Part shown: one piece after another, positions 1-64,000 of the stretch | How positions within the stretch are numbered: position 1 is the stretch's first letter | How the letters are laid out: every line of letters begins with the position of its first letter | Source: an uncultured Clostridia bacterium | GTDB taxonomy: Bacteria; Bacillota_I; Bacilli_A; RF39; UBA660 | Direction of reading: 5' to 3' | NCBI GenBank assembly: GCA_945871105.1 | Contig: CAMBUO010000005.1 | Location: 10,217 to 74,216, forward strand | DNA length: 64,000 nt | Notes under the pieces: generated by a model | The model's input: the letters and a program-made list of their open reading frames with translations, nothing else | Database searches by the model: none | What the model was told of the DNA's origin: nothing | Translations under genes and position numbers: made by a program

Positions 1-107
1 ACATAAATTAGGATCTTTTTCAAATAGAAGATGAAAGAATAGTAAACTATGTAGAATCTAATAATTTATTGTAAAAATAATAAAAAAAATACGTTTACAC
101 GTATATT

Positions 108-371
108 TTATTCCATACCATTAACAGATTTAGTTAAACGAGATTTTAATCTAGCTGCTTTATTAGGATGTACAATATTAATATCTTGAGCTTTATCAAT
201 ATTTTTGAAAGTAGTTTTTAAAAGTTCTTGACTTTCTTCTTTCTTACCTTCTTTAATAGTTTTTTCTAATTTTTTAATAGAATTTTTCATTCTTGAATCT
301 ACTAAAATATTTTCTTGGCATTTTCTTTCACTTGTTAATACTCTTTTTTTAGCACTCTTAATGTTTGGCAT
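108..371 (-). CDS. rpsT: 30S ribosomal protein S20
   Basis: The ORF contains the S20-type N-terminus MPNIKSAKKRV. A GGTGA RBS precedes the internal ATG at 371, so the start was trimmed from 395. It is divergent from gpr, as in Bacillus. Confidence 0.9.
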   Translation of the reverse strand: MPNIKSAKKRVLTSERKCQENILVDSRMKNSIKKLEKTIKEGKKEESQELLKTTFKNIDKAQDINIVHPNKAARLKSRLTKSVNGME

Positions 372-478
372 TTTTTCACCTCTTTTCAAAATCACTACTA
401 TAATAGCAAAAAATAGGGTTAAAAGTCAATAATATTAGTATTTTTTTTAAAATTATCCATACTATTTGTGGTGATAAT

Positions 479-1471
479 ATGCATGAAATAGATTTAAGTA
501 AATATAATATTCGATCAGATTTAATAATTGAAAATAATTTTAAAAAATATTTACAAGATAGTTATACGGAAAATAATATTCAAGTTGATTATGTTAAGTT
601 AAATAAAAATAATATTTTAAATAAAACAGAAGGTGATTATATAACTATTAGCTTTGAAGATATAACGGATAAAACTAATTTTTCTAATGTTTTAAGTATT
701 TTAAATAAAGAATTAAAAAGAATATTAAAATTAACTAATATAAAACCTGATGATAAAGTATTAATAGTTGGACTTGGAAATAATAAATCAACTCCTGATT
801 CTTTAGGATATGAAGTATTAAAAAATATTACTGTTACAAGACATTTATTTATATTAGATAAAGTAGAGGGATATCGAAATATATCTATTTTAGAACCTAA
901 TGTTTTTGGTAATACAGGGATAGAATCTCAAGATATAATTATGGGAGTTGTTAAAGAAACTAAACCAGATTTTATAATAGCAATTGATTCTTTAGCAGCT
1001 TTTAGTATTGATCGAATGCAAAGAACTATTCAAATAACAAATACCGGTATCTCACCAGGATCTGGTATAGGTAATAATCGAGGAGAAATATCTAAAAATA
1101 TTTTAAAAATACCTGTTATTGCTATAGGTGTTCCAACTGTTGTTTCTAGTATTGTTATTGTCAATGATACTTTAAAATTTTTAACTAAAAAAATAAGTTA
1201 CCATAAGAAAAATCATCAAAAAGATAAATTAGTTATTAATAGTACTTTAAATTATTTAAATGAAAAAGATGATTTATCTAAAGAAGAAAAAAAAGATCTT
1301 TTGGGGATAATTGGAACACTAGATGAAGTAACTTTAAAAGATTTGATTTATGAAGTTTTAAATCCCATTGGTTATAATTTAATAGTTACTACGAAAGAAA
1401 TAGATTATTTAGTTGAAAAATTTGGAAAATTAATTTCTGAAGCGTTAAATATCAGTTTAAACGATTTATAA
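479..1471 (+). CDS. gpr: Spore germination protease (GPR endopeptidase)
   Basis: The 330-aa length and layout fit GPR, including the IIAIDSLAA and GISPGSG(I)GN segments. It lies next to rpsT. Confidence 0.8.
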   Translation: MHEIDLSKYNIRSDLIIENNFKKYLQDSYTENNIQVDYVKLNKNNILNKTEGDYITISFEDITDKTNFSNVLSILNKELKRILKLTNIKPDDKVLIVGLGNNKSTPDSLGYEVLKNITVTRHLFILDKVEGYRNISILEPNVFGNTGIESQDIIMGVVKETKPDFIIAIDSLAAFSIDRMQRTIQITNTGISPGSGIGNNRGEISKNILKIPVIAIGVPTVVSSIVIVNDTLKFLTKKISYHKKNHQKDKLVINSTLNYLNEKDDLSKEEKKDLLGIIGTLDEVTLKDLIYEVLNPIGYNLIVTTKEIDYLVEKFGKLISEALNISLNDL

Positions 1472-1540
1472 TATTTTTCTTGACAATATTTGATTTCATA
1501 TTATAATATTAATGAATAAAAAGAAATAGGAGTAATTTTT

Positions 1541-2161
1541 ATGGGTGTATTGAAAGCAAACATTGTTTTAACTGGTGGTCCATGTGCTGGTAAAACAACA
1601 ACAATTGCAAAAGTAAAAGAAGATTTGGAAAATTTAGGTTATCATGTTTTACTTTTAAATGAATGTGCTACAGAGGTAATTAATGGAGGGATTAGACCTT
1701 TTGGTGACAATCAAGTAAGTGTTTTTGATTTTCAAAATGAAGTTTTGAATTTACAATTATTCAAAGAAAAAAGATATCTTGATATAATAGATAAATTACC
1801 AGAAGATACTAATTGTATCATTTTATCTGATCGAGGAATCATGGATAGTAAAGCTTATCTTGGAAGTGAATTATTTACTAAGTTATTAGATCAAAATAAT
1901 TTAAAAGAAGAAGATTTAGGGCATCAATATGATATGATTATTCATTTAGTAACTGTTGCTACTAATAATCAAAACAAATATAATACGAGTACTAATTCAG
2001 CAAGATTTGAAGAAGATATTGATGAAGTTATTGATTTAGATCGAAGAACTAATGAAGTTTGGCAAAAACATAAAAATTTAAAAAGAGTTGAAGCAACCGG
2101 AACAATTGAAGAAAAGATAGAAAAAGTAATTGACATAATTCATGATTATTTAGAGATATAA
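1541..2161 (+). CDS. P-loop NTPase (AAA_28/NadR-like ATPase)
   Basis: There is an N-terminal Walker A motif, GGPCAGKTT, and the ORF is compact at 206 aa. The specific function is not recognisable. Confidence 0.45.
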   Translation: MGVLKANIVLTGGPCAGKTTTIAKVKEDLENLGYHVLLLNECATEVINGGIRPFGDNQVSVFDFQNEVLNLQLFKEKRYLDIIDKLPEDTNCIILSDRGIMDSKAYLGSELFTKLLDQNNLKEEDLGHQYDMIIHLVTVATNNQNKYNTSTNSARFEEDIDEVIDLDRRTNEVWQKHKNLKRVEATGTIEEKIEKVIDIIHDYLEI

Positions 2162-2213
2162 TCTCTTTTTTTGATTGACAAGATGTTAAATAGGTTGATA
2201 TTATATAGTAAAT

Positions 2214-2996
2214 ATGTTGAAAAAATTCTCAAGTTGGGTGGAAAGGAAAATAATTAGTATGGAAATTTTAAGTTATAATCCAAAGAGTTTAAAAGATGTT
2301 ATAGATGAAGGAAAATTAATCAGTGAAGCTGGCTTTTCAGGTGCTGTTTTTTTACATGGTAGTAATTTAATTAAATTAGATCAACGTTTATATCATTATT
2401 TGAAAATAAATTCCAAAACATTTGCTAATAGTGTTTTTAAAGATCGATATTTGTTTGATAAAGAACCTTTTGTTGCAAGGGAACAAATTGAGTATCTTCA
2501 AAGTAAACAAAAAGATGTTCGTTTAACAGAATTTGATAAAGGAATCGTTTTAGTTAAAGATAGAATATGTGGAGTTATTTTAGAACCTCATTTAGATTAT
2601 CATGATTTAACTAATTCTAAGATAGAAAATCCAAGAATAATTTTAAAAATTTTAAGAAATATTTTAGCAGCTATTCGTGAATTAGAATTAAATGAAATTA
2701 GTCATTTAGATTTAGCTAAAGGAGAGAAGGGAAAAGAACCAACTTTAAATATTCTTCATAAAGATGAAAATATTAAATTATGTGATTTAAGTGGTAAATA
2801 TATTACTTATGGGGATAAATTTAATCCTCAAGCAATGTATCAAGAATATGCTATGGTAATTAGAATTTTATTAAAGAAAATTAAAGATAAATTTCCAAAT
2901 TATTTATCTTTAGTTAATGAATTGGGTCTAGAATCTCTAGTTAATTATGACCAAGCTGAAGACGCTTTAGATGTATTAAATGAATTTACAAGATAG
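2214..2996 (+). CDS. Hypothetical protein, possibly with a protein-kinase-like fold
   Basis: The segment SHLDLAKGEKGKEPTLNILHKDENIKLCDLSG resembles a kinase catalytic loop (HxDL...N) followed by a DFG-like DLS motif, with an insertion. The start could instead be the ATG at 2259, which follows a GGAAAGGAAA RBS. Confidence 0.3.
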   Translation: MLKKFSSWVERKIISMEILSYNPKSLKDVIDEGKLISEAGFSGAVFLHGSNLIKLDQRLYHYLKINSKTFANSVFKDRYLFDKEPFVAREQIEYLQSKQKDVRLTEFDKGIVLVKDRICGVILEPHLDYHDLTNSKIENPRIILKILRNILAAIRELELNEISHLDLAKGEKGKEPTLNILHKDENIKLCDLSGKYITYGDKFNPQAMYQEYAMVIRILLKKIKDKFPNYLSLVNELGLESLVNYDQAEDALDVLNEFTR

Positions 2997-3104
2997 TAAA
3001 TTCTTTTAGTTTACAAAAATATTTTGACAAATTGCTTTAAATATGGTATAATATGACCACTTAATGTATTAGCAGAATAATGTGAAAAAATAGGAGGTAT
3101 ATTT

Positions 3105-3974
3105 ATGAATATTGAAGAGTTTAATCGAAGAAAACAAGTTCAATTAATTAATAACATTATGAATTGTCATGGTGATTATCAACTTGTTTGTATTGATGTT
3201 GATGATGTTATGTATAATACAGATGCTATTATGCAAGAAATATTAGCTAGTATTGATGCTAGAGCTACCAAAGAGTATCGTGGAGAAATATCAAGAGAAA
3301 CTTCAGAGGATTCTTTAGCTGAGAGTCAAAAGTCGTTTGCTATTTTAGATGCCATATTAGAAGAATATCCATATTTAGAAGAACCAGAAAATGGAATAAA
3401 AAAAGTTAATAATTATCCAAAAATTGATTATTCAAAAATATATAAACCAGAAAATTTAATACCAGGTTCAATAGAAGCAGTAAATCATATGTTAGAAACG
3501 AGAGAAAAAAATTATTTCTTTATTTATTTATCTCATCGTAATCCCGAACGTGAAGGATTAGAAAAGATGTTACAATTATATAAACTCACACCAAAAATAG
3601 ATGCAATTCTTACTCTACCTTATCATATTGAAGTAGGTAGCAAAGAAGTCAGTAGTAAGGGAGCTTGGGTAAAACAAAGTTTAGCCTTAGATAATCTTAA
3701 TAATTGTATTTTAATTGATAATAGTAAGAGTAATTGTAAAGAGTGGAGAAAACAAGGCGGTATCGACATAAGATATTTAACAACAGGATTTAAAACCATA
3801 GAAGATTATGAACATCCAGAAGATTATCATTATAATTTAGAAGATCATCTTTTAAGACTTCCATCATTAGATCCGTATGCTATTCAATTTGCATTATCTT
3901 GTATAAGATATATTCGTGAAAATCCAAATTATTTAGATACTATAAATGATAATCAAAAAGTGTTAAGAAAATAA
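3105..3974 (+). CDS. HAD-like hydrolase (possible 5'(3')-nucleotidase type)
   Basis: CIDVDDVMYNT resembles HAD motif I (DxDxV/T). The late ILIDNSKSN segment resembles motif IV. Confidence 0.35.
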   Translation: MNIEEFNRRKQVQLINNIMNCHGDYQLVCIDVDDVMYNTDAIMQEILASIDARATKEYRGEISRETSEDSLAESQKSFAILDAILEEYPYLEEPENGIKKVNNYPKIDYSKIYKPENLIPGSIEAVNHMLETREKNYFFIYLSHRNPEREGLEKMLQLYKLTPKIDAILTLPYHIEVGSKEVSSKGAWVKQSLALDNLNNCILIDNSKSNCKEWRKQGGIDIRYLTTGFKTIEDYEHPEDYHYNLEDHLLRLPSLDPYAIQFALSCIRYIRENPNYLDTINDNQKVLRK

Positions 3975-3994
3975 GTATTATTTAGGGAGGTTTT

Positions 3995-4612
3995 ATGTAT
4001 TATTCTTATTTAACAAAATTAATTGAAGAGTATAAAAGAGCTAGAAATATTGAAAAGTTTAATTATTTTGATGCAAATCAAAATGCAATGTTTCGTGAAT
4101 GGTTAAAAGATTTAAAATTAAGTAGTTTTCGTTATCGTAGTGTCCTTGAAAATTTAAAGATTATGGATAATTTTGATGATGTTGTAGAATTTGGTAAAGG
4201 AGAAGAAGATACTGTTACTTTACAAAAAGATAATGCAATTTTAGTAACGCCATATGCTAATTCATTTGAAAATGTTGGTAATCGTATTTTAATTAAAAAT
4301 GAATCAGTTGATGTTTTTGATAAAGTAGAGGTTACTTTAGAAAAAAATAAAGGTAAATTAGCTATTTATCCTCCAACTTATTTCTTAATTCAAAATCCTA
4401 CTGAAAAAGGAGAAATATTAACTTATAATTTAATTCGTCATGGTAATCCTGTTTGTTTTGGAATATATGGTTCACATTATGATCATGATTATAATAATAA
4501 ATTAGAAACTTTTCAAACTTTAGTTAATACATCTTATCAACCACTTGAAATTGAAGAATATAAAGATTTAGAAACTAAGGGTGTTGTTGCCTATACCAAA
4601 AAAAGAAGATAA
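3995..4612 (+). CDS. Hypothetical protein
   Basis: A long ORF with a GGGAGG RBS upstream. No motif was recognised. Confidence 0.4.
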   Translation: MYYSYLTKLIEEYKRARNIEKFNYFDANQNAMFREWLKDLKLSSFRYRSVLENLKIMDNFDDVVEFGKGEEDTVTLQKDNAILVTPYANSFENVGNRILIKNESVDVFDKVEVTLEKNKGKLAIYPPTYFLIQNPTEKGEILTYNLIRHGNPVCFGIYGSHYDHDYNNKLETFQTLVNTSYQPLEIEEYKDLETKGVVAYTKKRR

Positions 4613-4633
4613 TTATAAAATCTTCTTTTTATA

Positions 4634-4921
4634 TTAGTAATAAATATTAGTATTAGAATATGGTGGATAATAAGGCATTGGTTGAGGTGGGAAATATACA
4701 GGAATTGGACCTTGTTGGTAATTAGGACGACCAAGTAAGTAACCACCAACTCCACCTAAAAGAAATGGGGCTAAAAAACCTCCACCAATAAAACGATCAC
4801 CATTATTATAATAAGTAGTTGGATAATTATAATTCATTCCATAATCAAATGAATTTTCAGAATTTCGATAATTTCTTTGATAATTACATTTATTTTGTGG
4901 TATATTATAATTAGTATACAT
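4634..4921 (-). CDS. Small Tyr/Asn/Pro-rich protein with a central Gly-rich hydrophobic segment
   Basis: A 95-aa ORF with an AAGGAG RBS. The composition is dominated by Y, N and P around GGGFLAPFLLGGVGGYLLG. It is reminiscent of Tyr-rich spore coat or membrane peptides. Confidence 0.45.
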   Translation of the reverse strand: MYTNYNIPQNKCNYQRNYRNSENSFDYGMNYNYPTTYYNNGDRFIGGGFLAPFLLGGVGGYLLGRPNYQQGPIPVYFPPQPMPYYPPYSNTNIYY

Positions 4922-4968
4922 AAAATACTCCTTTCCAAGATATTTTATGTATTTAGAAAGGATTAGTT

Positions 4969-6066
4969 ATGGAAAGAATTAAAAAATTAAGTGAAACAAT
5001 TGTTAATCATAGTTTAAAAATAAAAGAAAAAGAAAAGGTTTTGATAACTTATCAAGCCAATGAAGCAAGAAATTTAGTCGAATCATTAGTAAAAGAAATA
5101 TTAAAGAAAAAAGCTGTTCCTACTATTAAATTTATTGATCCAGAAATTAGTAACTTAATTAAAGAAAGTTTAACTGATGAAATAATTGAAAATAAGAAAA
5201 ATATTTTTAAATTTGAAGTAAATGAATATGATGCTTTTATTCAAATACGTTATACTACTAGTGATTATTATGATCAAAATGTTGATAAAGAATTAAATAA
5301 TAAATTAAAAAACGCTTTAAGTCCATATAAAGATATTCAAATAAATAAAAGAAAATGGGTTTTATTAAATTATCCAAGTGTAGTTGATGCTTATAAAGCT
5401 AAAATGAGTTACCATGATTTTTCTAATTTTGCTTTAGATACTATGACAGCTGATTATGATAAAATGTATCAAGATATGTTACCTTTAAAAAAATTAATGG
5501 AAAAAACTGATAAAGTTAGAATTGTTGGGAAAAATACCGATATTACATTTAGTATTAAAGGTTTACCTGCTATTATTTGTTCAGGAGAAGCAAATATTCC
5601 AGATGGAGAAGTATTTACAGCTCCTGTTAAAAATAGTGTTAATGGAATAATTACTTATAATACTCCATCTCCTTATAATGGTTATATTTTTGAAAATGTT
5701 AGTTTAACATTTAAAGATGGAAAAATTATTAAAGCTACTTGTAAAGAAAATGAAGATAAATTAAATGAAATATTTGATACCGATAAAGGTAGTCGTTATG
5801 TTGGAGAATTTTCATTTGGTTTAAATCCTAAAATCATGAATCCTATAGGTGATATTTTATATGATGAAAAAATAGCTGGTAGTATTCATTTTACCCCAGG
5901 ATCTGCTTATAAAGAATGTTATAACGGCAATGATTCTAATATTCATTGGGATATGGTTTTAATACAAAGAAGTGATTATGGTGGAGGAGAAATATACTTT
6001 GATAATAAATTAATTCGTAAAGATGGTAAATTTGTTCTTGATGAACTAAAAAACTTAAATTATTAA
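4969..6066 (+). CDS. ampS: Aminopeptidase, M29 (AmpS/PepS) family
   Basis: The 365-aa length, the N-terminal architecture and the C-terminal GxxHFTPG and HWD segments are typical of M29 thermophilic-type aminopeptidases. Confidence 0.7.
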   Translation: MERIKKLSETIVNHSLKIKEKEKVLITYQANEARNLVESLVKEILKKKAVPTIKFIDPEISNLIKESLTDEIIENKKNIFKFEVNEYDAFIQIRYTTSDYYDQNVDKELNNKLKNALSPYKDIQINKRKWVLLNYPSVVDAYKAKMSYHDFSNFALDTMTADYDKMYQDMLPLKKLMEKTDKVRIVGKNTDITFSIKGLPAIICSGEANIPDGEVFTAPVKNSVNGIITYNTPSPYNGYIFENVSLTFKDGKIIKATCKENEDKLNEIFDTDKGSRYVGEFSFGLNPKIMNPIGDILYDEKIAGSIHFTPGSAYKECYNGNDSNIHWDMVLIQRSDYGGGEIYFDNKLIRKDGKFVLDELKNLNY

Positions 6067-6159
6067 ATTTCATTCTTTTGGAGTGAAATTTTTTTAAACC
6101 ATTTTGTCAAACTAATTGTTATTTATTCTTTTCTATGCTATATTATTCATGAGGTTTAT

Positions 6160-6609
6160 ATGAAAGAATATTTTAAAAAAGCTATTGAAGTAGCAAATAT
6201 TGGGGTTTTAAATAAAGAAGGTGGCCCCTTTGGAGCCATTGTAGTTAAAGATAATAAAATTGTTGGTGTTGGTAACAATAAAGTATTAAAGAATAATGAT
6301 CCAACAGCTCATGCTGAAGTAGTAGCTATTCGGGATGCTTGTTCTAACTTACATACCTACGATTTAACGGGATGTATTATTTATTCAACAAGTGAACCAT
6401 GTCCTATGTGTTTATCAGCTATCATTTGGGCAAATATAAAAGAAGTTTATTATGTGACAACTAGAGAAGAAGTAGGTCAAATCGGTTTTCGTGATGATTT
6501 AATCTATGATTATTTAGAAAATAAAAATCATGATATTATCAAACTATATCATGTTGAAAATAGCGATTGTAATGAATTATTAAGTAATTATAAAAATACT
6601 ATTTATTAG
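6160..6609 (+). CDS. guaD: Guanine deaminase-like CDA-fold nucleoside deaminase
   Basis: It carries the zinc motifs HAEV and PCPMC. It is collinear along its length with my recollection of B. subtilis GuaD (GGPFGA(I/V)(V/I)VKD, NDPTAHAE). Confidence 0.65.
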   Translation: MKEYFKKAIEVANIGVLNKEGGPFGAIVVKDNKIVGVGNNKVLKNNDPTAHAEVVAIRDACSNLHTYDLTGCIIYSTSEPCPMCLSAIIWANIKEVYYVTTREEVGQIGFRDDLIYDYLENKNHDIIKLYHVENSDCNELLSNYKNTIY

Positions 6610-6616
6610 GAGGAGT

Positions 6617-7525
6617 ATGGAAAAGTTAAAAGTCAATAAGAACAATTTAAATTTATTAAAAGTTAACTATGCTAAAGCTTTAGAAGATGATACTTTTAAA
6701 ACCTTAGTTGACTCTTTAGAATTAGCTTCTGAAAAAAAGATGAAATATACAACGAGACTTCAAGAAGCTAGCTTGGAAATTAATAATTGTTCTAATTGTT
6801 CTTCTTTATTAAGTTGTAAAAACTCTGTTAAAGGTTTTTGCCTAACTCCAAAAGTTATAAATAATTCTCTTAACTTTTCTTATCAAAAATGTTCTTATCA
6901 AGAAGAAAATGAAAAAGTTAATAAATATTTAAATAATATTTATTATTATGAAGTACCAACAGTTTTAAAAACAGCAAGTTTTAAAAATATTTATAAAGAT
7001 GATGCTAAAAGATTAGAAATAATAAAAAAAATTAAAGCTTTTTATGATAATTATAAAAAAGGTAATTCTGTTAAAGGAATATATTTAAATGGTAATTTTG
7101 GATCAGGTAAATCATATTTAATAGGAGCTTTATTCAATGAACTTGCTAAACTTGATTATCAAAGTGCAATTATTTATTTTCCAGAATTTTTAAGAAGTTT
7201 AAAAGCTAGTTTTAATAGTAGTATTGAATATCAAGAACGTTTTGAATATATAAAAAAAGTTCCACTTTTATTAATTGATGATATCGGTGCTGAGAAGCTA
7301 ACGGATTGGGCAAGAGATGAAATATTAGGTAGTATTTTACAATATCGCATGGATTTTAACTTACCAACATTCTTTACTTCTAATTTAACAATTAATGAAT
7401 TAGAAAATCATTTACAAATAACCAATGGTGTAACTGATAAAGTTAAAGCGAGACGAATCATCGAAAGAATTAAATATTTAACAGATGAAATTACTTTAAT
7501 TAGTATTAATAGAAGGAGTGAATAA
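6617..7525 (+). CDS. dnaI: Primosomal helicase loader DnaI
   Basis: It has an N-terminal Cys-rich region, Walker A GNFGSGKSY and Walker B LLLIDDIGAE. PTFFTSN follows, as in Bacillus DnaI. Confidence 0.8.
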   Translation: MEKLKVNKNNLNLLKVNYAKALEDDTFKTLVDSLELASEKKMKYTTRLQEASLEINNCSNCSSLLSCKNSVKGFCLTPKVINNSLNFSYQKCSYQEENEKVNKYLNNIYYYEVPTVLKTASFKNIYKDDAKRLEIIKKIKAFYDNYKKGNSVKGIYLNGNFGSGKSYLIGALFNELAKLDYQSAIIYFPEFLRSLKASFNSSIEYQERFEYIKKVPLLLIDDIGAEKLTDWARDEILGSILQYRMDFNLPTFFTSNLTINELENHLQITNGVTDKVKARRIIERIKYLTDEITLISINRRSE

Positions 7526-9353
7526 AATGAAAAAGAGTGATTTATTAAGAATAAAGCAAATAATTATGGATAGTAAAGATTATCTATCTTTTAAAAAATC
7601 TTTAAATCTTGATAATAACTCTTTATTTTTATGCTTATTAAATATCTTACAAGAAGCTATTGTTGATTATAATCCCATTAATGATTATGAATATTTAACT
7701 AAAGCAGTTCTTTATTTAAAAAGTATTTATTTAGAATTAAATAAAGCAAAGAGAGATTATTATAAAAAAGATATAAATAACTTAAAAAAAAGCTATAAAA
7801 AATATTATGGTTTTATTGATAGATATGATCAAGAGTATTTTCATTTTGTCTATCAACACTTAGAAAATATATTTACTAATAAAACTAAGGATATATTTTT
7901 AAGTAATCAATATAATAATTTGTATAAATTAATTTATGAAACTATTTTTACTTTTCAAAATTTAGAATATTTAGACTTATTAATGGAAAAAAGTCCTGAT
8001 ATTATTAATTTAAAAGAAAACAATCAATCTCTATTTTTAGAAATAATAAATGAATATATTATTACTTTAAAAGATAATAAGACATCTAAAAGTTTATATT
8101 TTATTCGCGTTATAAATAAATTTATTCATTCAGAAAATCTAAAATTAAGTAATGAAGAAAGAAATGAAATATTACAAATTTTAAATGATTTTCTAAATAG
8201 TTCAATTAAGTTATCAAAAGATGATTTAGATAATTTAAAAAATATTATAGGGTTTATAAAGAATCAATGTGTCTTAGATAATTATAATATTAATTTATCA
8301 GAATATGAGATGCATGATTTTGAATTAGATATTGTTAATCATTTTGATGAGATGGTTAATAATCGTATTAATATAAGAGAAAATATTATCACAATCGATG
8401 ATTCTGATGCAACTGTTTTAGATGATGGTATTTCTATTTTAAAATTAAAAAATGGTCATATTTCTGTTAAAGTTCATATTGCTGATCCTTTAGGTATGTT
8501 TAGTTATAATTCAAGAGTTATTCAAGATGCTAAAGAAAGAACAACAACTATATATGATTTAAATCCACCTGTTCAGATGTTACCTAATATTTTATCAAGT
8601 AATAAGTTATCTTTATTAGAAGGAAAACCAAGATTAGCTAAAACATTTAGTTTTGAATATTCTAAAGATGAAGGAATAGTTTATTTTAAAGTTATTAATA
8701 GTGTTATTACAGTTAATAAAAGAACTAGTTATGATGAAATAAATGAAATATATAAAAAGGGTGGAACCAATGCAAATGAAGAATTAATGTTTGCTTGTTA
8801 TGATGAAATATTAAATTATTTAAAAAAATTCTTTAAGAATGCTAAATTATATGAAGAATTTAAAAGAGGAAATATAATTGGTAATAAACATAAAATGACA
8901 ACTTTTTCGGAAAGTTTAGTTGGTTATTTAATGATGTTTACAGGTTATAAAACAGCTGAATATTTTAGTAATAATGGTTTACCATATGCTTATAGATGTC
9001 ATCAATTTGATCAAAAATGGCAAGATATATTAGATGAATATATGAAAGATCAAAATCCTGAAGATAAAAAAATATTTAAAGATTTAAGAGGAAGATTACC
9101 AAAATCATATTATTCAAGAGATAACATAGGACACATGGGTTTAAAAGTAGATTATTATTCACATATTACTAGTCCTTTAAGAAGATTTTCGGATATTTTA
9201 AATATGCATTGTTTAAATACTTGTTATTTTCAAAGACCAACTGATTATCAATTAAAAAAATTAGAACAAGAAGTTATTAAAACTTGTGAATATATTAATA
9301 TGCAAAGTAATTCAATTGATGAGTATTTAAGTAAAGTTAAAAAGAAAAATTAG
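7518..9353 (+). CDS. RNB-domain (RNase II/R family) exoribonuclease with a long unrecognisable N-terminal region
   Basis: RNB motifs are present: ITIDDSDATVLDDGISI and HMGLKVDYYSHITSPLRRFSDILNMH. The first roughly 280 aa have no recognisable CSD or S1 features. Confidence 0.75.
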   Translation: MNKMKKSDLLRIKQIIMDSKDYLSFKKSLNLDNNSLFLCLLNILQEAIVDYNPINDYEYLTKAVLYLKSIYLELNKAKRDYYKKDINNLKKSYKKYYGFIDRYDQEYFHFVYQHLENIFTNKTKDIFLSNQYNNLYKLIYETIFTFQNLEYLDLLMEKSPDIINLKENNQSLFLEIINEYIITLKDNKTSKSLYFIRVINKFIHSENLKLSNEERNEILQILNDFLNSSIKLSKDDLDNLKNIIGFIKNQCVLDNYNINLSEYEMHDFELDIVNHFDEMVNNRINIRENIITIDDSDATVLDDGISILKLKNGHISVKVHIADPLGMFSYNSRVIQDAKERTTTIYDLNPPVQMLPNILSSNKLSLLEGKPRLAKTFSFEYSKDEGIVYFKVINSVITVNKRTSYDEINEIYKKGGTNANEELMFACYDEILNYLKKFFKNAKLYEEFKRGNIIGNKHKMTTFSESLVGYLMMFTGYKTAEYFSNNGLPYAYRCHQFDQKWQDILDEYMKDQNPEDKKIFKDLRGRLPKSYYSRDNIGHMGLKVDYYSHITSPLRRFSDILNMHCLNTCYFQRPTDYQLKKLEQEVIKTCEYINMQSNSIDEYLSKVKKKN

Positions 9354-9755
9354 ATTATTATGGACATGGTGATTTATTAGTTAAAGTGTCCTATTGAAAT
9401 TTAAATACATAATATATACTATAATTTTTACTTAAAGGGATAAGGCAACACTGAGAAGTAATATGAGTATTTAAGCACTGGGAAACGTAGCATTTGCCCA
9501 ATGTTATTAACTTAATAATATAGTTAGAGAATCATATGTAAATGTCAATCTTTTTGTAAACTTCAATTTTATTAATTGTAAAATTTATGTAAAATGAAAT
9601 TTTTTCTTTTTATACCATTGACATACATATATATACATATAATAATCCTTAGAAAGGAGAGAAAATGGAAACTCAAAAGAAAAACAAAAATGTTTTATTA
9701 GTGATTTTAATAATTTTGGTACTTGGTTTAGGAGGTTTTATTCTCTATGATAAAG
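8968..9755 (+). repeat. Copy 1 of a direct tandem duplication (offset 1301 bp)
   Basis: 8968..9683 is repeated at 10269..10984. I saw only four mismatches, all within the first roughly 60 bp. Weaker similarity continues to about 9755. Confidence 0.9.
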
Positions 9756-10261
9756 TATTAAAAGATAATAAACCTACTGAAGAAATTGACGTAAATAATA
9801 ATTTAAGTAATAGTTATGAATTATTTGCTAAAAATTTAAAAAGTCAGTTTTCAAAATATGATATTAATAATAAAAATTATTTATCTGTAGATAGTGTGAT
9901 TGTTGGTAGTTTTGAAGTTTATTTGACTGAAGAACAAGATTTAATTATAAACTATTTTAATAAAGAATTAGATGATATATTTGGTAATTATAAAATAGCC
10001 GATCATGTTTTAAGTTTTAATATTATACCAACAGGACAAGGTGGGGGACATACTTTATATTTTATAAATGAAGATGGAACAGTAGGAAGTGCTGATATAG
10101 AATATTGGGTAACTGAAAGAAAACAAATTCAAGTAAAAAAAGATTTAGGTTTTAAGAATATAGTTAACATCACTGGTGGAACTTTTGGAGAATATAGTGG
10201 TGCTCGTGCTCCTATTTTTATTGATATTAACGGAAATATTTTTAGTGAAAACTTAAAATAA
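9665..10261 (+). CDS. N-terminally membrane-anchored secreted protein, paralog A
   Basis: A signal anchor METQKKNKNVLLVILIILVLGLGGFILYD follows an AAAGGAGAG RBS. A TTGACA-type promoter lies just upstream. Confidence 0.6.
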   Translation: METQKKNKNVLLVILIILVLGLGGFILYDKVLKDNKPTEEIDVNNNLSNSYELFAKNLKSQFSKYDINNKNYLSVDSVIVGSFEVYLTEEQDLIINYFNKELDDIFGNYKIADHVLSFNIIPTGQGGGHTLYFINEDGTVGSADIEYWVTERKQIQVKKDLGFKNIVNITGGTFGEYSGARAPIFIDINGNIFSENLK

Positions 10262-10268
10262 AATCATT

Positions 10269-11056
10269 GTAATAATTATTTACCATATGCTTATAGATGT
10301 CATCAATTTGATCAAAAAAGGCAAGATATATTTGATGAATATATGAAAGATCAAAATCCTGAAGATAAAAAAATATTTAAAGATTTAAGAGGAAGATTAC
10401 CAAAATCATATTATTCAAGAGATAACATAGGACACATGGGTTTAAAAGTAGATTATTATTCACATATTACTAGTCCTTTAAGAAGATTTTCGGATATTTT
10501 AAATATGCATTGTTTAAATACTTGTTATTTTCAAAGACCAACTGATTATCAATTAAAAAAATTAGAACAAGAAGTTATTAAAACTTGTGAATATATTAAT
10601 ATGCAAAGTAATTCAATTGATGAGTATTTAAGTAAAGTTAAAAAGAAAAATTAGATTATTATGGACATGGTGATTTATTAGTTAAAGTGTCCTATTGAAA
10701 TTTAAATACATAATATATACTATAATTTTTACTTAAAGGGATAAGGCAACACTGAGAAGTAATATGAGTATTTAAGCACTGGGAAACGTAGCATTTGCCC
10801 AATGTTATTAACTTAATAATATAGTTAGAGAATCATATGTAAATGTCAATCTTTTTGTAAACTTCAATTTTATTAATTGTAAAATTTATGTAAAATGAAA
10901 TTTTTTCTTTTTATACCATTGACATACATATATATACATATAATAATCCTTAGAAAGGAGAGAAAATGGAAACTCAAAAGAAAAGTAATAATATTTTATT
11001 AATTATTTTAGTTATTTTAGTACTTGGTTTAGGAGGTTTTATTCTCTATGATAGAG
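10269..11056 (+). repeat. Copy 2 of the direct tandem duplication
   Basis: See copy 1. This copy starts immediately after the stop codon of the 9665..10261 gene. Confidence 0.9.
10279..10654 (+). pseudogene. Duplicated 3' fragment of the RNB ribonuclease gene
   Basis: The fragment encodes the last roughly 125 aa of the 7518..9353 protein. The 103-aa ORF 10343..10654 is identical to that C-terminus. It has no N-terminal catalytic part and no RBS of its own. Confidence 0.85.
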
Positions 11057-11625
11057 TGTTAAATAATAATGAAAAATGTGATAATCAAGATGTAGTTACT
11101 AATAAAGAAGTCAATTATAATGAAAAGTTCATGAAAAAATATTTTAAATATTATATGAATTATATTCCTTGGCAATATGATGATAATTCAAGATTACAGA
11201 ATGTAAGTGTTAACGATGTTACAGATAAAATTAGTATTATTGTATGGCGATATATTTGGGAAAATACAGATAATAAACAAATGACTATTTCAGAAGTAAA
11301 TAATTTTTTATATGAATATTTTAATCTAAGTAATTATGATGTTGAGGAATTAGTTAAAGAAGATGAACCAACAATAGGAAAAACATGGAATATATTTGGT
11401 TTAAACAAAGAAGGCGGTTATTATAAAGCAACTATGGTAGCAACAGAATTTTCTTTTCCAACATACGAAGTTAAATCGGTTACTTATAATGCAGAAAATG
11501 TTATTATCAATTTTAATACCAGTCCATCTTATCCAGGTGATGATAATATTCAATCAGGTACTTTAACTTTAAAAAATAATAATGGGAATTTAAATTTTGA
11601 AAAAATAGAATTCAATAATCTTTAA
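10966..11625 (+). CDS. N-terminally membrane-anchored secreted protein, paralog B
   Basis: It has the same promoter, RBS and signal anchor as 9665..10261. After about residue 30 the sequence is unrelated. Confidence 0.6.
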   Translation: METQKKSNNILLIILVILVLGLGGFILYDRVLNNNEKCDNQDVVTNKEVNYNEKFMKKYFKYYMNYIPWQYDDNSRLQNVSVNDVTDKISIIVWRYIWENTDNKQMTISEVNNFLYEYFNLSNYDVEELVKEDEPTIGKTWNIFGLNKEGGYYKATMVATEFSFPTYEVKSVTYNAENVIINFNTSPSYPGDDNIQSGTLTLKNNNGNLNFEKIEFNNL

Positions 11626-11823
11626 TAATTTATTTTATTAAAGATCCTTTTATTATATATAATTAATTATAATTAATGATGGCACTTCTTTAATTTTAGA
11701 AACTATTTATTTGAATAAATTATGTGCAATATAAAAGAAAAAATAACAACTATGTTATAATATTCAAGAAAAGAAAAAGATTTTTTATACTTAAAATTTA
11801 TATTAAAAGGAGAAAAATGATTT

Positions 11824-12279
11824 ATGAAAAATAAATTTAATTTAACAAGAGAACAAAACGTATTTGTTGCTAAAAGAAATATAGTTGATTATATATGGAA
11901 AAGTGCTAATTTAGAAGGTATTGATGTTACATATCCTGAGATACAAGCAATTTATGATGGGGGAATTGTTAATTGATTAACAGTTGATAAAATAATTGCA
12001 ATATCAACCAGAAAAAACAAAAACAGAAATAGCAATAGGAATTATGCTATGGATTATCAGAAGACAAATGTTTATTGATGGTAATAAAAGAGTTGTATGT
12101 TATTTGCTAATAAAATAATGATAGATAATGGATGTGGAATAATAACCATTTCACAAGAAAATCAACCAACATTCTTTGAAAAGTTAATAAAATTTTATGA
12201 AACAGGAAATAACAATGATTTAAAACAATGGATTTATGATACAAGTATTGATGGAATAGACTTAAACAATAATCAGTAA
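11824..12279 (+). pseudogene. Decayed Fic/DOC-like family gene
   Basis: The N-terminus MKNKFNLTREQNVFVAKRNIVDYIWKSANLEGI runs into an in-frame TGA at about 11975. The central part is missing. RRQMFIDGNKR and ANKIMIDNGCG lie in different frames. Only the last 60 aa form an ORF (12097..12279). Confidence 0.7.
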
Positions 12280-12388
12280 TTAACAAAAAACTTATCTTAT
12301 TTTAGGTAAGTTTTTTACTTTTAATTTTTGCCATATAATGATATAATTTTATTTAAGATAGGAAGGAATAATTGATTGATGTGGTTTT

Positions 12389-13735
12389 ATGAAAATTAAA
12401 AAATTTAAATTATTTGATGCAATATTGGCTATGGTATGTGTTATTTTAGTAACTGAAGCTTGTGCTCCAACGGCTGCTATTGGTAATAGTCAATACTTTT
12501 GGTGGATATTGTTATTTTTGTTATTTTTTATTCCTTATGGACTTGTTTCTTGTGAATTAGGAACAACTTATAAAGATGAAAAAGGAATATTTACTTGGGT
12601 AAAAAGGGCTTTTGGTAATAAATGGGCAAGTCGTGTTTCCTTTTATTATTGGGTTAATTTTCCAATCTGGATAGCTTCTGTTACTGTTTTAGTAATTAGT
12701 ATTTTAGAAAAAATATTAAATTTAACTTTTAATTTGCCAATCAAATTTATGATTGAAATAATTTTTATTGGTTTAGTATGCTTACCAGGAATGACTAGAT
12801 TATCCAGACATAAAAAAATAATTAACTTTGGAACAATTATCAAAGTTATACTAATGACAGGTTTAGGAATAATTGGTATTTATACAGCTATTACGAAAGG
12901 AAGTGCGACAACTTTTACTTTAAATAGTTTTTTACCAGAATTTAATCTACAAAGTTTATCTTTTTTATCAGTTATTATTTTTAATTTTATTGGTTTTGAA
13001 ATATTAGCTACGTTTCAAAAACAAATTAAAAAGCCACAAAAAGAGTTTCCTAAAATCGTCTTAATAAGTGGCATTTTAATAGCTTTATTTTATATGTTAA
13101 CTAGTTTTGGTTTATCTGTTGCTATTCCAAAAGAAGAATTATCTTTAGCAACTGGTTTAATTGAAAGTTATGAAATTTTATTAGGAATAAATGGGGGAAT
13201 AGTTATTAATATTATTTCTATTATGTTTATTATAACTTTATTTGTTAGTTTATTATCTTGGTGTGAAGGTGTGTTTTTAGAAGCTAAAGCAGCAAGTGAT
13301 GTAGGAGGAATGCCAAAAGTATTTGGTTATAAAACCAAAAAAGGTTATTTACTAGGAGGTAGTTTGATTACCTTTATAGCCAGTGTTTTAATTATTTTAA
13401 CTGAACCATTTATTAATTCTAATGTTTTTTGGAATTTCTTTGCTCTTAATTTAATTACTTTATTATTAACTTATTTACCAATGTTTTTAGCCTTTTTAGA
13501 ACTAAGAAATAAAGATAAATATCTTGAAAGACCTTATAAAGTACCAGGTAATAAAATAATTATTAATCTTATTGCTTATATACCAACTATTATTTTAGTA
13601 TTAGCTATTATTTTAACTATTTTACCTACTAGTTTTGATTATAATTCTTTAATGGAAAAAGTTCCTCTTATGATAGGGACAATTTTATCTATTATAATTG
13701 GAGAAATATTTATTTTAAAAGTTAAAAAAGATTAA
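12389..13735 (+). CDS. APC-family amino acid/polyamine antiporter, paralog of the aguD-like gene
   Basis: A 12-TM-like hydrophobic profile. The N-terminus F(K/R)L(F/V)DA(I/V)LA(M/T)VC...PTAAIGNSQYFWWI is shared with 14847..16244. Confidence 0.75.
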   Translation: MKIKKFKLFDAILAMVCVILVTEACAPTAAIGNSQYFWWILLFLLFFIPYGLVSCELGTTYKDEKGIFTWVKRAFGNKWASRVSFYYWVNFPIWIASVTVLVISILEKILNLTFNLPIKFMIEIIFIGLVCLPGMTRLSRHKKIINFGTIIKVILMTGLGIIGIYTAITKGSATTFTLNSFLPEFNLQSLSFLSVIIFNFIGFEILATFQKQIKKPQKEFPKIVLISGILIALFYMLTSFGLSVAIPKEELSLATGLIESYEILLGINGGIVINIISIMFIITLFVSLLSWCEGVFLEAKAASDVGGMPKVFGYKTKKGYLLGGSLITFIASVLIILTEPFINSNVFWNFFALNLITLLLTYLPMFLAFLELRNKDKYLERPYKVPGNKIIINLIAYIPTIILVLAIILTILPTSFDYNSLMEKVPLMIGTILSIIIGEIFILKVKKD

Positions 13736-13860
13736 GTCTATAAAAATAGTAATTTTTTTGTCAAGAATTAATTACTTATATAAAAAAATATAGACTTTTT
13801 TTTATTTTTATTATATATTTAATACAGAATAGAGAGTATTTCTATTTAGAAAGGAGTAAT

Positions 13861-14847
13861 ATGATAAAAAAGAATTTTGTTGATACAACTGATTTTACTA
13901 AAGAAGAATTATTAGATATTATTAATTTAGGATTAGTTATCAAGGAAAATTTGAAAATGGGATATCCTCTTAATGTTTTATATCATAAGACTTTAGGAAT
14001 GATATTTGAACAAACTTCTACTAGGACGCGTTGTTCTTTTGAAACAGCAATGACGCAACTTGGTGGACATGCCCAGTATTTAGCACCAGGGCAAATACAA
14101 TTAGGTGCTCATGAGAATTTAAAAGATACAGCTCATGTTTTATCACGTTTAACGGATATTTTAATGGCTCGTGTTAATCGCCATGAAAGTATTGAAACAT
14201 TAGCTAAAGAGGCAACAATTCCGGTTATTAATGGAATGAGTGATTATAATCATCCAACGCAAGAAATGGGTGATGTAACTACCATATTTGAACATATGCC
14301 TAAAGGAAAAAAATTTGAAGATTTAAAAATTGTTTTCGTAGGTGATTCAACTCAAGTATGTGCGTCTTTGTTGATGATTGTAACTAAACTAGGTGGTCAT
14401 TTTGTCCAATTTGGACCTAAAGGATATCAACTTGGAGAAAAGTATACCAAAGTAGCTGATAAGAATTGTCAAGAATCAGGTGGATCTTATTTAATCACTG
14501 ATAATGAAGATGAAGCTTTAAAAGATGCTGATTTTGTTTACACAGATGTTTGGTATGGTTTATATGATAAAGAATTATCTAAAGAAGAGAGAATGGCTAT
14601 TTTTTATCCTAAATACCAAGTAACTAGTGAGATGTTGAAAAAAGCTAGTCCTCATGTAAAATTTATGCACTGTTTACCAGCAACTAGAGGAGAAGAAGTA
14701 ACTGATGAAGTTATGGATGCACCTTATTCAATTATTATTGATGAAGCTGAGAATCGTTTAACCTCTATAAGAGCTTTACTTGTTTATTTTATGGGTATGA
14801 AAGATGTTACACTTGATATTTGTAAGAAAAATTTAGGGAGAAAATAA
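13861..14847 (+). CDS. ptcA: Putrescine carbamoyltransferase (ornithine carbamoyltransferase family)
   Basis: It carries the [13 protein letters not shown] and HCLPA motifs. DVWYGLYD replaces the OTCase DVWVSMG ornithine loop. It lies between an antiporter gene and aguA. Confidence 0.7.
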
Positions 14848-16244
14848 TGGAAAGTAAAAAGAAAAAAAAGTTTAGATTAGTTGATGCTGTTTTAGCAACG
14901 GTTTGTATTACTTTAGTTGCTGAATCAGTTATGCCAACGGCTGCTATTGGTAATAGTCAGTACTTTTGGTGGATATTTTTAATAATAGCTTTTTGCTTGC
15001 CATATGGAATGATTTCGGCTGAACTTGGAACAACTTATCCAAGTGAAGGTGGAATGTATGACTGGGTAAAAAGAGCTTTTGGACCTAAGTGGGCAAGCCG
15101 TGTAGCTTGGAATTATTGGGTAAATTTCCCACTTTGGATTGCCTCTCTTGCTGTTGCAGTAACTGATGTTGTTATGGGAATATTTGATATTACTTTAAGT
15201 ATTCCAATGTTATTAATACTTCAACTTGGTTATACTTGGTTAGTTTCTTTACTAGGAACGCAAAGAATTGGGGAAAGTAAATGGATAGTTAATATTGGAA
15301 CTTTCTTTAAAATTTTATTCATGGTTGGTCTTGGTGCTTTAGGAATTTATGTTTATTTTAAAACAGGAGAAAGTGCTAATCCTATTAATAGTGCACTTGA
15401 TTTATTACCAACATTTGATTTAGCTGGACTTTCATTCTTATCAGTTATTATCTTTAATTTTTTAGGATTTGAAGTAGTTGCAACTTTTGTTGATGATATG
15501 GATGATCCTAAAAAAGAAATACCTAAAGCTTTAATTGTTGGTGGAGCTTTAATGGCTTTATTCTATATTTTACCAGCAACAGGAATTAATATTGCTATGA
15601 CACTTGAACAAGCTGAAGCAAGTGGAATAACAGAAAGTTTCTTAATTTTATTAACTAAATTAGGATTTGCTCCTGAAGCTATTCGTATTGTAGTAATTGC
15701 AGTTGGTTTAATGTTTATTTATACGATGGTTGCTAATATTGTTTCATGGTCATTTGGTGTAAACTCAGTTGCTAAATATTCAGCTGATGATGGTGGATTA
15801 CCTAAAGTATTTAAAAAGACTAATAAACAAGGTGTACCATATATGGCTTCTATCATGAATGGCGTAGTTGCCTCAGTTATTGTTATCATTGGTATTATTT
15901 TAGGTGAAGTAAGTGAAAGTGCAAGTAACTTATTCTGGACTTTCTTCTCACTTAGTTTAGTTACTTTATTAATTAGTTATATACCTTTATTCTTAGCATT
16001 TAAAAAACTTCGTAAAGTTGACAAAACCGAAAGAGTATATAAAGTACCTGGAAATAATCTTGTTATTAATTTAATGACTTATATTCCATTTGTTTTATTA
16101 ATTTTAGGTGTAATTTTCACTTTATTTGGTGATTTTACTATGGATTATATAACAAGTAATTTACCACTTATAGTTGGTGTTATTGTTTCAATTATAATTC
16201 AAGAAATTTTAGTTTTATCAGTTAAAGATAAAAAAAGTAATTAG
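14847..16244 (+). CDS. aguD: Agmatine/putrescine antiporter-like APC transporter
   Basis: A polytopic APC-type protein. Its start codon overlaps the ptcA stop, and aguA follows 12 nt later. Confidence 0.7.
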   Translation: MESKKKKKFRLVDAVLATVCITLVAESVMPTAAIGNSQYFWWIFLIIAFCLPYGMISAELGTTYPSEGGMYDWVKRAFGPKWASRVAWNYWVNFPLWIASLAVAVTDVVMGIFDITLSIPMLLILQLGYTWLVSLLGTQRIGESKWIVNIGTFFKILFMVGLGALGIYVYFKTGESANPINSALDLLPTFDLAGLSFLSVIIFNFLGFEVVATFVDDMDDPKKEIPKALIVGGALMALFYILPATGINIAMTLEQAEASGITESFLILLTKLGFAPEAIRIVVIAVGLMFIYTMVANIVSWSFGVNSVAKYSADDGGLPKVFKKTNKQGVPYMASIMNGVVASVIVIIGIILGEVSESASNLFWTFFSLSLVTLLISYIPLFLAFKKLRKVDKTERVYKVPGNNLVINLMTYIPFVLLILGVIFTLFGDFTMDYITSNLPLIVGVIVSIIIQEILVLSVKDKKSN

Positions 16245-16256
16245 AAGGAGAAAAGA

Positions 16257-17357
16257 ATGAAAAGATTAGATACAATTCCAAAAGATGATGGTTTCCGTAT
16301 GCCAGGTGAGTTTGAACCTCATCGTGGAAGTTATATTATTTGGCCTGAAAGACCTGATAACTGGCGTTTAGGTGCTAAACCTGCTCAAAAAGTATTTTTA
16401 GAAGTTATTAAAAAAATAAGTAAATATGAACCAATTACCGTTGTTGTTTCCAAAGAACAATATAGTAATGTTTTAAACTTAATTCCTACTAATGGTAATG
16501 TCCGTGTCGTAGAAATGAGTAATAATGATTCATGGATAAGAGATTGTGGAGCTACTTTTGTTGTTAATGATAAAGGTGCTTGTCGAGGCATTGATTGGAG
16601 TTTTAATGCTTGGGGTGGATTAGTTGATGGTTTATATTTTCCTTGGGATCAAGATGATAAAATAGCTAGTAAAATGTGTGAACTTGAAAGAGTTCCAAGA
16701 TATCGTTTAGATGATTTTATTCTTGAAGGTGGAAGTATCCATGTTGATGGAGAAGGAACTTGTATGGTAACAAGTGAATGTTTACTATCAAAAGGAAGAA
16801 ATAGTCATTTAACAAAAAAACAAATTGAAAAAGTTTTATGTGATTATTTAAATTGTAGTAAAGTTTTATGGATTCCAAGAGGTATCTATAATGATGAAAC
16901 TAATGGTCATGTTGATAATATTTGTAACTTTGTTAAACCAGGTGTAGTTGTTTTAGCTTGGACTGATAACAAGAAAGATCCTCAATATGAAATAAGTAAG
17001 GAAGCTTATGATTACTTAGCTAGTCAAACGGATGCTAAAGGTCGTAAATTAGAAATTCATAAATTATTACTTCCAAAACCAATTTTAATTACGAAAGAAG
17101 AAAGTATGGGAGTAGATGCTGTTGATGGAACCTTACCTCGTCAAAAAGGTGATCGTTTAGCTGCAAGTTATGTTAATTATTATACAATTAATGGTGCAGT
17201 TTTAGTTCCAACATTCAACGATCCACATGATAAATTAGCTATAAAAACACTTCAAGAATTATATCCAGATCGTGTTATTGAACCTATATATGCTCGTGAA
17301 ATCTTACTTGGTGGTGGTAATATTCATTGTATTACTCAACAAGTACCACGTGGTTAA
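16257..17357 (+). CDS. aguA: Agmatine deiminase
   Basis: [28 protein letters not shown] and the catalytic-Cys segment [11 protein letters not shown] are all present. Confidence 0.85.
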
Positions 17358-17449
17358 AAAAGATAAAAAATTAACAGAAAATGCCTTAAAAACATTTTCT
17401 TTTTTTGTATAAATTTCTAAAAAATACCAATAATATAATTGGTGACGAT

Positions 17450-17893
17450 ATGGAGAAAAAAATATATGATAAATTAGTTTATGATCATAGACCTCAAGAA
17501 AAAAGAGGTCAGAATGCGGTTATTGCTTTTTTAATAGGTGGAATAATTGGAGTAATAGGTGAGTTATTAGTAGAATTTTATGGTTATTATTTAGATATTT
17601 CAAGAGCTGATGCTTCTATTTTTATGATTATTACTTTAATCTTTTTAGCAAGCTTATTTACCGCTTTAGGATTCTTTGATAAATGGGTTAAATTTGCTAA
17701 ATGTGGACTTATTATTCCAATTACAGGTTTTGCTCATTCGATGACAAGTGCGGCGATTGAATATAAAAAAGAAGGTCTAGTTACAGGCCTTGGGGCTAAT
17801 ATGTTTAAATTAGCTGGTACGGTTATTTTATATGGAGTAGTATCTGCTTATATCTTTGGTTTTATACGACTTATTATTATGGGAGGTGCTTAA
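17450..17893 (+). CDS. spoVAC: Stage V sporulation protein AC
   Basis: A small polytopic protein with ITGFAHS and GANMFKLAG segments. A GGTGA RBS precedes the ATG at 17450. The track ORF begins at an upstream TTG. Confidence 0.8.
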   Translation: MEKKIYDKLVYDHRPQEKRGQNAVIAFLIGGIIGVIGELLVEFYGYYLDISRADASIFMIITLIFLASLFTALGFFDKWVKFAKCGLIIPITGFAHSMTSAAIEYKKEGLVTGLGANMFKLAGTVILYGVVSAYIFGFIRLIIMGGA

Positions 17894-18888
17894 TGACAAC
17901 GAAATATAAAGATGTTTATATAGCTGATGTTTCAACTGTAGTAGGTCCATATGAAGCTAAAGGACCACTTTCAAAAAGATTTGATCGTAGTTATGAAGAT
18001 ATGTATTTTGGAACGGATAGTTTAGAGACAGCTGAAGTTAAACTAATGACCGATAGTATTGATATTCTTTTAAATAAATTAAAAAAAGATAAAAGTGATA
18101 TTGATTTATTTATAGCTGGAGATTTACAAAATCAAATAGCTACTAGTTCTTATACCGCAGGTAAAATAAAAAGACCTTTTTTAGGAATTTATTCTGCTTG
18201 TGCTACTAATACCGAAGGTTTAATTATGGCTTCTAATTTTTTAGAAAGTAAAACTTGTGATGAAGTAGTAGTCAGTGTCAGCAGTCATAATATGGTAGCC
18301 GAGAAACAATTTAGAAATCCAACGGAATATGGGGCACCAAAACCAGGAACAGCCACTTTTACAGCTACAGGTGGAGCAAGTTGTTATTTAACAACCAAAA
18401 AAAGTAAAGTAAGAATTGCTAGTTCAACTATTGGAATTGTCCAAGATTATGATCAAACTGATCCTATGGATATGGGTGCAGTTATGGCTCCAGCTGCTGC
18501 TAATACTATCAATGATCATTTAAATAATTTAGATCAAACAGTTGATGATTACGATTTAATCTTAACTGGTGATTTAGGTATCTATGGTAAAGAAATTTTG
18601 ATTGATTTCATGAAAACGGAATACGGCATCGATATTTCTAATAAATATAACGATTGTGGAACTATGTTATATGATTTAGAAGAACAAAAAGATGTTCAAG
18701 CCGGTGGATCAGGTCCAGTTTGCAGTGCTCTTGTAGTCTATTCCGATATAATAAAAAAACTTCAAAATAAAGAATTAAAACGTGTTTTATATGTAGCAAC
18801 CGGAGCATTATTTAATCCAACCATGGTTTTTCAAAAAGAAAATATTTTAAGTATAGCCCATGCTATTAGTTTGGAGAGTGTCGAATGA
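17893..18888 (+). CDS. spoVAD: Stage V sporulation protein AD
   Basis: A thiolase-fold-like 331-aa protein with GIYSACAT. It sits between spoVAC and spoVAE with overlapping stop and start codons. Confidence 0.8.
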   Translation: MTTKYKDVYIADVSTVVGPYEAKGPLSKRFDRSYEDMYFGTDSLETAEVKLMTDSIDILLNKLKKDKSDIDLFIAGDLQNQIATSSYTAGKIKRPFLGIYSACATNTEGLIMASNFLESKTCDEVVVSVSSHNMVAEKQFRNPTEYGAPKPGTATFTATGGASCYLTTKKSKVRIASSTIGIVQDYDQTDPMDMGAVMAPAAANTINDHLNNLDQTVDDYDLILTGDLGIYGKEILIDFMKTEYGIDISNKYNDCGTMLYDLEEQKDVQAGGSGPVCSALVVYSDIIKKLQNKELKRVLYVATGALFNPTMVFQKENILSIAHAISLESVE

Positions 18889-19235
18889 TATATATATATT
18901 CCTTTTTATTTGCAGGATTTGTTTGCTTAATAGGTCAATTAATCTTAGATAATACTAAGTTAACTCCTGGTCATATTACTAGTTTATTTGTAATAATTGG
19001 AGCAGCTTTAGATATTTTTAATATTTATGATTTGATAGTTGCTCATGTTGGAGCTGGAGCTTTAGTACCAATTACTTCTTTTGGACATTTATTGATTCAT
19101 GGAGGAATGGTTGGCGTAACGGAAAATGGTTTTATCGGACTTGCTATGGGAATGTTTAATTTAACAGCATCTGGTATAACCTCTGCTATTTTCTTTGCTT
19201 TTATTTTCTCTTTGTTTTTTAGACCTAAAGATTAG
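18885..19235 (+). CDS. spoVAE: Stage V sporulation protein AE(B)
   Basis: A 116-aa membrane protein containing PITSFGH. It is the third gene of the spoVA C-D-E trio. Confidence 0.75.
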   Translation: MIYIYSFLFAGFVCLIGQLILDNTKLTPGHITSLFVIIGAALDIFNIYDLIVAHVGAGALVPITSFGHLLIHGGMVGVTENGFIGLAMGMFNLTASGITSAIFFAFIFSLFFRPKD

Positions 19236-19252
19236 AACGAAAGTTCTTTTTT

Positions 19253-19468
19253 TTAATCAATAATTTCCAAATTTTCAATTAAAATATCACTATAAGTAAA
19301 AGATTTAATTCTTTCTTTATCACCAATGGTTTTAACAGTAAAAATAAAATTATAAGTATTTTCAATACTACCATCAAATTCTTCTATTTGATTTCTGGCT
19401 CCATTAAAACGAAAATGCAAGATTTTTCCCTTTTGATTTTCTAAATCATTTTTAATTTTACTAATCAT
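19253..19468 (-). CDS. veg: Veg protein
   Basis: A 71-aa protein collinear with Bacillus Veg (the IKxxL...GxxL...NGGR-like and SYSDIL-like segments). It lies downstream of yabG, as in B. subtilis. Confidence 0.7.
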   Translation of the reverse strand: MISKIKNDLENQKGKILHFRFNGARNQIEEFDGSIENTYNFIFTVKTIGDKERIKSFTYSDILIENLEIID

Positions 19469-20241
19469 CTTGGATACCCCACATACATAGTACCATTTGT
19501 AATAATTCCGCCAATTCCTCTCGCTCCATATTTGGTTTTTTCTAAAATACCTAATAAATCAATAGGTTTATTTTTATCACTTAAAGCTACACTTGAAGCA
19601 ATAATAGCTGGATCTAAGGCATGAATATTAATTCTTTTCGGACTAGAAGCAAAATTAGCTCCGGCTTTAATTAATTCTTCATAATTAGATTGACAAGCCC
19701 CAGCAATAATAATTAAATTATCATGCGATTCATATTTTCTAGCTTCTTTAACACCTTTAATAAAATTAGTTGTATTTTTATAATTATTATTATTACTTTC
19801 ATCACCAAGTCTTTTATAATAAGCATCATGTCCAGTTATAACTAAAATATCCGGATTATATTCTTCTAATAAATTTTTAATATGATTACTAATTTCATCT
19901 TCTTTGGATTTAAAACCAATAGCTTTAACATGAACTTTTTTATAAAAATCCATACATCTTTGTAAATAATCTTCATCTCCATCTATATGTAAAACTTTAC
20001 CTGGTAAATAAAAATATTCATTTCGATCTAATTTAACATCAAATCTATCTAAAAATGTTTGATCGTCGTATATATTATTATTAATTTCTACTTTTTTTAA
20101 ATCTGCTAATTCACTATCAGCAAATAAACGAATATTAACTCCTTTTAAAATAGCAATTCCCGAATCAATATCAATAATTTTAAAAATAGTATCATTATTA
20201 TAAGAATTACGAGTAACTAAGTCTCCTATATTAAATGGCAT
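19465..20241 (-). CDS. yabG: Sporulation-specific protease YabG
   Basis: The N-terminus FNIGDLVTR, the ILVITGHDAY segment and GACQS all fit YabG. The ksgA-yabG-veg order is conserved. Confidence 0.8.
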   Translation of the reverse strand: MPFNIGDLVTRNSYNNDTIFKIIDIDSGIAILKGVNIRLFADSELADLKKVEINNNIYDDQTFLDRFDVKLDRNEYFYLPGKVLHIDGDEDYLQRCMDFYKKVHVKAIGFKSKEDEISNHIKNLLEEYNPDILVITGHDAYYKRLGDESNNNNYKNTTNFIKGVKEARKYESHDNLIIIAGACQSNYEELIKAGANFASSPKRINIHALDPAIIASSVALSDKNKPIDLLGILEKTKYGARGIGGIITNGTMYVGYPR

Positions 20242-20365
20242 ATAATCATCTCCAAAAAAATATATGTCAATTGTTTAAAAAAAATTACTCTTTAGAAAAT
20301 AATTATCCCTTTTTATTCGACATTTATTAAACCATTTATTCCCAATAAAAAAAGACTTAAAAAGT

Positions 20366-21163
20366 CTAATTTAGATTATTAGCAAGTTCTACAAACACTT
20401 CTAAAGGTATTTCTTCAGCTCTTGTATTTAAATTAAAATTATATTTAGTTAATATTTCTTCTACTTTAGTTAAATCATAATTTTTTAAATTATTTTTAAT
20501 AGTTTTTCTTTTAAATTTAAAAGAATCTTTTAATAATTTATTAAATTTATCAATACTTTTTAATGCTAATAAATCTTTCTTTTTTTCTAAAGATATAACA
20601 ATACTATCAACATTAGGTTTAGGTATAAAACAATTTCTTGATACTATAAACTCTTTCTTTAAATTGAAATAATAATTTAAATAAACTGTTAAAGAGTTAT
20701 ATTCTTTCATACCAGGTTTAGCATTAAAACGTTCTCCAACTTCTTTTTGAATCATAATAACTATTTTCTTAAATGGTAAATTAGTTGCTATTATTTTCTC
20801 AATAATAGGAGTAGTTATATAATATGGTAAATTAGCTACTAAATAAAGATTATCATATTCATATTTACTAATATCTGAGTTAATATCTCTTTTTAAAAAA
20901 TCAGCAAAGATAATATTAATGTTATGATATTCTTTTAAACTATCATCTAAAACCATTTCTAATCTTTCATCTATTTCATAACATAAAACTTGTTTTGATA
21001 CTTTAGCTATTTCTTTAGTTAAATTACCACTTCCAGGACCTATTTCAATTGTTAAAGCATTATCAGTTATATTAGCACACTTAACAATATTTTCTAAAAT
21101 ATTTTTATCTTGTAAAAAATTTTGACCAAGTGATTTTTTATAATTAAAATCGTTCATATACAC
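20366..21163 (-). CDS. rsmA: 16S rRNA (adenine1518/1519-N6)-dimethyltransferase
   Basis: KKSLGQNFL, EIGPGSGNLT and NLPYYITTPI are present. Confidence 0.9.
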   Translation of the reverse strand: MYMNDFNYKKSLGQNFLQDKNILENIVKCANITDNALTIEIGPGSGNLTKEIAKVSKQVLCYEIDERLEMVLDDSLKEYHNINIIFADFLKRDINSDISKYEYDNLYLVANLPYYITTPIIEKIIATNLPFKKIVIMIQKEVGERFNAKPGMKEYNSLTVYLNYYFNLKKEFIVSRNCFIPKPNVDSIVISLEKKKDLLALKSIDKFNKLLKDSFKFKRKTIKNNLKNYDLTKVEEILTKYNFNLNTRAEEIPLEVFVELANNLN

Positions 21164-21250
21164 CTCAATTAAATATATTAGTATTATAACTTATATAGTA
21201 AAAAAATACAATTCTCTTCTTTTTTTAAAAAACTATAGTATAATATAAGT

Positions 21251-22051
21251 ATGAAGAAAGAAATTTATATTTTAATTATTTTTATCGTTTTAATTATTAC
21301 TTTTAGTTTATTAACTTTAACTAAAAATAGTAGTAATAAAAAAGATATTAATCCTTATCAAGAATTTAGTTTTTATAAAGAAACTAATTTAGAAAGATAT
21401 AAAAAATATTATGAAAATAATAATTATTCTTATCATGATATTGTTTTAAGAGTTAATATGAATCTTGATTATAGTTTTTATACCCATACTAAGGAAGTAG
21501 ATAGTTTTAATTTATTAATGCTTGTTAATAAATATAATTATGTTTCTAAGAATTTTAAACCTGATTTAGTAGAAGTTAAAGAATATGCTATTAATGGTAT
21601 GTATTTAACAAATGAATGTATGTTATCTTTTGTGAAAATGGCTGATGATGCTAAAAAACAAGGATATAATATTCGAGCTATTTCTACTTATCGAACTTAT
21701 GAATATCAAGATATGTTATATAATAATTATTCATTTAGAGATGGTGTTAATAAAGCCGATACTTATTCCGCAAGACCCGGTTTTTCTGAACATCATACAG
21801 GATTAGCACTTGATATAGATAATATAAAAACTAGTTATACAGATTTTGATAAAACTAAAGAATTTATTTGGATGCAAGAAAATGCTTACAAATATGGTTT
21901 TATTTTAAGATATCCAGAGGATAAAGAAGATATTACAGGATACATATATGAACCATGGCATTACCGATATGTTGGAATAGAAGTAGCAAAGTTTATTAAA
22001 GAAAAAAATATTACATTTGAAGAATATTATTATGAATATTCAAATAAATAA
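21251..22051 (+). CDS. M15 (VanY-type) D-alanyl-D-alanine carboxypeptidase, membrane-anchored
   Basis: An N-terminal TM segment is followed by SEHHTGLALDI and EPWHYRYVG. Confidence 0.8.
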   Translation: MKKEIYILIIFIVLIITFSLLTLTKNSSNKKDINPYQEFSFYKETNLERYKKYYENNNYSYHDIVLRVNMNLDYSFYTHTKEVDSFNLLMLVNKYNYVSKNFKPDLVEVKEYAINGMYLTNECMLSFVKMADDAKKQGYNIRAISTYRTYEYQDMLYNNYSFRDGVNKADTYSARPGFSEHHTGLALDIDNIKTSYTDFDKTKEFIWMQENAYKYGFILRYPEDKEDITGYIYEPWHYRYVGIEVAKFIKEKNITFEEYYYEYSNK

Positions 22052-22071
22052 AAATGAAATAAATTTTAAAA

Positions 22072-22512
22072 TTATTTCATTTTTTTCATTTTTTCTTCAT
22101 TTACTAAATTAATCCAATTATTCTTAATTGTTTCTAATGCTTCTTTTTCTAATCCCTGATCTTTAAATTCAATGGTTAACTTATTTTGATGAACTTCTTT
22201 TAAAACCATTGCTAAAAAGTAATTATCAGGATAAGCTAAATTAGTATTTTGATATATACTAATTGAAACAATAGGACTAGTTAAATAATAATTTTTAAGT
22301 TCTTCATATAATTGAATATAAAAAGTTCCTAAATCTTCTTTATTTATTTTTAAATCAACTTTTTTTAAAGAAAGACCATTATTAGTTTTTATAAAGATAA
22401 AAACATGATTTTCAATTATATCAAAAGTAATATCTATGTTTTTATTATTACTATTTAAAAAAGATTCATTTAATTCATGGATAATTCTATTTAACATTTG
22501 ATCTACTACCAT
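22072..22512 (-). CDS. Hypothetical protein
   Basis: A 146-aa ORF with a GGAG RBS, downstream of the ABC permease gene. No motif was recognised. Confidence 0.35.
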   Translation of the reverse strand: MVVDQMLNRIIHELNESFLNSNNKNIDITFDIIENHVFIFIKTNNGLSLKKVDLKINKEDLGTFYIQLYEELKNYYLTSPIVSISIYQNTNLAYPDNYFLAMVLKEVHQNKLTIEFKDQGLEKEALETIKNNWINLVNEEKMKKMK

Positions 22513-22554
22513 AACAACTCCTTTTCTATATTATAAAGGTTGTTTTTAAAAATA

Positions 22555-23346
22555 TCAATAGTCTATTTTCTTTTCAAAATAATTAATTAAGTAATAAAGA
22601 ATACTAGAAATAATAGCTAAGATAAAAATAGAAGTAATTACTAAATTTATATTAAATACTTGAGAACCATACATAATTAAATAACCAAGACCAGATTTTG
22701 ATACTAATAATTCTCCCATGATAACACCTATTAAATTCATACTAACATTAATTTTCATAGTACTTAGAATATTTTTTAAATTAGATTTTAAAACTACTTT
22801 TTGATATATTTGATATTTAGTTGCCTTAAAACTTTTTAAAAGCATGATATAGTTTTTATCAGTACTTATAAAACTAGTATAAAGGTTAATGATTGTTATA
22901 AAAGTAGAAATCATTAAACTCATGAATATTATAGAATTAGAACTAGCTCCAACCCAGATAATTATTAAAGGACCAAGAGCTACTTTTGGTAAAGAATTTA
23001 AAATAGTTAAATAAGGATCAACTACTTTGGCTATAAAATTATTCCACCAAAGGATAGTTGCTATTAAAAAACCAATTATAAATGATAGTATGAAACTAAT
23101 TAATATTTCTTTTGAAGTAACTAAGATATGATTTAGAAAGTTATTAGTATTAATTAAATTAGTAATAGTTTTAAAAATATTACTTGGAGAAGAAAAAAGA
23201 AAAGTGTTAATAATATGTAATCTACTTAAGATTTCCCAAATTAAAAAGAAAATTATAATAATTGATAATTGAGTTAAGTAAACTAGACATTTTTTTCTTT
23301 TAATTTTTTTTAAAAATAATTCATGCTCTTTACTGTATATTGACAT
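22555..23346 (-). CDS. ABC transporter permease (NitT/TauT-like)
   Basis: A six-TM-like profile with an EAA-loop-like region. It overlaps the upstream ATPase gene. Confidence 0.7.
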   Translation of the reverse strand: MSIYSKEHELFLKKIKRKKCLVYLTQLSIIIIFFLIWEILSRLHIINTFLFSSPSNIFKTITNLINTNNFLNHILVTSKEILISFILSFIIGFLIATILWWNNFIAKVVDPYLTILNSLPKVALGPLIIIWVGASSNSIIFMSLMISTFITIINLYTSFISTDKNYIMLLKSFKATKYQIYQKVVLKSNLKNILSTMKINVSMNLIGVIMGELLVSKSGLGYLIMYGSQVFNINLVITSIFILAIISSILYYLINYFEKKIDY

Positions 23347-24082
23347 CTAAATCCCTCCAAATCTTATCGTAATAATAACTAAATTCAGGTGCTTTACGAT
23401 TTTCTATAGGATATCCTTTATTAGTTAAGTTGACATTGTAAATGTTTTTTATTTGACATGGTCTTTTTGTCAAAACAATAATTCGATCAGCCATAGAGAT
23501 AGCTTCAGCAATATCATGAGTAATCATTAAAACAGTTTTATTTTCTTCTTTTATAATTCGATATAAATCATCTGATAAAGCTAGTCTAGTTTGATAATCA
23601 AGTGCACTATAAGGTTCATCTAAAAGTAGAATATCAGGATTGGTAGCAAGTGTTCTAATTAAAGCAACTCTTTGTTTCATTCCTCCAGATAAACTACGAG
23701 GATATTTATCTTTAAAATCATTAAGACCATATTTATCCAATAATTTATGTACTTTTTTTATATTTTCTTTAGTTAATTTTTTTTCTATTTCTAAACCAAT
23801 TAAACTATTTTCTAAAACAGTTAACCAAGGATATAATGAATCACTTTGCAACATAAAACCAATTTTTTTTCTTCCATTAAAAAGAATAGAACCATTACTT
23901 TCTTTTTCTAACCCAGCAAGTATGCCTAAAAGAGTGGATTTACCACATCCACTTGGACCAACTAAAGCAACAATTTCTTTATCTTTAATATCTATATTTA
24001 AATCACGAATAGCCACTGTTTCTCCTTGAATATCATGATAAGTTTTACTTAAATTTCTAATTGATAAGATATTATCTTGCAT
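23330..24082 (-). CDS. ABC transporter ATP-binding protein (NitT/TauT-like)
   Basis: Walker A GPSGCGKST, signature LSGGMKQR and Walker B ILLLDEP are present. Confidence 0.85.
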   Translation of the reverse strand: MQDNILSIRNLSKTYHDIQGETVAIRDLNIDIKDKEIVALVGPSGCGKSTLLGILAGLEKESNGSILFNGRKKIGFMLQSDSLYPWLTVLENSLIGLEIEKKLTKENIKKVHKLLDKYGLNDFKDKYPRSLSGGMKQRVALIRTLATNPDILLLDEPYSALDYQTRLALSDDLYRIIKEENKTVLMITHDIAEAISMADRIIVLTKRPCQIKNIYNVNLTNKGYPIENRKAPEFSYYYDKIWRDLDVNIQ

Positions 24083-24242
24083 AATACACCACCTAAAGTA
24101 ATTTATGAAATAATTAAAAATAAGGGTAGGTATTTATACAATTTTGGAAATATTTATAATATTTATTTTGTTTTGTGCTATAATGTACAAGTATATATTT
24201 AAAATACATATATATATTATGATTAAGAATTAAGGTGTTATT

Positions 24243-26708
24243 ATGAAAATTTTAGAAAATATAAAGGGATTAACTGATGAAGAAGTAATTTTATCAAGAG
24301 AAAGTAATGGTTCTAATGAATTAATTAAAAAGAAAAAAGAACCTTTAATATTAAAAATACTTAGTATATTTCAAGAACCTATGTTTTTATTATTAATAAT
24401 TGCTGCTAGTGTTTATTTTATTGTAGGTGAATATGGCGATGGCATAATTATGCTTGTTTTTGTCGTGGCTGTTTGTTTTATTGAATTTATTCAAGAAGCA
24501 AAAACTGATAAAGCTTTAGAAGAATTAAATAAATTATCTTCTTTAAATGTTAATGTGATTAGAAATGGAAAAAGAATGGTTGTTTCTAGTGAAGAAATAG
24601 TGGTAGGTGATAAAGTAATTTTAGAAGAAGGAGATAAAGTACCAGCTGATGGAAAAGTATTATATGCTCAAAGTTTAGGGATTAATGAATCATCTTTAAC
24701 TGGGGAATCAGAAGTAGTTTATAAAACTATAGAAGAAGATAAAGATAATCATTTTAAATTAAATATATGTTATTCCGGAACAGATGTAACTAATGGCATG
24801 GGGATAATTGAAATAATTGCTGTTGGTAATAAAACTGAATTAGGAAAAATCGGAACGTCTCTATCTTCAGTTAAAAAAGAAAAAACACCTTTAGAACGTC
24901 AAGTTAATAAATTAATCTTTGCTTGTACTATCATTAGTGCAATTATTTTTCTTTTAACTATTATAATTACTTATTTAAATCATCCTGAATTAGTATTTTC
25001 TAAAAAAATAGTTGAAGCAATTTTAGCAGGTATTACGATAGCTATGGCAACTATTCCGGAAGAAATACCGGTTATTTTAACTGTATTTTTAGCTATGGGT
25101 GCATGGGAATTAACTAGAGAAAAAACTTTAACTAGAAACATGAAAGCCATTGAAACTTTAGGAGCAGTTAATGTTTTATGTACGGATAAAACGGGAACTT
25201 TAACCGAAAATAAAATGGAAGTCCAAGATGTTTATGCTTTTACTCCAAGTTTTTTAGAAACATTATACTTAGCTTGTCCAAAAGTTGCTTATGATCCAAT
25301 GGAAATAGCTATTAAAGATTATTGCGAAGATAAACAGAAATTAAATACAGAAGGGATTATTACCAAAGAATTTGCCTTTACTTCCGAAACAAAAATGATG
25401 GGACAAGTATGGGATAATCACTTATTATGTGTAAAAGGTGCTTATGAAAGTGTTTTACCACTTTGTAATTTAAGTGAAGAAGATTATAAAAGTATTGAAG
25501 ATAAAATAATGGAATTTTCCAAAGAAGGTTTTCGTGTATTAGCAGTGGCTAGGGGAACTGATTTAATAGAAATTCCTAATAGTTTATATGAAGCTAAATT
25601 ATCCTTTGAAGGTTTAGTTGCTTTATATGATCCTCCTCGTTATGGTGTTAAAACGTCTTTAGAAAAATGTTATTCAGCTGGAATTAGAGTTATTATGATT
25701 ACTGGTGATAATGGGGAAACAGCTAAAGGAATTGCGAAAAAAATTAATCTTGAAAATTATGATGAAGTAATTACGGGGGCTGAATTAGAAGCAATGAGTG
25801 ATGAAGAATTATTTGAAAAAGTAAAAACAGTTAATATCTTCGCCAGAGTTTATCCAAATCATAAAATGCGAATAGTTAATGCTTTACAAAAAAATAAGCA
25901 AATAGTAGCTATGACAGGTGATGGTGTAAACGATGCCCCGGCCTTAAAAAAAGCCAATGTAGGAATTGCTATGGGGCAAAGAGGAACTAATGTAGCTAAA
26001 GAATCAGCTGATTTAATTCTATTAGATGATAATTTTAATACAATTATTAAAGCTATTGAAAATGGTCGTAATATCTATATTAATATTAGAAAAGCTATAT
26101 CATACGTAATAGCAATTCATATTCCAATAGCTCTTCTATCTTTATTTGTTCCTATATTTAAACTTCCAACTTTATTATTACCAATTCATGTTATGTTACT
26201 AGAATTATTAATTGATCCAACTTCATCAATTATATTCCAAAGAATAAAACCAACAAATGATATTATGAAAGATAAACCAAGAAAAATAGAAGAACCAATT
26301 TTAAATTTAAAAAATACTATCTTAAGCATATTACAAGGATTATTAATATTTAGTATTGTCTTTTTAACATATTACTATTTGATTAAAAATAATCTAAATA
26401 CAAATATTTCTATTACTATTTCTTATTCTATTCTCGTTTTATCAATTATGTTAATTGCTCATCAATTAAAAAATGATAAATCAACTTTAACTAATTTAAT
26501 TACTAGTTTTAAAGATAAAGTATCTATTATAGTTAATTTTGGTATTATTATTGGTTTATTACTTTATATATATTTACCATTTTTTAATAAAGTAGCTAAT
26601 ACTTATCCCTTAGCATTTAAATATTGGTTATATATAATAATACTTACTTTATTAGCAGTATTACCATTTGATATTTTAAAACTAAGAAAAAGAAAACATG
26701 TCAAGTAA
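24243..26708 (+). CDS. Cation-transporting P-type ATPase (Ca2+-ATPase-like, P2 type)
   Basis: It carries the phosphorylation motif CTDKTGTLTEN, the TGES motif, MITGDN and the hinge MTGDGVNDAPALK. Confidence 0.85.
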   Translation: MKILENIKGLTDEEVILSRESNGSNELIKKKKEPLILKILSIFQEPMFLLLIIAASVYFIVGEYGDGIIMLVFVVAVCFIEFIQEAKTDKALEELNKLSSLNVNVIRNGKRMVVSSEEIVVGDKVILEEGDKVPADGKVLYAQSLGINESSLTGESEVVYKTIEEDKDNHFKLNICYSGTDVTNGMGIIEIIAVGNKTELGKIGTSLSSVKKEKTPLERQVNKLIFACTIISAIIFLLTIIITYLNHPELVFSKKIVEAILAGITIAMATIPEEIPVILTVFLAMGAWELTREKTLTRNMKAIETLGAVNVLCTDKTGTLTENKMEVQDVYAFTPSFLETLYLACPKVAYDPMEIAIKDYCEDKQKLNTEGIITKEFAFTSETKMMGQVWDNHLLCVKGAYESVLPLCNLSEEDYKSIEDKIMEFSKEGFRVLAVARGTDLIEIPNSLYEAKLSFEGLVALYDPPRYGVKTSLEKCYSAGIRVIMITGDNGETAKGIAKKINLENYDEVITGAELEAMSDEELFEKVKTVNIFARVYPNHKMRIVNALQKNKQIVAMTGDGVNDAPALKKANVGIAMGQRGTNVAKESADLILLDDNFNTIIKAIENGRNIYINIRKAISYVIAIHIPIALLSLFVPIFKLPTLLLPIHVMLLELLIDPTSSIIFQRIKPTNDIMKDKPRKIEEPILNLKNTILSILQGLLIFSIVFLTYYYLIKNNLNTNISITISYSILVLSIMLIAHQLKNDKSTLTNLITSFKDKVSIIVNFGIIIGLLLYIYLPFFNKVANTYPLAFKYWLYIIILTLLAVLPFDILKLRKRKHVK

Positions 26709-26780
26709 AAAATCTTATTTTAAATTTATTTACAAATATATAAAACTTTGTTAGAATTTATTTAGAATAAAGAGGTAAGT

Positions 26781-28442
26781 ATGAAAATAGAATTTGATTC
26801 TAATTTTAATAAATTTAGTTTTCAAGAAAAGTTAAATTATTTAGAACAATTACTTAATCAATATCCCTTAAATGTCATTGTAACTAATTTAATTTATCAT
26901 GATAATGATATTATCGAAGTATTTGATTTAATAAATAAGTTAAAACAAACAAAAATATTTAAAAATAAATATCGACTTAAAAATCCTGAGTTATTATCTT
27001 TAATAATAAATACTTTAATATTACAAAATAAAAATAAAGAATTATATGAATATTTATCGAAAAAAGATAAAATAACTTTAGATAAAATTATTAATTATGA
27101 AATTAAACATAATACATCTTTTTCTAAAACAAAAATGTGTCGTAGTTTTTTAAATAAAGAAACTAATAATAAAAAAGTTTTAAATTATGATGATTCAAGT
27201 AGTAAAAAAGTTAATAAAACTAAAAAAATATTAAATAAAGAAATTAAAAGTAAAAAAGTTAAATTAGGTATTGGAACAATTATACTTATTGTTGTATTTA
27301 CCTGTTGTTATCTTTTAGTTGGATCTATGTATGCAATTATATTTTACTATAATAATCATATTTATCCTCGTACTTATTTAGATAATAAATTAATCGAAGG
27401 AAATAGTTATGAAGAAGTTAATAATTATTTAAAAACTATAGATGATGGTTTAACTAAAGAAATACACTTTAATAATACAAATGATTCTTATACTTATACC
27501 TATGAACAAACTGGTTTATCTGTAAATACTAAAAATGTTAAAGAAGAATTAACTAAATATAAGAAATTAAATGGTTTTAAAAAAATATATGAAATATTTT
27601 TTAAAAAAGAAACTAAATTAGTTATTAATTATCAATTTGATGAATCAAGATATCAAGTATTTTTAACAGAATTACAAAGTAAAACAGAAGTTGAACCAAC
27701 TTTAGAAAGTTTGCAAATTATTAATGGTAATATTAATTATAAGAAAGGTTTAGATGGTTTTAAACTTGATACAAGTAATTTAAAAGAATTAATTATTCAA
27801 AGTTTACAAAATGATAATCAAGATATTACTTTAGAAGGTGATGTAGTTAAAACGGATAATCGATTAAATGTTATTAATTCTAAAGTTTCGAGTTTTACAA
27901 CAGAGTATTTAGAATATCAAAGAAGAAGTATTAATATTAGACAAGCTGTTAAACGTTTAAATGGAAAAATTGTTTATCCAAATGAGATATTTTCCTTTTA
28001 TAAAACAGTTGGACCTTATGGTTATCCTAATGGTTATGTATTTTATGGAGAATATGTTGGTAGTGGGGTATGTCAAGTCTCAACAACTATTTACAATGCT
28101 GCTTTACTTCTTAATTTACCAATAGTAGAAAGATTAAATCATGGAGCTATGGTTCCTTATGTTGATTATGGAATGGATGCTACTGTTTATAGTAATACGA
28201 CCGATTTTCGTTTTAAAAATAATAGTAAATATCCCATTTATATAGAAGCTAGTGCTGATAATGGCAAATTAATTGTTAATTTTTGGTCGAATGAAAATAT
28301 AATTGAAAAAGGATATCGTTATCAACCAAGAAGTGTTAAAATAGGAAATCTTGCTTATAAAACTTATTTAGATACTTATTATAATGATGAATTAATCAAA
28401 ACTACTTACTTAAATTCAAGTTATTATTATAAAGGAAAATAG
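26781..28442 (+). CDS. VanW-family protein with a long N-terminal cytoplasmic extension and one TM segment
   Basis: The C-terminal part has VanW-type segments FSFYKTVGP and GVCQVSTTIYNAALL. A TM helix lies at about residue 175. Confidence 0.7.
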   Translation: MKIEFDSNFNKFSFQEKLNYLEQLLNQYPLNVIVTNLIYHDNDIIEVFDLINKLKQTKIFKNKYRLKNPELLSLIINTLILQNKNKELYEYLSKKDKITLDKIINYEIKHNTSFSKTKMCRSFLNKETNNKKVLNYDDSSSKKVNKTKKILNKEIKSKKVKLGIGTIILIVVFTCCYLLVGSMYAIIFYYNNHIYPRTYLDNKLIEGNSYEEVNNYLKTIDDGLTKEIHFNNTNDSYTYTYEQTGLSVNTKNVKEELTKYKKLNGFKKIYEIFFKKETKLVINYQFDESRYQVFLTELQSKTEVEPTLESLQIINGNINYKKGLDGFKLDTSNLKELIIQSLQNDNQDITLEGDVVKTDNRLNVINSKVSSFTTEYLEYQRRSINIRQAVKRLNGKIVYPNEIFSFYKTVGPYGYPNGYVFYGEYVGSGVCQVSTTIYNAALLLNLPIVERLNHGAMVPYVDYGMDATVYSNTTDFRFKNNSKYPIYIEASADNGKLIVNFWSNENIIEKGYRYQPRSVKIGNLAYKTYLDTYYNDELIKTTYLNSSYYYKGK

Positions 28443-28444
28443 AT

Positions 28445-28648
28445 ATGGAAGAAAATAAAAATTTAAAATTAGAAATAGAAGTATTAAAAAAAAGAGTAAC
28501 AGCATTAGAAAATAAAGAAAGAAGAAGAAAAATAGTAGGACTTATAAAAGCAATTATAACTATTATTTTAATTATTTTTGTTGCATTAAAACTATATGAA
28601 TATTATCAAAAAATAATAGATGTTTATAATTCTTTTAACTTTTTTTAA
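28445..28648 (+). CDS. Small coiled-coil/TM protein
   Basis: A 67-aa ORF starting 3 nt after the VanW stop. A charged coiled-coil N-terminus is followed by one TM helix. Confidence 0.4.
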   Translation: MEENKNLKLEIEVLKKRVTALENKERRRKIVGLIKAIITIILIIFVALKLYEYYQKIIDVYNSFNFF

Positions 28649-28675
28649 ATTTCATCATAATTTCATATTACTATC

Positions 28676-28966
28676 ATGATAATTACATATAAAAAAACTA
28701 TAATTATAAATGAAAGGAGGGATAATATCGAGATAAAAATAATTGGAGCTGATACCCCTGAAGGTACAAAAATTAAAAAAGATTTAAAAAGAATTGCTAA
28801 AAAACAAAAATTAGATATTTCTATATTAGAGATGAATGATAAAAATAATATAAGAAAATATAAAGTACTACAAACTCCTACCTTAATTATAAATGATGAA
28901 TATAAATGTAACTATGAAAAATTTGATTATAGTCTTTTAAAACGGTTAGTTATGTTTTATTCATAG
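28676..28966 (+). CDS. Thioredoxin-fold (MTH895-like) protein lacking the CxxC pair
   Basis: IEIKIIGADTPEG...VLQTPTLIINDE is collinear with small redox-active disulfide proteins, but GxGCxxC is replaced by GADTPEG. The AGGAGG RBS lies inside the annotated ORF, so the true start is uncertain. Confidence 0.45.
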   Translation: MIITYKKTIIINERRDNIEIKIIGADTPEGTKIKKDLKRIAKKQKLDISILEMNDKNNIRKYKVLQTPTLIINDEYKCNYEKFDYSLLKRLVMFYS

Positions 28967-28993
28967 AAACTTGGATTTTTTCCAAGTTTTTTT
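28967..28993 (+). terminator. Rho-independent terminator
   Basis: The stem AAACTTGGA / TCCAAGTTT has a TTTTT loop and is followed by a T-run. Confidence 0.75.
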
Positions 28994-29060
28994 ATCTAAA
29001 AGTGTCAATTAACTTTAAAACTAAATATAAATTTAATAAAATAATTCCTAGGAGGTACTT

Positions 29061-31463
29061 ATGAAATTTGGTTTTTTATTTAGAAAGTTAATAATTGAAG
29101 GAAATATTTATTTACAAGTAGTAGGTAAAATTAAAGGAAAAGAAATTGATGATAAAATGGTTGAAATAATTGAAGGACCATATCAAAATTATAAAATAAC
29201 TAGTATAGATAATATTAATACTAGTGATTTAGTTTATAAAGATATTACAAAAGAAGAATATGAAGAAGATAATTTTTATCAAACAGCTTTTTTTACAATT
29301 GAAGATAAATCTTTAGTTTATATTAATGATCCATTTCAAAATGGTAAAATAGCTGCTACTTTTTATGAAAAATTTCATGATTTTGATTTAATACCAGAAT
29401 ATAATTTAGAAGAATCTTTACAAGAAACAAGCGAAAGTTTGAAAACAGCATTAAGAGGACAAAATGATGTAATTGATCAAATATTATTAAAAATTTATAA
29501 TAATCAAATGTTTTTACAATCAGATTTAAATAAAACGCATATTCTAAATAATAAGAGTAATATTTTATTAATGGGTCCTTATGGAACAGGAAAAACAACT
29601 ATTAAAGAATCTTTAAAAGAAAATTTAGATATTCCCACTATTGAATATAAATTAACTGGTGATTTAACAAACGATATAGTAGAAATTATTAAGAAATTAT
29701 TAGTAGTTTCGAATAATAATATCTTTTTAGCTATGCGAGGAATTGTTATTTACGATGGTATTAATGCTTTATCATCTAGTTATGAAGATACTGATTTTGA
29801 AACAGTTAATATTTATTTATCAGAATTAAGAAATATAATAAATGAAAAAATAATTAATCTTGCTACTAAAGATGGGGCAATAAGAACATTTGATGCTTCT
29901 TTTTTAACTCATATTTGTATAATTGATATGGATTATACTAAAGAAAAATCGGATGATAATATGCATTATTCAAAAGTTAATAATCTTGATTTAGCTGAAT
30001 TAGGTTTAACATCAAATATAATAATTGATTGTTTTGATGATGAAATAATTTATATGCATGAAATGACTAAAAAATTAGCTTTAGAAATTTTAAAAGATCC
30101 TGATTTATCACCTTTATATGCTTTACAAGAAGTTTATAAAAATGCAGGTAAAAATATTACTTTTAGTGATGATTTTTATTCTGAATTAATTAAAAAAGGT
30201 TTACGATTTAATGAAGGTTTTACCGGTATTTTAAGAGTTATTAAGTATTTATCAACTAGTTCTAAAATGATGAAGAAAAATATTGTATTTACTAGTCAAG
30301 ATATAGATAACTTAAAAATCGGGACATCTTTTTATGATGAAGATGATTATTATGAAGATTATAAAGAATATGAAGATAAAGAGGAATCTAATCCATTAGT
30401 TGATACTAATTTAAAAGTTGATTTAATAAAAAGAACTATTAATGATTTAACAGTTTTCGATACGGTTAACTTAATTAAACAAAATATTAAAGGTCAAGAT
30501 GAAGCTATTTTTTCTTTGGTAAATGCTTTTTATAATCATATTTTTAATAAATATAAAGGTTTTTCTAATCATGAATTAAAACAATTAAAAGAAAATGTGT
30601 TGTTTATTGGTAGTACAGGTGTTGGAAAAACTGCCATTGTTGAAAATTTAGCAAGGATTTTTAATCTTGTTTATAAAAGAGAAATAGCAACTAGATATTC
30701 TAAAGCTGGTTATATTGGTGAAAGTGTCGATAATATGCTACTTGATTTGGTTGATGTTGCTAAAGGAAATATTAAAAGAGCTGAACAAGGTATTTTATAT
30801 ATTGATGAAATAGATAAAATTAGAAAGGGTAATGATCCAAATAATCTTGATATGAGTATGGCTGTTCAAAATGATTTATTAACTATTATTGAAGGCGATC
30901 AAAGAACTTTAACAACTAGAAATCAACAAGAAATCGAATTTGATTCTTCCGGATTATTTGTTATAGGAACAGGTGCTTTTGATGGCTTAGAAGAAATTGT
31001 GAAGAAAAGAATCAAAAAAGAGAAAAGTACTGGGCTAGGATTTCAAAATATAAAAAATGATCAAAAAGAAATAGATTATAATATTACGAATGCTGATTTA
31101 TATGAATATGGTTATGATAAACAATTTATAGCTCGAATACCTCATAAAATTAAATTAAATGATTTATCAACTGAAGTTTTATTAAATATAGTAAAAGATT
31201 CAAAAGATGGTTATATTAATTTATGCAAAAAATCTTATGCAATAAGTGGTATAAAATTAAATATAACTGAAGGATTTGCTCAAAAATTAGCTAAAAGAGT
31301 TAAAGAAAAAAATGAAGGAGCTAGAGGTATTAAAACAATATTTAGTACTTTTAAAGATGAAATAGATAAAAATATTCAATTAGGAGATATCGAAGAAGTT
31401 ATTATTCCTGAAGAATCTATTGATGATGTTAAAAAAATGATTTATATTAAAAAAAATAACTAA
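29061..31463 (+). CDS. Tandem ClpX-like AAA+ protein (degenerate N-terminal module plus intact C-terminal module)
   Basis: - C-terminal half: Walker A GSTGVGKT, pore-loop-like AGYIGES, Walker B ILYIDEIDK, an LGF tripeptide where ClpX has IGF, and ARIP where ClpX has GRLP.
- N-terminal half: Walker A GPYGTGKT, but IVIYDGINAL sits where Walker B should be.
- There is no zinc-binding N-domain. Confidence 0.65.
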   Translation: MKFGFLFRKLIIEGNIYLQVVGKIKGKEIDDKMVEIIEGPYQNYKITSIDNINTSDLVYKDITKEEYEEDNFYQTAFFTIEDKSLVYINDPFQNGKIAATFYEKFHDFDLIPEYNLEESLQETSESLKTALRGQNDVIDQILLKIYNNQMFLQSDLNKTHILNNKSNILLMGPYGTGKTTIKESLKENLDIPTIEYKLTGDLTNDIVEIIKKLLVVSNNNIFLAMRGIVIYDGINALSSSYEDTDFETVNIYLSELRNIINEKIINLATKDGAIRTFDASFLTHICIIDMDYTKEKSDDNMHYSKVNNLDLAELGLTSNIIIDCFDDEIIYMHEMTKKLALEILKDPDLSPLYALQEVYKNAGKNITFSDDFYSELIKKGLRFNEGFTGILRVIKYLSTSSKMMKKNIVFTSQDIDNLKIGTSFYDEDDYYEDYKEYEDKEESNPLVDTNLKVDLIKRTINDLTVFDTVNLIKQNIKGQDEAIFSLVNAFYNHIFNKYKGFSNHELKQLKENVLFIGSTGVGKTAIVENLARIFNLVYKREIATRYSKAGYIGESVDNMLLDLVDVAKGNIKRAEQGILYIDEIDKIRKGNDPNNLDMSMAVQNDLLTIIEGDQRTLTTRNQQEIEFDSSGLFVIGTGAFDGLEEIVKKRIKKEKSTGLGFQNIKNDQKEIDYNITNADLYEYGYDKQFIARIPHKIKLNDLSTEVLLNIVKDSKDGYINLCKKSYAISGIKLNITEGFAQKLAKRVKEKNEGARGIKTIFSTFKDEIDKNIQLGDIEEVIIPEESIDDVKKMIYIKKNN

Positions 31464-31522
31464 AATCATTTTTTTTTTGCTTTTTTTATGATACAATATT
31501 TTTAAGAATAAAGGGTGATATT

Positions 31523-32962
31523 ATGAATCGTAAAACAGTCTTATTTTTAATGAATGGTTTTGGTATTGAAAGAAAAGAATCTTATTCTATTTATGATTCT
31601 TCTTTAATGCCAACTTTTGATGAAATAACAAAAAAATATTTATTTTCTACGATTGAATCAAATGTTAATAATTACTATGATGGTTACCGTAATATGAGTT
31701 TAGATATAAACGAATTATATAATTATAGTATTCTTGATGAACAAATAGAAGATAAAAAATTACAAACTAATCCTACTTTATTAAAAGTAAAACAAGATAT
31801 TGAAACTAAAAAAGGTAATTTACATATCTTTGCTTTAGCTGATACTAGTTTTAAATTAATTGATCACTTAAAAGAAACTTTAAAAATATTAGATCCTAAT
31901 AGCAGTAAAAAAATATATTTACATTTTATTATTTCTAGTAATAATATTTCAGATTATAAAAAATTAGCTGAAGTATTTAGTAAATTAAATATAGAATTTT
32001 CAAATATTGCTCCTATTGGTTTTATTCTAGGATTATCTTCTGTTGATAATGAAGCTAAACAAGTTGATATGAATTTCTTCTTCAAAATGTTTATAACTAA
32101 AGTAGGCGAAAAATGGCAATCATTTACTCAAAAATTTGATGTTTTATATGGAACTAAAGTATTACCAAGAGATTGTAAACCATTTATAGTTAATTCTAAT
32201 TTTGAATTAACCCAAAATGATACTTTCTTTATTTATAATTATGATAATATTAATTTAACTAATTTTTTCAATACTTTATCGGCTATTAAATTTGGTGATA
32301 CTAATAATAATTTTACTTATTATTCACTATTTAATGTTACTAGTAATTTAAATATTCCTTATATGTATCAAGCTGGTACTGCCAATAATTACTTAGTAAA
32401 AAATTTAGAAAAAATTAATAGTACAGGTTTAATAATATGTAAAAAAGAACAAGTAAATATTATTAATTACTTTTGTAATGGTTTAAGAAATGAAGCAAGT
32501 AATTTATTAACTTATCTTGATATACAAGAAATAATTGCTAATCCTAGTATATTAGGTAATATTATTATAAATGCTAAACAAGATTTAATTATTTTAAACT
32601 TTGATATAGAAGATGCTAAAAACACTTTAGAATTAAAAAATAAATTAAAAGAAATCGATAGTTATTTAAAAATAGTATATGATAATATGTCAGGTAGTAA
32701 ATATTCGATTATTGTATCTTCTTTATATGGAATATCGAAAGTAATGATGAATGAAAAAAATAATATTTGTCAAGTAATTTTTAGTGGTAAAGTACCATTT
32801 GCTTTTGTTGATGATTTTATTACGAAAAAAAGATATTTAATAACAAATGGTAACATAAATGGTATTTTAAAAACAGCATATAAAAATATTAATAAAGATA
32901 TTAAATGCGAATCTTTAGTTGAAAGACAAAATGGTTTATATAGATTATTCTTTAATAAATAG
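31523..32962 (+). CDS. Cofactor-independent phosphoglycerate mutase (iPGM)-like protein lacking catalytic residues
   Basis: It is collinear with GpmI, but the catalytic motifs are replaced:
- LMNGFG instead of ILDGFG
- LHIFALADTSF instead of LHLxGLxSDGGVHSH
- ILNFDIEDAKN instead of ILNFANxDMVGH
- VSSLYG instead of ITADHG. Confidence 0.55.
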   Translation: MNRKTVLFLMNGFGIERKESYSIYDSSLMPTFDEITKKYLFSTIESNVNNYYDGYRNMSLDINELYNYSILDEQIEDKKLQTNPTLLKVKQDIETKKGNLHIFALADTSFKLIDHLKETLKILDPNSSKKIYLHFIISSNNISDYKKLAEVFSKLNIEFSNIAPIGFILGLSSVDNEAKQVDMNFFFKMFITKVGEKWQSFTQKFDVLYGTKVLPRDCKPFIVNSNFELTQNDTFFIYNYDNINLTNFFNTLSAIKFGDTNNNFTYYSLFNVTSNLNIPYMYQAGTANNYLVKNLEKINSTGLIICKKEQVNIINYFCNGLRNEASNLLTYLDIQEIIANPSILGNIIINAKQDLIILNFDIEDAKNTLELKNKLKEIDSYLKIVYDNMSGSKYSIIVSSLYGISKVMMNEKNNICQVIFSGKVPFAFVDDFITKKRYLITNGNINGILKTAYKNINKDIKCESLVERQNGLYRLFFNK

Positions 32963-32969
32963 GTGATCT

Positions 32970-34433
32970 ATGACAGATAGTATTATTTTAAATTTAAAAA
33001 AAGTAATTAAAGGAATATTACCGATTATTATATTTGTTTTAATATTAAGTATAATACTAAAAATAGATATAGGTACTATTATTCGATTTTTAAGTAGTTC
33101 TTTATTAGTAATTATGGGATTAACTTTATTTACAACGGGAACAGATATTTCTTTAAATGAAATGGGTAAAAATATTAGTAATCTTTTAATAAAAAAGAAA
33201 AATATTATTTTAATTTTAATAGTTAGTTTACTTTTAGGAACTTTTATTACTTTATTAGAACCAGAGTTTTTAACTATTGGTTATGAAGCTGGTAATATTC
33301 CAACTAGTATATTATTAATAAGTGTTTCGATTTCAATTGGAATATTTTTAATGTTAGCGATGTATCGAATATTAAAAAGAATTAATTTAAGATATTATAT
33401 TATTATTAGTTATCTATTAATTTTCTTTGTTTTAACAATTAGTAATTTTCAAGTAGTTCCATTTGCATTTGATATGGGAAGTGTCGTAGTAGGAGCTATT
33501 TCTGCTCCTTTTATTTTAGCATTTGGTGGTAATTTAGCTTCAAAAATGAAAAGAAAAGATTCCAGTGAATTTGGTATTTTATCTTTTTGTGCGATTGGAC
33601 CAATTTTAATGATTTTAATATTAAGTTTAATATATAAACCAAATATAATGTATGATTCTGATCCTATTTTAAAACAATTAGATTTCTTAGAAACTTTATG
33701 GACTAATTTTTATCAAGTATTTATGTCTTTATCTTTATTAGTAATATTTTATTTAGTTTTAACTAGAAAAACTAAGAAAAAGAAAATAGAACAAAGAAAA
33801 ATTATGATAGGTTTAATCATGGTTTTAGTTGGTATTACTTTATTTTTAACAGGTGGAGATGTTGGTTTTTTTAAATTAGCTTATCTATTAGGTAGTAAAT
33901 TAGGTAATATTAACAAAATAATAATTATTTTAATAGGTGGTATTTTCGGCTTTCTTATTGCTAAAATTGAACCTAATGTTAAGGTCTTAGTAAGTTATGT
34001 TGATAAAGTAACTAATGGAGGAATTAAAGATAAATTCTTAGAAACTTGGTTATGTATTGGTGTTTCTATTTCTTTTATGTTATCTTTATTTCGAGTTTTA
34101 AATGGTTATTCCGTTATGATATTTTTAATACCAACTTATTTTCTAGCTATTTTCTTTGCTTTTTTTACCCCAACTAATTTTTTAGGTTTATCATTTGATG
34201 CAGGTGGAGTAGTAACGGGTAGCATGTCATCAAGTTTTTTACTTCCCTTATTAATTGGTGTTGCTTCGATTATTAGCAATAATTATTTAAATGAAGCTTT
34301 TGGGGTAATGGCTTTAATAAGTGTTATTCCTATTATTATCTTAGAAATAGTAGGTATGATTTATAATATTGAAGTTAAAAACGATAATACAAAATATTTA
34401 GATGATAAAATAATAGATTATGGTGAAGTATGA
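32970..34433 (+). CDS. DUF1538-like polytopic membrane protein (internally duplicated)
   Basis: It has two similar halves, each containing a G(L/I)TLF(T/L)TG segment. It overlaps the following PII-like gene. Confidence 0.5.
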   Translation: MTDSIILNLKKVIKGILPIIIFVLILSIILKIDIGTIIRFLSSSLLVIMGLTLFTTGTDISLNEMGKNISNLLIKKKNIILILIVSLLLGTFITLLEPEFLTIGYEAGNIPTSILLISVSISIGIFLMLAMYRILKRINLRYYIIISYLLIFFVLTISNFQVVPFAFDMGSVVVGAISAPFILAFGGNLASKMKRKDSSEFGILSFCAIGPILMILILSLIYKPNIMYDSDPILKQLDFLETLWTNFYQVFMSLSLLVIFYLVLTRKTKKKKIEQRKIMIGLIMVLVGITLFLTGGDVGFFKLAYLLGSKLGNINKIIIILIGGIFGFLIAKIEPNVKVLVSYVDKVTNGGIKDKFLETWLCIGVSISFMLSLFRVLNGYSVMIFLIPTYFLAIFFAFFTPTNFLGLSFDAGGVVTGSMSSSFLLPLLIGVASIISNNYLNEAFGVMALISVIPIIILEIVGMIYNIEVKNDNTKYLDDKIIDYGEV

Positions 34434-35065
34434 TTAAACTCTTAGTAATGATTTATAATAATGAAAAAAAATTAAAAAATATTTTAAAAAAATATAAATT
34501 AAATTTTAATGTCATGACTTATGGAAGTGGAACAGCTTCTTTAAGTTTATTAACTTATTTTGGTTTAGATAAAGTTAAAAAAAGTTTATATTTTTCTTTA
34601 ATACCAAGTACTATTGAAGAAAAAGTATTACAAGAATTAGAAACTAAATTAAATTTAAAACAAATAGGTGAAGGTATAGGATTTACTATATCTTTAATGA
34701 GTTCTAATAAATTTATCAAGGATATCTTAGATAAAGAAGGTGATATGATGGAAAATAAGGATGAATATGAATTAATTATAACAATTGTTAAAGAAGGTTA
34801 TAGTGATTTAGTTATGCAAGCAGCTAAAAAAGAAAAAGCTACCGGTGGGACAGTTATTTATGGAAGAAGTTTAGGAAGTTCTAGAACAATTTTAGCTAAT
34901 TTAACTATTGAACCAGAGAAAGATATTGTTTTAAATATAGTTCCTAAAGAAATAAAAAAACAAGTCATGGAAAGTATTAATAAAGAAACGGGAGTAAAAA
35001 CTGAAGCTAGAGGTTTAATTATGTCCATTCCTATTGATAATGTAATAGGTCTTCATGAAGAATAA
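34430..35065 (+). CDS. Tandem PII-like (GlnB-fold) protein
   Basis: It has two roughly 100-aa halves. The second carries ATGGTVIYGRS, as in PII-like proteins that accompany DUF1538 genes. Confidence 0.5.
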   Translation: MIKLLVMIYNNEKKLKNILKKYKLNFNVMTYGSGTASLSLLTYFGLDKVKKSLYFSLIPSTIEEKVLQELETKLNLKQIGEGIGFTISLMSSNKFIKDILDKEGDMMENKDEYELIITIVKEGYSDLVMQAAKKEKATGGTVIYGRSLGSSRTILANLTIEPEKDIVLNIVPKEIKKQVMESINKETGVKTEARGLIMSIPIDNVIGLHEE

Positions 35066-35275
35066 AATACTTGAAATTTAATAACAAAAATGCTATTATT
35101 AAGTTGTAATAAAAATAGAAAGGTAAGTGATATATATGTTTAATTCGTGTGTAAATCCTTATAATACTATATATATCACAGCACTTTCTAGTTTAAAAAT
35201 AAAAAACATTAATAAAAAAGCATGTTTAGAATATAATTCTATATTTTAAGCTGCTTTTTTACAGAAAGGAAAACT

Positions 35276-37108
35276 ATGTTAAACAAAGAAATAAAATTAA
35301 ATAAATATTTAATAATCTTTTTATTACTAGTTTATGTAATAACCATAGGTTTATATACTTCTTATGCATATTACGAAGTAAGTGTTATAAAAAATGGGGT
35401 AGTAGTAATTAAAACAGCAACCATTGATATAACAACAAATATAGTTGATCAAGAAAATAATACATTCACTATTCCTACTAATTCTAATATCACAGTTACA
35501 GTTAATTTAACAACCGAATTAACAAATGAAATAGGTTATAAAATGTATTATGAAGTAATAAGTGGAATTTCACCCTTTAATGTTACATCAACTACAACTT
35601 TTACAGATGATATTGTCGAAGCCAATATGACTTCTTCAAAGCAACTACAATTTACTTTTACTAATCTAGGATCAAATGATTTAACGATTAAACTAGGTAC
35701 CAAAGGAGGACTAGCTAACTATCCAATTCCTTTAGATGAAGTATTAGAATTAAAAGTAAATACTACTTTAAGCGTACCAATTAAAAATGCAATCATTGAA
35801 AGTGTTAATAATCCAAGTGATTCATCATGCAAAACTAAAGTCGAAGAAGATGGCATAACTTATATTTCTGGAACTAAAACTTGCATTAATTTTAACTATG
35901 TTTGGTATTCAGGAAAACTATGGAGAATAACAGCTATTTACCCAGATGGAACAATGAAAATGATAACCGATGATCAAATTACAGCTATATCTTATGGTAG
36001 TAATGTTAACTTCTATACTGATAACGAAAATAAATCTTATATGTATCAATGGTTAAATGAAGATTTTTTAGATACCTTATATAACTATGAAAATATTATT
36101 GTTACAGATAGTAAATGGAATAGCATGACAACCAGTATTATTTCAACCAAAATAACGGAAGGAGCTGAAGGAGTAACAACAATAATTTCGCCCGTAGGCT
36201 TATTAAATAGTTATGAATACTATATGAGTTATAAAAATACCAGTTATGGAAGTGGTTATTTATATATACACTATTATTGGTGGCTTTTGAATCCATATAA
36301 CACCTCGAACGTCTGGTATGTCCTCGGCGACGGTAACGGCCACGGCGCTAGTCCGACTGATACGGTCGGGGGTCGTCCATCTATTAATCTAAAATCTGGA
36401 ATCCAATTATCTGGCGGATCAGGCACAAAAACCGATCCCTACACGATAGCAGGAGATAAAGAAGAAGTAACAGCCGGAACAACCTTACTAAATACCAGAA
36501 GTAGTGGTGAATATGTAAATTTTAATAATGAATTATATCGAATCGTAAGTATTGAAAATAATATAACGAAGATAAATAAAAATGATTGTGTAAGAGATAC
36601 CAGTAATACTGTGTTAACGAAAAAATTTTCAACAAGTGTAACCTATGGAGGAGGAACGAGCGATGATTACTGGGATTATTATTTGAATAATACTTGGTAT
36701 AATGCCCTTGATTCTGCATCTCAAAATATGATAGTCGAAAGTACCTATTATATAGGAACAAATACAGGTAGTACAGGTTATAAAGCATCAATATGTGCTA
36801 CGGCTAGTAATACCGTAACCACCAAAGATTGTGAAAAGACAACGAGTACATGGACAGGATTAGTCGGATTACCAAGATATGGCGAAATGTTTGCCAGTCG
36901 ACAAGGAAGTGAATATTCATCATCAAGTAATATGTGGTTAATGAATTCATATAACACCTTTCAGGTCTGGTATGTCAGCGGCGGTTACAGCGACAACCTT
37001 AGTCCGGCTAATGCGCGCGAGGGTCGTCCATCCATTAATCTAAAATCTAGTATCAAAATAACTGGTGGAAAAGGAACTAAAGATAACCCATTTGAAATCA
37101 GTGAATAA
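35276..37108 (+). CDS. Membrane-anchored surface protein with two lectin-like (DUF6273/DUF1566-like) modules
   Basis: An N-terminal anchor is followed by two modules. They end WWLLNPYNTSNVWYV...GGRPSINLKSGIQLSGGSGTKTDPYTI and MWLMNSYNTFQVWYV...EGRPSINLKSSIKITGGKGTKDNPFEI. Confidence 0.7.
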   Translation: MLNKEIKLNKYLIIFLLLVYVITIGLYTSYAYYEVSVIKNGVVVIKTATIDITTNIVDQENNTFTIPTNSNITVTVNLTTELTNEIGYKMYYEVISGISPFNVTSTTTFTDDIVEANMTSSKQLQFTFTNLGSNDLTIKLGTKGGLANYPIPLDEVLELKVNTTLSVPIKNAIIESVNNPSDSSCKTKVEEDGITYISGTKTCINFNYVWYSGKLWRITAIYPDGTMKMITDDQITAISYGSNVNFYTDNENKSYMYQWLNEDFLDTLYNYENIIVTDSKWNSMTTSIISTKITEGAEGVTTIISPVGLLNSYEYYMSYKNTSYGSGYLYIHYYWWLLNPYNTSNVWYVLGDGNGHGASPTDTVGGRPSINLKSGIQLSGGSGTKTDPYTIAGDKEEVTAGTTLLNTRSSGEYVNFNNELYRIVSIENNITKINKNDCVRDTSNTVLTKKFSTSVTYGGGTSDDYWDYYLNNTWYNALDSASQNMIVESTYYIGTNTGSTGYKASICATASNTVTTKDCEKTTSTWTGLVGLPRYGEMFASRQGSEYSSSSNMWLMNSYNTFQVWYVSGGYSDNLSPANAREGRPSINLKSSIKITGGKGTKDNPFEISE

Positions 37109-37429
37109 TATATGTCAAAATATGTCAAATATTTAAAACTTAATTTTTATTAATTGACTAAGTTATCTATTAATAGTATGATTATAATGAGTCCATGATA
37201 AGTAAAATAATCGAAATTTAAATAATATTTAACTCACTGTTTTACAAAGTATTATTTATTAAATGGAGGTGATTTTCTTATAGTTATGAAATTAATTCTT
37301 ATGTAATTGTTTTTATTACTGAATTAATGTTAATTATTTTTAAAATAATTAATGCATAACGTAAGATAAAAATTTGCAGGTAGAAATATCTGCTTTTTTA
37401 TGTTATAATACCTAATCAGGAGTGGGGTT

Positions 37430-38035
37430 ATGAATAAAGATTGGTTATCTAATAAAGAAGTTTTAAAGTATTTGAAATTATATATTCAAGGTAATTTAGA
37501 ATATCGTGAATTGTTAATTATGAAAACTATTCCGTATGTTGAATATCTTATTAAAGAAAGATTTTGTGATTTTTTAAATCAAAATGGAATGTTTAGTTAT
37601 GAAGATTTAGTTGATGTTGGTATTATCGGACTTATGAAAGCAATCGATAGATGTAATTTGCATAAAGAATTTAATTTTTATTCTTATGCATCTCGTTTTA
37701 TTAAAAATGAAATAATAAAATATTTACAATCATGGAAAGAAAGTTTAAGTTTTCAAGAATTAAAACAACAAGAATTAGTTAGTTCTTTTAATCTTGAAGA
37801 TGATTATTTAAAAAAAGAATTATTAAAAATTTTAGAAAATAATTATTCTATTTTAAGTACTCGTGAAGAATTAGTTATTAAGTATTTATTTGGAATAGAT
37901 GGTTCTGCTTATAAAGAAAAAGAATTAGCTGAAGCGTTTGAATGTACTCGGGAAAATATAAATATTATAAAAAGAAATAGTTTAAGAAAGTTAAGAGATA
38001 TGTTACTTGATTATAATTATGATTATCATCTTTAG
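37430..38035 (+). CDS. Sigma-70 family RNA polymerase sigma factor (regions 2 and 4 only)
   Basis: A region 2-like segment DLVDVGIIGLMKAIDRC...YASRFIKNEI and a region 4 HTH segment KELAEAFECTRENINIIKRNSLRKLR are present. The protein is about 200 aa. Confidence 0.7.
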   Translation: MNKDWLSNKEVLKYLKLYIQGNLEYRELLIMKTIPYVEYLIKERFCDFLNQNGMFSYEDLVDVGIIGLMKAIDRCNLHKEFNFYSYASRFIKNEIIKYLQSWKESLSFQELKQQELVSSFNLEDDYLKKELLKILENNYSILSTREELVIKYLFGIDGSAYKEKELAEAFECTRENINIIKRNSLRKLRDMLLDYNYDYHL

Positions 38036-38127
38036 TTTACATATTTGACACTTTCTTTTTTTTAAGTTTTAAAACTATTGAAATATACTGTATCTTTTTG
38101 TATAATTTAGATGTTTAAGGAGTAGTT

Positions 38128-39405
38128 ATGGAAGAGAATAAAAAAGTAAAAAAAAGAAAAAAGAAAAAGATAATTAAAGCACCTAAAGTTCAAACTATTT
38201 TTTGTTTAATTAGTTTATTATTTGTACTTGGTTGTTGCTTTTATTATGGAAGTCGTCTTATTAAATATTATAAAATTTATAATCCTAAGTCTGAAAGTGG
38301 AGAAACTTTAGTTAATTTAGCATCTTCTATTATAACTGGTTCTAGTATTGTTTATGAAGGGGATGGTCTTTATATAAGTAGTGGTAATTATTTATATAAG
38401 GGATCTGATGTTAATAATTATATTTTGGTTGATAATATGTTATTTCGAATTATTCGTATTAATGCTGATAAAACAATGGAAATTATTTTAGATGATTATA
38501 TTAATAAAAAAGAATGGGATACGGATATTAAAGATTTTTCGGAATCTAGTCTTTCTAAGTATTTAGAAGATAAATTTTTAAATATTATTGATAAAGATTT
38601 ATTAGTTAAATCTAGTGTTTGTACGGATACTATTCCTGAATTAAGTGAAGTAACTTGTGAAAAAACTTCTAATGATACTTATGTTAAATTATTAGGTATT
38701 AGTGATTTTTTAAATAGTATTAGTGATGATAAAACGTATTTAATTAAAGATAAAGAATATTTATGGCTTACTAATCATGGTAAAACTAATGTATGGCATA
38801 CTAGTGGAATTAGTGTTGCTAATAGTAGTCCTACTAAAATGTATGGAGTTAAACCAGTTCTTACTTTAAAAAATTCAACAGTTTTATTAAGTGGTGATGG
38901 AACAAAGGATAACCCTTATCAAATACAAGAGAATAAACAAGCTATTAAAGTTGGTACTTATTTAGATATTAATGATGAAATTTATATTGTTTATGATATA
39001 GGTGATAATTACTATAAAGTAGAAAGTGATAAAGTTTTAAAAAATATTATTTTTGATAAAACTAGTAATGAATATAGTAATTCTTCTTTAAAAAAATATT
39101 TAGATAATTATGTAGAAAGTTTAGGTATAGATAAGTTATTAGTTGATGTTTCTTTTCAAGATAATACTAGTAAAATAGGTCTTTTATCTCTTGATGATTT
39201 TAAATTTAATGATAGTTTAAAAAATTATTATTTAAGTGATACTAAAGATAAAGAAGTATATTTATATAATGGTAGTTTATTAACTAGTAAGGTTGATGTT
39301 TCAAGAAATGTTCGTTTTGGTTTAGGAATAACAAAAGATTTAAAGATTATAAGTGGAAATGGTAGTAAAATAGCACCATATATTGTGGAGGGTAAAGATG
39401 CGTAA
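38128..39405 (+). CDS. Membrane-anchored surface protein, paralog of 35276..37108
   Basis: A basic N-terminus and one TM segment lead into a module ending YLWLTNHGKTNVWHT...GVKPVLTLKNSTVLLSGDGTKDNPYQI. A second, degenerate module follows. Confidence 0.65.
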   Translation: MEENKKVKKRKKKKIIKAPKVQTIFCLISLLFVLGCCFYYGSRLIKYYKIYNPKSESGETLVNLASSIITGSSIVYEGDGLYISSGNYLYKGSDVNNYILVDNMLFRIIRINADKTMEIILDDYINKKEWDTDIKDFSESSLSKYLEDKFLNIIDKDLLVKSSVCTDTIPELSEVTCEKTSNDTYVKLLGISDFLNSISDDKTYLIKDKEYLWLTNHGKTNVWHTSGISVANSSPTKMYGVKPVLTLKNSTVLLSGDGTKDNPYQIQENKQAIKVGTYLDINDEIYIVYDIGDNYYKVESDKVLKNIIFDKTSNEYSNSSLKKYLDNYVESLGIDKLLVDVSFQDNTSKIGLLSLDDFKFNDSLKNYYLSDTKDKEVYLYNGSLLTSKVDVSRNVRFGLGITKDLKIISGNGSKIAPYIVEGKDA

Positions 39406-40411
39406 GACAACGATTTTATTTATTATAATTGATTTATGTGCTATTAGTTGTTTTGTATTGTTTTATGGACCTTTTGAAAAGTTTCGAAATATAATTGTTA
39501 ATACTGCTATGGTAACTAAATCTCATCAATATATTGCTTATACTTTTTATAGTGAAGATACTGTTCAAAAGATTATGGATTTAAATAAATTCATTCCTGT
39601 TTCAGAAAAAATTGATTTAAATGATATTGTTATTAATACAGGGGAAAAAGATACTTATGATAATGAATATGATGAAGCTATTTTAAAAAGAGATAATAAG
39701 GATGATAGTTATAAATATTTAAATATTAAAGTAGGTAAATATAATGCTCATTTAGTTGCTATTTATGAACCAGAAAAAGTTAGATTAATTACTAGTAAGA
39801 CTTTTAATACCGGATCAGGTCAAGAAACAGTTCCAAAGATGTGTAGCCGTTATGGTGGGGTTGTTTGTATTAATGGTGGAGGTTTTAAAGATTTAGATGG
39901 TTGGGGTAGTGATACACCAATTGGTTATGTTATTAAAGATGGTAAAGTAATTTGGGCTGAAGATAATTCTAAACAAGATATTATTGGTATTACGAATGAT
40001 AATAAACTATTGCTTATCAATGCAACAGGGGAAGAAGCTATTGAGATGGGGATGCGTGATGGTGTGCAATTTGGACCATTCTTAATTGTTAATGGTGAAA
40101 GTATAAAATATAATTCTTCTGTTGGTGGTTATGATAGGGCTGCTCGTGTTGCTATTGCTCAAAGAAAAGATGGCGTAATTCTATTCTTAGCAACTGAAGG
40201 AACTCATGGAAGTGGACCAACTATGAAAGAAGTAGTTGAAACTTTAGAATTATATGGGGCTTATAATGCAGCTAATCTTGATGGTGGTACTTCTAGTCAA
40301 ATGGTAATTGAAGGAAAACTTGTAAACAATCCTAAAAACGTCTTTGGCCAAAGTGTTAGTGGTGGAAGACGAGTAGTTACCGGATTTGCTTTAATTCCTG
40401 ATGCTGAATAA
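39398..40411 (+). CDS. Phosphodiester glycosidase (DUF2233) family protein, membrane-anchored
   Basis: VCINGGGF, GPFLIVNG, AIAQRKDG and NLDGGTSSQM are present. A GGAGGG RBS precedes the ATG at 39398, which overlaps the upstream stop codon. Confidence 0.7.
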   Translation: MRKTTILFIIIDLCAISCFVLFYGPFEKFRNIIVNTAMVTKSHQYIAYTFYSEDTVQKIMDLNKFIPVSEKIDLNDIVINTGEKDTYDNEYDEAILKRDNKDDSYKYLNIKVGKYNAHLVAIYEPEKVRLITSKTFNTGSGQETVPKMCSRYGGVVCINGGGFKDLDGWGSDTPIGYVIKDGKVIWAEDNSKQDIIGITNDNKLLLINATGEEAIEMGMRDGVQFGPFLIVNGESIKYNSSVGGYDRAARVAIAQRKDGVILFLATEGTHGSGPTMKEVVETLELYGAYNAANLDGGTSSQMVIEGKLVNNPKNVFGQSVSGGRRVVTGFALIPDAE

Positions 40412-40737
40412 ATAATCAAATAGAATGATAATATATTTTTAAGAGACTTGTCTTATGATGAGACTCTTTTTTTTACACTATTTTATTAAAGTAATCTTGT
40501 AAAATTATTAATCCAAAAGTTATAAAGTAATTATTTGTAAAATTATTTGATATTATAATTATTTTTTCAAAAAATTTCATTTTTATTACATTTTCTATTT
40601 CATTTTTTAAATTTAATGGTATACTTATCATTGAAAGAACTCCTTTTTATTTTATTTGTTTATTGGTATTATACCACGAGTTCTTTCATTTTTTTATTTT
40701 CCGAAACTTTTTTACTCTATCCATTGCCATATATAAT

Positions 40738-40766
40738 TTGACAAAAGCTCTAAAATATGGTATAAT
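40738..40766 (+). promoter_or_regulatory. Sigma-A-type promoter
   Basis: TTGACA, a 17-nt spacer ending in TGG, then TATAAT. It lies 32 nt upstream of the ATG at 40798. Confidence 0.55.
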
Positions 40767-40797
40767 CTCCAGGACATATAAAAAGGGGGAATTTTGT

Positions 40798-42618
40798 ATG
40801 AATAGATTGTATGGGGAGTTAAGGGATAGATTTATTAGTGAAAAGATAAGTCCATTAACTTATAATATTCATTTCTTTCGTGAATATATAAAAAAATTTA
40901 CAGAAGCGGAAACTTATCAAATTCTAAATTATAGTTCACGTGACTTTAAAGATTATGTTAAATTTATTGATACTTTAGATAAACAACAAAAATTAAGACA
41001 TAATGAAGAAGTAGTAAGTCAAATATCTAATATTATTTTTAATAGTACAAGGGGAGACTATAATGGTTTGAAAAAAATAGTTTTAGAAACTAATATTATT
41101 AATAATCCTGATGTAATTGAATTTGCTAATATATTTATTAATATAGATAATCCTTCTAAAACTAAAGTAATTAAAAATATAATTTTAAATAATGAATTAT
41201 ATGATTATCAAAGAGGATCTTTATTGAATTTAATTACTTATGTTCAATATACAAAAAAAGATAAGCAATTAGCAGCTTTAGAAGATTTATTAAATATACC
41301 ATCTATTACTTCGCATTCATATTTTAATAAATTTGTTAATATTATTTTAAAAAATCCTAATAATAGATATTTAGATGATATTCCAGAAATGTTAGAAAAT
41401 AGTACTTTGTATTTTCATAAAGATATTTTACATTTTGTTAATGCTGTTCTTGATTTAAAAAATGATAATCAAGAAGTATTATTTCTTAATATTTTAAATA
41501 ATAATACTATGTTAAATAGTAGCGTTATTTATAAAACAATTGATTTTGTTTTAAATCCAAATAATGATTATAAGTTAAAATATTTAAATTATTTAGTTAA
41601 TAATAAAAGTTTTATTAGTGATTCACGTTTTAGTAAGTTATTAGATTTATATAATGAAATAGATGAAGAATATAAAGTTCGTGCTTTAACTGATATTATT
41701 CGTGGTAAAAAGGGTATGGATATTCCTAATTTAGAAAATCAAATAACTTTAAATAGTTATGAATTTGATTTAATAACTGATACTATAAAAAAATGTAAAA
41801 AGGAATTTCAGATTGAGGAACTTATGATAATAGTTAATAGTGTTGATAATGTAACTTTAGATAATCCTCATATATTAGCTTTCTTTGAAGGAATAGTTAA
41901 TTCCAAATATGATTATCAAGCTATAGCTATTAGAAAAATAATAAAGGATACAAAAGAAAGTGATATTTTATACTATAATTTCTTAGAAAATAATCCTTTA
42001 CAACTTAATATAACTTTTGCTGATATGTTTTTCTTAAATCATCTATATGATGTTATAAATTTAATTAATAATACTCAAAATAAAGATGTTTGTATCAGTC
42101 TTAATAGTATTTTAAAAGTACCAGGATTATTAATAAGAAGAGATTGTATGGATATTTTAAATAAATATGCTAAGTTAAAAAAACGTCCTCAAATGATAAC
42201 TTTTTATCATATATTATATAAATTAGGATTCTTAAATCAAAATAATTTTGAAGTTTTAGATTATGTAAAAGAAGCTGATGATCTTCAAGCTGAAGCTATT
42301 GATATAGTGATGGATAAAACTAATCTTTATCAAGATGAAAAAGGAGTTAAATTAATTAAATATTTGTTAAAAAGTCATGATCGTAAAATAATTAATTTTA
42401 TAACAACTATTTTATTAAGAGCTAATATTTTAGGATATGAAAAAGCAGAAGAATTTATTAAATTAGTTATAGATAATCCTAAAGATATAGATAATATTAT
42501 TCAAACTAACTTAGAAAGTGGAGTATTTTCTCTTCGTTTAGTTAATACTTATAATCAATTAGATGAATCTAATGAAAGATTAATAGATAAAGCTGTTAAA
42601 GTTTTAAAAAGGAAATAG
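40798..42618 (+). CDS. Large hypothetical protein (Asn/Ile/Leu-rich, repetitive)
   Basis: An AAAGGGGGA RBS precedes the ATG at 40798. The upstream part of the track ORF covers the promoter. No catalytic motif was recognised. Confidence 0.5.
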   Translation: MNRLYGELRDRFISEKISPLTYNIHFFREYIKKFTEAETYQILNYSSRDFKDYVKFIDTLDKQQKLRHNEEVVSQISNIIFNSTRGDYNGLKKIVLETNIINNPDVIEFANIFINIDNPSKTKVIKNIILNNELYDYQRGSLLNLITYVQYTKKDKQLAALEDLLNIPSITSHSYFNKFVNIILKNPNNRYLDDIPEMLENSTLYFHKDILHFVNAVLDLKNDNQEVLFLNILNNNTMLNSSVIYKTIDFVLNPNNDYKLKYLNYLVNNKSFISDSRFSKLLDLYNEIDEEYKVRALTDIIRGKKGMDIPNLENQITLNSYEFDLITDTIKKCKKEFQIEELMIIVNSVDNVTLDNPHILAFFEGIVNSKYDYQAIAIRKIIKDTKESDILYYNFLENNPLQLNITFADMFFLNHLYDVINLINNTQNKDVCISLNSILKVPGLLIRRDCMDILNKYAKLKKRPQMITFYHILYKLGFLNQNNFEVLDYVKEADDLQAEAIDIVMDKTNLYQDEKGVKLIKYLLKSHDRKIINFITTILLRANILGYEKAEEFIKLVIDNPKDIDNIIQTNLESGVFSLRLVNTYNQLDESNERLIDKAVKVLKRK

Positions 42619-42674
42619 AAATATTTCTTTTTTTTTAATTATTTGTTATAATAACAAAGTTATTGGGAGGAAGT

Positions 42675-45600
42675 ATGATTAGAAGTTTATCTTATGAAGA
42701 TATATATTATGAAATAAGAAAAAATGTTTCTTATGAAGATTTTTATAAAGGAAGAAATTATTTTTCACCTTATATTGAATATTTAGGATCAAAAGAAGTT
42801 GATCGAAATATTCTCCATGAATTTAAAGTAGAATCTGAAAGAACAACCAAAAAATATGATTGCTCAGCTTTAATGAATAGAAAGGGACATATTGTTAGTT
42901 TAAAATGTAGTTGTCCACAATTTAAAAATTATGATAGTTGTAAACATATAGCGGCTTGTTTACTTGAATATGCTGATGATATATTTCAAATAATATTAGA
43001 AGATGCTGATATTGAAGAAATAACTACATCTTTATTTAATGAAAATAAACTAGATTTAGGTAATATTAAAAAAGAGATTAAATTAAATGTTTTAATTGAT
43101 ACTGATTCTAATAACTTTGGTTTTGAAATAGGTTTAGATAAATTATATAAATGTACAGGTTCTAAACTTAATAATTTTTTAGATAGTTATAATAATAATC
43201 AAGAATATATTTTTGGTAAAAATTATACTTTTAATTTAAAAGAACAATATTTTAAAGAAGAAGATAACAAGATAATTGAATATTTTAATACTATAAAAGA
43301 TATTAATTCTTTACGTAATAGATCGATTATTAATCCATTAATTGATATGTGTAATACAAATAATCTTCGTGTAAATGGTTATAAAATTAATAAAATAGAA
43401 ATAGGTTTTCCTTTAAAAACTTCTTTAAAAGAAGAAAATGGTAAATATGTTTTAAAATTAGATAATATAGAAAATATTAATTTTTTAAATAATGATTATG
43501 TTCAAGATAGAAATATATTATATAAATTAGATAATAAAAGTAAAAAATTAATTGATTCTATTCAAAGTAATAATTTATCTAAACTTATATTTGCTAAAAA
43601 AGATTTAGATAAATTTAGTAATTCGATTTTACCTATTATTAAAAAAGAAATAGAAGTTGATAATAGTATTAAAGATTTAGTTATTAGTAAAGAACCTACA
43701 ACAAGATTATATTTTGATATTTACAGGGATAAGATTATTTGTAATTTAAAATTTGTTTATGATTCCTTAGAAATAGAATATGGTAAAAGTGATAATAATG
43801 TTTTAAGAGATAGGGAATATGAACAAAAAGTTATTCAAGATTTAATTAAAAATCATTTTGTAATAGGAGAAACGATTTATTTAGTTGATTTAGAAGATAT
43901 GGTTAATTTCTTAGAAGAGGGATTAACTGAATTATCGAAAAAATATGAAGTTTATACTTCAGAAAAATTAAAAGGTATGAAAGTTATTAATAAAACAAGT
44001 GTTACTAGTACTTTTTCAATTGGTCAAGATAATATCATGAGTTATAATTTTAGTTTAGATAATATTAAAGATTCGGAAATAGTTAATATTTTAAGTTCTC
44101 TTAAGAAAAATAAAAAATATTTTAAATTAAAGTCTGGAGATATTATTAATTTAGAAGATGATAATTTACAAGAATTAAAGCATTTAAGTGAGGATTTAAA
44201 CTTAGAAGATTTTAAAGGAGAAATACCAAAATATCAAGCTATTTATTTAGATAGTTTAAAAAAAGATTATCATATTATTAAAACTAATAATTTATTTGAT
44301 GAATTAATTACTAAGTTTAATGCTTATAAAGATAGTAAACTTCATTTAAATAAGGATGATCAAAGTATTTTAAGAAATTATCAAGTTGATGGAGTTAAAT
44401 GGCTTTATAATATTCAAAAAACAGGATTTGGAGGAGTCTTAGCTGATGAAATGGGTCTTGGTAAATCTTTACAAACAATTTGTTTCTTTAAAGAGTTATT
44501 AAAAGAAGATAAGAATGCTAAATTTTTAATTGTGGCTCCAACTTCTTTAGTTTATAATTGGGAACAAGAATTTATGAAATTTGCTCCTAATTTAAAATAT
44601 CAAGTTTTAGTTGGAACTAAAATAAAAAGAGAAGAATTAAAAAATCATTTAGAAGATACTAATATTTATATTACTTCTTATGGTTTATTAAGAGAAGATA
44701 AAGATTTTTATTTAGATAATTTCTTTAAAGTTATGGTTATTGATGAAGCTCAAAATATTAAAAATAATCAAGCTGGAATTACAAAAGTAGTTAAAAGTAT
44801 TAAAGCTGAAACAAAGATTGCTTTAACAGGAACACCAATTGAAAATTCTATATCGGAATTATGGAGTATTTTTGATTATATCATGCCAGGATTTTTAAAT
44901 AATCAAAAGAATTTTGAAAGTCGTTATAAAATTACGGATTTTGACCAAGATGGAGAGAAATTAGATGTTTTAGCTAAATTAATTAATCCTTTTATTTTAA
45001 GAAGAAAGAAAAAAGATGTTATTTTAGATTTACCAGATAAAATTGAAAATAATATTTATGTTGATTTAACTGATGAACAAAAGAAAATATATGTTGCTGA
45101 ATTAGAAAGAGTTAATAAAGAAATGGAAGAAATAATGGCAAGTGAAGGTATTGAAAAAGCTCGTTTTATGATTTTACAATTATTAACTAAGTTAAGACAG
45201 ATTTGTATTAGTCCAAGTATTATATATAATAATTATGAAGGTGGATCAGCTAAATTAGAGGAATTTGTTAAAGTTATTAAAGAAAGTACTGATAATGGTC
45301 ATAAAGTTTTAGTTTTTACTAGTTTTAAAACGGCTTTAGAATTAGCAAGAAATAAATTAAAGGAAGAAGGAATTACTTCTTATGTTATTGATGGCTCTGT
45401 TAGTGCTAAAAAAAGAATGGAATTAGTTAATGATTTTAATAATAATGATACAAATGTTTTCTTCTTGATGTTAAAATCTGGTGGAACTGGTTTAAATTTA
45501 ACGGCAGCAGATGTGGTAATTCACTTGGATTTATGGTGGAATCCTCAGGCAGAGAATCAAGCAACGGATAGAGCACATCGAATTGGCCAAAAAAATGTTG

Positions 45601-45782
45601 TACAAGTTATTAAAATTATAACCAAAGGAACAATTGAAGAAAAGATTTTAGAATTACAAGAAAAGAAAAAGATTTTAAGTGATAAATTAATAGATGCAAA
45701 TACGGGAAATAATTCTTTCTCTAAATTAACAGAAAAGGATATTAAAAATTTATTATCATTTGAAAATAGTGACTTAGCTTAA
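42675..45782 (+). CDS. SNF2-family helicase with an N-terminal SWIM zinc finger
   Basis: The SWIM motif is CSCPQFKNYDSCKHIAA. Helicase motifs are LADEMGLGKS, DEAQNIKN, TGTPIEN and QATDRAHRIGQ. A GGGAGG RBS precedes the ATG at 42675. Confidence 0.85.
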   Translation: MIRSLSYEDIYYEIRKNVSYEDFYKGRNYFSPYIEYLGSKEVDRNILHEFKVESERTTKKYDCSALMNRKGHIVSLKCSCPQFKNYDSCKHIAACLLEYADDIFQIILEDADIEEITTSLFNENKLDLGNIKKEIKLNVLIDTDSNNFGFEIGLDKLYKCTGSKLNNFLDSYNNNQEYIFGKNYTFNLKEQYFKEEDNKIIEYFNTIKDINSLRNRSIINPLIDMCNTNNLRVNGYKINKIEIGFPLKTSLKEENGKYVLKLDNIENINFLNNDYVQDRNILYKLDNKSKKLIDSIQSNNLSKLIFAKKDLDKFSNSILPIIKKEIEVDNSIKDLVISKEPTTRLYFDIYRDKIICNLKFVYDSLEIEYGKSDNNVLRDREYEQKVIQDLIKNHFVIGETIYLVDLEDMVNFLEEGLTELSKKYEVYTSEKLKGMKVINKTSVTSTFSIGQDNIMSYNFSLDNIKDSEIVNILSSLKKNKKYFKLKSGDIINLEDDNLQELKHLSEDLNLEDFKGEIPKYQAIYLDSLKKDYHIIKTNNLFDELITKFNAYKDSKLHLNKDDQSILRNYQVDGVKWLYNIQKTGFGGVLADEMGLGKSLQTICFFKELLKEDKNAKFLIVAPTSLVYNWEQEFMKFAPNLKYQVLVGTKIKREELKNHLEDTNIYITSYGLLREDKDFYLDNFFKVMVIDEAQNIKNNQAGITKVVKSIKAETKIALTGTPIENSISELWSIFDYIMPGFLNNQKNFESRYKITDFDQDGEKLDVLAKLINPFILRRKKKDVILDLPDKIENNIYVDLTDEQKKIYVAELERVNKEMEEIMASEGIEKARFMILQLLTKLRQICISPSIIYNNYEGGSAKLEEFVKVIKESTDNGHKVLVFTSFKTALELARNKLKEEGITSYVIDGSVSAKKRMELVNDFNNNDTNVFFLMLKSGGTGLNLTAADVVIHLDLWWNPQAENQATDRAHRIGQKNVVQVIKIITKGTIEEKILELQEKKKILSDKLIDANTGNNSFSKLTEKDIKNLLSFENSDLA

Positions 45783-45934
45783 TTTTTCTGTAAAAATTCA
45801 AAAAATTATTGACAAAGAAAAGCGAATATTGTATAGTATTCATGTTTGTGAAATTGGGGCTTATTATGGGTAAGTCTTAATTTTGTAAGAATAAATGATA
45901 CACCAGGATATGTGTGTGTCAGGAAGGAGAAAAT

Positions 45935-46351
45935 ATGCCTACAATTAATCAATTAGTTAGAAAAGGTAGAGGTAAAAAAATTAGAAAACCTAAATCACCA
46001 GTATTGTTAGTTGGAATTAATACTATTCAAAAGAAACAAACGAAAATTAATGCGCCTCAAAAACGTGGTGTTTGTGTTCGTGTTGGTACTAAGACTCCAA
46101 AGAAACCTAACTCAGCTCTTCGTAAATATGCTCGTGTAAGATTATCTAATGGTATGGAAGTAACTTGTTATATTCCAGGTGAAGGACATAACTTACAAGA
46201 ACATAGCGTTGTATTAATACGTGGTGGACGTGTACCTGATTTAATTGGTGTTAGATATCATATTATTCGTGGAACTTTAGATACTGCTGGCGTTAAAGAC
46301 AGAAAACAAGGTCGTAGTAAATATGGTGCTAAACGTGAAAAGAAAAAATAA
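45935..46351 (+). CDS. rpsL: 30S ribosomal protein S12
   Basis: [11 protein letters not shown] and [11 protein letters not shown] are present. An AGGAAGGAG RBS is upstream. It is the first gene of the str operon. Confidence 0.95.
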
Positions 46352-46380
46352 TAAATAATATTTGAAAGGAGGATAACAAT

Positions 46381-46848
46381 ATGCGTAAAAAACGTGCTGT
46401 TGTAAGAGATGTATTACCAGATCCTATATATAATTCAAAAGTTGTTACAAAATTAATTAATCGTATTATGCTTGATGGTAAAAAAGGTAAAGCTGAAAAG
46501 ATTTTATATGATGCTTTTGATATGATAAAGGAAAAAACAGGTGAAGAACCAGTTAAAGTTTTTGAAAAAGCTTTAGAAAATATTAAACCTCAACTAGAAG
46601 TTAAATCTCGTCGTGTTGGTGGTTCTAACTATCAAGTACCTATTGAAGTAAGTGAAAGAAGAAGTCAAACTTTAGGGTTACGTTGGTTAGTTAATTATGC
46701 TAGATTAAGAGGGGGAAACTCTATGGCTTTAAATCTAGCTAATGAAATTATTGATGCTTCCAATGGAACAGGTGGAGCAGTTAAAAAGAGAGAAGATACA
46801 CATAGAATGGCTGAAGCTAATAAGGCTTTTGCACATTATCGTTGGTAG
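46381..46848 (+). CDS. rpsG: 30S ribosomal protein S7
   Basis: The C-terminal [15 protein letters not shown] and the position after rpsL both fit S7. Confidence 0.95.
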
Positions 46849-46862
46849 AAAGGAAATAAATT

Positions 46863-48932
46863 ATGGCTCGTGAAACATCATTATTGATGACAAGAAATAT
46901 TGGAATTATGGCACATATCGATGCAGGTAAAACTACTTGTACTGAACGTGTTTTATTCCATACAAAGAAAATCCATAAAATTGGTGAAACTCATGATGGT
47001 GAATCACAAATGGACTGGATGGCCCAAGAACAAGAACGTGGTATTACTATTACTAGTGCTGCTACTACTGCTTTTTGGAAAAAATATCGTTTAAATATTA
47101 TCGATACCCCAGGACACGTTGATTTTACTGTTGAAGTTAGTCGTAGTTTAAGAGTATTAGATGGAGCTGTTGCTTTAATTGATGCTCAAGCTGGTGTTGA
47201 ACCACAAACTGAAACTGTATGGCGTCAAGCTACAGAATTCATGGTTCCAAGACTTATATTTGCTAATAAAATGGATAAAATGGGGGCAGATTTTGTTTAT
47301 AGTTTAAAAACTATTGATAATCGTTTAGGAGTAAATGCTAAACCTATTGAATGGCCAATTGGAGCTGAATCAGAATTCCGTGGAGTAATTGATTTAGTTA
47401 CTATGAAAGCTTATGAATATGATGGAAAACCTGAAGAAGATGCTAAAGAAATTGAAATTCCTGCTGATTTAGTAGAAATTGCTAAAGAAAAACGTGAAGA
47501 ATTAATCGAAGCTGTTGCTGAATTTGATGATGATATGATGATGACTTACCTTGATGGTGGAGAAATCAGCATTGACATGATTAAAAAAGCAATTCGTAAA
47601 GGAACACTTGCAGTTAAATTCTTCCCAGTTTTATGTGGAACTGCTTTAGGAAATAAAGGTATTAAATTATTATTAGATGCTGTTATTGACTATTTACCAT
47701 CACCTTTAGATATTCCTTCAATTAAAGGAGTAACTTTAGATGGAGAAGAAACAGTAAGACATCCAAGTGATGATGAACCATTTAGTGCTTTAGCATTTAA
47801 AGTAATGACTGATCCATTCGTTGGACGTTTAACATTCTTTAGAGTTTATTCAGGTCATTTATCAAGCGGATCTTATGTTTTAAATTCAACTAAGGATGCT
47901 AAAGAAAGAATAGGTCGTATTTTACAAATGCATGCAAATCATCGTACTGAAATTACAGATGTTTATACTGGTGATATTGCAGCTGCTGTTGGATTAAAAA
48001 ATACAACAACTGGAGATACTTTATGTGATGAAAAGAAACCAGTTATTCTTGAACAAATGGAATTCCCAGAACCAGTTATTGAACTTGCTGTTGAACCTAA
48101 ATCAAAAGCTGATCAAGAAAAAATGGGAATTGCTTTACAAAAACTTGCTGAAGAAGATCCAACCTTCAAAGTACATACTAATCAAGAAACAGGTCAAACT
48201 GTTATAGCTGGTATGGGTGAACTTCACTTAGATGTTTTAGTTGATCGTATGAAAAGAGAATTCTCTGTTGAAGCTAATATTGGTAAACCTCAAGTTGCTT
48301 ATCGTGAAACAATTAAACAAATGGGTGAATGTGAAGGAAAATATATCAAACAATCAGGTGGACGTGGACAATATGGACATGTTTGGGTTCGTTTTGAACC
48401 AAATCCTGATAAAGGATATGAATTTGTTGATGAAATCGTTGGAGGTGTTGTACCTCGTGAATATATTCCAGTAGTTGATAAAGGTTTACAAGAAGCTTTA
48501 CAAACAGGTATTCTTGCTGGATATCCTATGATCGATGTAAAAGCAACTTTATTCGATGGATCTTATCATGAAGTTGACTCTAACGAAATGGCTTTCAAAA
48601 TTGCTGCTAGTTTTGCATTAAAGGAAGCTAAAAATAAATGTAAACCAGTTTTACTTGAACCAATTATGAAAGTTGATGTTACAGTACCAGATGAATATTT
48701 TGGTAATGTTATGGGTGATTTAACTTCAAGAAGAGGACGTCCTCTTGGTCAAGAAAATGTTGGTAATGCTATTAAACTAAGTGCAATGGTACCACTTGCT
48801 GAAATGTTTGGTTATGCAACTAGTTTAAGAAGTAACACTCAAGGTCGTGGAAACTTTATAATGCAATTTGATCATTATGAAGAAGTACCAACTAATATTG
48901 CCGCTGAAATTGTTAAAAAAAGTGGTAATTAA
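46863..48932 (+). CDS. fusA: Elongation factor G
   Basis: [17 protein letters not shown] and NKMD are present. The protein is 689 aa. Confidence 0.95.
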
Positions 48933-49027
48933 TTAAATGCTTTATTAAAAAAATAAAAAAAATAGTTGTATTTTATTAAATATTTGATAAAATATAATAG
49001 TAATCAAAAAAAAGGAGGAAATTTAAT

Positions 49028-50212
49028 ATGGCAAAAGAAAAATTTGATCGTAGTAAACCACATGTTAACATTGGTACAATTGGCCATGTTGACCATGGAA
49101 AAACTACTTTAACTGCTGCTATTACAAAAAGACAAGCAGAAAAATTTGGTGGAGAATTCGTTGATTATGCAAATATCGATAAAGCTCCAGAAGAAAGAGA
49201 ACGTGGTATTACAATTAATACTGCACACGTAGAATATCAAACAGCAACTCGTCACTATGCACACGTTGACTGTCCAGGACATGCTGATTATGTTAAAAAC
49301 ATGATTACAGGTGCTGCTCAAATGGATGGTGCAATCCTTGTTATTGCTGCAACTGATGGACCTATGGCTCAAACTCGTGAACATATCTTACTTGCTCGTC
49401 AAGTTGGTGTACCTAAAATGGTAGTATTCATGAACAAATGCGATATGGTTGATGATGAAGAATTATTAGAATTAGTTGAAATGGAAATCCGTGATTTATT
49501 AAGCGAATATGGATTCGATGGAGACAACACTCCAATCATTCGTGGTTCTGCTCTTAAAGCACTTGAAGGAGATCCTAAGTATGTTGAAGCTATTGATCAA
49601 TTAATGGATGCAGTTGATACATGGATTCCAACTCCAGTTCGTGATAACGATAAACCATTCTTAATGAGTATCGAAGATGTATTCACAATCACTGGACGTG
49701 GAACTGTTGTTACAGGACGTGTTGAACGTGGAACATTAAAATTAAATGATGAAGTTGAAATCGTTGGTATTAAACCTACTCAAAAAACAGTTGTTACTGG
49801 TATTGAAATGTTTAGAAAACAATTAGATTTCGCTGAAGCTGGAGATAATGCTGGTGTACTTTTACGTGGTATCGCAAGAGAAGATGTAGAACGTGGACAA
49901 GTATTAGCTAAACCAGGAACAGTTACACCTCATACTAAGTTTGAAGCAGAAGTTTACATTCTTACTAAAGAAGAAGGTGGACGTCATACTCCATTCTTTG
50001 CAAACTATCGTCCTCAATTCTATTTCAGAACTACAGACGTTACTGGTGTAATTGAATTACCACAAGGAACTGAAATGGTAATGCCAGGTGATAATGTAAC
50101 TATTACAGTTGAATTAATTCACCCAATTGCTCTAGAACAAGGTACTAAATTCTCTATCCGTGAAGGTGGAAGAACTGTTGGTGCTGGATCAGTTTCAAAA
50201 ATTGATAAATAA
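49028..50212 (+). CDS. tuf: Elongation factor Tu
   Basis: [17 protein letters not shown] and NKCD are present. The protein is 394 aa. Confidence 0.97.
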
Positions 50213-50219
50213 TAACTAA

Positions 50220-50249
50220 AGATATCAAGAAATTGGTATCTTTTTTTTT
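50220..50249 (+). terminator. Rho-independent terminator of the str operon
   Basis: The stem AGATATCAA / TTGGTATCT has a GAAA loop and is followed by nine T residues. Confidence 0.75.
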
Positions 50250-50281
50250 CTTTTTATTCATGTTATAATAATTAAGAGGAT

Positions 50282-51490
50282 ATGACTATGAAAAGAAAAA
50301 CAATTTTTATTATATTTTTATTATTAGTATCTTTCTTATTACCAATTAAGACAGAAGCTAAAACTTTAAGAGATTTAAAAAATGAATTAGCAGCTTTAAA
50401 ACAAAAGAAAGCTAATGCTGATTATGAAAAACAAAAAACGGAACAAGAAATTAGTAATGTCAGTTCTAATATCGAAAAAACAACTAATAAAATTAAAGAA
50501 AGTGAAGAGACGATTGAAAAGTTAACTAATGAAATAGCAGAATTAAATGAAAAAGCTAAACAAAGAGAGTTAGAAATAAAAGAAGTTATGCATTTTTTAC
50601 AAATATCGAATGGGGAAAATGCTTATTTAGAATATATCTTTGGAGCTAAAGATATAACAGATTTTATTTATCGTAGTGCAATTTCGGAACAATTAGTTTC
50701 TTATAATGATAAGTTAATTGATGAATACAATGAAACGATTAAAAATAATAAGAAAAAACAAGAAGATTTAAAACAAGAATTAATTACTTTAAATCAAAAG
50801 CAAGAAGAGTTAGAAGTTAGTTTATCTAGTTTAGGAAAAGAATTACAAGGGATGCAAGATGTTTCTTTATCAATTGATGAAGAGATAGTTGCTCAAGAAA
50901 AAGTTATTTATTATTATGAAAAAACTTTATCATGCGGATTAGATGAAGATATTAATTTATGTGGAAAAGTTCCTTATTCTGGAAATTTTGTAAGACCTTT
51001 ATTAAATGGTCGAATTACAAGTGTTTTTGGTTGGCGCTGTTATACAAGAAACAATGGAACAAGTTATTGTGGATATCATAATGGAATAGATTTAGCCGGT
51101 GAAGATACCAAAGTTTATGCAGCCGCACCGGGAACAGTAGCTGCAATTTTACCTCAACAAAGTTGTGGAGGTAATATGGTTTTTGTTCATCATAATGTGG
51201 GCGGACATTATTACACAACGGCTTATTTCCATGTTAAAAACATCAATGTTAGAGTAGGTGATTACGTTGATCAAAATACTGTTATTGCTACGATGGGTGG
51301 TGGAGCAGATACATGGTGGTATGATAAATGTACAACAGGATCTCATCTTCACTTTGCCGTTGCAACAGGATTATACATGAAAGAATATACTTCTTGGTCA
51401 ACTTATTCAGCACGTAATATCAATCCAACTAGTGTCGTCAATTTTCCAGGTGCATATGTATGGTTTTCTAATCGTGTAACAAGATATTAA
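50282..51490 (+). CDS. Secreted M23 peptidoglycan metalloendopeptidase with a coiled-coil N-terminal domain
   Basis: A signal peptide and a long coiled coil are followed by M23 motifs HNGIDLAG and GSHLHFAV. Confidence 0.8.
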   Translation: MTMKRKTIFIIFLLLVSFLLPIKTEAKTLRDLKNELAALKQKKANADYEKQKTEQEISNVSSNIEKTTNKIKESEETIEKLTNEIAELNEKAKQRELEIKEVMHFLQISNGENAYLEYIFGAKDITDFIYRSAISEQLVSYNDKLIDEYNETIKNNKKKQEDLKQELITLNQKQEELEVSLSSLGKELQGMQDVSLSIDEEIVAQEKVIYYYEKTLSCGLDEDINLCGKVPYSGNFVRPLLNGRITSVFGWRCYTRNNGTSYCGYHNGIDLAGEDTKVYAAAPGTVAAILPQQSCGGNMVFVHHNVGGHYYTTAYFHVKNINVRVGDYVDQNTVIATMGGGADTWWYDKCTTGSHLHFAVATGLYMKEYTSWSTYSARNINPTSVVNFPGAYVWFSNRVTRY

Positions 51491-51552
51491 ATGAAAAATC
51501 TTAAAAACACTTGATTTTCCTTTAAAATAATGGTAATATTTAATACATAAAA

Positions 51553-51738
51553 CAAATGCGAAAGACGGAATATTAAGCGTTTTTAGAGAGTCTATGGTTG
51601 GTGAAAATAGATAAATTAATAATATTCAAATCACTTTCAAGTGTGTTCTAGAAATAGAAACGGTAATGCGTTATAATGTTGAGTAATAATTAAGGTGGTA
51701 CCACGAAGTTTTCGTCCTTTGGTCTACCTTTTTTTATT
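51553..51738 (+). promoter_or_regulatory. T-box riboswitch leader (Ile specifier)
   Basis: The leader has AGAGAG followed by GGTTGGTGAAAA in stem I. A candidate specifier ATC followed by A lies at 51630..51633. The T-box sequence is AAGGTGGTACCACG, followed by a terminator ending in a T-run just before ileS. Confidence 0.75.
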
Positions 51739-51751
51739 TGTAGGAGGGAAT

Positions 51752-54700
51752 ATGTTTAAAGAATTAGAAAAAATTAAAACAAGTGAAATGGAAAAAACTA
51801 TTAGTGAAAAATGGGAACAAATGGATATTTTAAATAGATGTATTGAAAATCGTGATAAATATTTTGTTTTCTATGATGGTCCAGCTACAGCTAATGGTTT
51901 TCCAGGATTACATCATATGGTTGCTAAATTTTTAAAAGATAGTTTTTGTAAGTATAAAACTATGCAAGGATATAAGGTGCTTCGTAAAGTAGGATGGGAT
52001 ACTCATGGCTTACCTGTTGAAGTAGAAGTTGAAAAAACACTTGGCTTTAAAAATAAAACTGATATTGAAAAATATGGAATTAAAGAATTCAATGAAAAAT
52101 GTCGTGAAATTGTTTGGAAGAATGAAAAAGCTTTCTCTGATTTAACTACGAAAATGGGGCAATTTGTTGATTTAAAACATCCTTATGTTACTTATGATAA
52201 TAATTATATTGAAACAGAATGGTATATTCTAAAAAAATTCTTTGATGAAGGTTTATTTTATGAAGGAGTAAAAATTGTTCCTTTTTGTACTAGATGTGGA
52301 ACAGGGTTAGCTAGTCATGAAGTTGCTCAAGGATATAAAGAGATAGAAGCTCAAACTGTTATTGTTCCAATGAAAAAGAAAGATGAAGATGCATACTTTT
52401 TAGTTTGGACAACAACTCCATGGACTTTAATATCAAATGTTGCTTTATGTGTAAATCCCGATGAAGACTATGTAAAAGTAGAAAGTATGGGTTATAAATT
52501 TATTCTTGGTAAAAATCTTGTTTCTAAAGTTTTAGGTGATGATGTTAAAATTTTAGAAGAATATAAAGGAAAAGACTTAGAATATATGGAATATGATCAA
52601 TTAATTCCAAGTTTAAAAGTAGATGCTAAAGCTTTCTTTGTAACATGTGATTCCTATGTTACGATGGAAGATGGAACAGGTATCGTGCACATTGCTCCAG
52701 CTTTTGGTGAAGATGATAGTAAAGTAGGTAAAAAATATCATTTACCTTATTTAAATCCCGTAGGTGAAGATGGTTGTTATACAGATGGTCTTTGGAAAGG
52801 AATGAACGTCTTTGAAGCTGATTTAGAAGTTATTAAATATTTAAAAGCTAATGATAAATTATTCAAAAAACAAAAAATGGTTCACAATTATCCACATTGT
52901 TGGCGATGTGGAACCCCACTTCTTTATTATTCTAAACCAAGTTTCTATCTAGAAGTTACAAAATTAAAAGATAAAATAATTGAAGCTAATAAACATGTTA
53001 ATTGGTATCCAGAATATGTTGGAGAAAAACGTTTTGGTAATTGGCTTGAAAATTTAAATGATTGGGCAATTTCTAGAAGTCGTTATTGGGGAACACCATT
53101 ACCACTTTGGAGATGTAGCTGTGGTCATGATGAAATGATTGGATCTCGTCAAGAATTAGTTGAAAAATCCATTGAAAAAATAGATGAAACTATTGAACTT
53201 CATCGTCCTTATGTTGATGAAATACATATCAAATGTCCAAAATGTGGAAAAACTATGAGTAGAGTAAAAGATGTAATTGATTGTTGGTTTGATTCGGGAT
53301 CAATGCCATTTGCCCAATATCATTATCCATTTGAAAATGAAGAATTATGGCAATCACAATTTCCAGCCGACTTCATCTCTGAAGGAATTGATCAAACCAG
53401 AGGTTGGTTTTATTCTTTACTTGTCATATCCGTTTTCTTAAAAGGTGTAGCTCCTTATAAAAATGTTTTAGTCAATGATTTATTACTTGATAAAGAAGGC
53501 AAGAAAATGAGTAAGTCTAAAGGTAATATTGTTGAACCGTTTACAACTATTGAAAAGTATGGAGCTGATACGGTAAGATTCTATTTACCATATGTATCTC
53601 CAGTTTGGACACCTTTAAAATTTGATGAAGAAGGTTTAAAAGAAGTTTATTCCAAATTCTTTAATCCTTTACTAAATACGTATACTTTCTTCCAAACTTA
53701 TGCTAATATTGATAATATTGATCCAAGAGAATTTACTATCAAATATAAAGATTTAGAAGAAATTGATAAATGGTTATTATCAAAATATAATAAATTATTA
53801 AAATATGTAACCGAATCTTATGAAGAATATGATTTAAATAAAGTTGTTCGTGCTTTAGTAACTTTTGTTTCTGATGATTTATCTAATTGGTATATAAGAC
53901 GTAATCGTAATCGTTTCTGGTCAAGTGAACTTGATAATAGTAAAAAAGCTGTTTATAAAACTACTTATGATGTTTTAGTTGGCCTATCAAAAATGATTGC
54001 TCCAATTGTTCCATTTGTATCTGAAAATCTTTATACCAAATTAACTGATGAAGAAAGTGTTCATTTAGCAAGTTTCCCTCAATATGACGAATCATTAATT
54101 GATCTTAAAATTGAAGAAAAAATGGATACAGTTCGTGATTTAATATCACTTGGAAGAAAAATAAGAGAAGATGTTAAAATTAAGGTACGTCAGCCAATTC
54201 AAGAAGTAATCCTTGATCAAAAACTAAAATCTGTTATTGGCAATTTAACTACTTTAATAGAAGAAGAATTAAATGTTAAACAAATTAACTTTACTAAAGA
54301 TTTAGATGAATATATTAATTTTGAAATAAAACCTAATTTCAAAGTATGTGGAAAAATATTTGGTTCTAATGTAAAAGCTTTATCCGATTACTTAAAAGAT
54401 TTAGATAAAGAAACAATTTCTACTTTAGAAAAAGGAGAAACTATTACTATTACTTTAAATAAAGAGGAATATACTTTAACTAAAGATATGTTAGATATTC
54501 GTGTTAATTCGAAAGAAGGATATAATACAGGTGTTTTAAATAATTTATTTATTATTTTAAATACTACTTTAAATGAAGATTTAATCAATGAAGGAATAGC
54601 TCGTGAATTAATTAGTAAAGTTCAACAATTAAGAAAAACAAAAGATTTTAATATAACTGATCGTATTTATATCTATTATTATACCGACATAGATTTATTA

Positions 54701-54832
54701 AAGAAATTAGATAAATATCTTGATTTTATTAAAAAAGAAACTTTATGTGATATGATTATTCAAGAGAAAACGGTTGATGAAATTAGTAATTTAAATGGCA
54801 TAGATGTTTACTTAGATGTTAAAAGAGTATAA
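51752..54832 (+). CDS. ileS: Isoleucine--tRNA ligase (long, type 2-like form)
   Basis: A HIGH-region variant GLHHM and KMSKSKGN are present. The protein is about 1026 aa from the ATG at 51752, which follows a GGAGGG RBS. The upstream part of the track ORF is the T-box leader. Confidence 0.9.
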   Translation: MFKELEKIKTSEMEKTISEKWEQMDILNRCIENRDKYFVFYDGPATANGFPGLHHMVAKFLKDSFCKYKTMQGYKVLRKVGWDTHGLPVEVEVEKTLGFKNKTDIEKYGIKEFNEKCREIVWKNEKAFSDLTTKMGQFVDLKHPYVTYDNNYIETEWYILKKFFDEGLFYEGVKIVPFCTRCGTGLASHEVAQGYKEIEAQTVIVPMKKKDEDAYFLVWTTTPWTLISNVALCVNPDEDYVKVESMGYKFILGKNLVSKVLGDDVKILEEYKGKDLEYMEYDQLIPSLKVDAKAFFVTCDSYVTMEDGTGIVHIAPAFGEDDSKVGKKYHLPYLNPVGEDGCYTDGLWKGMNVFEADLEVIKYLKANDKLFKKQKMVHNYPHCWRCGTPLLYYSKPSFYLEVTKLKDKIIEANKHVNWYPEYVGEKRFGNWLENLNDWAISRSRYWGTPLPLWRCSCGHDEMIGSRQELVEKSIEKIDETIELHRPYVDEIHIKCPKCGKTMSRVKDVIDCWFDSGSMPFAQYHYPFENEELWQSQFPADFISEGIDQTRGWFYSLLVISVFLKGVAPYKNVLVNDLLLDKEGKKMSKSKGNIVEPFTTIEKYGADTVRFYLPYVSPVWTPLKFDEEGLKEVYSKFFNPLLNTYTFFQTYANIDNIDPREFTIKYKDLEEIDKWLLSKYNKLLKYVTESYEEYDLNKVVRALVTFVSDDLSNWYIRRNRNRFWSSELDNSKKAVYKTTYDVLVGLSKMIAPIVPFVSENLYTKLTDEESVHLASFPQYDESLIDLKIEEKMDTVRDLISLGRKIREDVKIKVRQPIQEVILDQKLKSVIGNLTTLIEEELNVKQINFTKDLDEYINFEIKPNFKVCGKIFGSNVKALSDYLKDLDKETISTLEKGETITITLNKEEYTLTKDMLDIRVNSKEGYNTGVLNNLFIILNTTLNEDLINEGIARELISKVQQLRKTKDFNITDRIYIYYYTDIDLLKKLDKYLDFIKKETLCDMIIQEKTVDEISNLNGIDVYLDVKRV

Positions 54833-54889
54833 AATAAAAGTTATTAATTAGTTTACTAGTTAATAACTTTTAATATATAGGGAGTAAAC

Positions 54890-55807
54890 ATGAAGAAAAG
54901 AATTAAAAAGATTCGTAATTTAACTATAGGAATAGTAACTATTCTATTTTTAGGTAATAGTTTTCGCTTAATAAAAGGTAATAAAGAAGCCCTAAAAGTT
55001 GTTAGTAATCATCAAAATAGTAATAATCATGAAGAAAATATAGTTGCCCATAGAGGATTTTCTGGTATATATCCTGATAATTCTTATTTAGCTATTTCTA
55101 AAGCTTTAGAATTACCATGTGTTGATATGATTGAAATTGACGTTAGATTAACAAGTGATAAGACTATTGTTTTACATCATGATAAAAATACCAGTATCAA
55201 TGATTTAATAGTATCAATATCTAAAGTTGATTTAACTGATATTGAAGATGATTTAGCTATCAATGATTTTAATTTATATAATTTAGGTGATATCAATACT
55301 AAAGATAGTATCTTTCTCTTTTCAAGATACTTAAGCAAAAGTAAATATCAATCATATTTAATAAGATTAAAAAATATCTTATTCTTATTTAAAGATAGTA
55401 AAACTTTAATAATAGATATTAAAACTAATAAAGTAGATTATCAATTTATAGAAGAGTTAAATAAATTATTAATGGATTATCAAGGTAATATTTATATACA
55501 ATCAAATTGCTATGAATTTTTAATTTATATGCAAGAAAAATATCCAAGTTATAAATATTTATTTATTGTTAATTCCAAAAATGATATTACGAAAATGTCT
55601 TCTAATTTTGATGGTTTTACTATTAATTATAAATTATTAGATGATATAATAGTAGATGATGATAAATTATATTTTATTTATACTATTAATTCAAAAGAAA
55701 AATATTTAAATGTTATAAATAATGAAAACTATCATGAGAATATGTATATAATTACTGATAATCCTGATTATATATGTGGGTTACATGATAAATTATTAAG
55801 AAAGTAG
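54890..55807 (+). CDS. Membrane-anchored glycerophosphodiester phosphodiesterase family protein
   Basis: An N-terminal TM segment is followed by VAHRGFSG and EIDVRLTSDKTIVLHHD. Confidence 0.7.
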   Translation: MKKRIKKIRNLTIGIVTILFLGNSFRLIKGNKEALKVVSNHQNSNNHEENIVAHRGFSGIYPDNSYLAISKALELPCVDMIEIDVRLTSDKTIVLHHDKNTSINDLIVSISKVDLTDIEDDLAINDFNLYNLGDINTKDSIFLFSRYLSKSKYQSYLIRLKNILFLFKDSKTLIIDIKTNKVDYQFIEELNKLLMDYQGNIYIQSNCYEFLIYMQEKYPSYKYLFIVNSKNDITKMSSNFDGFTINYKLLDDIIVDDDKLYFIYTINSKEKYLNVINNENYHENMYIITDNPDYICGLHDKLLRK

Positions 55808-55813
55808 GTAAGT

Positions 55814-56668
55814 ATGGGAAATTTATACATTGTAGCAACACCAATTGGTAATTTAGGAGATATTTCCAAAAGGGCAATCGAAACTTTAAAAAGTGTTGAT
55901 ATTATTTTATGTGAAGATACTAGAACTTCTAGTCATTTATTAAATAGTTTAGATATTAAAACTAAGTTGATTTCTTATCATAAATTTAACGAAACAACTA
56001 GAAGTAAAGAAATTATTGATTTATTAAAAGATGGGAATAATATAGCTTTAATAACTGATGCCGGAACTCCTTGTATATCTGATCCAGGTAGTATTTTAAT
56101 TAAAGAGGTTATTCTAAATAATATTTCTTTATATTCTATACCAGGCCCATCAGCTTTAATTACTGCTTTAACTTTAACAGGACTAGAAATTAATAATTTT
56201 GCTTTTTATGGCTTTTTAGAAAGAAAAAACAATTTACAAAGACAACAATTAAAAACAATTAATGATAATGATATAGATATTGTTATATTTTATGAATCAC
56301 CAAAAAGAATCGTTGAAACAATTAAAAATATTGATCTAGTTATGCATAATCCTTATATTGTTGTTTTAAATGAATTAACCAAAAAATTTGAAAAAAAATA
56401 TTATGGATTTACTAAAGATGTATTAAATAACTTATTAGAAAATGATAAACATGAATTAGGTGAATATGTCATAGTCGTTGCTAAAAATAAAAAAGAGCAA
56501 GAAATAAAAGAAGAAATAAGTTTAGAAGGATTGTTAATTGATAAAGTGGTAAAAGATAATTGTACTATGAAAGATGCTATTACTAAATTAGCTAATGAAT
56601 ATAAAGATAAGTATAGTAAAAATGATTTTTATAAAGCTTCTTTAAATATAAAAAAACTTCTCAAATGA
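55814..56668 (+). CDS. rsmI: 16S rRNA (cytidine1402-2'-O)-methyltransferase
   Basis: LYIVATPIGNLGDIS, CEDTR and DAGTPCISDPG are present. Confidence 0.9.
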   Translation: MGNLYIVATPIGNLGDISKRAIETLKSVDIILCEDTRTSSHLLNSLDIKTKLISYHKFNETTRSKEIIDLLKDGNNIALITDAGTPCISDPGSILIKEVILNNISLYSIPGPSALITALTLTGLEINNFAFYGFLERKNNLQRQQLKTINDNDIDIVIFYESPKRIVETIKNIDLVMHNPYIVVLNELTKKFEKKYYGFTKDVLNNLLENDKHELGEYVIVVAKNKKEQEIKEEISLEGLLIDKVVKDNCTMKDAITKLANEYKDKYSKNDFYKASLNIKKLLK

Positions 56669-56672
56669 AGTT

Positions 56673-56987
56673 TTAGGATTTTAAATCTGTAAATTCTTGA
56701 TTCAAGGTAGAATATTTATCTTGAATCTTTTTTTGATCAGCTTTTTCTAAAATATACCATCCCATTTGAAACATTAATTCATATGTTTCTCTTTGTAAAT
56801 CAGCAATTCTTAAAAATGTTTCTAAATGTTGTTGATATAAAGATTCACAACTTGCTTCTGTCATAGCAATTGTATAGTTTTTTTCCATATCTTTTAAACA
56901 AGATAATAAAGAATTTAAATAATCTTTTTCATTTAAATTCATTCCATTAGTAACTTCAGTTTTAGGATTTTTAATTTGATTATTCAT
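56673..56987 (-). CDS. Spore coat protein, CotF-like
   Basis: LNEKDYLNSLLSCLKDMEKNYTIAMTEASCESL is typical of the Coat F domain. Confidence 0.6.
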   Translation of the reverse strand: MNNQIKNPKTEVTNGMNLNEKDYLNSLLSCLKDMEKNYTIAMTEASCESLYQQHLETFLRIADLQRETYELMFQMGWYILEKADQKKIQDKYSTLNQEFTDLKS

Positions 56988-57198
56988 GTTCTCCTCCTAA
57001 AATACTGATAATAATTTTTAAATTAGTATCAAACATACCACATGCTTTTTTTAAAAGTTTTTTTATTCTTTCATCATTTACTTTTAGAATACTTTCATTA
57101 AATTGTTTTAAAGCTAAAGTATTCCATTCAAACATATCAGATAAATAATCTAAATCTTTACCTGTTATAATATTTGGTACTTCTTGATAATTTGGCAT
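56980..57198 (-). CDS. Small protein co-transcribed with the CotF-like gene
   Basis: A GAAAGGAG RBS precedes the ATG at 57198 (MPNYQEV...). It overlaps the downstream coat gene by 8 nt. Confidence 0.5.
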   Translation of the reverse strand: MPNYQEVPNIITGKDLDYLSDMFEWNTLALKQFNESILKVNDERIKKLLKKACGMFDTNLKIIISILGGEHE

Positions 57199-57278
57199 AT
57201 TTCTCCTTTCATTTTTATTATGTTTAAATGAAAAAATAATATGCATTTAATTTAATATAATGAAATAGGAGCGTTAAA

Positions 57279-57569
57279 ATGAATTTAATACCAAATATTA
57301 ATCCTAAATTATTTTCTTTAAGTGCTGTTATTGTTGGTTATTTATTAATTGATGATTTAACAGCTAATGAACAAAATGCACTTGGTAATTGGTTAATGTT
57401 AGTAGCTCAAGTAATATCAACAAATGCTTTTTATAGACAAGTCATGCAAGAAAGGGGATTAGAACCTAAAACTAATGACTATTCTAAAAATGAAATTACT
57501 AATATGTTAGAAAAGATGGTTAAAGCCTTAGAACAAGAAATAAATGATTTAAAAGGAAATAATAATTAA
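57279..57569 (+). CDS. Hypothetical small protein
   Basis: A 96-aa ORF with a TAGGAG RBS and a hydrophobic N-terminal half. It is divergent from the coat gene pair. Confidence 0.4.
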   Translation: MNLIPNINPKLFSLSAVIVGYLLIDDLTANEQNALGNWLMLVAQVISTNAFYRQVMQERGLEPKTNDYSKNEITNMLEKMVKALEQEINDLKGNNN

Positions 57570-57879
57570 ATTAAAGAGAAGTTAACTAATAATTTTTTAA
57601 GTAATTTGGCTATAAAAAGAATACTTTCTAAAACTTTAATATACCCTTTATCATAAATATATTTCAAAGATATAAATCTATAAGAATTATCCATAAAAAG
57701 TTTTCTAAATTTAATCTTCTTATTTTTTATATAATTAGATATGATAGCGAATAAATATTTATAATAAAAAGGGACTATAATAATATTACATTATAGTCCT
57801 TCAGTAAAACGTATATTTATGATTTTTATATGTGTTTATTGGATAAATTAGTTATAACGTATAATTAAAATACAAATAA

Positions 57880-58785
57880 TTAATTTTTTTCATCTAAAAC
57901 TTGTTCTAAATCATTTATATGTTTTTCTTCTAAATGGTTTTGAATAAAATTATCTTTCAATAATGCTTTTATAAATTCTTTATCCTTTGTTTGTATTATC
58001 ATATTAACAATTTTTTCTTTATTTACTTGGATAACTCCACTAATATATTCTGCTAAATAATAACTATCTTTACTATTTACAAAAAATTCATCTATTAAAT
58101 CATAATTATAACCCCTTGAATCATAATTCATGGCAAGGCGCCAAACTTTTTCTAAGGGATAATCATATTGAATTGCTGAATTTACTAAATCATTAAAAGT
58201 TTCCTGATCAATCATTGGAATCATAGGTGCAAATATATAGTATGTAATTAACAACATTAAATCTTGATTATTCATTTGATTAGCTAAAGTTATATATATT
58301 TCATTATTTAACAATAAATTAGTAATTCTATTTACTTCATCATTTTCTTCTAACATTAATTCTTCTATAGATGCATATTTATTTTCTATTTCATCTAATA
58401 ATTTTACTAATTCATTATTATATTTTTGACCAATTTTTGATTTTAAAAATATATTTATTTCTTTAATTAATGTATCTTTATCAATAAATTTATTAAAGAA
58501 TTTATATACAGTTTTTACAAAAAATTTATAATTAATATTAACTTTAAAAGAAAAATCAGTAGTATCATTTTCTAAAAAGATTAATATTTCACTAGCTTCT
58601 AAATTCTTATATTTAATATTATTACTTAAATTAATTTGATAGATGTTCTCATCATATATTATTGTCAAATTATCATATTGTTTTTTATTTCCATTTTCAA
58701 TTGAAAATAGTAATAATCCATCATCTATTTTATAAGTATATTCAATTGATTCATTATCATTAAATACTTTTATATCTTTAAACAT
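57880..58785 (-). CDS. Hypothetical protein
   Basis: A 301-aa ORF with an AAAGGAAA RBS. No motif was recognised. Confidence 0.4.
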   Translation of the reverse strand: MFKDIKVFNDNESIEYTYKIDDGLLLFSIENGNKKQYDNLTIIYDENIYQINLSNNIKYKNLEASEILIFLENDTTDFSFKVNINYKFFVKTVYKFFNKFIDKDTLIKEINIFLKSKIGQKYNNELVKLLDEIENKYASIEELMLEENDEVNRITNLLLNNEIYITLANQMNNQDLMLLITYYIFAPMIPMIDQETFNDLVNSAIQYDYPLEKVWRLAMNYDSRGYNYDLIDEFFVNSKDSYYLAEYISGVIQVNKEKIVNMIIQTKDKEFIKALLKDNFIQNHLEEKHINDLEQVLDEKN

Positions 58786-59001
58786 ATTCTATTTCCTTTC
58801 TACATGAGTTTCTATTTCACAAAATTTTTCTGAATTCTTAAATTAGTTTTGATATAAATAATTTTATAATACATTCTGTTGAATTTTTAAATGATAATTT
58901 TTTATAAGTTCATTAATCATAACATCTATAAAAAAAATTCTATCGTTTTTAGAATTGATATTTATTAGTAAAGTTGAAACAAAATTCAACTAAATTATTT
59001 A

Positions 59002-59346
59002 ATGGTGGAGCTGGGGAGAGTCGAACTCCCGTCCGAAATTAAAGATAGATAAACTTCTACAAGATTAGTTAATTTATTAAATTCATTAGACTTTAAGCAA
59101 ATTAACAAGCATAAATCTAACTAGTTTAGTAATATTCATTACAAACCCTAAACATATTTGTAATATAATCTACAAAATGAATTCCAGAAAAGATTCGTAG
59201 ATAAAATCTTTAAGGAATATTTGCTATTTTAAACTAAGCAAATGCTAATTGATTATTGTTTCCAGTTATATTTAACTGATTATTTAACGCATAAGTGCGC
59301 CTTGCTATTTAAATTCTAATAATCCCGTCGAAACCATTACAGCCCC
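59002..59346 (-). ncRNA. ssrA: tmRNA (SsrA)
   Basis: The reverse complement begins GGGGCTGTAATGGTTTCGACGGG and ends GGACGGGAGTTCGACTCTCCCCAGCTCCACCA. The internal tag frame ends ...GGA AAC AAT AAT CAA TTA GCA TTT GCT TAG (…GNNNQLAFA*). Confidence 0.92.
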
Positions 59347-59455
59347 AAAACACACTAATTATAGCATAAAAGAAAATAATAGTAAAGTTTTTGAAAGTGT
59401 ATTGACGAAAAAAAAAACTTGTGATAATATTTAATTGTAAATGATAGGAGGAAAA

Positions 59456-59947
59456 ATGAAAAATAAAAAAGGTTTTACATTAGTTGAATTACTAGCTGTT
59501 ATCGTTGTACTAGGTATTGTTATGGGTATTGCTGCTGTTGCTATTACCAATGTATTAGATTCAACAAGAAAAAATGCTTTTGTTGCATCAGGAAAACAAT
59601 TTGTTGAAGGTGCAAAAGCTTTAGTAGAAGCTGATATGGTAGAAGCAATGCTTGGAGGTAGTGGTACATATGTAACAACTTGTAATGGAAGTTTTGATAT
59701 TGCTGTTGAAAAAATTAAAACAAAGGGTGATACAACTGATAAAACTCCATGGGGAACAGCTTATGATAAAGCAAATTCAAAAGTTGTAGTAACAGCTGCA
59801 GATAATTGTCAATCATTTACTTATGCGATTTTTTTAAGAGATGCAAGTGGGGATCACTATATAGCATCAGCTGCTGTTACTGATATCACTACTGCTGTAG
59901 CTGTTGGAGAAGGTAATTTAGATTCAAAACATGTTTTTGCTAAATAA
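59456..59947 (+). CDS. Type IV pilin / pseudopilin-like protein
   Basis: It has the prepilin signal MKNKKG|FTLVELLAVIVVLGIV. An AGGAGG RBS precedes the ATG at 59456. Confidence 0.8.
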   Translation: MKNKKGFTLVELLAVIVVLGIVMGIAAVAITNVLDSTRKNAFVASGKQFVEGAKALVEADMVEAMLGGSGTYVTTCNGSFDIAVEKIKTKGDTTDKTPWGTAYDKANSKVVVTAADNCQSFTYAIFLRDASGDHYIASAAVTDITTAVAVGEGNLDSKHVFAK

Positions 59948-60019
59948 AAGTTCTATTTGAACTTTTTTCTTTGTCTTAATATAAATTATTTGCTATAATA
60001 ATGATGAAAAGAGGTATAT

Positions 60020-60898
60020 ATGTTAATAATTGGATCACATGTTAGTTTTAATAAAGAAAAACAATTAATGGGAAGTTTAGATGAAGCTTTATCATATGGA
60101 TCTAATACTTTTATGTTTTATACAGGAGCTCCTCAAAATACTAAAAGATATGAAATAAATGATAATTTAACTAATCATGCTTTAGAAAAAATGAAAAATA
60201 ATAATATTGATATTAATAACATTATTGTTCATGCTCCATATATTATTAATCTAGCTAATGATAAAGAAAACGATAAATATGATTTTTCTATTAATTTTTT
60301 AAAACAAGAAATAGAAAGATGTGAAGAATTAAAAATATCTTATTTAGTTTTACATCCAGGTAGTCATGTTGGTTTAGGAATAGAAAAAGGAATTAATAAT
60401 ATTATTTATGCTTTAAATGAAGTTTTAAAAGATGATAAAAATGTTACGATTCTTTTAGAAACAATGGCTGGAAAAGGAACTGAAGTTGGAAGTAATTTTC
60501 AAGAATTAAAAGCAATAATTGATGGTATTGATAAAAAAGAATTGATTGGTGTTTGTATGGATACATGTCATTTAAATGATAGTGGTTATGATATAACAGA
60601 TTTTGACAGTATATTAGATGAATTTGATCGTATAGTCGGTTTATCTTATTTAAAATGTATACATATTAATGATAGCAAGAATATTAAAGGTGCTAAAAAA
60701 GATCGACATGAAAATATTGGCTATGGAACAATTGGCTTTGATACATTAATTAAGATTATTTATAATCCAAAATTAGATAATATTCCAAAAATCTTAGAAA
60801 CTCCTTATATAAATGATAAACCACCTTATAAAGAAGAAATAACTATGATAAGAGAAAAAAAATTTAATGATAATTTAAAAAATCTGTTTGAAAAGTAA
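60020..60898 (+). CDS. nfo: Endonuclease IV
   Basis: IGSHVS, HAPYIINL, VLHPGS, CxDTCH and ETP segments of the AP endonuclease 2 family are present. Confidence 0.85.
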   Translation: MLIIGSHVSFNKEKQLMGSLDEALSYGSNTFMFYTGAPQNTKRYEINDNLTNHALEKMKNNNIDINNIIVHAPYIINLANDKENDKYDFSINFLKQEIERCEELKISYLVLHPGSHVGLGIEKGINNIIYALNEVLKDDKNVTILLETMAGKGTEVGSNFQELKAIIDGIDKKELIGVCMDTCHLNDSGYDITDFDSILDEFDRIVGLSYLKCIHINDSKNIKGAKKDRHENIGYGTIGFDTLIKIIYNPKLDNIPKILETPYINDKPPYKEEITMIREKKFNDNLKNLFEK

Positions 60899-60922
60899 AA
60901 AAAAGTATGTTATAATTAAGAT

Positions 60923-61110
60923 GTCTAGATAATTTGATACATTGTTAGTATAAATCCTACAGAAAATATTATACGGGAATCCTGATCAATAGTTGGTGTT
61001 GAATGCTTGAGTGTGAGTTCTCGAGAATCCTAAAAACTAGTATGGATACCCACCTGATTATAAATCGGGTTTAATTCGCCAATGGTCGGTTTTCTGGATG
61101 TAAAAAAGTG
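60923..61110 (+). ncRNA. Candidate structured RNA or long 5' leader of the sigma factor gene
   Basis: An extended -10 element (TGTTATAAT) lies at 60908..60916. The region is locally GC-enriched. ATCC(TA)CAGAAAA at 60954..60966 can pair with TTTTCTGGAT at 61090..61099. GAATCCTGATCAATAGTTGGTG at 60977..60998 can pair imperfectly with CACCTGATTATAAATCGGGTTTAATTC at 61051..61077. Confidence 0.3.
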
Positions 61111-61195
61111 TAAATAAGAAATAGTAATTTGACACTTATTGTCGAACCTATTTCTTTTTCTTTACACTTATTATATATTCTTCATGGTGATAGAA

Positions 61196-61831
61196 ATGAA
61201 TGAAGAGTTAAAAGAATTAATTATTAATAATCAAAATTTAATCTATAGTATTGCTAGTAAATTCAAAGGGGATAAAGAAGATCTATTTCAAGCAGGTTGT
61301 TTAGGATTACTTGATGCTTATAAAAAATATAATCCAAATTATAATACAAAGTTTACAACATATGCTTATCCTTTTATAATGGGAGAAATGTATAAATATG
61401 TTTTAGGCGATAAAAATATTAAATTATCTCCAGAAATTGTTAAATTAAATATAGCTATTAAAAATGCTGAAGATTATTTAACACAAAAATTTAAAAGAGG
61501 ACCTACCGATATAGAATTATCTAGTTTTTTAGAAATACCAGTTTATAAATTAGTTGAAACTAGAAATTGCTATCAAACTTTAAGTTTAGATGATGATACA
61601 AATGAATCTAGTTTATATGATTTCGTTAGTTCAGATGATGTTTCTAAAGATGATTTAATTCTTTTAAGAGATGCTCTAAATAGGTTAGAAGCAAAAGAAA
61701 AAGAATTAATTATTAAAAGATATTTTTACAATAAAACTCAGCAAGAAGTTGCTAACGAATTAGGTATTAATCAAGTTAAAGTTAGTCGAGAAGAAGGAAA
61801 AGTTTTAACTAAATTAAAAAAATATATGTAA
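61196..61831 (+). CDS. Group-3 sigma-70 family sigma factor (SigF/SigG/SigB-like)
   Basis: DLFQAGCLGLLDAYKKY, TYAYPFIMGEMYKYV and the region 4 segment TQQEVANELGINQVKVSREEGKVL are present. A GGTGA RBS precedes the ATG at 61196. Confidence 0.75.
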   Translation: MNEELKELIINNQNLIYSIASKFKGDKEDLFQAGCLGLLDAYKKYNPNYNTKFTTYAYPFIMGEMYKYVLGDKNIKLSPEIVKLNIAIKNAEDYLTQKFKRGPTDIELSSFLEIPVYKLVETRNCYQTLSLDDDTNESSLYDFVSSDDVSKDDLILLRDALNRLEAKEKELIIKRYFYNKTQQEVANELGINQVKVSREEGKVLTKLKKYM

Positions 61832-61859
61832 AAATATAATTCTATGTTATACTTAAAAA

Positions 61860-62351
61860 GTGGAGGTAGAAATGAGTAAATTTTGTTCTAATTGTGGCAA
61901 AGAGATTCCAGAAAATAGTACATTTTGTCCTAGCTGTGGAACCTCAATAGGAGGAACTAATTCAAATCAAAATAATAGTAATAATACTAGTATTAATGCA
62001 CCTGTATTAGAATATAGGGATATAGCAATAGCTATTATTTTATCAATAGTAACTTGTGGTATCTATGGAATTTTTTGGATTATTTCTTTAACTAATGATG
62101 CTAATAAAGTTTCTGATCGTCCAACTGATACAAGTGGTGGTATGGTCATATTATTAACACTTATAACTTGCGGTATTTATGGTATCTATTGGAACTATAA
62201 AATGGGTCAAAAAATATATGAAGCAGGACAAAGATATAACAAATCAATTAGCGATAATTCAGTTTTATATTTAGTATTATCTCTTTTTGGTCTAGCAATT
62301 GTAAACTATGCTTTAATGCAAAGTGATTTAAATAAGTTTTCTAACAAATGA
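61860..62351 (+). CDS. Zinc-ribbon plus DUF4234-like membrane protein
   Basis: CSNCGKEIPENSTFCPSCG is followed by two TCGIYGI(F/Y)W repeats. Confidence 0.6.
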   Translation: MEVEMSKFCSNCGKEIPENSTFCPSCGTSIGGTNSNQNNSNNTSINAPVLEYRDIAIAIILSIVTCGIYGIFWIISLTNDANKVSDRPTDTSGGMVILLTLITCGIYGIYWNYKMGQKIYEAGQRYNKSISDNSVLYLVLSLFGLAIVNYALMQSDLNKFSNK

Positions 62352-62728
62352 AAAAGCGATTAATTAAAATTATATTATTAAATACTTTAATAGTTATCAT
62401 TTCATTGATTTATTATTTTATTAATAAATATTTTTATATTGGTATTCCTTGTTTATTTTATCAAATAACAGGTTTAAAATGTCCGGGATGTGGAATTACT
62501 AGATTAATATTTTCGTTAATAAAATTAGATTTTAGGCAAGCATTTTTCTATAATCCTTTAGTCTTTATTTTATTACCTTTTATTGTTTTTTATATAATTT
62601 ATCAAGAATATTTATATATTACTAAAAAAGAAGATAAAATAATAAAAAAGATACCAAGTTATATTTACTATGTATTAATTATAATTTTAATTATCTATGC
62701 AATACTTAGAAATATCTTTGTTTTTTAG
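62348..62728 (+). CDS. DUF2752-like membrane protein
   Basis: CLFYQITGLKCPGCGITR is followed by TM segments. Confidence 0.55.
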   Translation: MKKRLIKIILLNTLIVIISLIYYFINKYFYIGIPCLFYQITGLKCPGCGITRLIFSLIKLDFRQAFFYNPLVFILLPFIVFYIIYQEYLYITKKEDKIIKKIPSYIYYVLIIILIIYAILRNIFVF

Positions 62729-62793
62729 TCTAAGCAATATTTTATTACATAAAATTAATTATGAATAAGATATTGCTTTCTTTTATATTAACT

Positions 62794-63100
62794 AAGTATA
62801 GCAGGTTTATCAACTATTCTTGGTTATTTTATTATTTACATAAAAGGTAATAAAAATAAAATTATTTCTAGCCATTGCTAGTGGAGTAATGTTAACTATT
62901 TCTGTAACTGATCTTATACCATAATCTTTTACTTATTTAAAAGATTATAATTTCTTTTTTAGATTATTATTAATTACCTTTTCTTTTATTTTAGGAATAT
63001 TTTTATCATATTATATTTCTTTAAAAGTAGAAAAAGAACATACTAACTATTAAAAAAAATAGGAAGCTATTATTTTACATAATATACCGGAAGATTGTAG
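62794..63100 (+). pseudogene. Decayed ZIP (ZupT-like) metal transporter gene
   Basis: The fragments SIAGLSTILGYF, LAIASGVMLTISVTDLIP* (TAA where Glu is expected) and AIILHNIPE lie in different frames. No intact start or end is present. Confidence 0.6.
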
Positions 63101-63137
63101 TTACTATGTATCATAATTGAAATATTTGTTTAAAATA

Positions 63138-63178
63138 AAAACTACCAAGATAATTTATATTATTATTTTGGTAGTTTA
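63138..63178 (-). terminator. Terminator downstream of the toxin gene
   Basis: The stem AAACTACCAA / TTGGTAGTTT is followed by a T-rich run when read on the minus strand. Confidence 0.6.
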
Positions 63179-63195
63179 TTGAGTTTTTGTAAGTG

Positions 63196-63666
63196 TTATT
63201 TCAATTCGTCTTCCATTTGTTTTTTGATTTTATCAATATCAGTAAAGAAAAAATTAAGACCTTTCTTTTTTAATTTTAACATTTGTTTAAAATTTTCTAG
63301 AATTTCATCACAAGTTGTACTAATAACTTTCGCAGGTTTGCCATTGTCCAAAACGTGTGCATGATCAATATATTTTTCTAATGTTGGAAATGCATTTTGG
63401 ATTAATATAGCTGATTCATTACCTAAAATATCTCTAATAAGGATAGAATTACAAACACCATATTTTTCCATTTTTTTATCAACTATCTTTTTATATTTAT
63501 CTACTTTACTACTAAGTGGGATAAACCATAATATATCTTTATCTTTTATAGTAAAATAAGTTGGACGTTTTTTGCCACGTTCATGATTTGTCATTAAATT
63601 TTCATCATTTACTATATCAAAAAATTCATCTTTAATATGATATAAATATCCAGTTTCTATTTTCAA
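63196..63666 (-). CDS. Type III toxin-antitoxin toxin (ToxN/AbiQ-like endoribonuclease)
   Basis: A 156-aa protein with the (F/L)Y-x-(I/V) N-terminus and the W-F-I-PLSSK segment typical of ToxN/AbiQ-like proteins. It uses a TTG start 10 nt after AAGGAG. Tandem RNA repeats and a terminator lie immediately upstream. Confidence 0.7.
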   Translation of the reverse strand: MKIETGYLYHIKDEFFDIVNDENLMTNHERGKKRPTYFTIKDKDILWFIPLSSKVDKYKKIVDKKMEKYGVCNSILIRDILGNESAILIQNAFPTLEKYIDHAHVLDNGKPAKVISTTCDEILENFKQMLKLKKKGLNFFFTDIDKIKKQMEDELK

Positions 63667-63699
63667 TTAGTATCAACTCCTTGTGTATATCATTTTATC

Positions 63700-63739
63700 A
63701 TAAAACAAAAGAAAACTCCATTATATTAATAGAGTTTTC
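63700..63739 (-). terminator. Terminator between the antitoxin repeats and the toxin
   Basis: Read on the minus strand: GAAAACTC, a 13-nt loop, GAGTTTTC, then TTTTGTTTTAT. Confidence 0.7.
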
Positions 63740-63740
63740 A

Positions 63741-63850
63741 AAACATTTTCGTTCGGGATAATTTATTACTCGCACCACCCGAGAGCGAGAAACATTGTCG
63801 ACCGGAATAATTTATTACTCGCACCATCCGGGAGCGAGAAACATTTTCTT
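63741..63850 (-). ncRNA. Candidate type III antitoxin RNA: two full 49-nt tandem repeats plus a partial third
   Basis: Units start at 63741, 63790 and 63839 (the last is partial). Each unit has a CTCGC/GCGAG hairpin and a second helix supported by compensatory changes between the units. Confidence 0.75.
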
Positions 63851-63878
63851 CTTAAAGCACTCTTTCAAATGCAATAAT

Positions 63879-63907
63879 AATATACTATATTTCATGCAAA
63901 AAGTCAA
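63879..63907 (-). promoter_or_regulatory. Sigma-A-type promoter of the repeat-toxin transcript
   Basis: Read on the minus strand: TTGACT, a 17-nt spacer, then TATATT. It lies about 30 nt upstream of the first repeat. Confidence 0.6.
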
Positions 63908-64000
63908 TAAAATCGGCAAATTTTCATTTGCATTAATATTATATGAAATTAATTATTTTTTAAACATAATATTAATATAAATTTCAATTATTACATAAAA

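Follow-up and report, generated by a model that had tools for sequence, protein, structure and literature searches.

The 64,000-nt stretch of DNA analysed here, referred to as the window, has a GC content of 24.8%, and just six stretches in it reach 50% GC in any 60-nt window. The two richest of them, at 36278-36455 (maximum 0.68) and 36947-37050 (maximum 0.63), lie within one gene, and the other four have maxima of at most 0.52. The question raised by this locus is how two such islands arose inside a single gene, and whether they are variable regions (VRs) of a diversity-generating retroelement (DGR).

The gene, its modules and the two islands

The gene (35276-37108, forward strand) encodes a protein of 610 amino acids, in which a predicted N-terminal transmembrane or anchor helix (amino acids 10-35; 35303-35380, forward strand; hydrophobic stretch YLIIFLLLVYVITIGLY, assigned as helix 10-35 by DSSP in the AF2 model) is followed by a beta-sandwich domain and two tandem DUF6273 modules, each ending in a VR. 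The protein, for which 1270 homologs were found, is predicted from its sequence to be at the cell surface. Both islands occupy the equivalent place in the two repeated modules, from VW.V to G.RPSINLKS, and the GC content at codon positions 1, 2 and 3 was 0.63, 0.58 and 0.69 for island 1 and 0.58, 0.52 and 0.64 for island 2 in comparison to 0.31, 0.39 and 0.18 for the rest of the gene, while adenine made up 19-21% of the islands in comparison to 40% of the rest. The coordinates and composition bear out the initial annotation, which had described two GC-rich, NNC-rich islands at the same module position, and codon alignment of island 1 with island 2 likewise confirmed the one-codon indel it had reported between them. 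As it had also pointed out, the neighbouring paralog (38128-39405, forward strand, 425 amino acids), which is non-diversified and related to the target by BLASTP at 27% identity (E=2e-16), encodes the same module motif in AT-rich codons, with a GC content of about 0.30 over 38760-38880 and no match to the template profile described below. The GC bias of the islands is thus not imposed by the protein sequence.

With regard to the family of the modules, the Pfam scan at E<=0.01 returned DUF6273 (PF19789) alone (E=2e-6, with a score of 28.2 bits where the cut-off is 23.5) over amino acids 252-374 (36029-36397, forward strand), where the match covers profile positions 34-172 of 172 and ends just past VR1, which is therefore at the C-terminal end of the profile. 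No match to DUF1566 was obtained in the target protein, and the DUF1566 (Lcl C-terminal) family, which the modules had initially been said to resemble, was rejected. A C-type-lectin fold would agree with the literature, where DUF6273 is described as a C-type-lectin-like DGR target domain, and in phage DGR targets the VR is located at the C-terminal end of DUF6273 (PMC10743442, PMC11792537). The AF2 model of the target matched phage DUF6273 proteins in Foldseek with a probability of 1.0 and E values down to 3e-8, while the results of a PDB fold search with the full AF2 model were dominated by the N-terminal beta-sandwich, and a structure model of a single module (pLDDT 41) was too poor for use.

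Template repeats and cassettes in the lineage

In a DGR, an AAC-rich template repeat (TR) is transcribed, the reverse transcriptase (RT) together with Avd copies it into cDNA with misincorporation opposite template adenines, and the cDNA replaces the VR. If the islands were written in this way, faithful copying of the C, G and T of the template would account for their NNC codons and GC richness, and the adenine positions would be randomised. In agreement with the initial annotation, no RT was found in the window by a lineage-RT profile searched against six-frame ORFs (best E=0.34), Avd is absent from the 64 kb, and blastn-short, an adenine-aware scan and nhmmer with a template plus spacer profile detected neither a third island copy nor a template there. 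The window locus is without a DGR RT and hence is not a complete DGR locus, and the gene would thus be a non-adjacent target.

A retroelement of the suspected kind was found on other contigs, where homologs are DGR targets with TR, Avd and RT directly downstream. The cassette in the lineage has the order target copy, AAC-rich TR, MutS-like ORF, avd and DGR-type RT, with the MutS-like ORF overlapping avd and avd overlapping the RT gene, and in four loci of the window's own lineage (L010, L014, L016 and L017) it adjoins target copies with 86-87% identity to the window gene. In L006, L007 and L008, whose homolog has 65% identity, the TR lies 124 nt past the stop codon and is followed by a small ORF, a 109-amino-acid ORF and an RVT_1 protein. 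The 109-amino-acid ORF matches the Avd family NF033474 (DivGenRetAVD) end to end with an NCBIfam E value of 6e-6, a match that falls short of the curated cut-off, and it also matches PHROG 3206 ('Avd protein of DGR') with E=1.5e-3. A spacer-motif pattern matched one metagenome contig, the human-gut contig L013, in which mismatches fall at 11 of 26 adenines and at 0 of 52 other sites, and it had no match in viral contigs or in the window.

The RTs of the lineage cassettes have the IGxxxSQ and YMDD motifs, and two of the five carry lesions: that of L010 is without YMDD, which by its sequence should abolish activity, and that of L014 has SIGSVCSQ changed to SIESVCSE, with a presumed effect on function. 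The RTs of L016 (SIGSVCSQ and YMDD), L017 and P0126 are intact. A poly-G run at the start of the MutS-like ORF ranges from 7 to 11 G across assemblies; a simple on/off reading of this run was judged too strong, since translation in a further frame can begin at another, overlapping start codon, and only L010 (G11) and L013 (G8) have no in-frame start codon for this ORF.

VR1 (75 nt; 36302-36376, forward strand) is colinear with the lineage template repeat, and the template plus spacer DNA profile matches 36299-36376 with E=1.2e-7, while VR2 (72 nt; 36956-37027, forward strand), also colinear and one codon shorter, is matched by the profile at 36955-37025 with E=0.0026. When the TR of the same-lineage cassettes L014 and L016, rather than this genome's own, was taken as the template, VR1 was mismatched at 14 of 26 template adenines in comparison to 3 of 49 other sites (Fisher p=6e-6), and VR2 at 13 of 24 in comparison to 8 of 48 (p=2e-3). 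Across seven VRs, the variable columns comprised 25 of 26 adenine columns in comparison to 18 of 49 non-adenine columns (p=3e-7), and the third codon positions stayed C while the first two varied. In the 56-nt core of L006, L007 and L008, the 10+8 TR-VR mismatches are all at TR adenines, with 0 elsewhere. Departures from the lineage template thus cluster at template adenines, and it is in precisely these two blocks that alleles differ most. Together with the cassettes beside homologs and the DUF6273 assignment, this supports the DGR-type VRs with a remote or lost retroelement that the initial annotation had put forward.

Outside the adenines, VR1 departs from the template at three sites, and at each of them VR2 has the same base, for which a rough chance of about 2e-4 was calculated with the sites assumed independent; one of the three common states is that of the second TR haplotype. 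These private states common to both VRs point to one strain-specific template behind them. A template in this genome would match ACCTCGAACGTCTGGAAYGTCAACAACAACGGTAAC... up to GGTCGT and then TAGAG, and its predicted sequence is ACCTCGAACGTCTGGAATGTCAACAACAACGGTAAC(A/G)GCAACAACAATAGTCCGACTAATACGAACGAGGGTCGT followed by TAGAGC. The TCG/TTT difference between the islands, which had been thought to need a TAA in the template, is at a non-adenine site where the lineage template reads TCG, so that no TAA is required. Six positions of VR2 fit none of the known TR haplotypes and do not correspond to a TR adenine. VR2 also has a 3-nt deletion, whose site (36977-36982, forward strand; AGC GGC against template AAC AAC AAC in the codon alignment) is located in the (AAC)3 run of the template. 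In-frame VR indels were also seen in other alleles, several of them in or beside AAC-rich template stretches.

Template homology ends exactly where the conserved 3' flank of VR1 (CCATCTATTAATCTAAAATCT; 36377-36397, forward strand) begins, and the flank of VR2 (CCATCCATTAATCTAAAATCT; 37028-37048, forward strand) is 96% identical to it over 28 nt although the modules have otherwise diverged. In the cassettes, the template goes on as TAGAG where the VR flank would start. A 14-nt block, ATTAATCT(A/T)AAATC, stands after nearly every VR recovered in three lineages (one VR has ATAAATCT... in its place), and this block is also coding (PSINLKS). The 3' flank, ATTAATCTAAAATC included, is a candidate recognition (IMH-like) element with a putative function. 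No stable hairpin was detected 3' of the VRs in comparison to shuffled controls (z-scores of -0.6 to +1.0).

Origin of the variable regions

These comparisons identify the islands as two VRs of a DGR target gene, homologous to the TR of conspecific cassettes and with adenine-biased differences from it. In the lineage, the cassette is located at a different chromosomal locus, with the order Der-SpoVIF-DAGK-Big_2-ABC/FtsX-target-TR-MSL-avd-RT-...-MurJ-BacA (MSL being the MutS-like ORF), and the window gene is a second copy, about 87% identical and with no cassette within 64 kb. We consider it probable that one TR elsewhere in the same genome wrote both VRs of the window gene in trans. We infer that the same genome carries the cassette and that retrohoming at the window's locus took place and continues. 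A contig joining the cassette locus and the window's locus was not found; the cassette locus L010 comes from the same sample as L005, a locus in synteny with the window.

A less probable explanation, to which we nevertheless give considerable weight, is that the VRs are fossil or imported, having been written at the cassette-adjacent copy and brought here by duplication or gene conversion, or that the cassette is lost or dead; under both versions the gene is not itself retrohomed and its VRs are inherited and slowly decaying. Between strains that match at 97-100% in the regions flanking the gene, identity falls to 83-92% over the whole target gene, not in the VRs alone. Locus-A and locus-B alleles are at similar distances (89-93%), all target copies have a homogenised 5' end (about 300 nt, 95-99% identity), and homology to the cassette-adjacent copy breaks off only a few nucleotides from the ORF boundaries. 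All of this would agree with fossil or imported VRs, as would the RT lesions in L010 and L014 and the non-adenine changes and deletion of VR2. In addition, VR1 and VR2 were identical among the alleles of two 90% clusters, whose members are from different contigs, and no pair with the same scaffold but different VRs was found in this small sample; near-identical alleles with identical VRs thus gave no sign of ongoing diversification in it. Against decay, third-position GC is still 0.64-0.69 in comparison to 0.18 for the genome, and a single NNC-to-NNT change was seen in VR1, so that any decay has been slight; the 3' flank has been kept next to VR1 and VR2 alike, and the lineage has the intact RTs described above. 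In L005, moreover, at the same locus as the window, the states in VR1 are those of one TR haplotype and the states in VR2 those of another, which is what writing on separate occasions would produce.

The two explanations that dispense with a retroelement fit the data poorly. A patch acquired by recombination from a homolog of higher GC content, an alternative raised in the initial annotation, would agree with a local GC about 2.5 times the genome average, but an AAC-rich template with the same backbone is present in the same lineage and itself lies in AT-rich DNA, the differences are adenine-specific, and all homologs examined, the 65%-identical lineage included, are GC-rich in these two short blocks. 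The VR/TR backbone pattern had no match in viral contigs and just three chance matches, in unrelated high-GC genomes, among 185,579 species genomes, the pattern or the collection missing this lineage. A donor patch is not needed, and it was rejected as effectively refuted. Diversifying selection or other local hypermutation on ligand-binding loops, in which amino-acid preference would create the codon bias as a side effect, could draw on VR residues that are surface-loop-like and rich in N/S/Y/G/D, but the paralog has the same motif in AT-rich codons, the third codon positions remain C and variation falls on the first two, and 25 of 26 template adenines coincide with variable columns, so a pure-selection account was rejected as highly improbable.

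The target gene is chromosomal, has housekeeping genes as neighbours and keeps its synteny across strains. In the population it appears as a divergence island between near-identical strains, with alleles exchanged between two loci, a polymorphic template, some RTs with lesions, and VRs unchanged within clones. Adjacent VRs often have the states of the other TR haplotype, suggesting that recombination reshuffles alleles faster than rewriting. We also considered, as a speculative and rather unlikely extension, that the lineage's cellular DGR serves two paralogous two-VR lectins, one cassette-adjacent and one in trans, that the slippage-prone poly-G may make mutagenesis phase-variable, and that in-frame length changes of VRs come from slippage on the template (AAC)n. 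If true, phase-variable mutagenesis would explain VRs that are unchanged among close strains yet scrambled between alleles.

Relation to known systems

Non-adjacent targets often escape the standard DGR finders, which take the RT as their starting point. Here, raw composition alone, in the form of short NNC-rich, GC-rich islands at equivalent spots of repeated modules in an AT-rich gene, was enough to flag a DGR target, and it can do so even at a distance of tens of kilobases or more from the retroelement. Both DUF6273 targets and remote ones have been published before, so the mechanism is known and this gene is a further case. It adds a chromosomal, two-VR DUF6273 protein, predicted to be membrane-anchored, to the cellular DGR targets, in an uncultured 25% GC gut Bacilli lineage and for a domain hitherto known chiefly from phages. 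DGR specialists may find the population picture of interest, and the understanding of the mechanism is unchanged.

Known DUF6273 DGR targets include the tentaclins of phages nd4 and nd12 (PMC10743442) and targets in the Faecalibacterium prophages Lelie, CP11, Roos and Pioen (PMC11792537). These gut Firmicutes phage targets share with the present gene the Pfam domain, the VR at its C-terminal end, and an AAC-rich template with adenine mutagenesis. They differ in that the gene here is chromosomal, among housekeeping genes and syntenic across strains, its product is predicted to be membrane-anchored rather than a tail or receptor-binding protein, and its two tandem modules, each with a VR, would be fed by one template with no cassette nearby.

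Non-adjacent targets were reported in 45 of 372 DGRs by Wu et al. 2018 (PMC5758913), and the MSL, avd and RT of the lineage cassette correspond to their 'Architecture D'. In cellular DGRs with remote targets, such as Treponema denticola TvpA and the Legionella DGR with an MSL accessory gene, one TR likewise serves targets away from the RT without phage association, but their target domains are FGE-sulfatase or DUF1566-type CLec in comparison to DUF6273 here, where the co-residence of cassette and target is presumed. The DGR of Bordetella phage BPP-1 (Mtd, Avd, TR, Brt) resembles the present system in mutagenic retrohoming that is specific to adenines and targets the C-terminal VR of a protein with a lectin fold, and in its Avd and an RT with IGxxxSQ and YMDD. 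The present system differs in its gene order (target-TR-MSL-avd-RT), in having no detectable hairpin on the 3' side of the VR, and in a TR-VR homology that stops abruptly at GGTCGT in place of the GC-rich IMH/IMH* pair of BPP-1.

The two islands and their gene

The GC content of the window was 24.8%, and a scan of the whole of it in 60-nt windows returned only six stretches with at least 50% GC, among which both islands were top by a wide margin, with a peak of 0.68 for island 1 (stretch 36278-36455) and 0.63 for island 2 (stretch 36947-37050) in comparison to 0.52 or less for the other four. They are carried by one ORF of 610 aa on the forward strand, the target gene (35276-37108), where each is held at the equivalent site of one of two repeated modules (...WWLLNPYNTSNVWYV...GGRPSINLKS for island 1 and ...MWLMNSYNTFQVWYV...EGRPSINLKS for island 2), the lengths differing by one codon. 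The GC at codon positions 1, 2 and 3 was 0.63, 0.58 and 0.69 for island 1 and 0.58, 0.52 and 0.64 for island 2, in comparison to 0.31, 0.39 and 0.18 for the gene outside the islands, and adenine fell from 40% in the rest of the gene to about 20% within them. The initial annotation had described two GC-rich islands at equivalent module positions, and this was confirmed as written apart from the domain family, which had been named DUF1566 and is given by Pfam as DUF6273 (E=2e-6, above the gathering score).

The neighbouring gene (38128-39405) encodes a homologous module (27% identity, E=2e-16) in ordinary AT-rich codons, so the codon bias of the islands is not forced by the protein sequence, and the earlier argument that amino-acid composition is insufficient to explain it holds. 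A small sigma-70-family factor with regions 2 and 4 (37430-38035) is encoded between the target and this non-diversified paralog, and a NAGPA phosphodiester glycosidase gene (39383-40411) comes after the three. L001 and L005, two homologous loci on other contigs, have kept this arrangement, and the set may be a surface-protein regulon. In the interval from the NAGPA gene to the gene after it, L001 differs from the window by a strain-variable restriction-modification island, an insertion of ~2 kb (L001:15287-17201; gap at ~40487 in the window) with genes for an N6/N4 DNA methyltransferase and for a restriction enzyme of the HinfI family.

Template, variable regions and cassette

More than 1,200 relatives of the target protein were found, from gut metagenomes and MAGs labelled Bacilli or Erysipelotrichaceae. 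When the 15 closest homologs (73-88% identity) were aligned, a check proposed at the outset, nearly all variation fell within two blocks which are the islands, with the consensus VWxVxxxGxGxxxSPxxTxGGRPSINLKS. A 65%-identical homolog in Hadza gut assemblies (L006, L007 and L008) has a textbook cassette of a diversity-generating retroelement (DGR) downstream, in which an AAC-rich template repeat (TR) of 78 nt starts 124 nt past the target stop codon and precedes three ORFs, of 98 aa, 109 aa and 320 aa, the last an RVT_1 protein. Over a 56-nt core, 10 differences from the TR were counted in the first variable region (VR1) and 8 in the second (VR2) of this homolog, all at TR adenines and none elsewhere; over the full 78 nt of L013, a related human-gut contig, 11 of 26 adenines differed in comparison to 0 of 52 other positions. 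Since VR1 and VR2 of the L006-type gene both match one TR, this gene has both its VRs fed by one template.

With the L006 reverse transcriptase (RT) as query, the same cassette was found adjoining gene copies 86-87% identical to that of the window, namely L010 (sample ERZ28573915), L014 (ERZ28573899), L016 (ERZ28573940) and L017 (ERZ27233186); many RT contigs were short because the TR/VR repeat is a frequent break point in assembly. The small cassette ORF shows likeness to MutS domain I, the NCBIfam model for Avd (accessory variability determinant) covers the 109-aa ORF from end to end at E=6e-6, below the curated cut-off, and the PHROG entry 'Avd protein of DGR' aligns with it too, and the RTs contain the SIGSVCSQ and YMDD motifs. 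The TR is identical in L014 and L016 and almost exactly as predicted beforehand from the VRs alone (ACC TCG AAC GTC TGG AAC GTC AAC AAC AAC GGT AAC GGC AAC AAC AAT AGT CCG ACT AAT ACG AAT GGC GGT CGT, then TAGAG); a second haplotype, that of L017, departs from it at codons 1, 13, 16 and 20-22. In the L014/L016 template, GC is 49% and codons end in C; the GC richness of the islands is due to these C-ending codons and to adenine replacement, which raises GC further.

Against the L014/L016 TR, VR1 of the window (36302-36376) was mismatched at 14 of 26 template adenines in comparison to 3 of 49 other sites (Fisher p=6e-6), and VR2 (36956-37027) at 13 of 24 in comparison to 8 of 48 (p=2e-3). For seven lineage VRs, the variable columns were 25 of 26 at adenines and 18 of 49 elsewhere (p=3e-7). 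The proposal that the island differences are compatible with template adenines is thus borne out, and the match to a template stands as an enrichment at adenines, not as a confinement to them. With a DNA profile of template plus spacer, just two window hits were returned, 36299-36376 (E=1.2e-7) and 36955-37025 (E=0.0026).

Two points that the initial annotation had raised against a DGR lose their force, as the one-codon indel falls in a template AAC AAC AAC run that is two codons in VR2, and the TCG/TTT pair, thought to require TAA in the template, is not at a template adenine but at the VR2 5' edge, which has three non-adenine changes and where the lineage TR reads TCG. Length changes are common among target homologs (L017:430-520; columns 360-375 of protein alignment A1), including a 5-codon duplication of the GGT-NNC-NNC-NNC-NNC unit in VR1 of L017/P0015, a 5-residue deletion in VR1 of the related protein P0011, a 2-codon deletion in VR1 of L005 and a 2-codon insertion in VR2 of L017. 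Several of the in-frame VR indels in other alleles lie within or beside AAC-rich template stretches, which suggests slippage. The three non-adenine departures of VR1 from the TR all recur in VR2 with the same base (codon 6 NNT, codon 22 NNC, the state of the second haplotype, and codon 23 G.G), for which the chance is ~2e-4 as a rough value assuming independent sites; these shared states point to a single template variant, private to the window strain, that would have been copied into both VRs. We regard it as almost certain that the islands are DGR-written VRs.

The spacer from the TR to the accessory ORF (L016:12041-12290, L010:9138-9390, L006:12089-12345, L012:335-600) contains the conserved blocks TTAGAGC, AAACAGC, TTCCTTGTT, AAATGGAGATGT and ACTCGCATTAA, and an inverted repeat TTGCAATGTAT...ATATTGCAAGG in L006, L010, L013, L014 and L016. 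The blocks are retained between lineages with RTs 70-78% identical, and the spacer is probably a structured RNA that priming requires. In every cassette of this family, a poly-G tract is located at the 5' end of the MutS-like ORF, between template and avd (L006:12352, L013 678 on the reverse strand, L016:12296, L014:649, L010:9393, L017:1739, L011:265). Its length is 7 to 11 G (7 in L006, 8 in L013, 9 in L016, 10 in L014, 11 in L010 and 8 in L017), interrupted as G6AG4 in L011/L012; homopolymer lengths from metagenome assemblies are generally unreliable, and the L006-type run is G7 in three independent assemblies. The MutS-like ORF, avd and the RT gene form, in this order, a chain of overlapping genes; there are two overlapping start codons, and the in-frame start is absent only in L010 (G11) and L013 (G8). 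As a lead, the poly-G may be a contingency tract of a DGR accessory gene, prone to strand slippage, by which the mutator could be phase-variable; the literature search returned no paper focused on DGRs plus homopolymer phase variation. In the window, no run of G or C reaches 6 nt. An 11-G run is also present in a tiny upstream ORF ~200 nt ahead of the target gene of L009 (L009:9724-9800), a homolog of 63% identity that lacks an RT within 10 kb.

Location and activity of the retroelement

As first reported, no RT, Avd or template occurs within the 64-kb window, and no cassette was found within 15-20 kb in L001 and L005, which have the gene order of the window and flanks 97-100% identical to it. 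The cassette locus, with Der, SpoVIF, DAGK, Big_2 and ABC/FtsX upstream and MurJ and BacA downstream, has the target gene alone in common with the window, the homology stopping a few nt from the ORF ends. Because one sample yielded both L005 and L010 and the first ~300 nt of the copies at both loci are homogenised (95-99%, the remainder being 77-92% identical), we read these loci, which lie on separate contigs, as paralogous loci of a single genome, in which the window copy would be a non-adjacent DGR target. Its VRs were probably, by a modest preference, written in trans from a cassette of the same genome.

Differences between strains could have another source. The target gene is a divergence island (35470-37260), with 83-92% identity to L001 and L005 over the whole ORF in comparison to 97-100% for the flanking 10 kb on each side between the same strains, and 98% again directly past the stop codon, while alleles at the cassette-adjacent and window loci are about equally distant from one another. 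Given this whole-gene divergence and these equal distances, the VR differences could be due to allele exchange and not to in-place rewriting, and the divergence island together with the homogenised 5' end suggests allele replacement or gene conversion between paralogs. In two 90% clusters, alleles of different contigs share identical VR1 and VR2, and cassette-adjacent VRs often show states of the other template haplotype. Lesions were present in two of five lineage RTs, with L016, P0126 and P0130 looking intact: in L014 (L014:1256-2203) the hallmark SIGSVCSQ is changed to SIESVCSE and 7 residues are deleted, and in L010 (L010:10001-10903) an in-frame 22-residue deletion takes out the catalytic YMDD box. 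In the L010 TR (L010:9063-9137), AAC of the other lineage templates is replaced by CTC and TTC, which are adenine-only changes, and type-2 haplotype states are also present, so L010 is either a decaying DGR or a VR/TR chimera from assembly. On the other hand, the AT-ward decay of the window VRs is very slight, though genomic GC3 is 0.18. Writing in trans as the origin of the window VRs is our preferred reading; that it still continues there is conceivable, and we lean slightly against it.

Relation to known DGR targets

The full-length AF2 model of the target (pLDDT 69.5) matched DUF6273 proteins of phages (probability 1.0, E down to 3e-8) and had no significant match in the PDB. With no usable single-module model either, the initially suggested lectin fold of the modules rests on literature, in which DUF6273 is described as a C-type-lectin-like target of DGRs whose VR is C-terminal (PMC10743442, PMC11792537), the examples being phage tentaclins (PMC10743442) and Faecalibacterium prophages (PMC11792537). 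The window target differs from these published cases in its chromosomal setting with gene order conserved between strains, its predicted membrane anchor, its two tandem modules with one VR each, and the cassette, which is not nearby (none in the 64-kb window). Among 372 catalogued DGRs, 45, mostly non-phage, have documented non-adjacent targets, and the lineage cassette has the same architecture of MutS-like ORF plus avd as DGRs in that catalogue (Wu et al. 2018, PMC5758913).

Follow-up and report, generated by a model that had tools for sequence, protein, structure and literature searches.

A complete CptIN-family type III toxin-antitoxin module in an uncultured gut Bacilli lineage, with comparative support for the predicted pseudoknot of its RNA antitoxin

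The stretch of DNA analysed here (hereafter, the window; 64,000 nucleotides from an uncultured lineage of gut Bacilli) carries on its minus strand a complete and intact type III toxin-antitoxin module. The CptN family membership of its toxin, the anatomy of the locus, two covarying helices in its RNA repeats and the conserved unit boundaries, promoter and terminator are direct observations, and the locus is very probably a functional module of the CptIN family. The following features can be differentiated:

63879 to 63907, minus strand: sigma-70-type promoter, TTGACT-N17-TATATT, with 10 of 12 consensus matches (-35 TTGACT at 63907..63902; 17-nt spacer; -10 TATATT at 63884..63879)
63857 to 63872, minus strand: leader hairpin GCAUUU-GAAA-GAGUGC, with which the predicted transcript opens
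63798 to 63846, minus strand: CptI unit 1, 49 nt, AAAUGUUU-CUCGC-UC-CCGGA-UGGU-GCGAG-UAAUAAAUUAU-UCCGG-UCGA (nhmmer E 4e-18; TRF; S1/S2 covariation)
63749 to 63797, minus strand: CptI unit 2, 49 nt, CAAUGUUU-CUCGC-UC-UCGGG-UGGU-GCGAG-UAAUAAAUUAU-CCCGA-ACGA (nhmmer E 1.7e-17)
63739 to 63748, minus strand: partial third unit, AAAUGUUUUG, through which unit 2 is again followed by a GA^AAAU boundary
63701 to 63739, minus strand: intrinsic terminator between antitoxin array and toxin gene (13-bp stem, 3-nt loop, U-run)
63677 to 63682, minus strand: AAGGAG, a ribosome-binding site that precedes the TTG start by 10 nt
63196 to 63666, minus strand: cptN toxin gene, 156 aa, TTG start (NCBIfam, PDB, predicted structure)
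63128 to 63177, minus strand: hairpin and T-run terminator downstream of cptN (16-bp stem)
63094 to 63127, no strand assigned: end of an inserted element (attL-like junction), directly after CCGGAAG (63087..63093)
62742 to 63093, plus strand: decayed 5' fragment of a ZIP/ZupT-type transporter gene (~118 codons, with frameshift and stops), ending at the HNIPE motif
63988 to 64000, plus strand: beginning of another copy of the ZIP upstream/5' segment, which runs off the window (TTATTACATAAAA, the same letters as at 62742..62754)

A preliminary description of this DNA had proposed a complete type III locus with the canonical layout, and all its elements, promoter and U-run terminator included, are present on the minus strand at the positions listed. 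The promoter is found as TTGAC[A/T]-17-TATATT at the equivalent site in 59 of the 61 homologous loci with a located promoter. The leader hairpin, which ends ~10 nt before the first unit boundary and may have a function of its own, is predicted here as well as in the majority of homologous leaders, with stems that vary (GCACU/AGUGC, GCAUU/AAUGC, UCCUU/AAGGA). As for the array terminator, its hairpin (63739..63711) is followed by a T-run; terminator-like sites number four, versus 0.2 expected from shuffles, and an equivalent hairpin of variable stem sequence is recognisable by eye at the same place in homologous upstream regions. The hairpin downstream of cptN is bidirectional (63139..63177) and conserved in the homologous loci L005 and L083.

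The toxin gene is, as had been described, an open reading frame of 156 aa with a TTG start (63666..63196), directly preceded by an in-frame TAA. Its product matches the NCBIfam CptIN equivalog NF047359 along the entire profile (positions 1-150 of 150; E 9e-47; 158.7 bits, cutoff 90) and, in a phmmer search against the PDB, the toxin CptN of Eubacterium rectale (4RMO_A; E 6e-20; residues 6-150). Its AlphaFold model (pLDDT 81.9) has 4RMO_A as best Foldseek match (E 5.7e-10, TM 0.79), followed by CcdB/MazF/Kid-fold toxins, and the toxin is predicted to adopt the CptN/Kid-like twisted beta-sheet fold; the kinship of this fold with CcdB/MazF/Kid-type toxins was also described by Rao et al. (2015, PMC4627078). 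The protein had been labelled ToxN/AbiQ-like: its relation to the type III toxins is borne out by these profile and structure searches, but at the family level it is CptN. By sequence, NCBIfam and the PDB are the only searches that identify it: Pfam gave no family, ToxN included, at E <= 1; PADLOC gave no match; and no ToxN or AbiQ chain appeared among the PDB sequence matches (E <= 10) or among the 50 Foldseek matches listed.

The RNase site of the E. rectale toxin (CptN-Er) is formed by a Ser-Ser/Thr-Arg triad together with adenine-specifying residues (Rao et al., 2015, PMC4627078). The PLSS motif, R34-P35, E84 and S85 of the window toxin align with S51/S52, R30-P31, E84 and S85 of CptN-Er, are invariant or nearly invariant within the clade and include the conserved S52, S53, R34, E84 and S85. 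In contrast, R53, D81 and Y104 of CptN-Er, the last two of which specify the scissile adenine, are replaced here by K54, L81 and H104, so that details of the cleavage chemistry and of its specificity may not be the same.

Homologues of this toxin form 2783 protein clusters, and the clade is present in 365 species-level genomes, as compared with the 33 cptIN loci known in 2012; the 156-aa protein itself is found unchanged on 22 contigs. The start codon is ATG in 77 of 80 homologues, the spacing GGAGTTGA-N6-ATG being common to them, and the window locus is alone among 80 loci in using TTG; in consequence, expression of cptN may be low. In Firmicutes, translation can legitimately start at TTG.

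The two tandem 49-nt units and the partial third one, already noticed in the preliminary description, were recovered in two ways: (i) by TRF (period 49, 2.1 copies, 89% matches, 63741..63845); and (ii) by an nhmmer profile based on sequence only, with which the units were extracted in order to keep S1 unbiased, and which placed one full unit at 63846..63798, the next at 63797..63749 and, after them, a partial AAAUGUUU. The register of the units was chosen to match CptI-Er, the antitoxin RNA of E. rectale, whose 3' end is G44-A45. Since an array of 49- or 51-nt units, in ~2.2 copies, also precedes the homologous gene in almost every one of 80 other genomes, the repeat is no chance feature; units identical to unit 2 are found in 12 locus-units elsewhere. 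The boundary G[A/U]^[A/C]AAU marks both ends of the array as well as each passage from one unit to the next (GA^AAAU after the last unit in ~70 of 77 loci), and the conservation of GA^ matches the GA 3' end of CptI-Er. A scan against Rfam yielded no family, the best hit being MCS4 (24 bits versus a gathering score of 56).

Each CptI unit is predicted to form an H-type pseudoknot with an A-rich L2, composed of (i) stem S1, CUCGC/GCGAG; (ii) a 5-bp stem S2, in which the S1 loop would pair with a 3' segment; and (iii) L2, which would run along S1. This hairpin and its loop-to-downstream helix, as put forward in the preliminary description, are upheld by covariation in a set of 86 distinct units from 78 homologous loci, plus CptI-Er. 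In this alignment, 97.0% of the cells of the proposed 5+5 bp (S1+S2) can pair, versus 19.5-49.9% with the partner slid, although such cell counts overstate the independent events because the aligned units are related by descent. Two-sided changes occur in 8 of the 10 pairs (5/5 in S2, 3/5 in S1), and the observed values were reached by 0 of 500 shuffles. Within one locus, S2 pairing amounts to 4.94 of 5 inside a unit and to 3.74 of 5 across units; furthermore, the differences between the units of an array are mirrored on the two S2 strands (21/16/12/1/28 versus 28/1/12/16/21). In both window units, S1 and S2 are fully paired and the boundaries are intact. They differ, exactly as had been claimed, at six positions, four of which make up two compensatory pairs (CCGGA/UCCGG versus UCGGG/CCCGA), and such compensatory changes extend across the 78 loci. 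The preliminary description had named homologous loci devoid of the repeats or of the pairings as a refuting case; array and helices are kept in the 78 loci.

None of the rival helices tested in the unit alignment covaries: those of the minimum free energy (MFE) fold (the 5' tail with L2; 2 bp inside the loop) have no two-sided changes and are indistinguishable from shuffles, and an S2 longer by one pair at either end is paired in just 25% and 0%. Folding one 49-nt unit had also been proposed as a check. Nested MFE folding turned out to be uninformative for precursor and units, as it misses the crystal fold even for CptI-Er (single units gave z -1.2 and -0.3, not significant, pseudoknots being beyond the method); the comparative part of that check did give an answer, namely, the covariation of the helices across homologous loci. 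When CptI-Er (its sequence reconstructed from a published primer; Rao et al., 2015) is aligned with the window unit, S1, S2, the AUAAAU core of L2 and the terminal GA fall in the same columns; A29 and U30 of this core, which correspond to A35 and U36 of the window unit, are essential in E. rectale CptI. The alignment separates the parts of the RNA constrained in sequence (S1, L2 and the tails, except two positions next to S2) from S2, which is free in sequence and constrained in pairing.

Repeats are described as nearly identical in the cptIN literature consulted. The two window repeats are non-identical, and unit-specific S2 helices recur across species: 14 loci, mostly from separate species-level genomes, combine CCGGA/UCCGG in the first unit with UCGGG/CCCGA in the second. 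The first nucleotide differs as well, being A in unit 1 and C in internal units.

Directly next to the module, a ZIP transporter gene contains a junction of the serine-recombinase type. The decayed state of this gene, pointed out previously, is confirmed: the fragment matches Pfam Zip below the gathering score (E 4.8e-5, profile positions 16-91 of 323) and has 91-95% nucleotide identity to the first ~375 nt of the intact ZIP genes of loci L082, L084 and L086 (tblastn E 2e-42). The window junction, CCGGAAG/ATTGTAGTTACTATGTATCA (the slash marks the point of junction), matches that of L005, CCGGAAG/ATTGCATAAGTTATGTATCA; the intact ZIP gene reads CCGGAAG/GAATTATTAC. The two copies of the ZIP upstream/5' segment are spaced 1246 nt apart (family D7), and L086, which is 99.5% identical up to position 64000, has the ATG of an intact ZIP gene ~7 nt further on. 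The module appears to be carried along by a minimal large-serine-recombinase element which integrates at the HNIPEG codons of the ZIP gene; for the L005/L083-type element, a 533-aa recombinase is the candidate for integration and excision. Within the 64-kb window there is no recombinase gene. In the search for an empty insertion site, no record of the exact DUF2752 neighbour turned up, and the intact ZIP protein had no relatives in a scan of metagenomes; phage records held no CptN homologue, and plasmids only distant ones (33-39% identity). A broader reading, in which the array units are kept deliberately different, each with its own S2, and the module is the cargo of such an element, is regarded as rather doubtful. 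Were the units deliberately different, this could prevent the mis-pairing of neighbouring units as the precursor folds, and could give an asymmetric 2:2 complex with one RNA of each kind.

Among known systems, the closest is CptIN of E. rectale (4RMO; Rao et al., 2015, PMC4627078), whose toxin is homologous (~33% identity, TM 0.79) and whose locus has the same order of promoter, ~2 tandem repeats, terminator and toxin. CptI-Er is likewise an H-type pseudoknot with 5-bp S1 and S2 and an L2 with the AUAAAU core, and shares the 5' tail (A)A(U)GUUU and the 3' end GA. Nevertheless, the unit measures 49 nt in the window versus 45 nt in CptI-Er (5' tail, 8 versus 6 nt; L1, 2 versus 1 nt; L2, 11 versus 9 nt), and the S2-to-S1 linker is UGGU (4 nt) here, 4-6 nt across the clade and ~2 nt in CptI-Er. 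Besides, the array units are non-identical, unlike those of E. rectale, and the host belongs to an uncultured gut Bacilli lineage instead of Lachnospiraceae. The elements that define the cptIN family (PMC3401426, NF047359), i.e., a CptN homologue, a Rho-independent terminator and a tandem array upstream, are all found in the window; cptIN loci are chromosomal and occur in Firmicutes, as does this one, and the association with a serine-recombinase element is a difference from the family as defined in 2012. Regarding other type III systems, in ToxIN (Pectobacterium atrosepticum, Bacillus thuringiensis) and AbiQ/antiQ (Lactococcus lactis) the toxin also processes its own repeated RNA antitoxin into inhibitory pseudoknots, and the promoter-repeats-terminator-toxin layout is common to them and the window locus. 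But ToxIN has units of 34-36 nt, triplex-stabilised pseudoknots and 3:3 heterohexamers, versus the 2:2 ring of CptIN, and the window locus departs from ToxIN/AbiQ in its toxin family and its 49-nt unit. Finally, tenpIN (PMC12283969, 2025) has, as here, about two non-identical units with a conserved A-stretch in the second half of the unit; its toxin, TenpN, belongs to a different family, and the units of the window clade differ mainly by compensatory changes in S2.

These comparisons bear on the earlier suggestion that the locus founds a fourth type III subfamily, with a longer unit and a ToxN/AbiQ-like toxin. That comparison of lengths was made with ToxI/AntiQ (34-36 nt) and not with CptI. 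In the founding survey of 33 cptIN loci, repeats measured 40-48 nt (mean 44.8), in arrays of 1.9-3.4 copies (Blower et al., 2012, PMC3401426), and hence 49 nt is no mark of a new subfamily, even though it exceeds that range by 1 nt and the 51-nt units of related loci exceed it by 3 nt. The longer linker and L2 and the silence of Pfam and PADLOC would speak for novelty; against this, the protein scores well above the cutoff of the curated CptIN equivalog and matches CptN both by sequence and by structure, and the RNA aligns helix for helix with CptI-Er, down to the AUAAAU core and the GA end, its length differences of 1-6 nt being confined to tails and loops. A fourth subfamily is, in consequence, highly improbable and already largely refuted: the module is an ordinary CptIN member, of a known kind.

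It is very unlikely, too, that the locus is a decaying relic whose toxin has lost its expression or activity and whose repeats are mere remnants, in spite of its TTG start, found in no other of the 80 loci, and its rearranged surroundings, with a ZIP pseudogene fragment and a window free of recombinase genes. TTG is, as mentioned above, a start codon in legitimate use, the open reading frame is full length and retains every family-invariant residue, the identical protein recurs on 22 independent contigs, both RNA units are perfect in their pairing and boundaries, and promoter, terminator and ribosome-binding site are intact. The repeats might also be thought of as a structured leader or attenuator which acts in cis on cptN transcription or translation, rather than as a trans-acting antitoxin: the array does lie directly upstream of a terminator and a gene, as in riboswitch and attenuator leaders, and the best Rfam near-misses, none significant, are leader or sRNA families. 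But the element repeats with a fixed period, and each of its units is bordered by conserved boundaries of the cleavage type; precursor folding gave no conserved unit-terminator pairing; the homologous RNA CptI-Er was crystallised in complex with its toxin; and the constraint on the sites of E. rectale tertiary contacts (S1, L2) and on the tails, with S2 free, fits a folded ligand and not a switch between terminator and antiterminator pairings. A cis-acting leader is thus extremely improbable.

As a CptIN module, the locus would work as follows, with toxicity, RNA processing, neutralisation, GA^ cleavage and complex stoichiometry taken by analogy from the CptIN family. The single promoter would give a transcript with the short leader hairpin followed by two 49-nt CptI units. 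The antitoxin RNA would outnumber the toxin, because the intrinsic terminator would halt most transcription and read-through would yield the cptN mRNA. CptN, a putative endoribonuclease of the Kid/MazF fold, would cleave the precursor at the G-A^[A/C]AAU boundaries, releasing the two units, each of which would end in a 2',3'-cyclic phosphate. As in the E. rectale complex, each RNA would bind two toxin monomers by its single-stranded 5' and 3' tails, and an inactive ring of 2 protein : 2 RNA would close. If transcription stopped, or the RNA decayed faster than the protein, free CptN would cut cellular RNA and arrest growth. Candidate roles are (i) the stabilisation of the mobile element that carries the module; and (ii) abortive phage defence. 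Since the two cptIN loci tested in Escherichia coli both gave no phage protection (PMC3401426), a role in defence is not established for the family.

In general terms, the window locus adds no new mechanism, and its value is confirmatory and comparative. In the 2012 survey, CptI sequences were reported as unalignable (Blower et al., 2012, PMC3401426) and, hence, comparative support was impossible before; the 86 distinct CptI units of one clade now provide independent covariation support for the crystallographic pseudoknot. The link to a serine-recombinase element would offer a concrete route for the spread of CptIN. CptIN is very common in uncultured gut Bacilli, yet tests in E. coli showed no phage defence, and its biological role in these bacteria is, for this reason, worth testing.

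[quoted passage not shown] The preliminary description recognised the kind of system correctly, but the new subfamily that it proposed is not sustained. The elements that it listed for the minus strand are all present as described, and the features of the module and its flank are as follows:

63907..63879, minus strand: promoter, TTGACT-N17-TATATT
63741..63845, minus strand: 49-nt repeats, 2.1 copies, 89% matches (TRF)
63739..63711, minus strand: terminator (13-bp hairpin and U-run) between repeats and toxin ORF
63666..63196, minus strand: toxin ORF, 156 aa, TTG start
63177..63139, minus strand: second hairpin terminator, closing the module
63094-63127, window: attL-like junction inside ZIP at codons HNIPE/G (CCGGAAG/ATTG...), adjoining cptIN
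62742..63093, plus strand: decayed copy of a ZIP/ZupT transporter gene, first ~118 codons, with frameshift and stops (Pfam Zip, E 4.8e-5)

In the register used here, the window units are AAAUGUUUCUCGCUCCCGGAUGGUGCGAGUAAUAAAUUAUUCCGGUCGA and CAAUGUUUCUCGCUCUCGGGUGGUGCGAGUAAUAAAUUAUCCCGAACGA. They are separated by six positions, four of which make up two compensatory pairs, just as had been claimed. An in-frame TAA lies immediately 5' of the TTG start of the toxin ORF, and AAGGAG is located 10 nt upstream.

The 156-aa toxin, which gave no match in Pfam or PADLOC, had been considered ToxN/AbiQ-like. It is instead CptN, since (i) the curated equivalog NCBIfam NF047359 ("type III toxin-antitoxin system CptIN family toxin") matches it end-to-end with 158.7 bits (cutoff 90); (ii) a PDB sequence search returned only CptN of Eubacterium rectale (4RMO, E 6e-20, residues 6-150); and (iii) the best Foldseek match of its AlphaFold model (pLDDT 81.9) is 4RMO_A (TM 0.79, E 5.7e-10). 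After 4RMO_A, the Foldseek list continues with CcdB/MazF/Kid-fold toxins, and no ToxN or AbiQ structures are among the matches listed, in agreement with the published finding that CptN is closer to Kid than to ToxN (PMC4627078). The PLSS motif, R34-P35, E84 and S85 are kept in the 4RMO alignment; the active site can be only partly verified from sequence, because R53, D81 and Y104 of the E. rectale protein align with K54, L81 and H104 in the window toxin.

The survey that defined cptIN in 2012 comprised 33 loci, all chromosomal, whose arrays hold 1.9-3.4 copies of a 40-48-nt repeat (mean 44.8 nt) and whose toxins have ~149 aa on average (PMC3401426). The 49-nt unit seemed unusually long, and was taken as a possible mark of a distinct subfamily, because it had been compared with ToxI/AntiQ units (34-36 nt) and not with CptI, whose range it exceeds by one nucleotide. 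Every feature defining cptIN that could be judged is seen in the window locus, with the active site verified in part; those of toxIN/AbiQ are not. Small plasmids of Clostridium perfringens, Megamonas funiformis, Planococcus and Virgibacillus carry ORFs with distant similarity to CptN (33-39% identity; hypothetical by annotation; plasmid matches H1-H5), whereas the 2012 survey placed cptIN on chromosomes only (PMC3401426).

[quoted passage not shown] L2 sits in the minor groove of S1, and neither A29 nor the "kink" U30 is dispensable (PMC4627078). Rao 2015 lists a reverse primer, CptI-WT, that encodes the full repeat, and the CptI-Er sequence was taken as its reverse complement, AAGUUUACCACUGACCGAUAUGUGGUAUAUAAAUGGUCGGGUUGA. 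The residues numbered in that paper (G13, U23, G24, A27-G35, A29, U30, G44, A45) all fit this sequence, the single mismatch being "C6", which is U in the primer-derived RNA. MAFFT placed ACCAC/GUGGU of CptI-Er under CUCGC/GCGAG (S1) of the window units, its L2 hexamer AUAAAU under their identical AUAAAU, and its terminal GA under theirs. By these placements, both RNAs have the same architecture, in the common order 5' tail, S1, L1, S2-5', linker, S1-3', A-rich L2, S2-3' and 3' tail; the window unit has four net extra nucleotides, distributed among tails, L1, linker and L2.

Relatives of the toxin numbered 2783 at E <= 1e-3, and a one-genome-per-species scan yielded 365 loci, 80 of which (67-94% identity) were kept; all 80 belong to uncultured gut Bacilli or "Tenericutes" MAGs, whose hosts include humans, rabbits, deer and chickens. 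At the nucleotide level, the window resembles these loci within 63065..63999 only and, in consequence, only the module is common to them. TRF found a repeat period of 49 nt in 37 loci and of 51 nt in 20, with ~2.2 copies; loci without a TRF call either carry two copies exactly or run into a contig end. The arrays stop ~75 nt 5' of the start codon. Of the other 79 loci examined, 77 start the toxin gene with ATG and 2 with GTG; TTG occurs in the window only (63664-63666), and this strain may translate its toxin less. The promoter TTGAC[A/T]-17-TATATT was found in 59 of the 61 loci where a promoter was located. Directly past the -10 box, the window leader has a hairpin, GCAUUU-GAAA-GAGUGC (63857-63872, minus strand); a short hairpin with variable stem sequences is predicted at this place in most homologous leaders, and this stem-loop may stabilise the antitoxin precursor at its 5' end.

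A sequence-only nhmmer profile gathered 154 full units from 78 loci, and covariation was tested on the 86 distinct sequences plus CptI-Er (alignment A2). The proposed hairpin with a loop-to-downstream pseudoknot is borne out: 97.0% of cells are paired, vs 19.5-49.9% after a shift of the 3' partner by 1-3 columns, and 8 of 10 pairs (all five of S2 and three of S1) have two-sided changes, these pair counts coming from related sequences and not from independent events. In 500 column shuffles, neither the paired cells, nor the double changes, nor the covariation score came up to the observed values. As a phylogeny-constant control, 42 two-unit loci whose units differ in S2 were used: of the 5 loop positions of a unit, 4.94 pair with the 3' strand of that unit, against 3.74 with that of the neighbouring unit. 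Neither this cross-unit control nor the slid-partner one requires independence. The nested helices favoured by thermodynamic folding (5' tail-L2 and a 2-bp loop helix) have zero two-sided changes and are indistinguishable from shuffles, and extension of S2 fails at both ends. In A2, the linker between S2-5' and S1-3' opens with a near-invariant UGG (columns 21-23; U invariant, both G >= 90%; 63824-63826 and 63775-63777 of the window, minus strand), which has no counterpart in the ~2-nt linker of CptI-Er and could be a protein contact or a tertiary interaction peculiar to this clade. The 51-nt units have this linker lengthened to UGGCUA or UGGCUU.

Differences between units of one array cluster at position 1, at two tail positions beside S2 and in the S2 strands, where the per-column counts are mirrored exactly (21/16/12/1/28 vs 28/1/12/16/21); S1, L1 and L2 hardly differ. 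This pattern matches the expectation from the crystal structure, because S1 and L2 are locked by A-minor contacts and S2 must merely stay helical. Different S2 helices occur in 42 of the 66 two-unit arrays of the clade, and a unit-specific pair recurs in many species: among the units of the window (63749-63846) and of L001-L080, CCGGA/UCCGG then UCGGG/CCCGA occurs in 14 loci, and CUGGA/UCCAG then CCAGG/CCUGG in 11. In 50 of 52 distinct arrays, the first nucleotide is A in the first unit and C in internal ones. By contrast, a 2025 survey termed cptIN repeats "nearly identical" (PMC12283969).

Cleavage by the E. rectale toxin leaves a 2',3'-cyclic phosphate on A45, following G44 (PMC4627078), and by analogy with this G44-A45>p end cleavage would here take place after GA. 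The 5' edge of the first unit has G[A/U] immediately before [A/C]AAU (GA in 47 loci, GU in 22), the inter-unit boundary is GA^CAAU in 61 of 75, and GA^AAAU follows the last unit in ~70 of 77; the boundaries in the window are AGA^AAAUG, CGA^CAAUG and CGA^AAAUG. Arrays measure "2.2" copies because the partial extra unit restores the final putative cleavage site.

The decayed ZIP gene reported beside the locus is confirmed; at the nucleotide level it is 91-95% identical to intact ZIP genes over their 5' part. Contigs with an identical toxin have two arrangements. In L082, L084 and L086, which are 98-99.5% identical to the window as far as position 64000, an intact 246-aa ZIP gene begins ~7 nt past the window end, directed away from cptIN; since, moreover, the 13-mer of 62742..62754 recurs at 63988..64000, cptIN lies between two direct copies of the ZIP 5' region. 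L082 (2389-4416) carries two tandem modules (160-aa and 156-aa toxins; ~78% nt identity). A ZIP 5' remnant comes after each of them, a sign that the site probably underwent insertion or recombination more than once. Contig L083 and genome locus L005 each encode a 533-aa large serine recombinase upstream of cptIN (75% identity between both; Pfam Resolvase and Recombinase domains in L083). In L005 (region 1-4000) the element splits ZIP at codons HNIPE/G, and its left junction CCGGAAG/ATTGCATAAGTTATGTATCA matches CCGGAAG/ATTGTAGTTACTATGTATCA of the window, the intact gene reading CCGGAAG/GAATTATTAC. Hence, cptIN probably came as cargo of a small serine-recombinase element integrating into ZIP; the recombinase is absent in the window lineage, where it would later have been lost and an intact ZIP regained by a rearrangement of unreconstructed course. 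A divergent ZIP gene also lies directly upstream of cptIN in 9 of the 80 loci, and this context supports the remark that the locus sits in an accessory patch. The neighbours at 60020-62728 (plus strand) are housekeeping- or membrane-like genes (AP endonuclease 2 family, sigma-70 family factor, zinc-ribbon/DUF4234 and DUF2752 proteins), with Pfam labels transferred from the near-identical contigs L081 and L084.

The best-supported account of the locus is the standard CptIN mechanism, of which locus anatomy, family membership and the RNA helices were observed here. As in the CptIN family, the antitoxin RNA would be processed and the toxicity of the protein neutralised in a 2:2 complex, like the ring of 2 protein : 2 RNA in E. 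rectale (PMC4627078). The two cptIN loci tested in E. coli gave no protection against six coliphages (PMC3401426), but the E. rectale system stabilised a plasmid. The unit-specific S2 helices and the link to a ZIP-targeting recombinase could be explained by neutral drift and ordinary mobility; both go slightly beyond the descriptions in the literature, and neither changes the mechanism.
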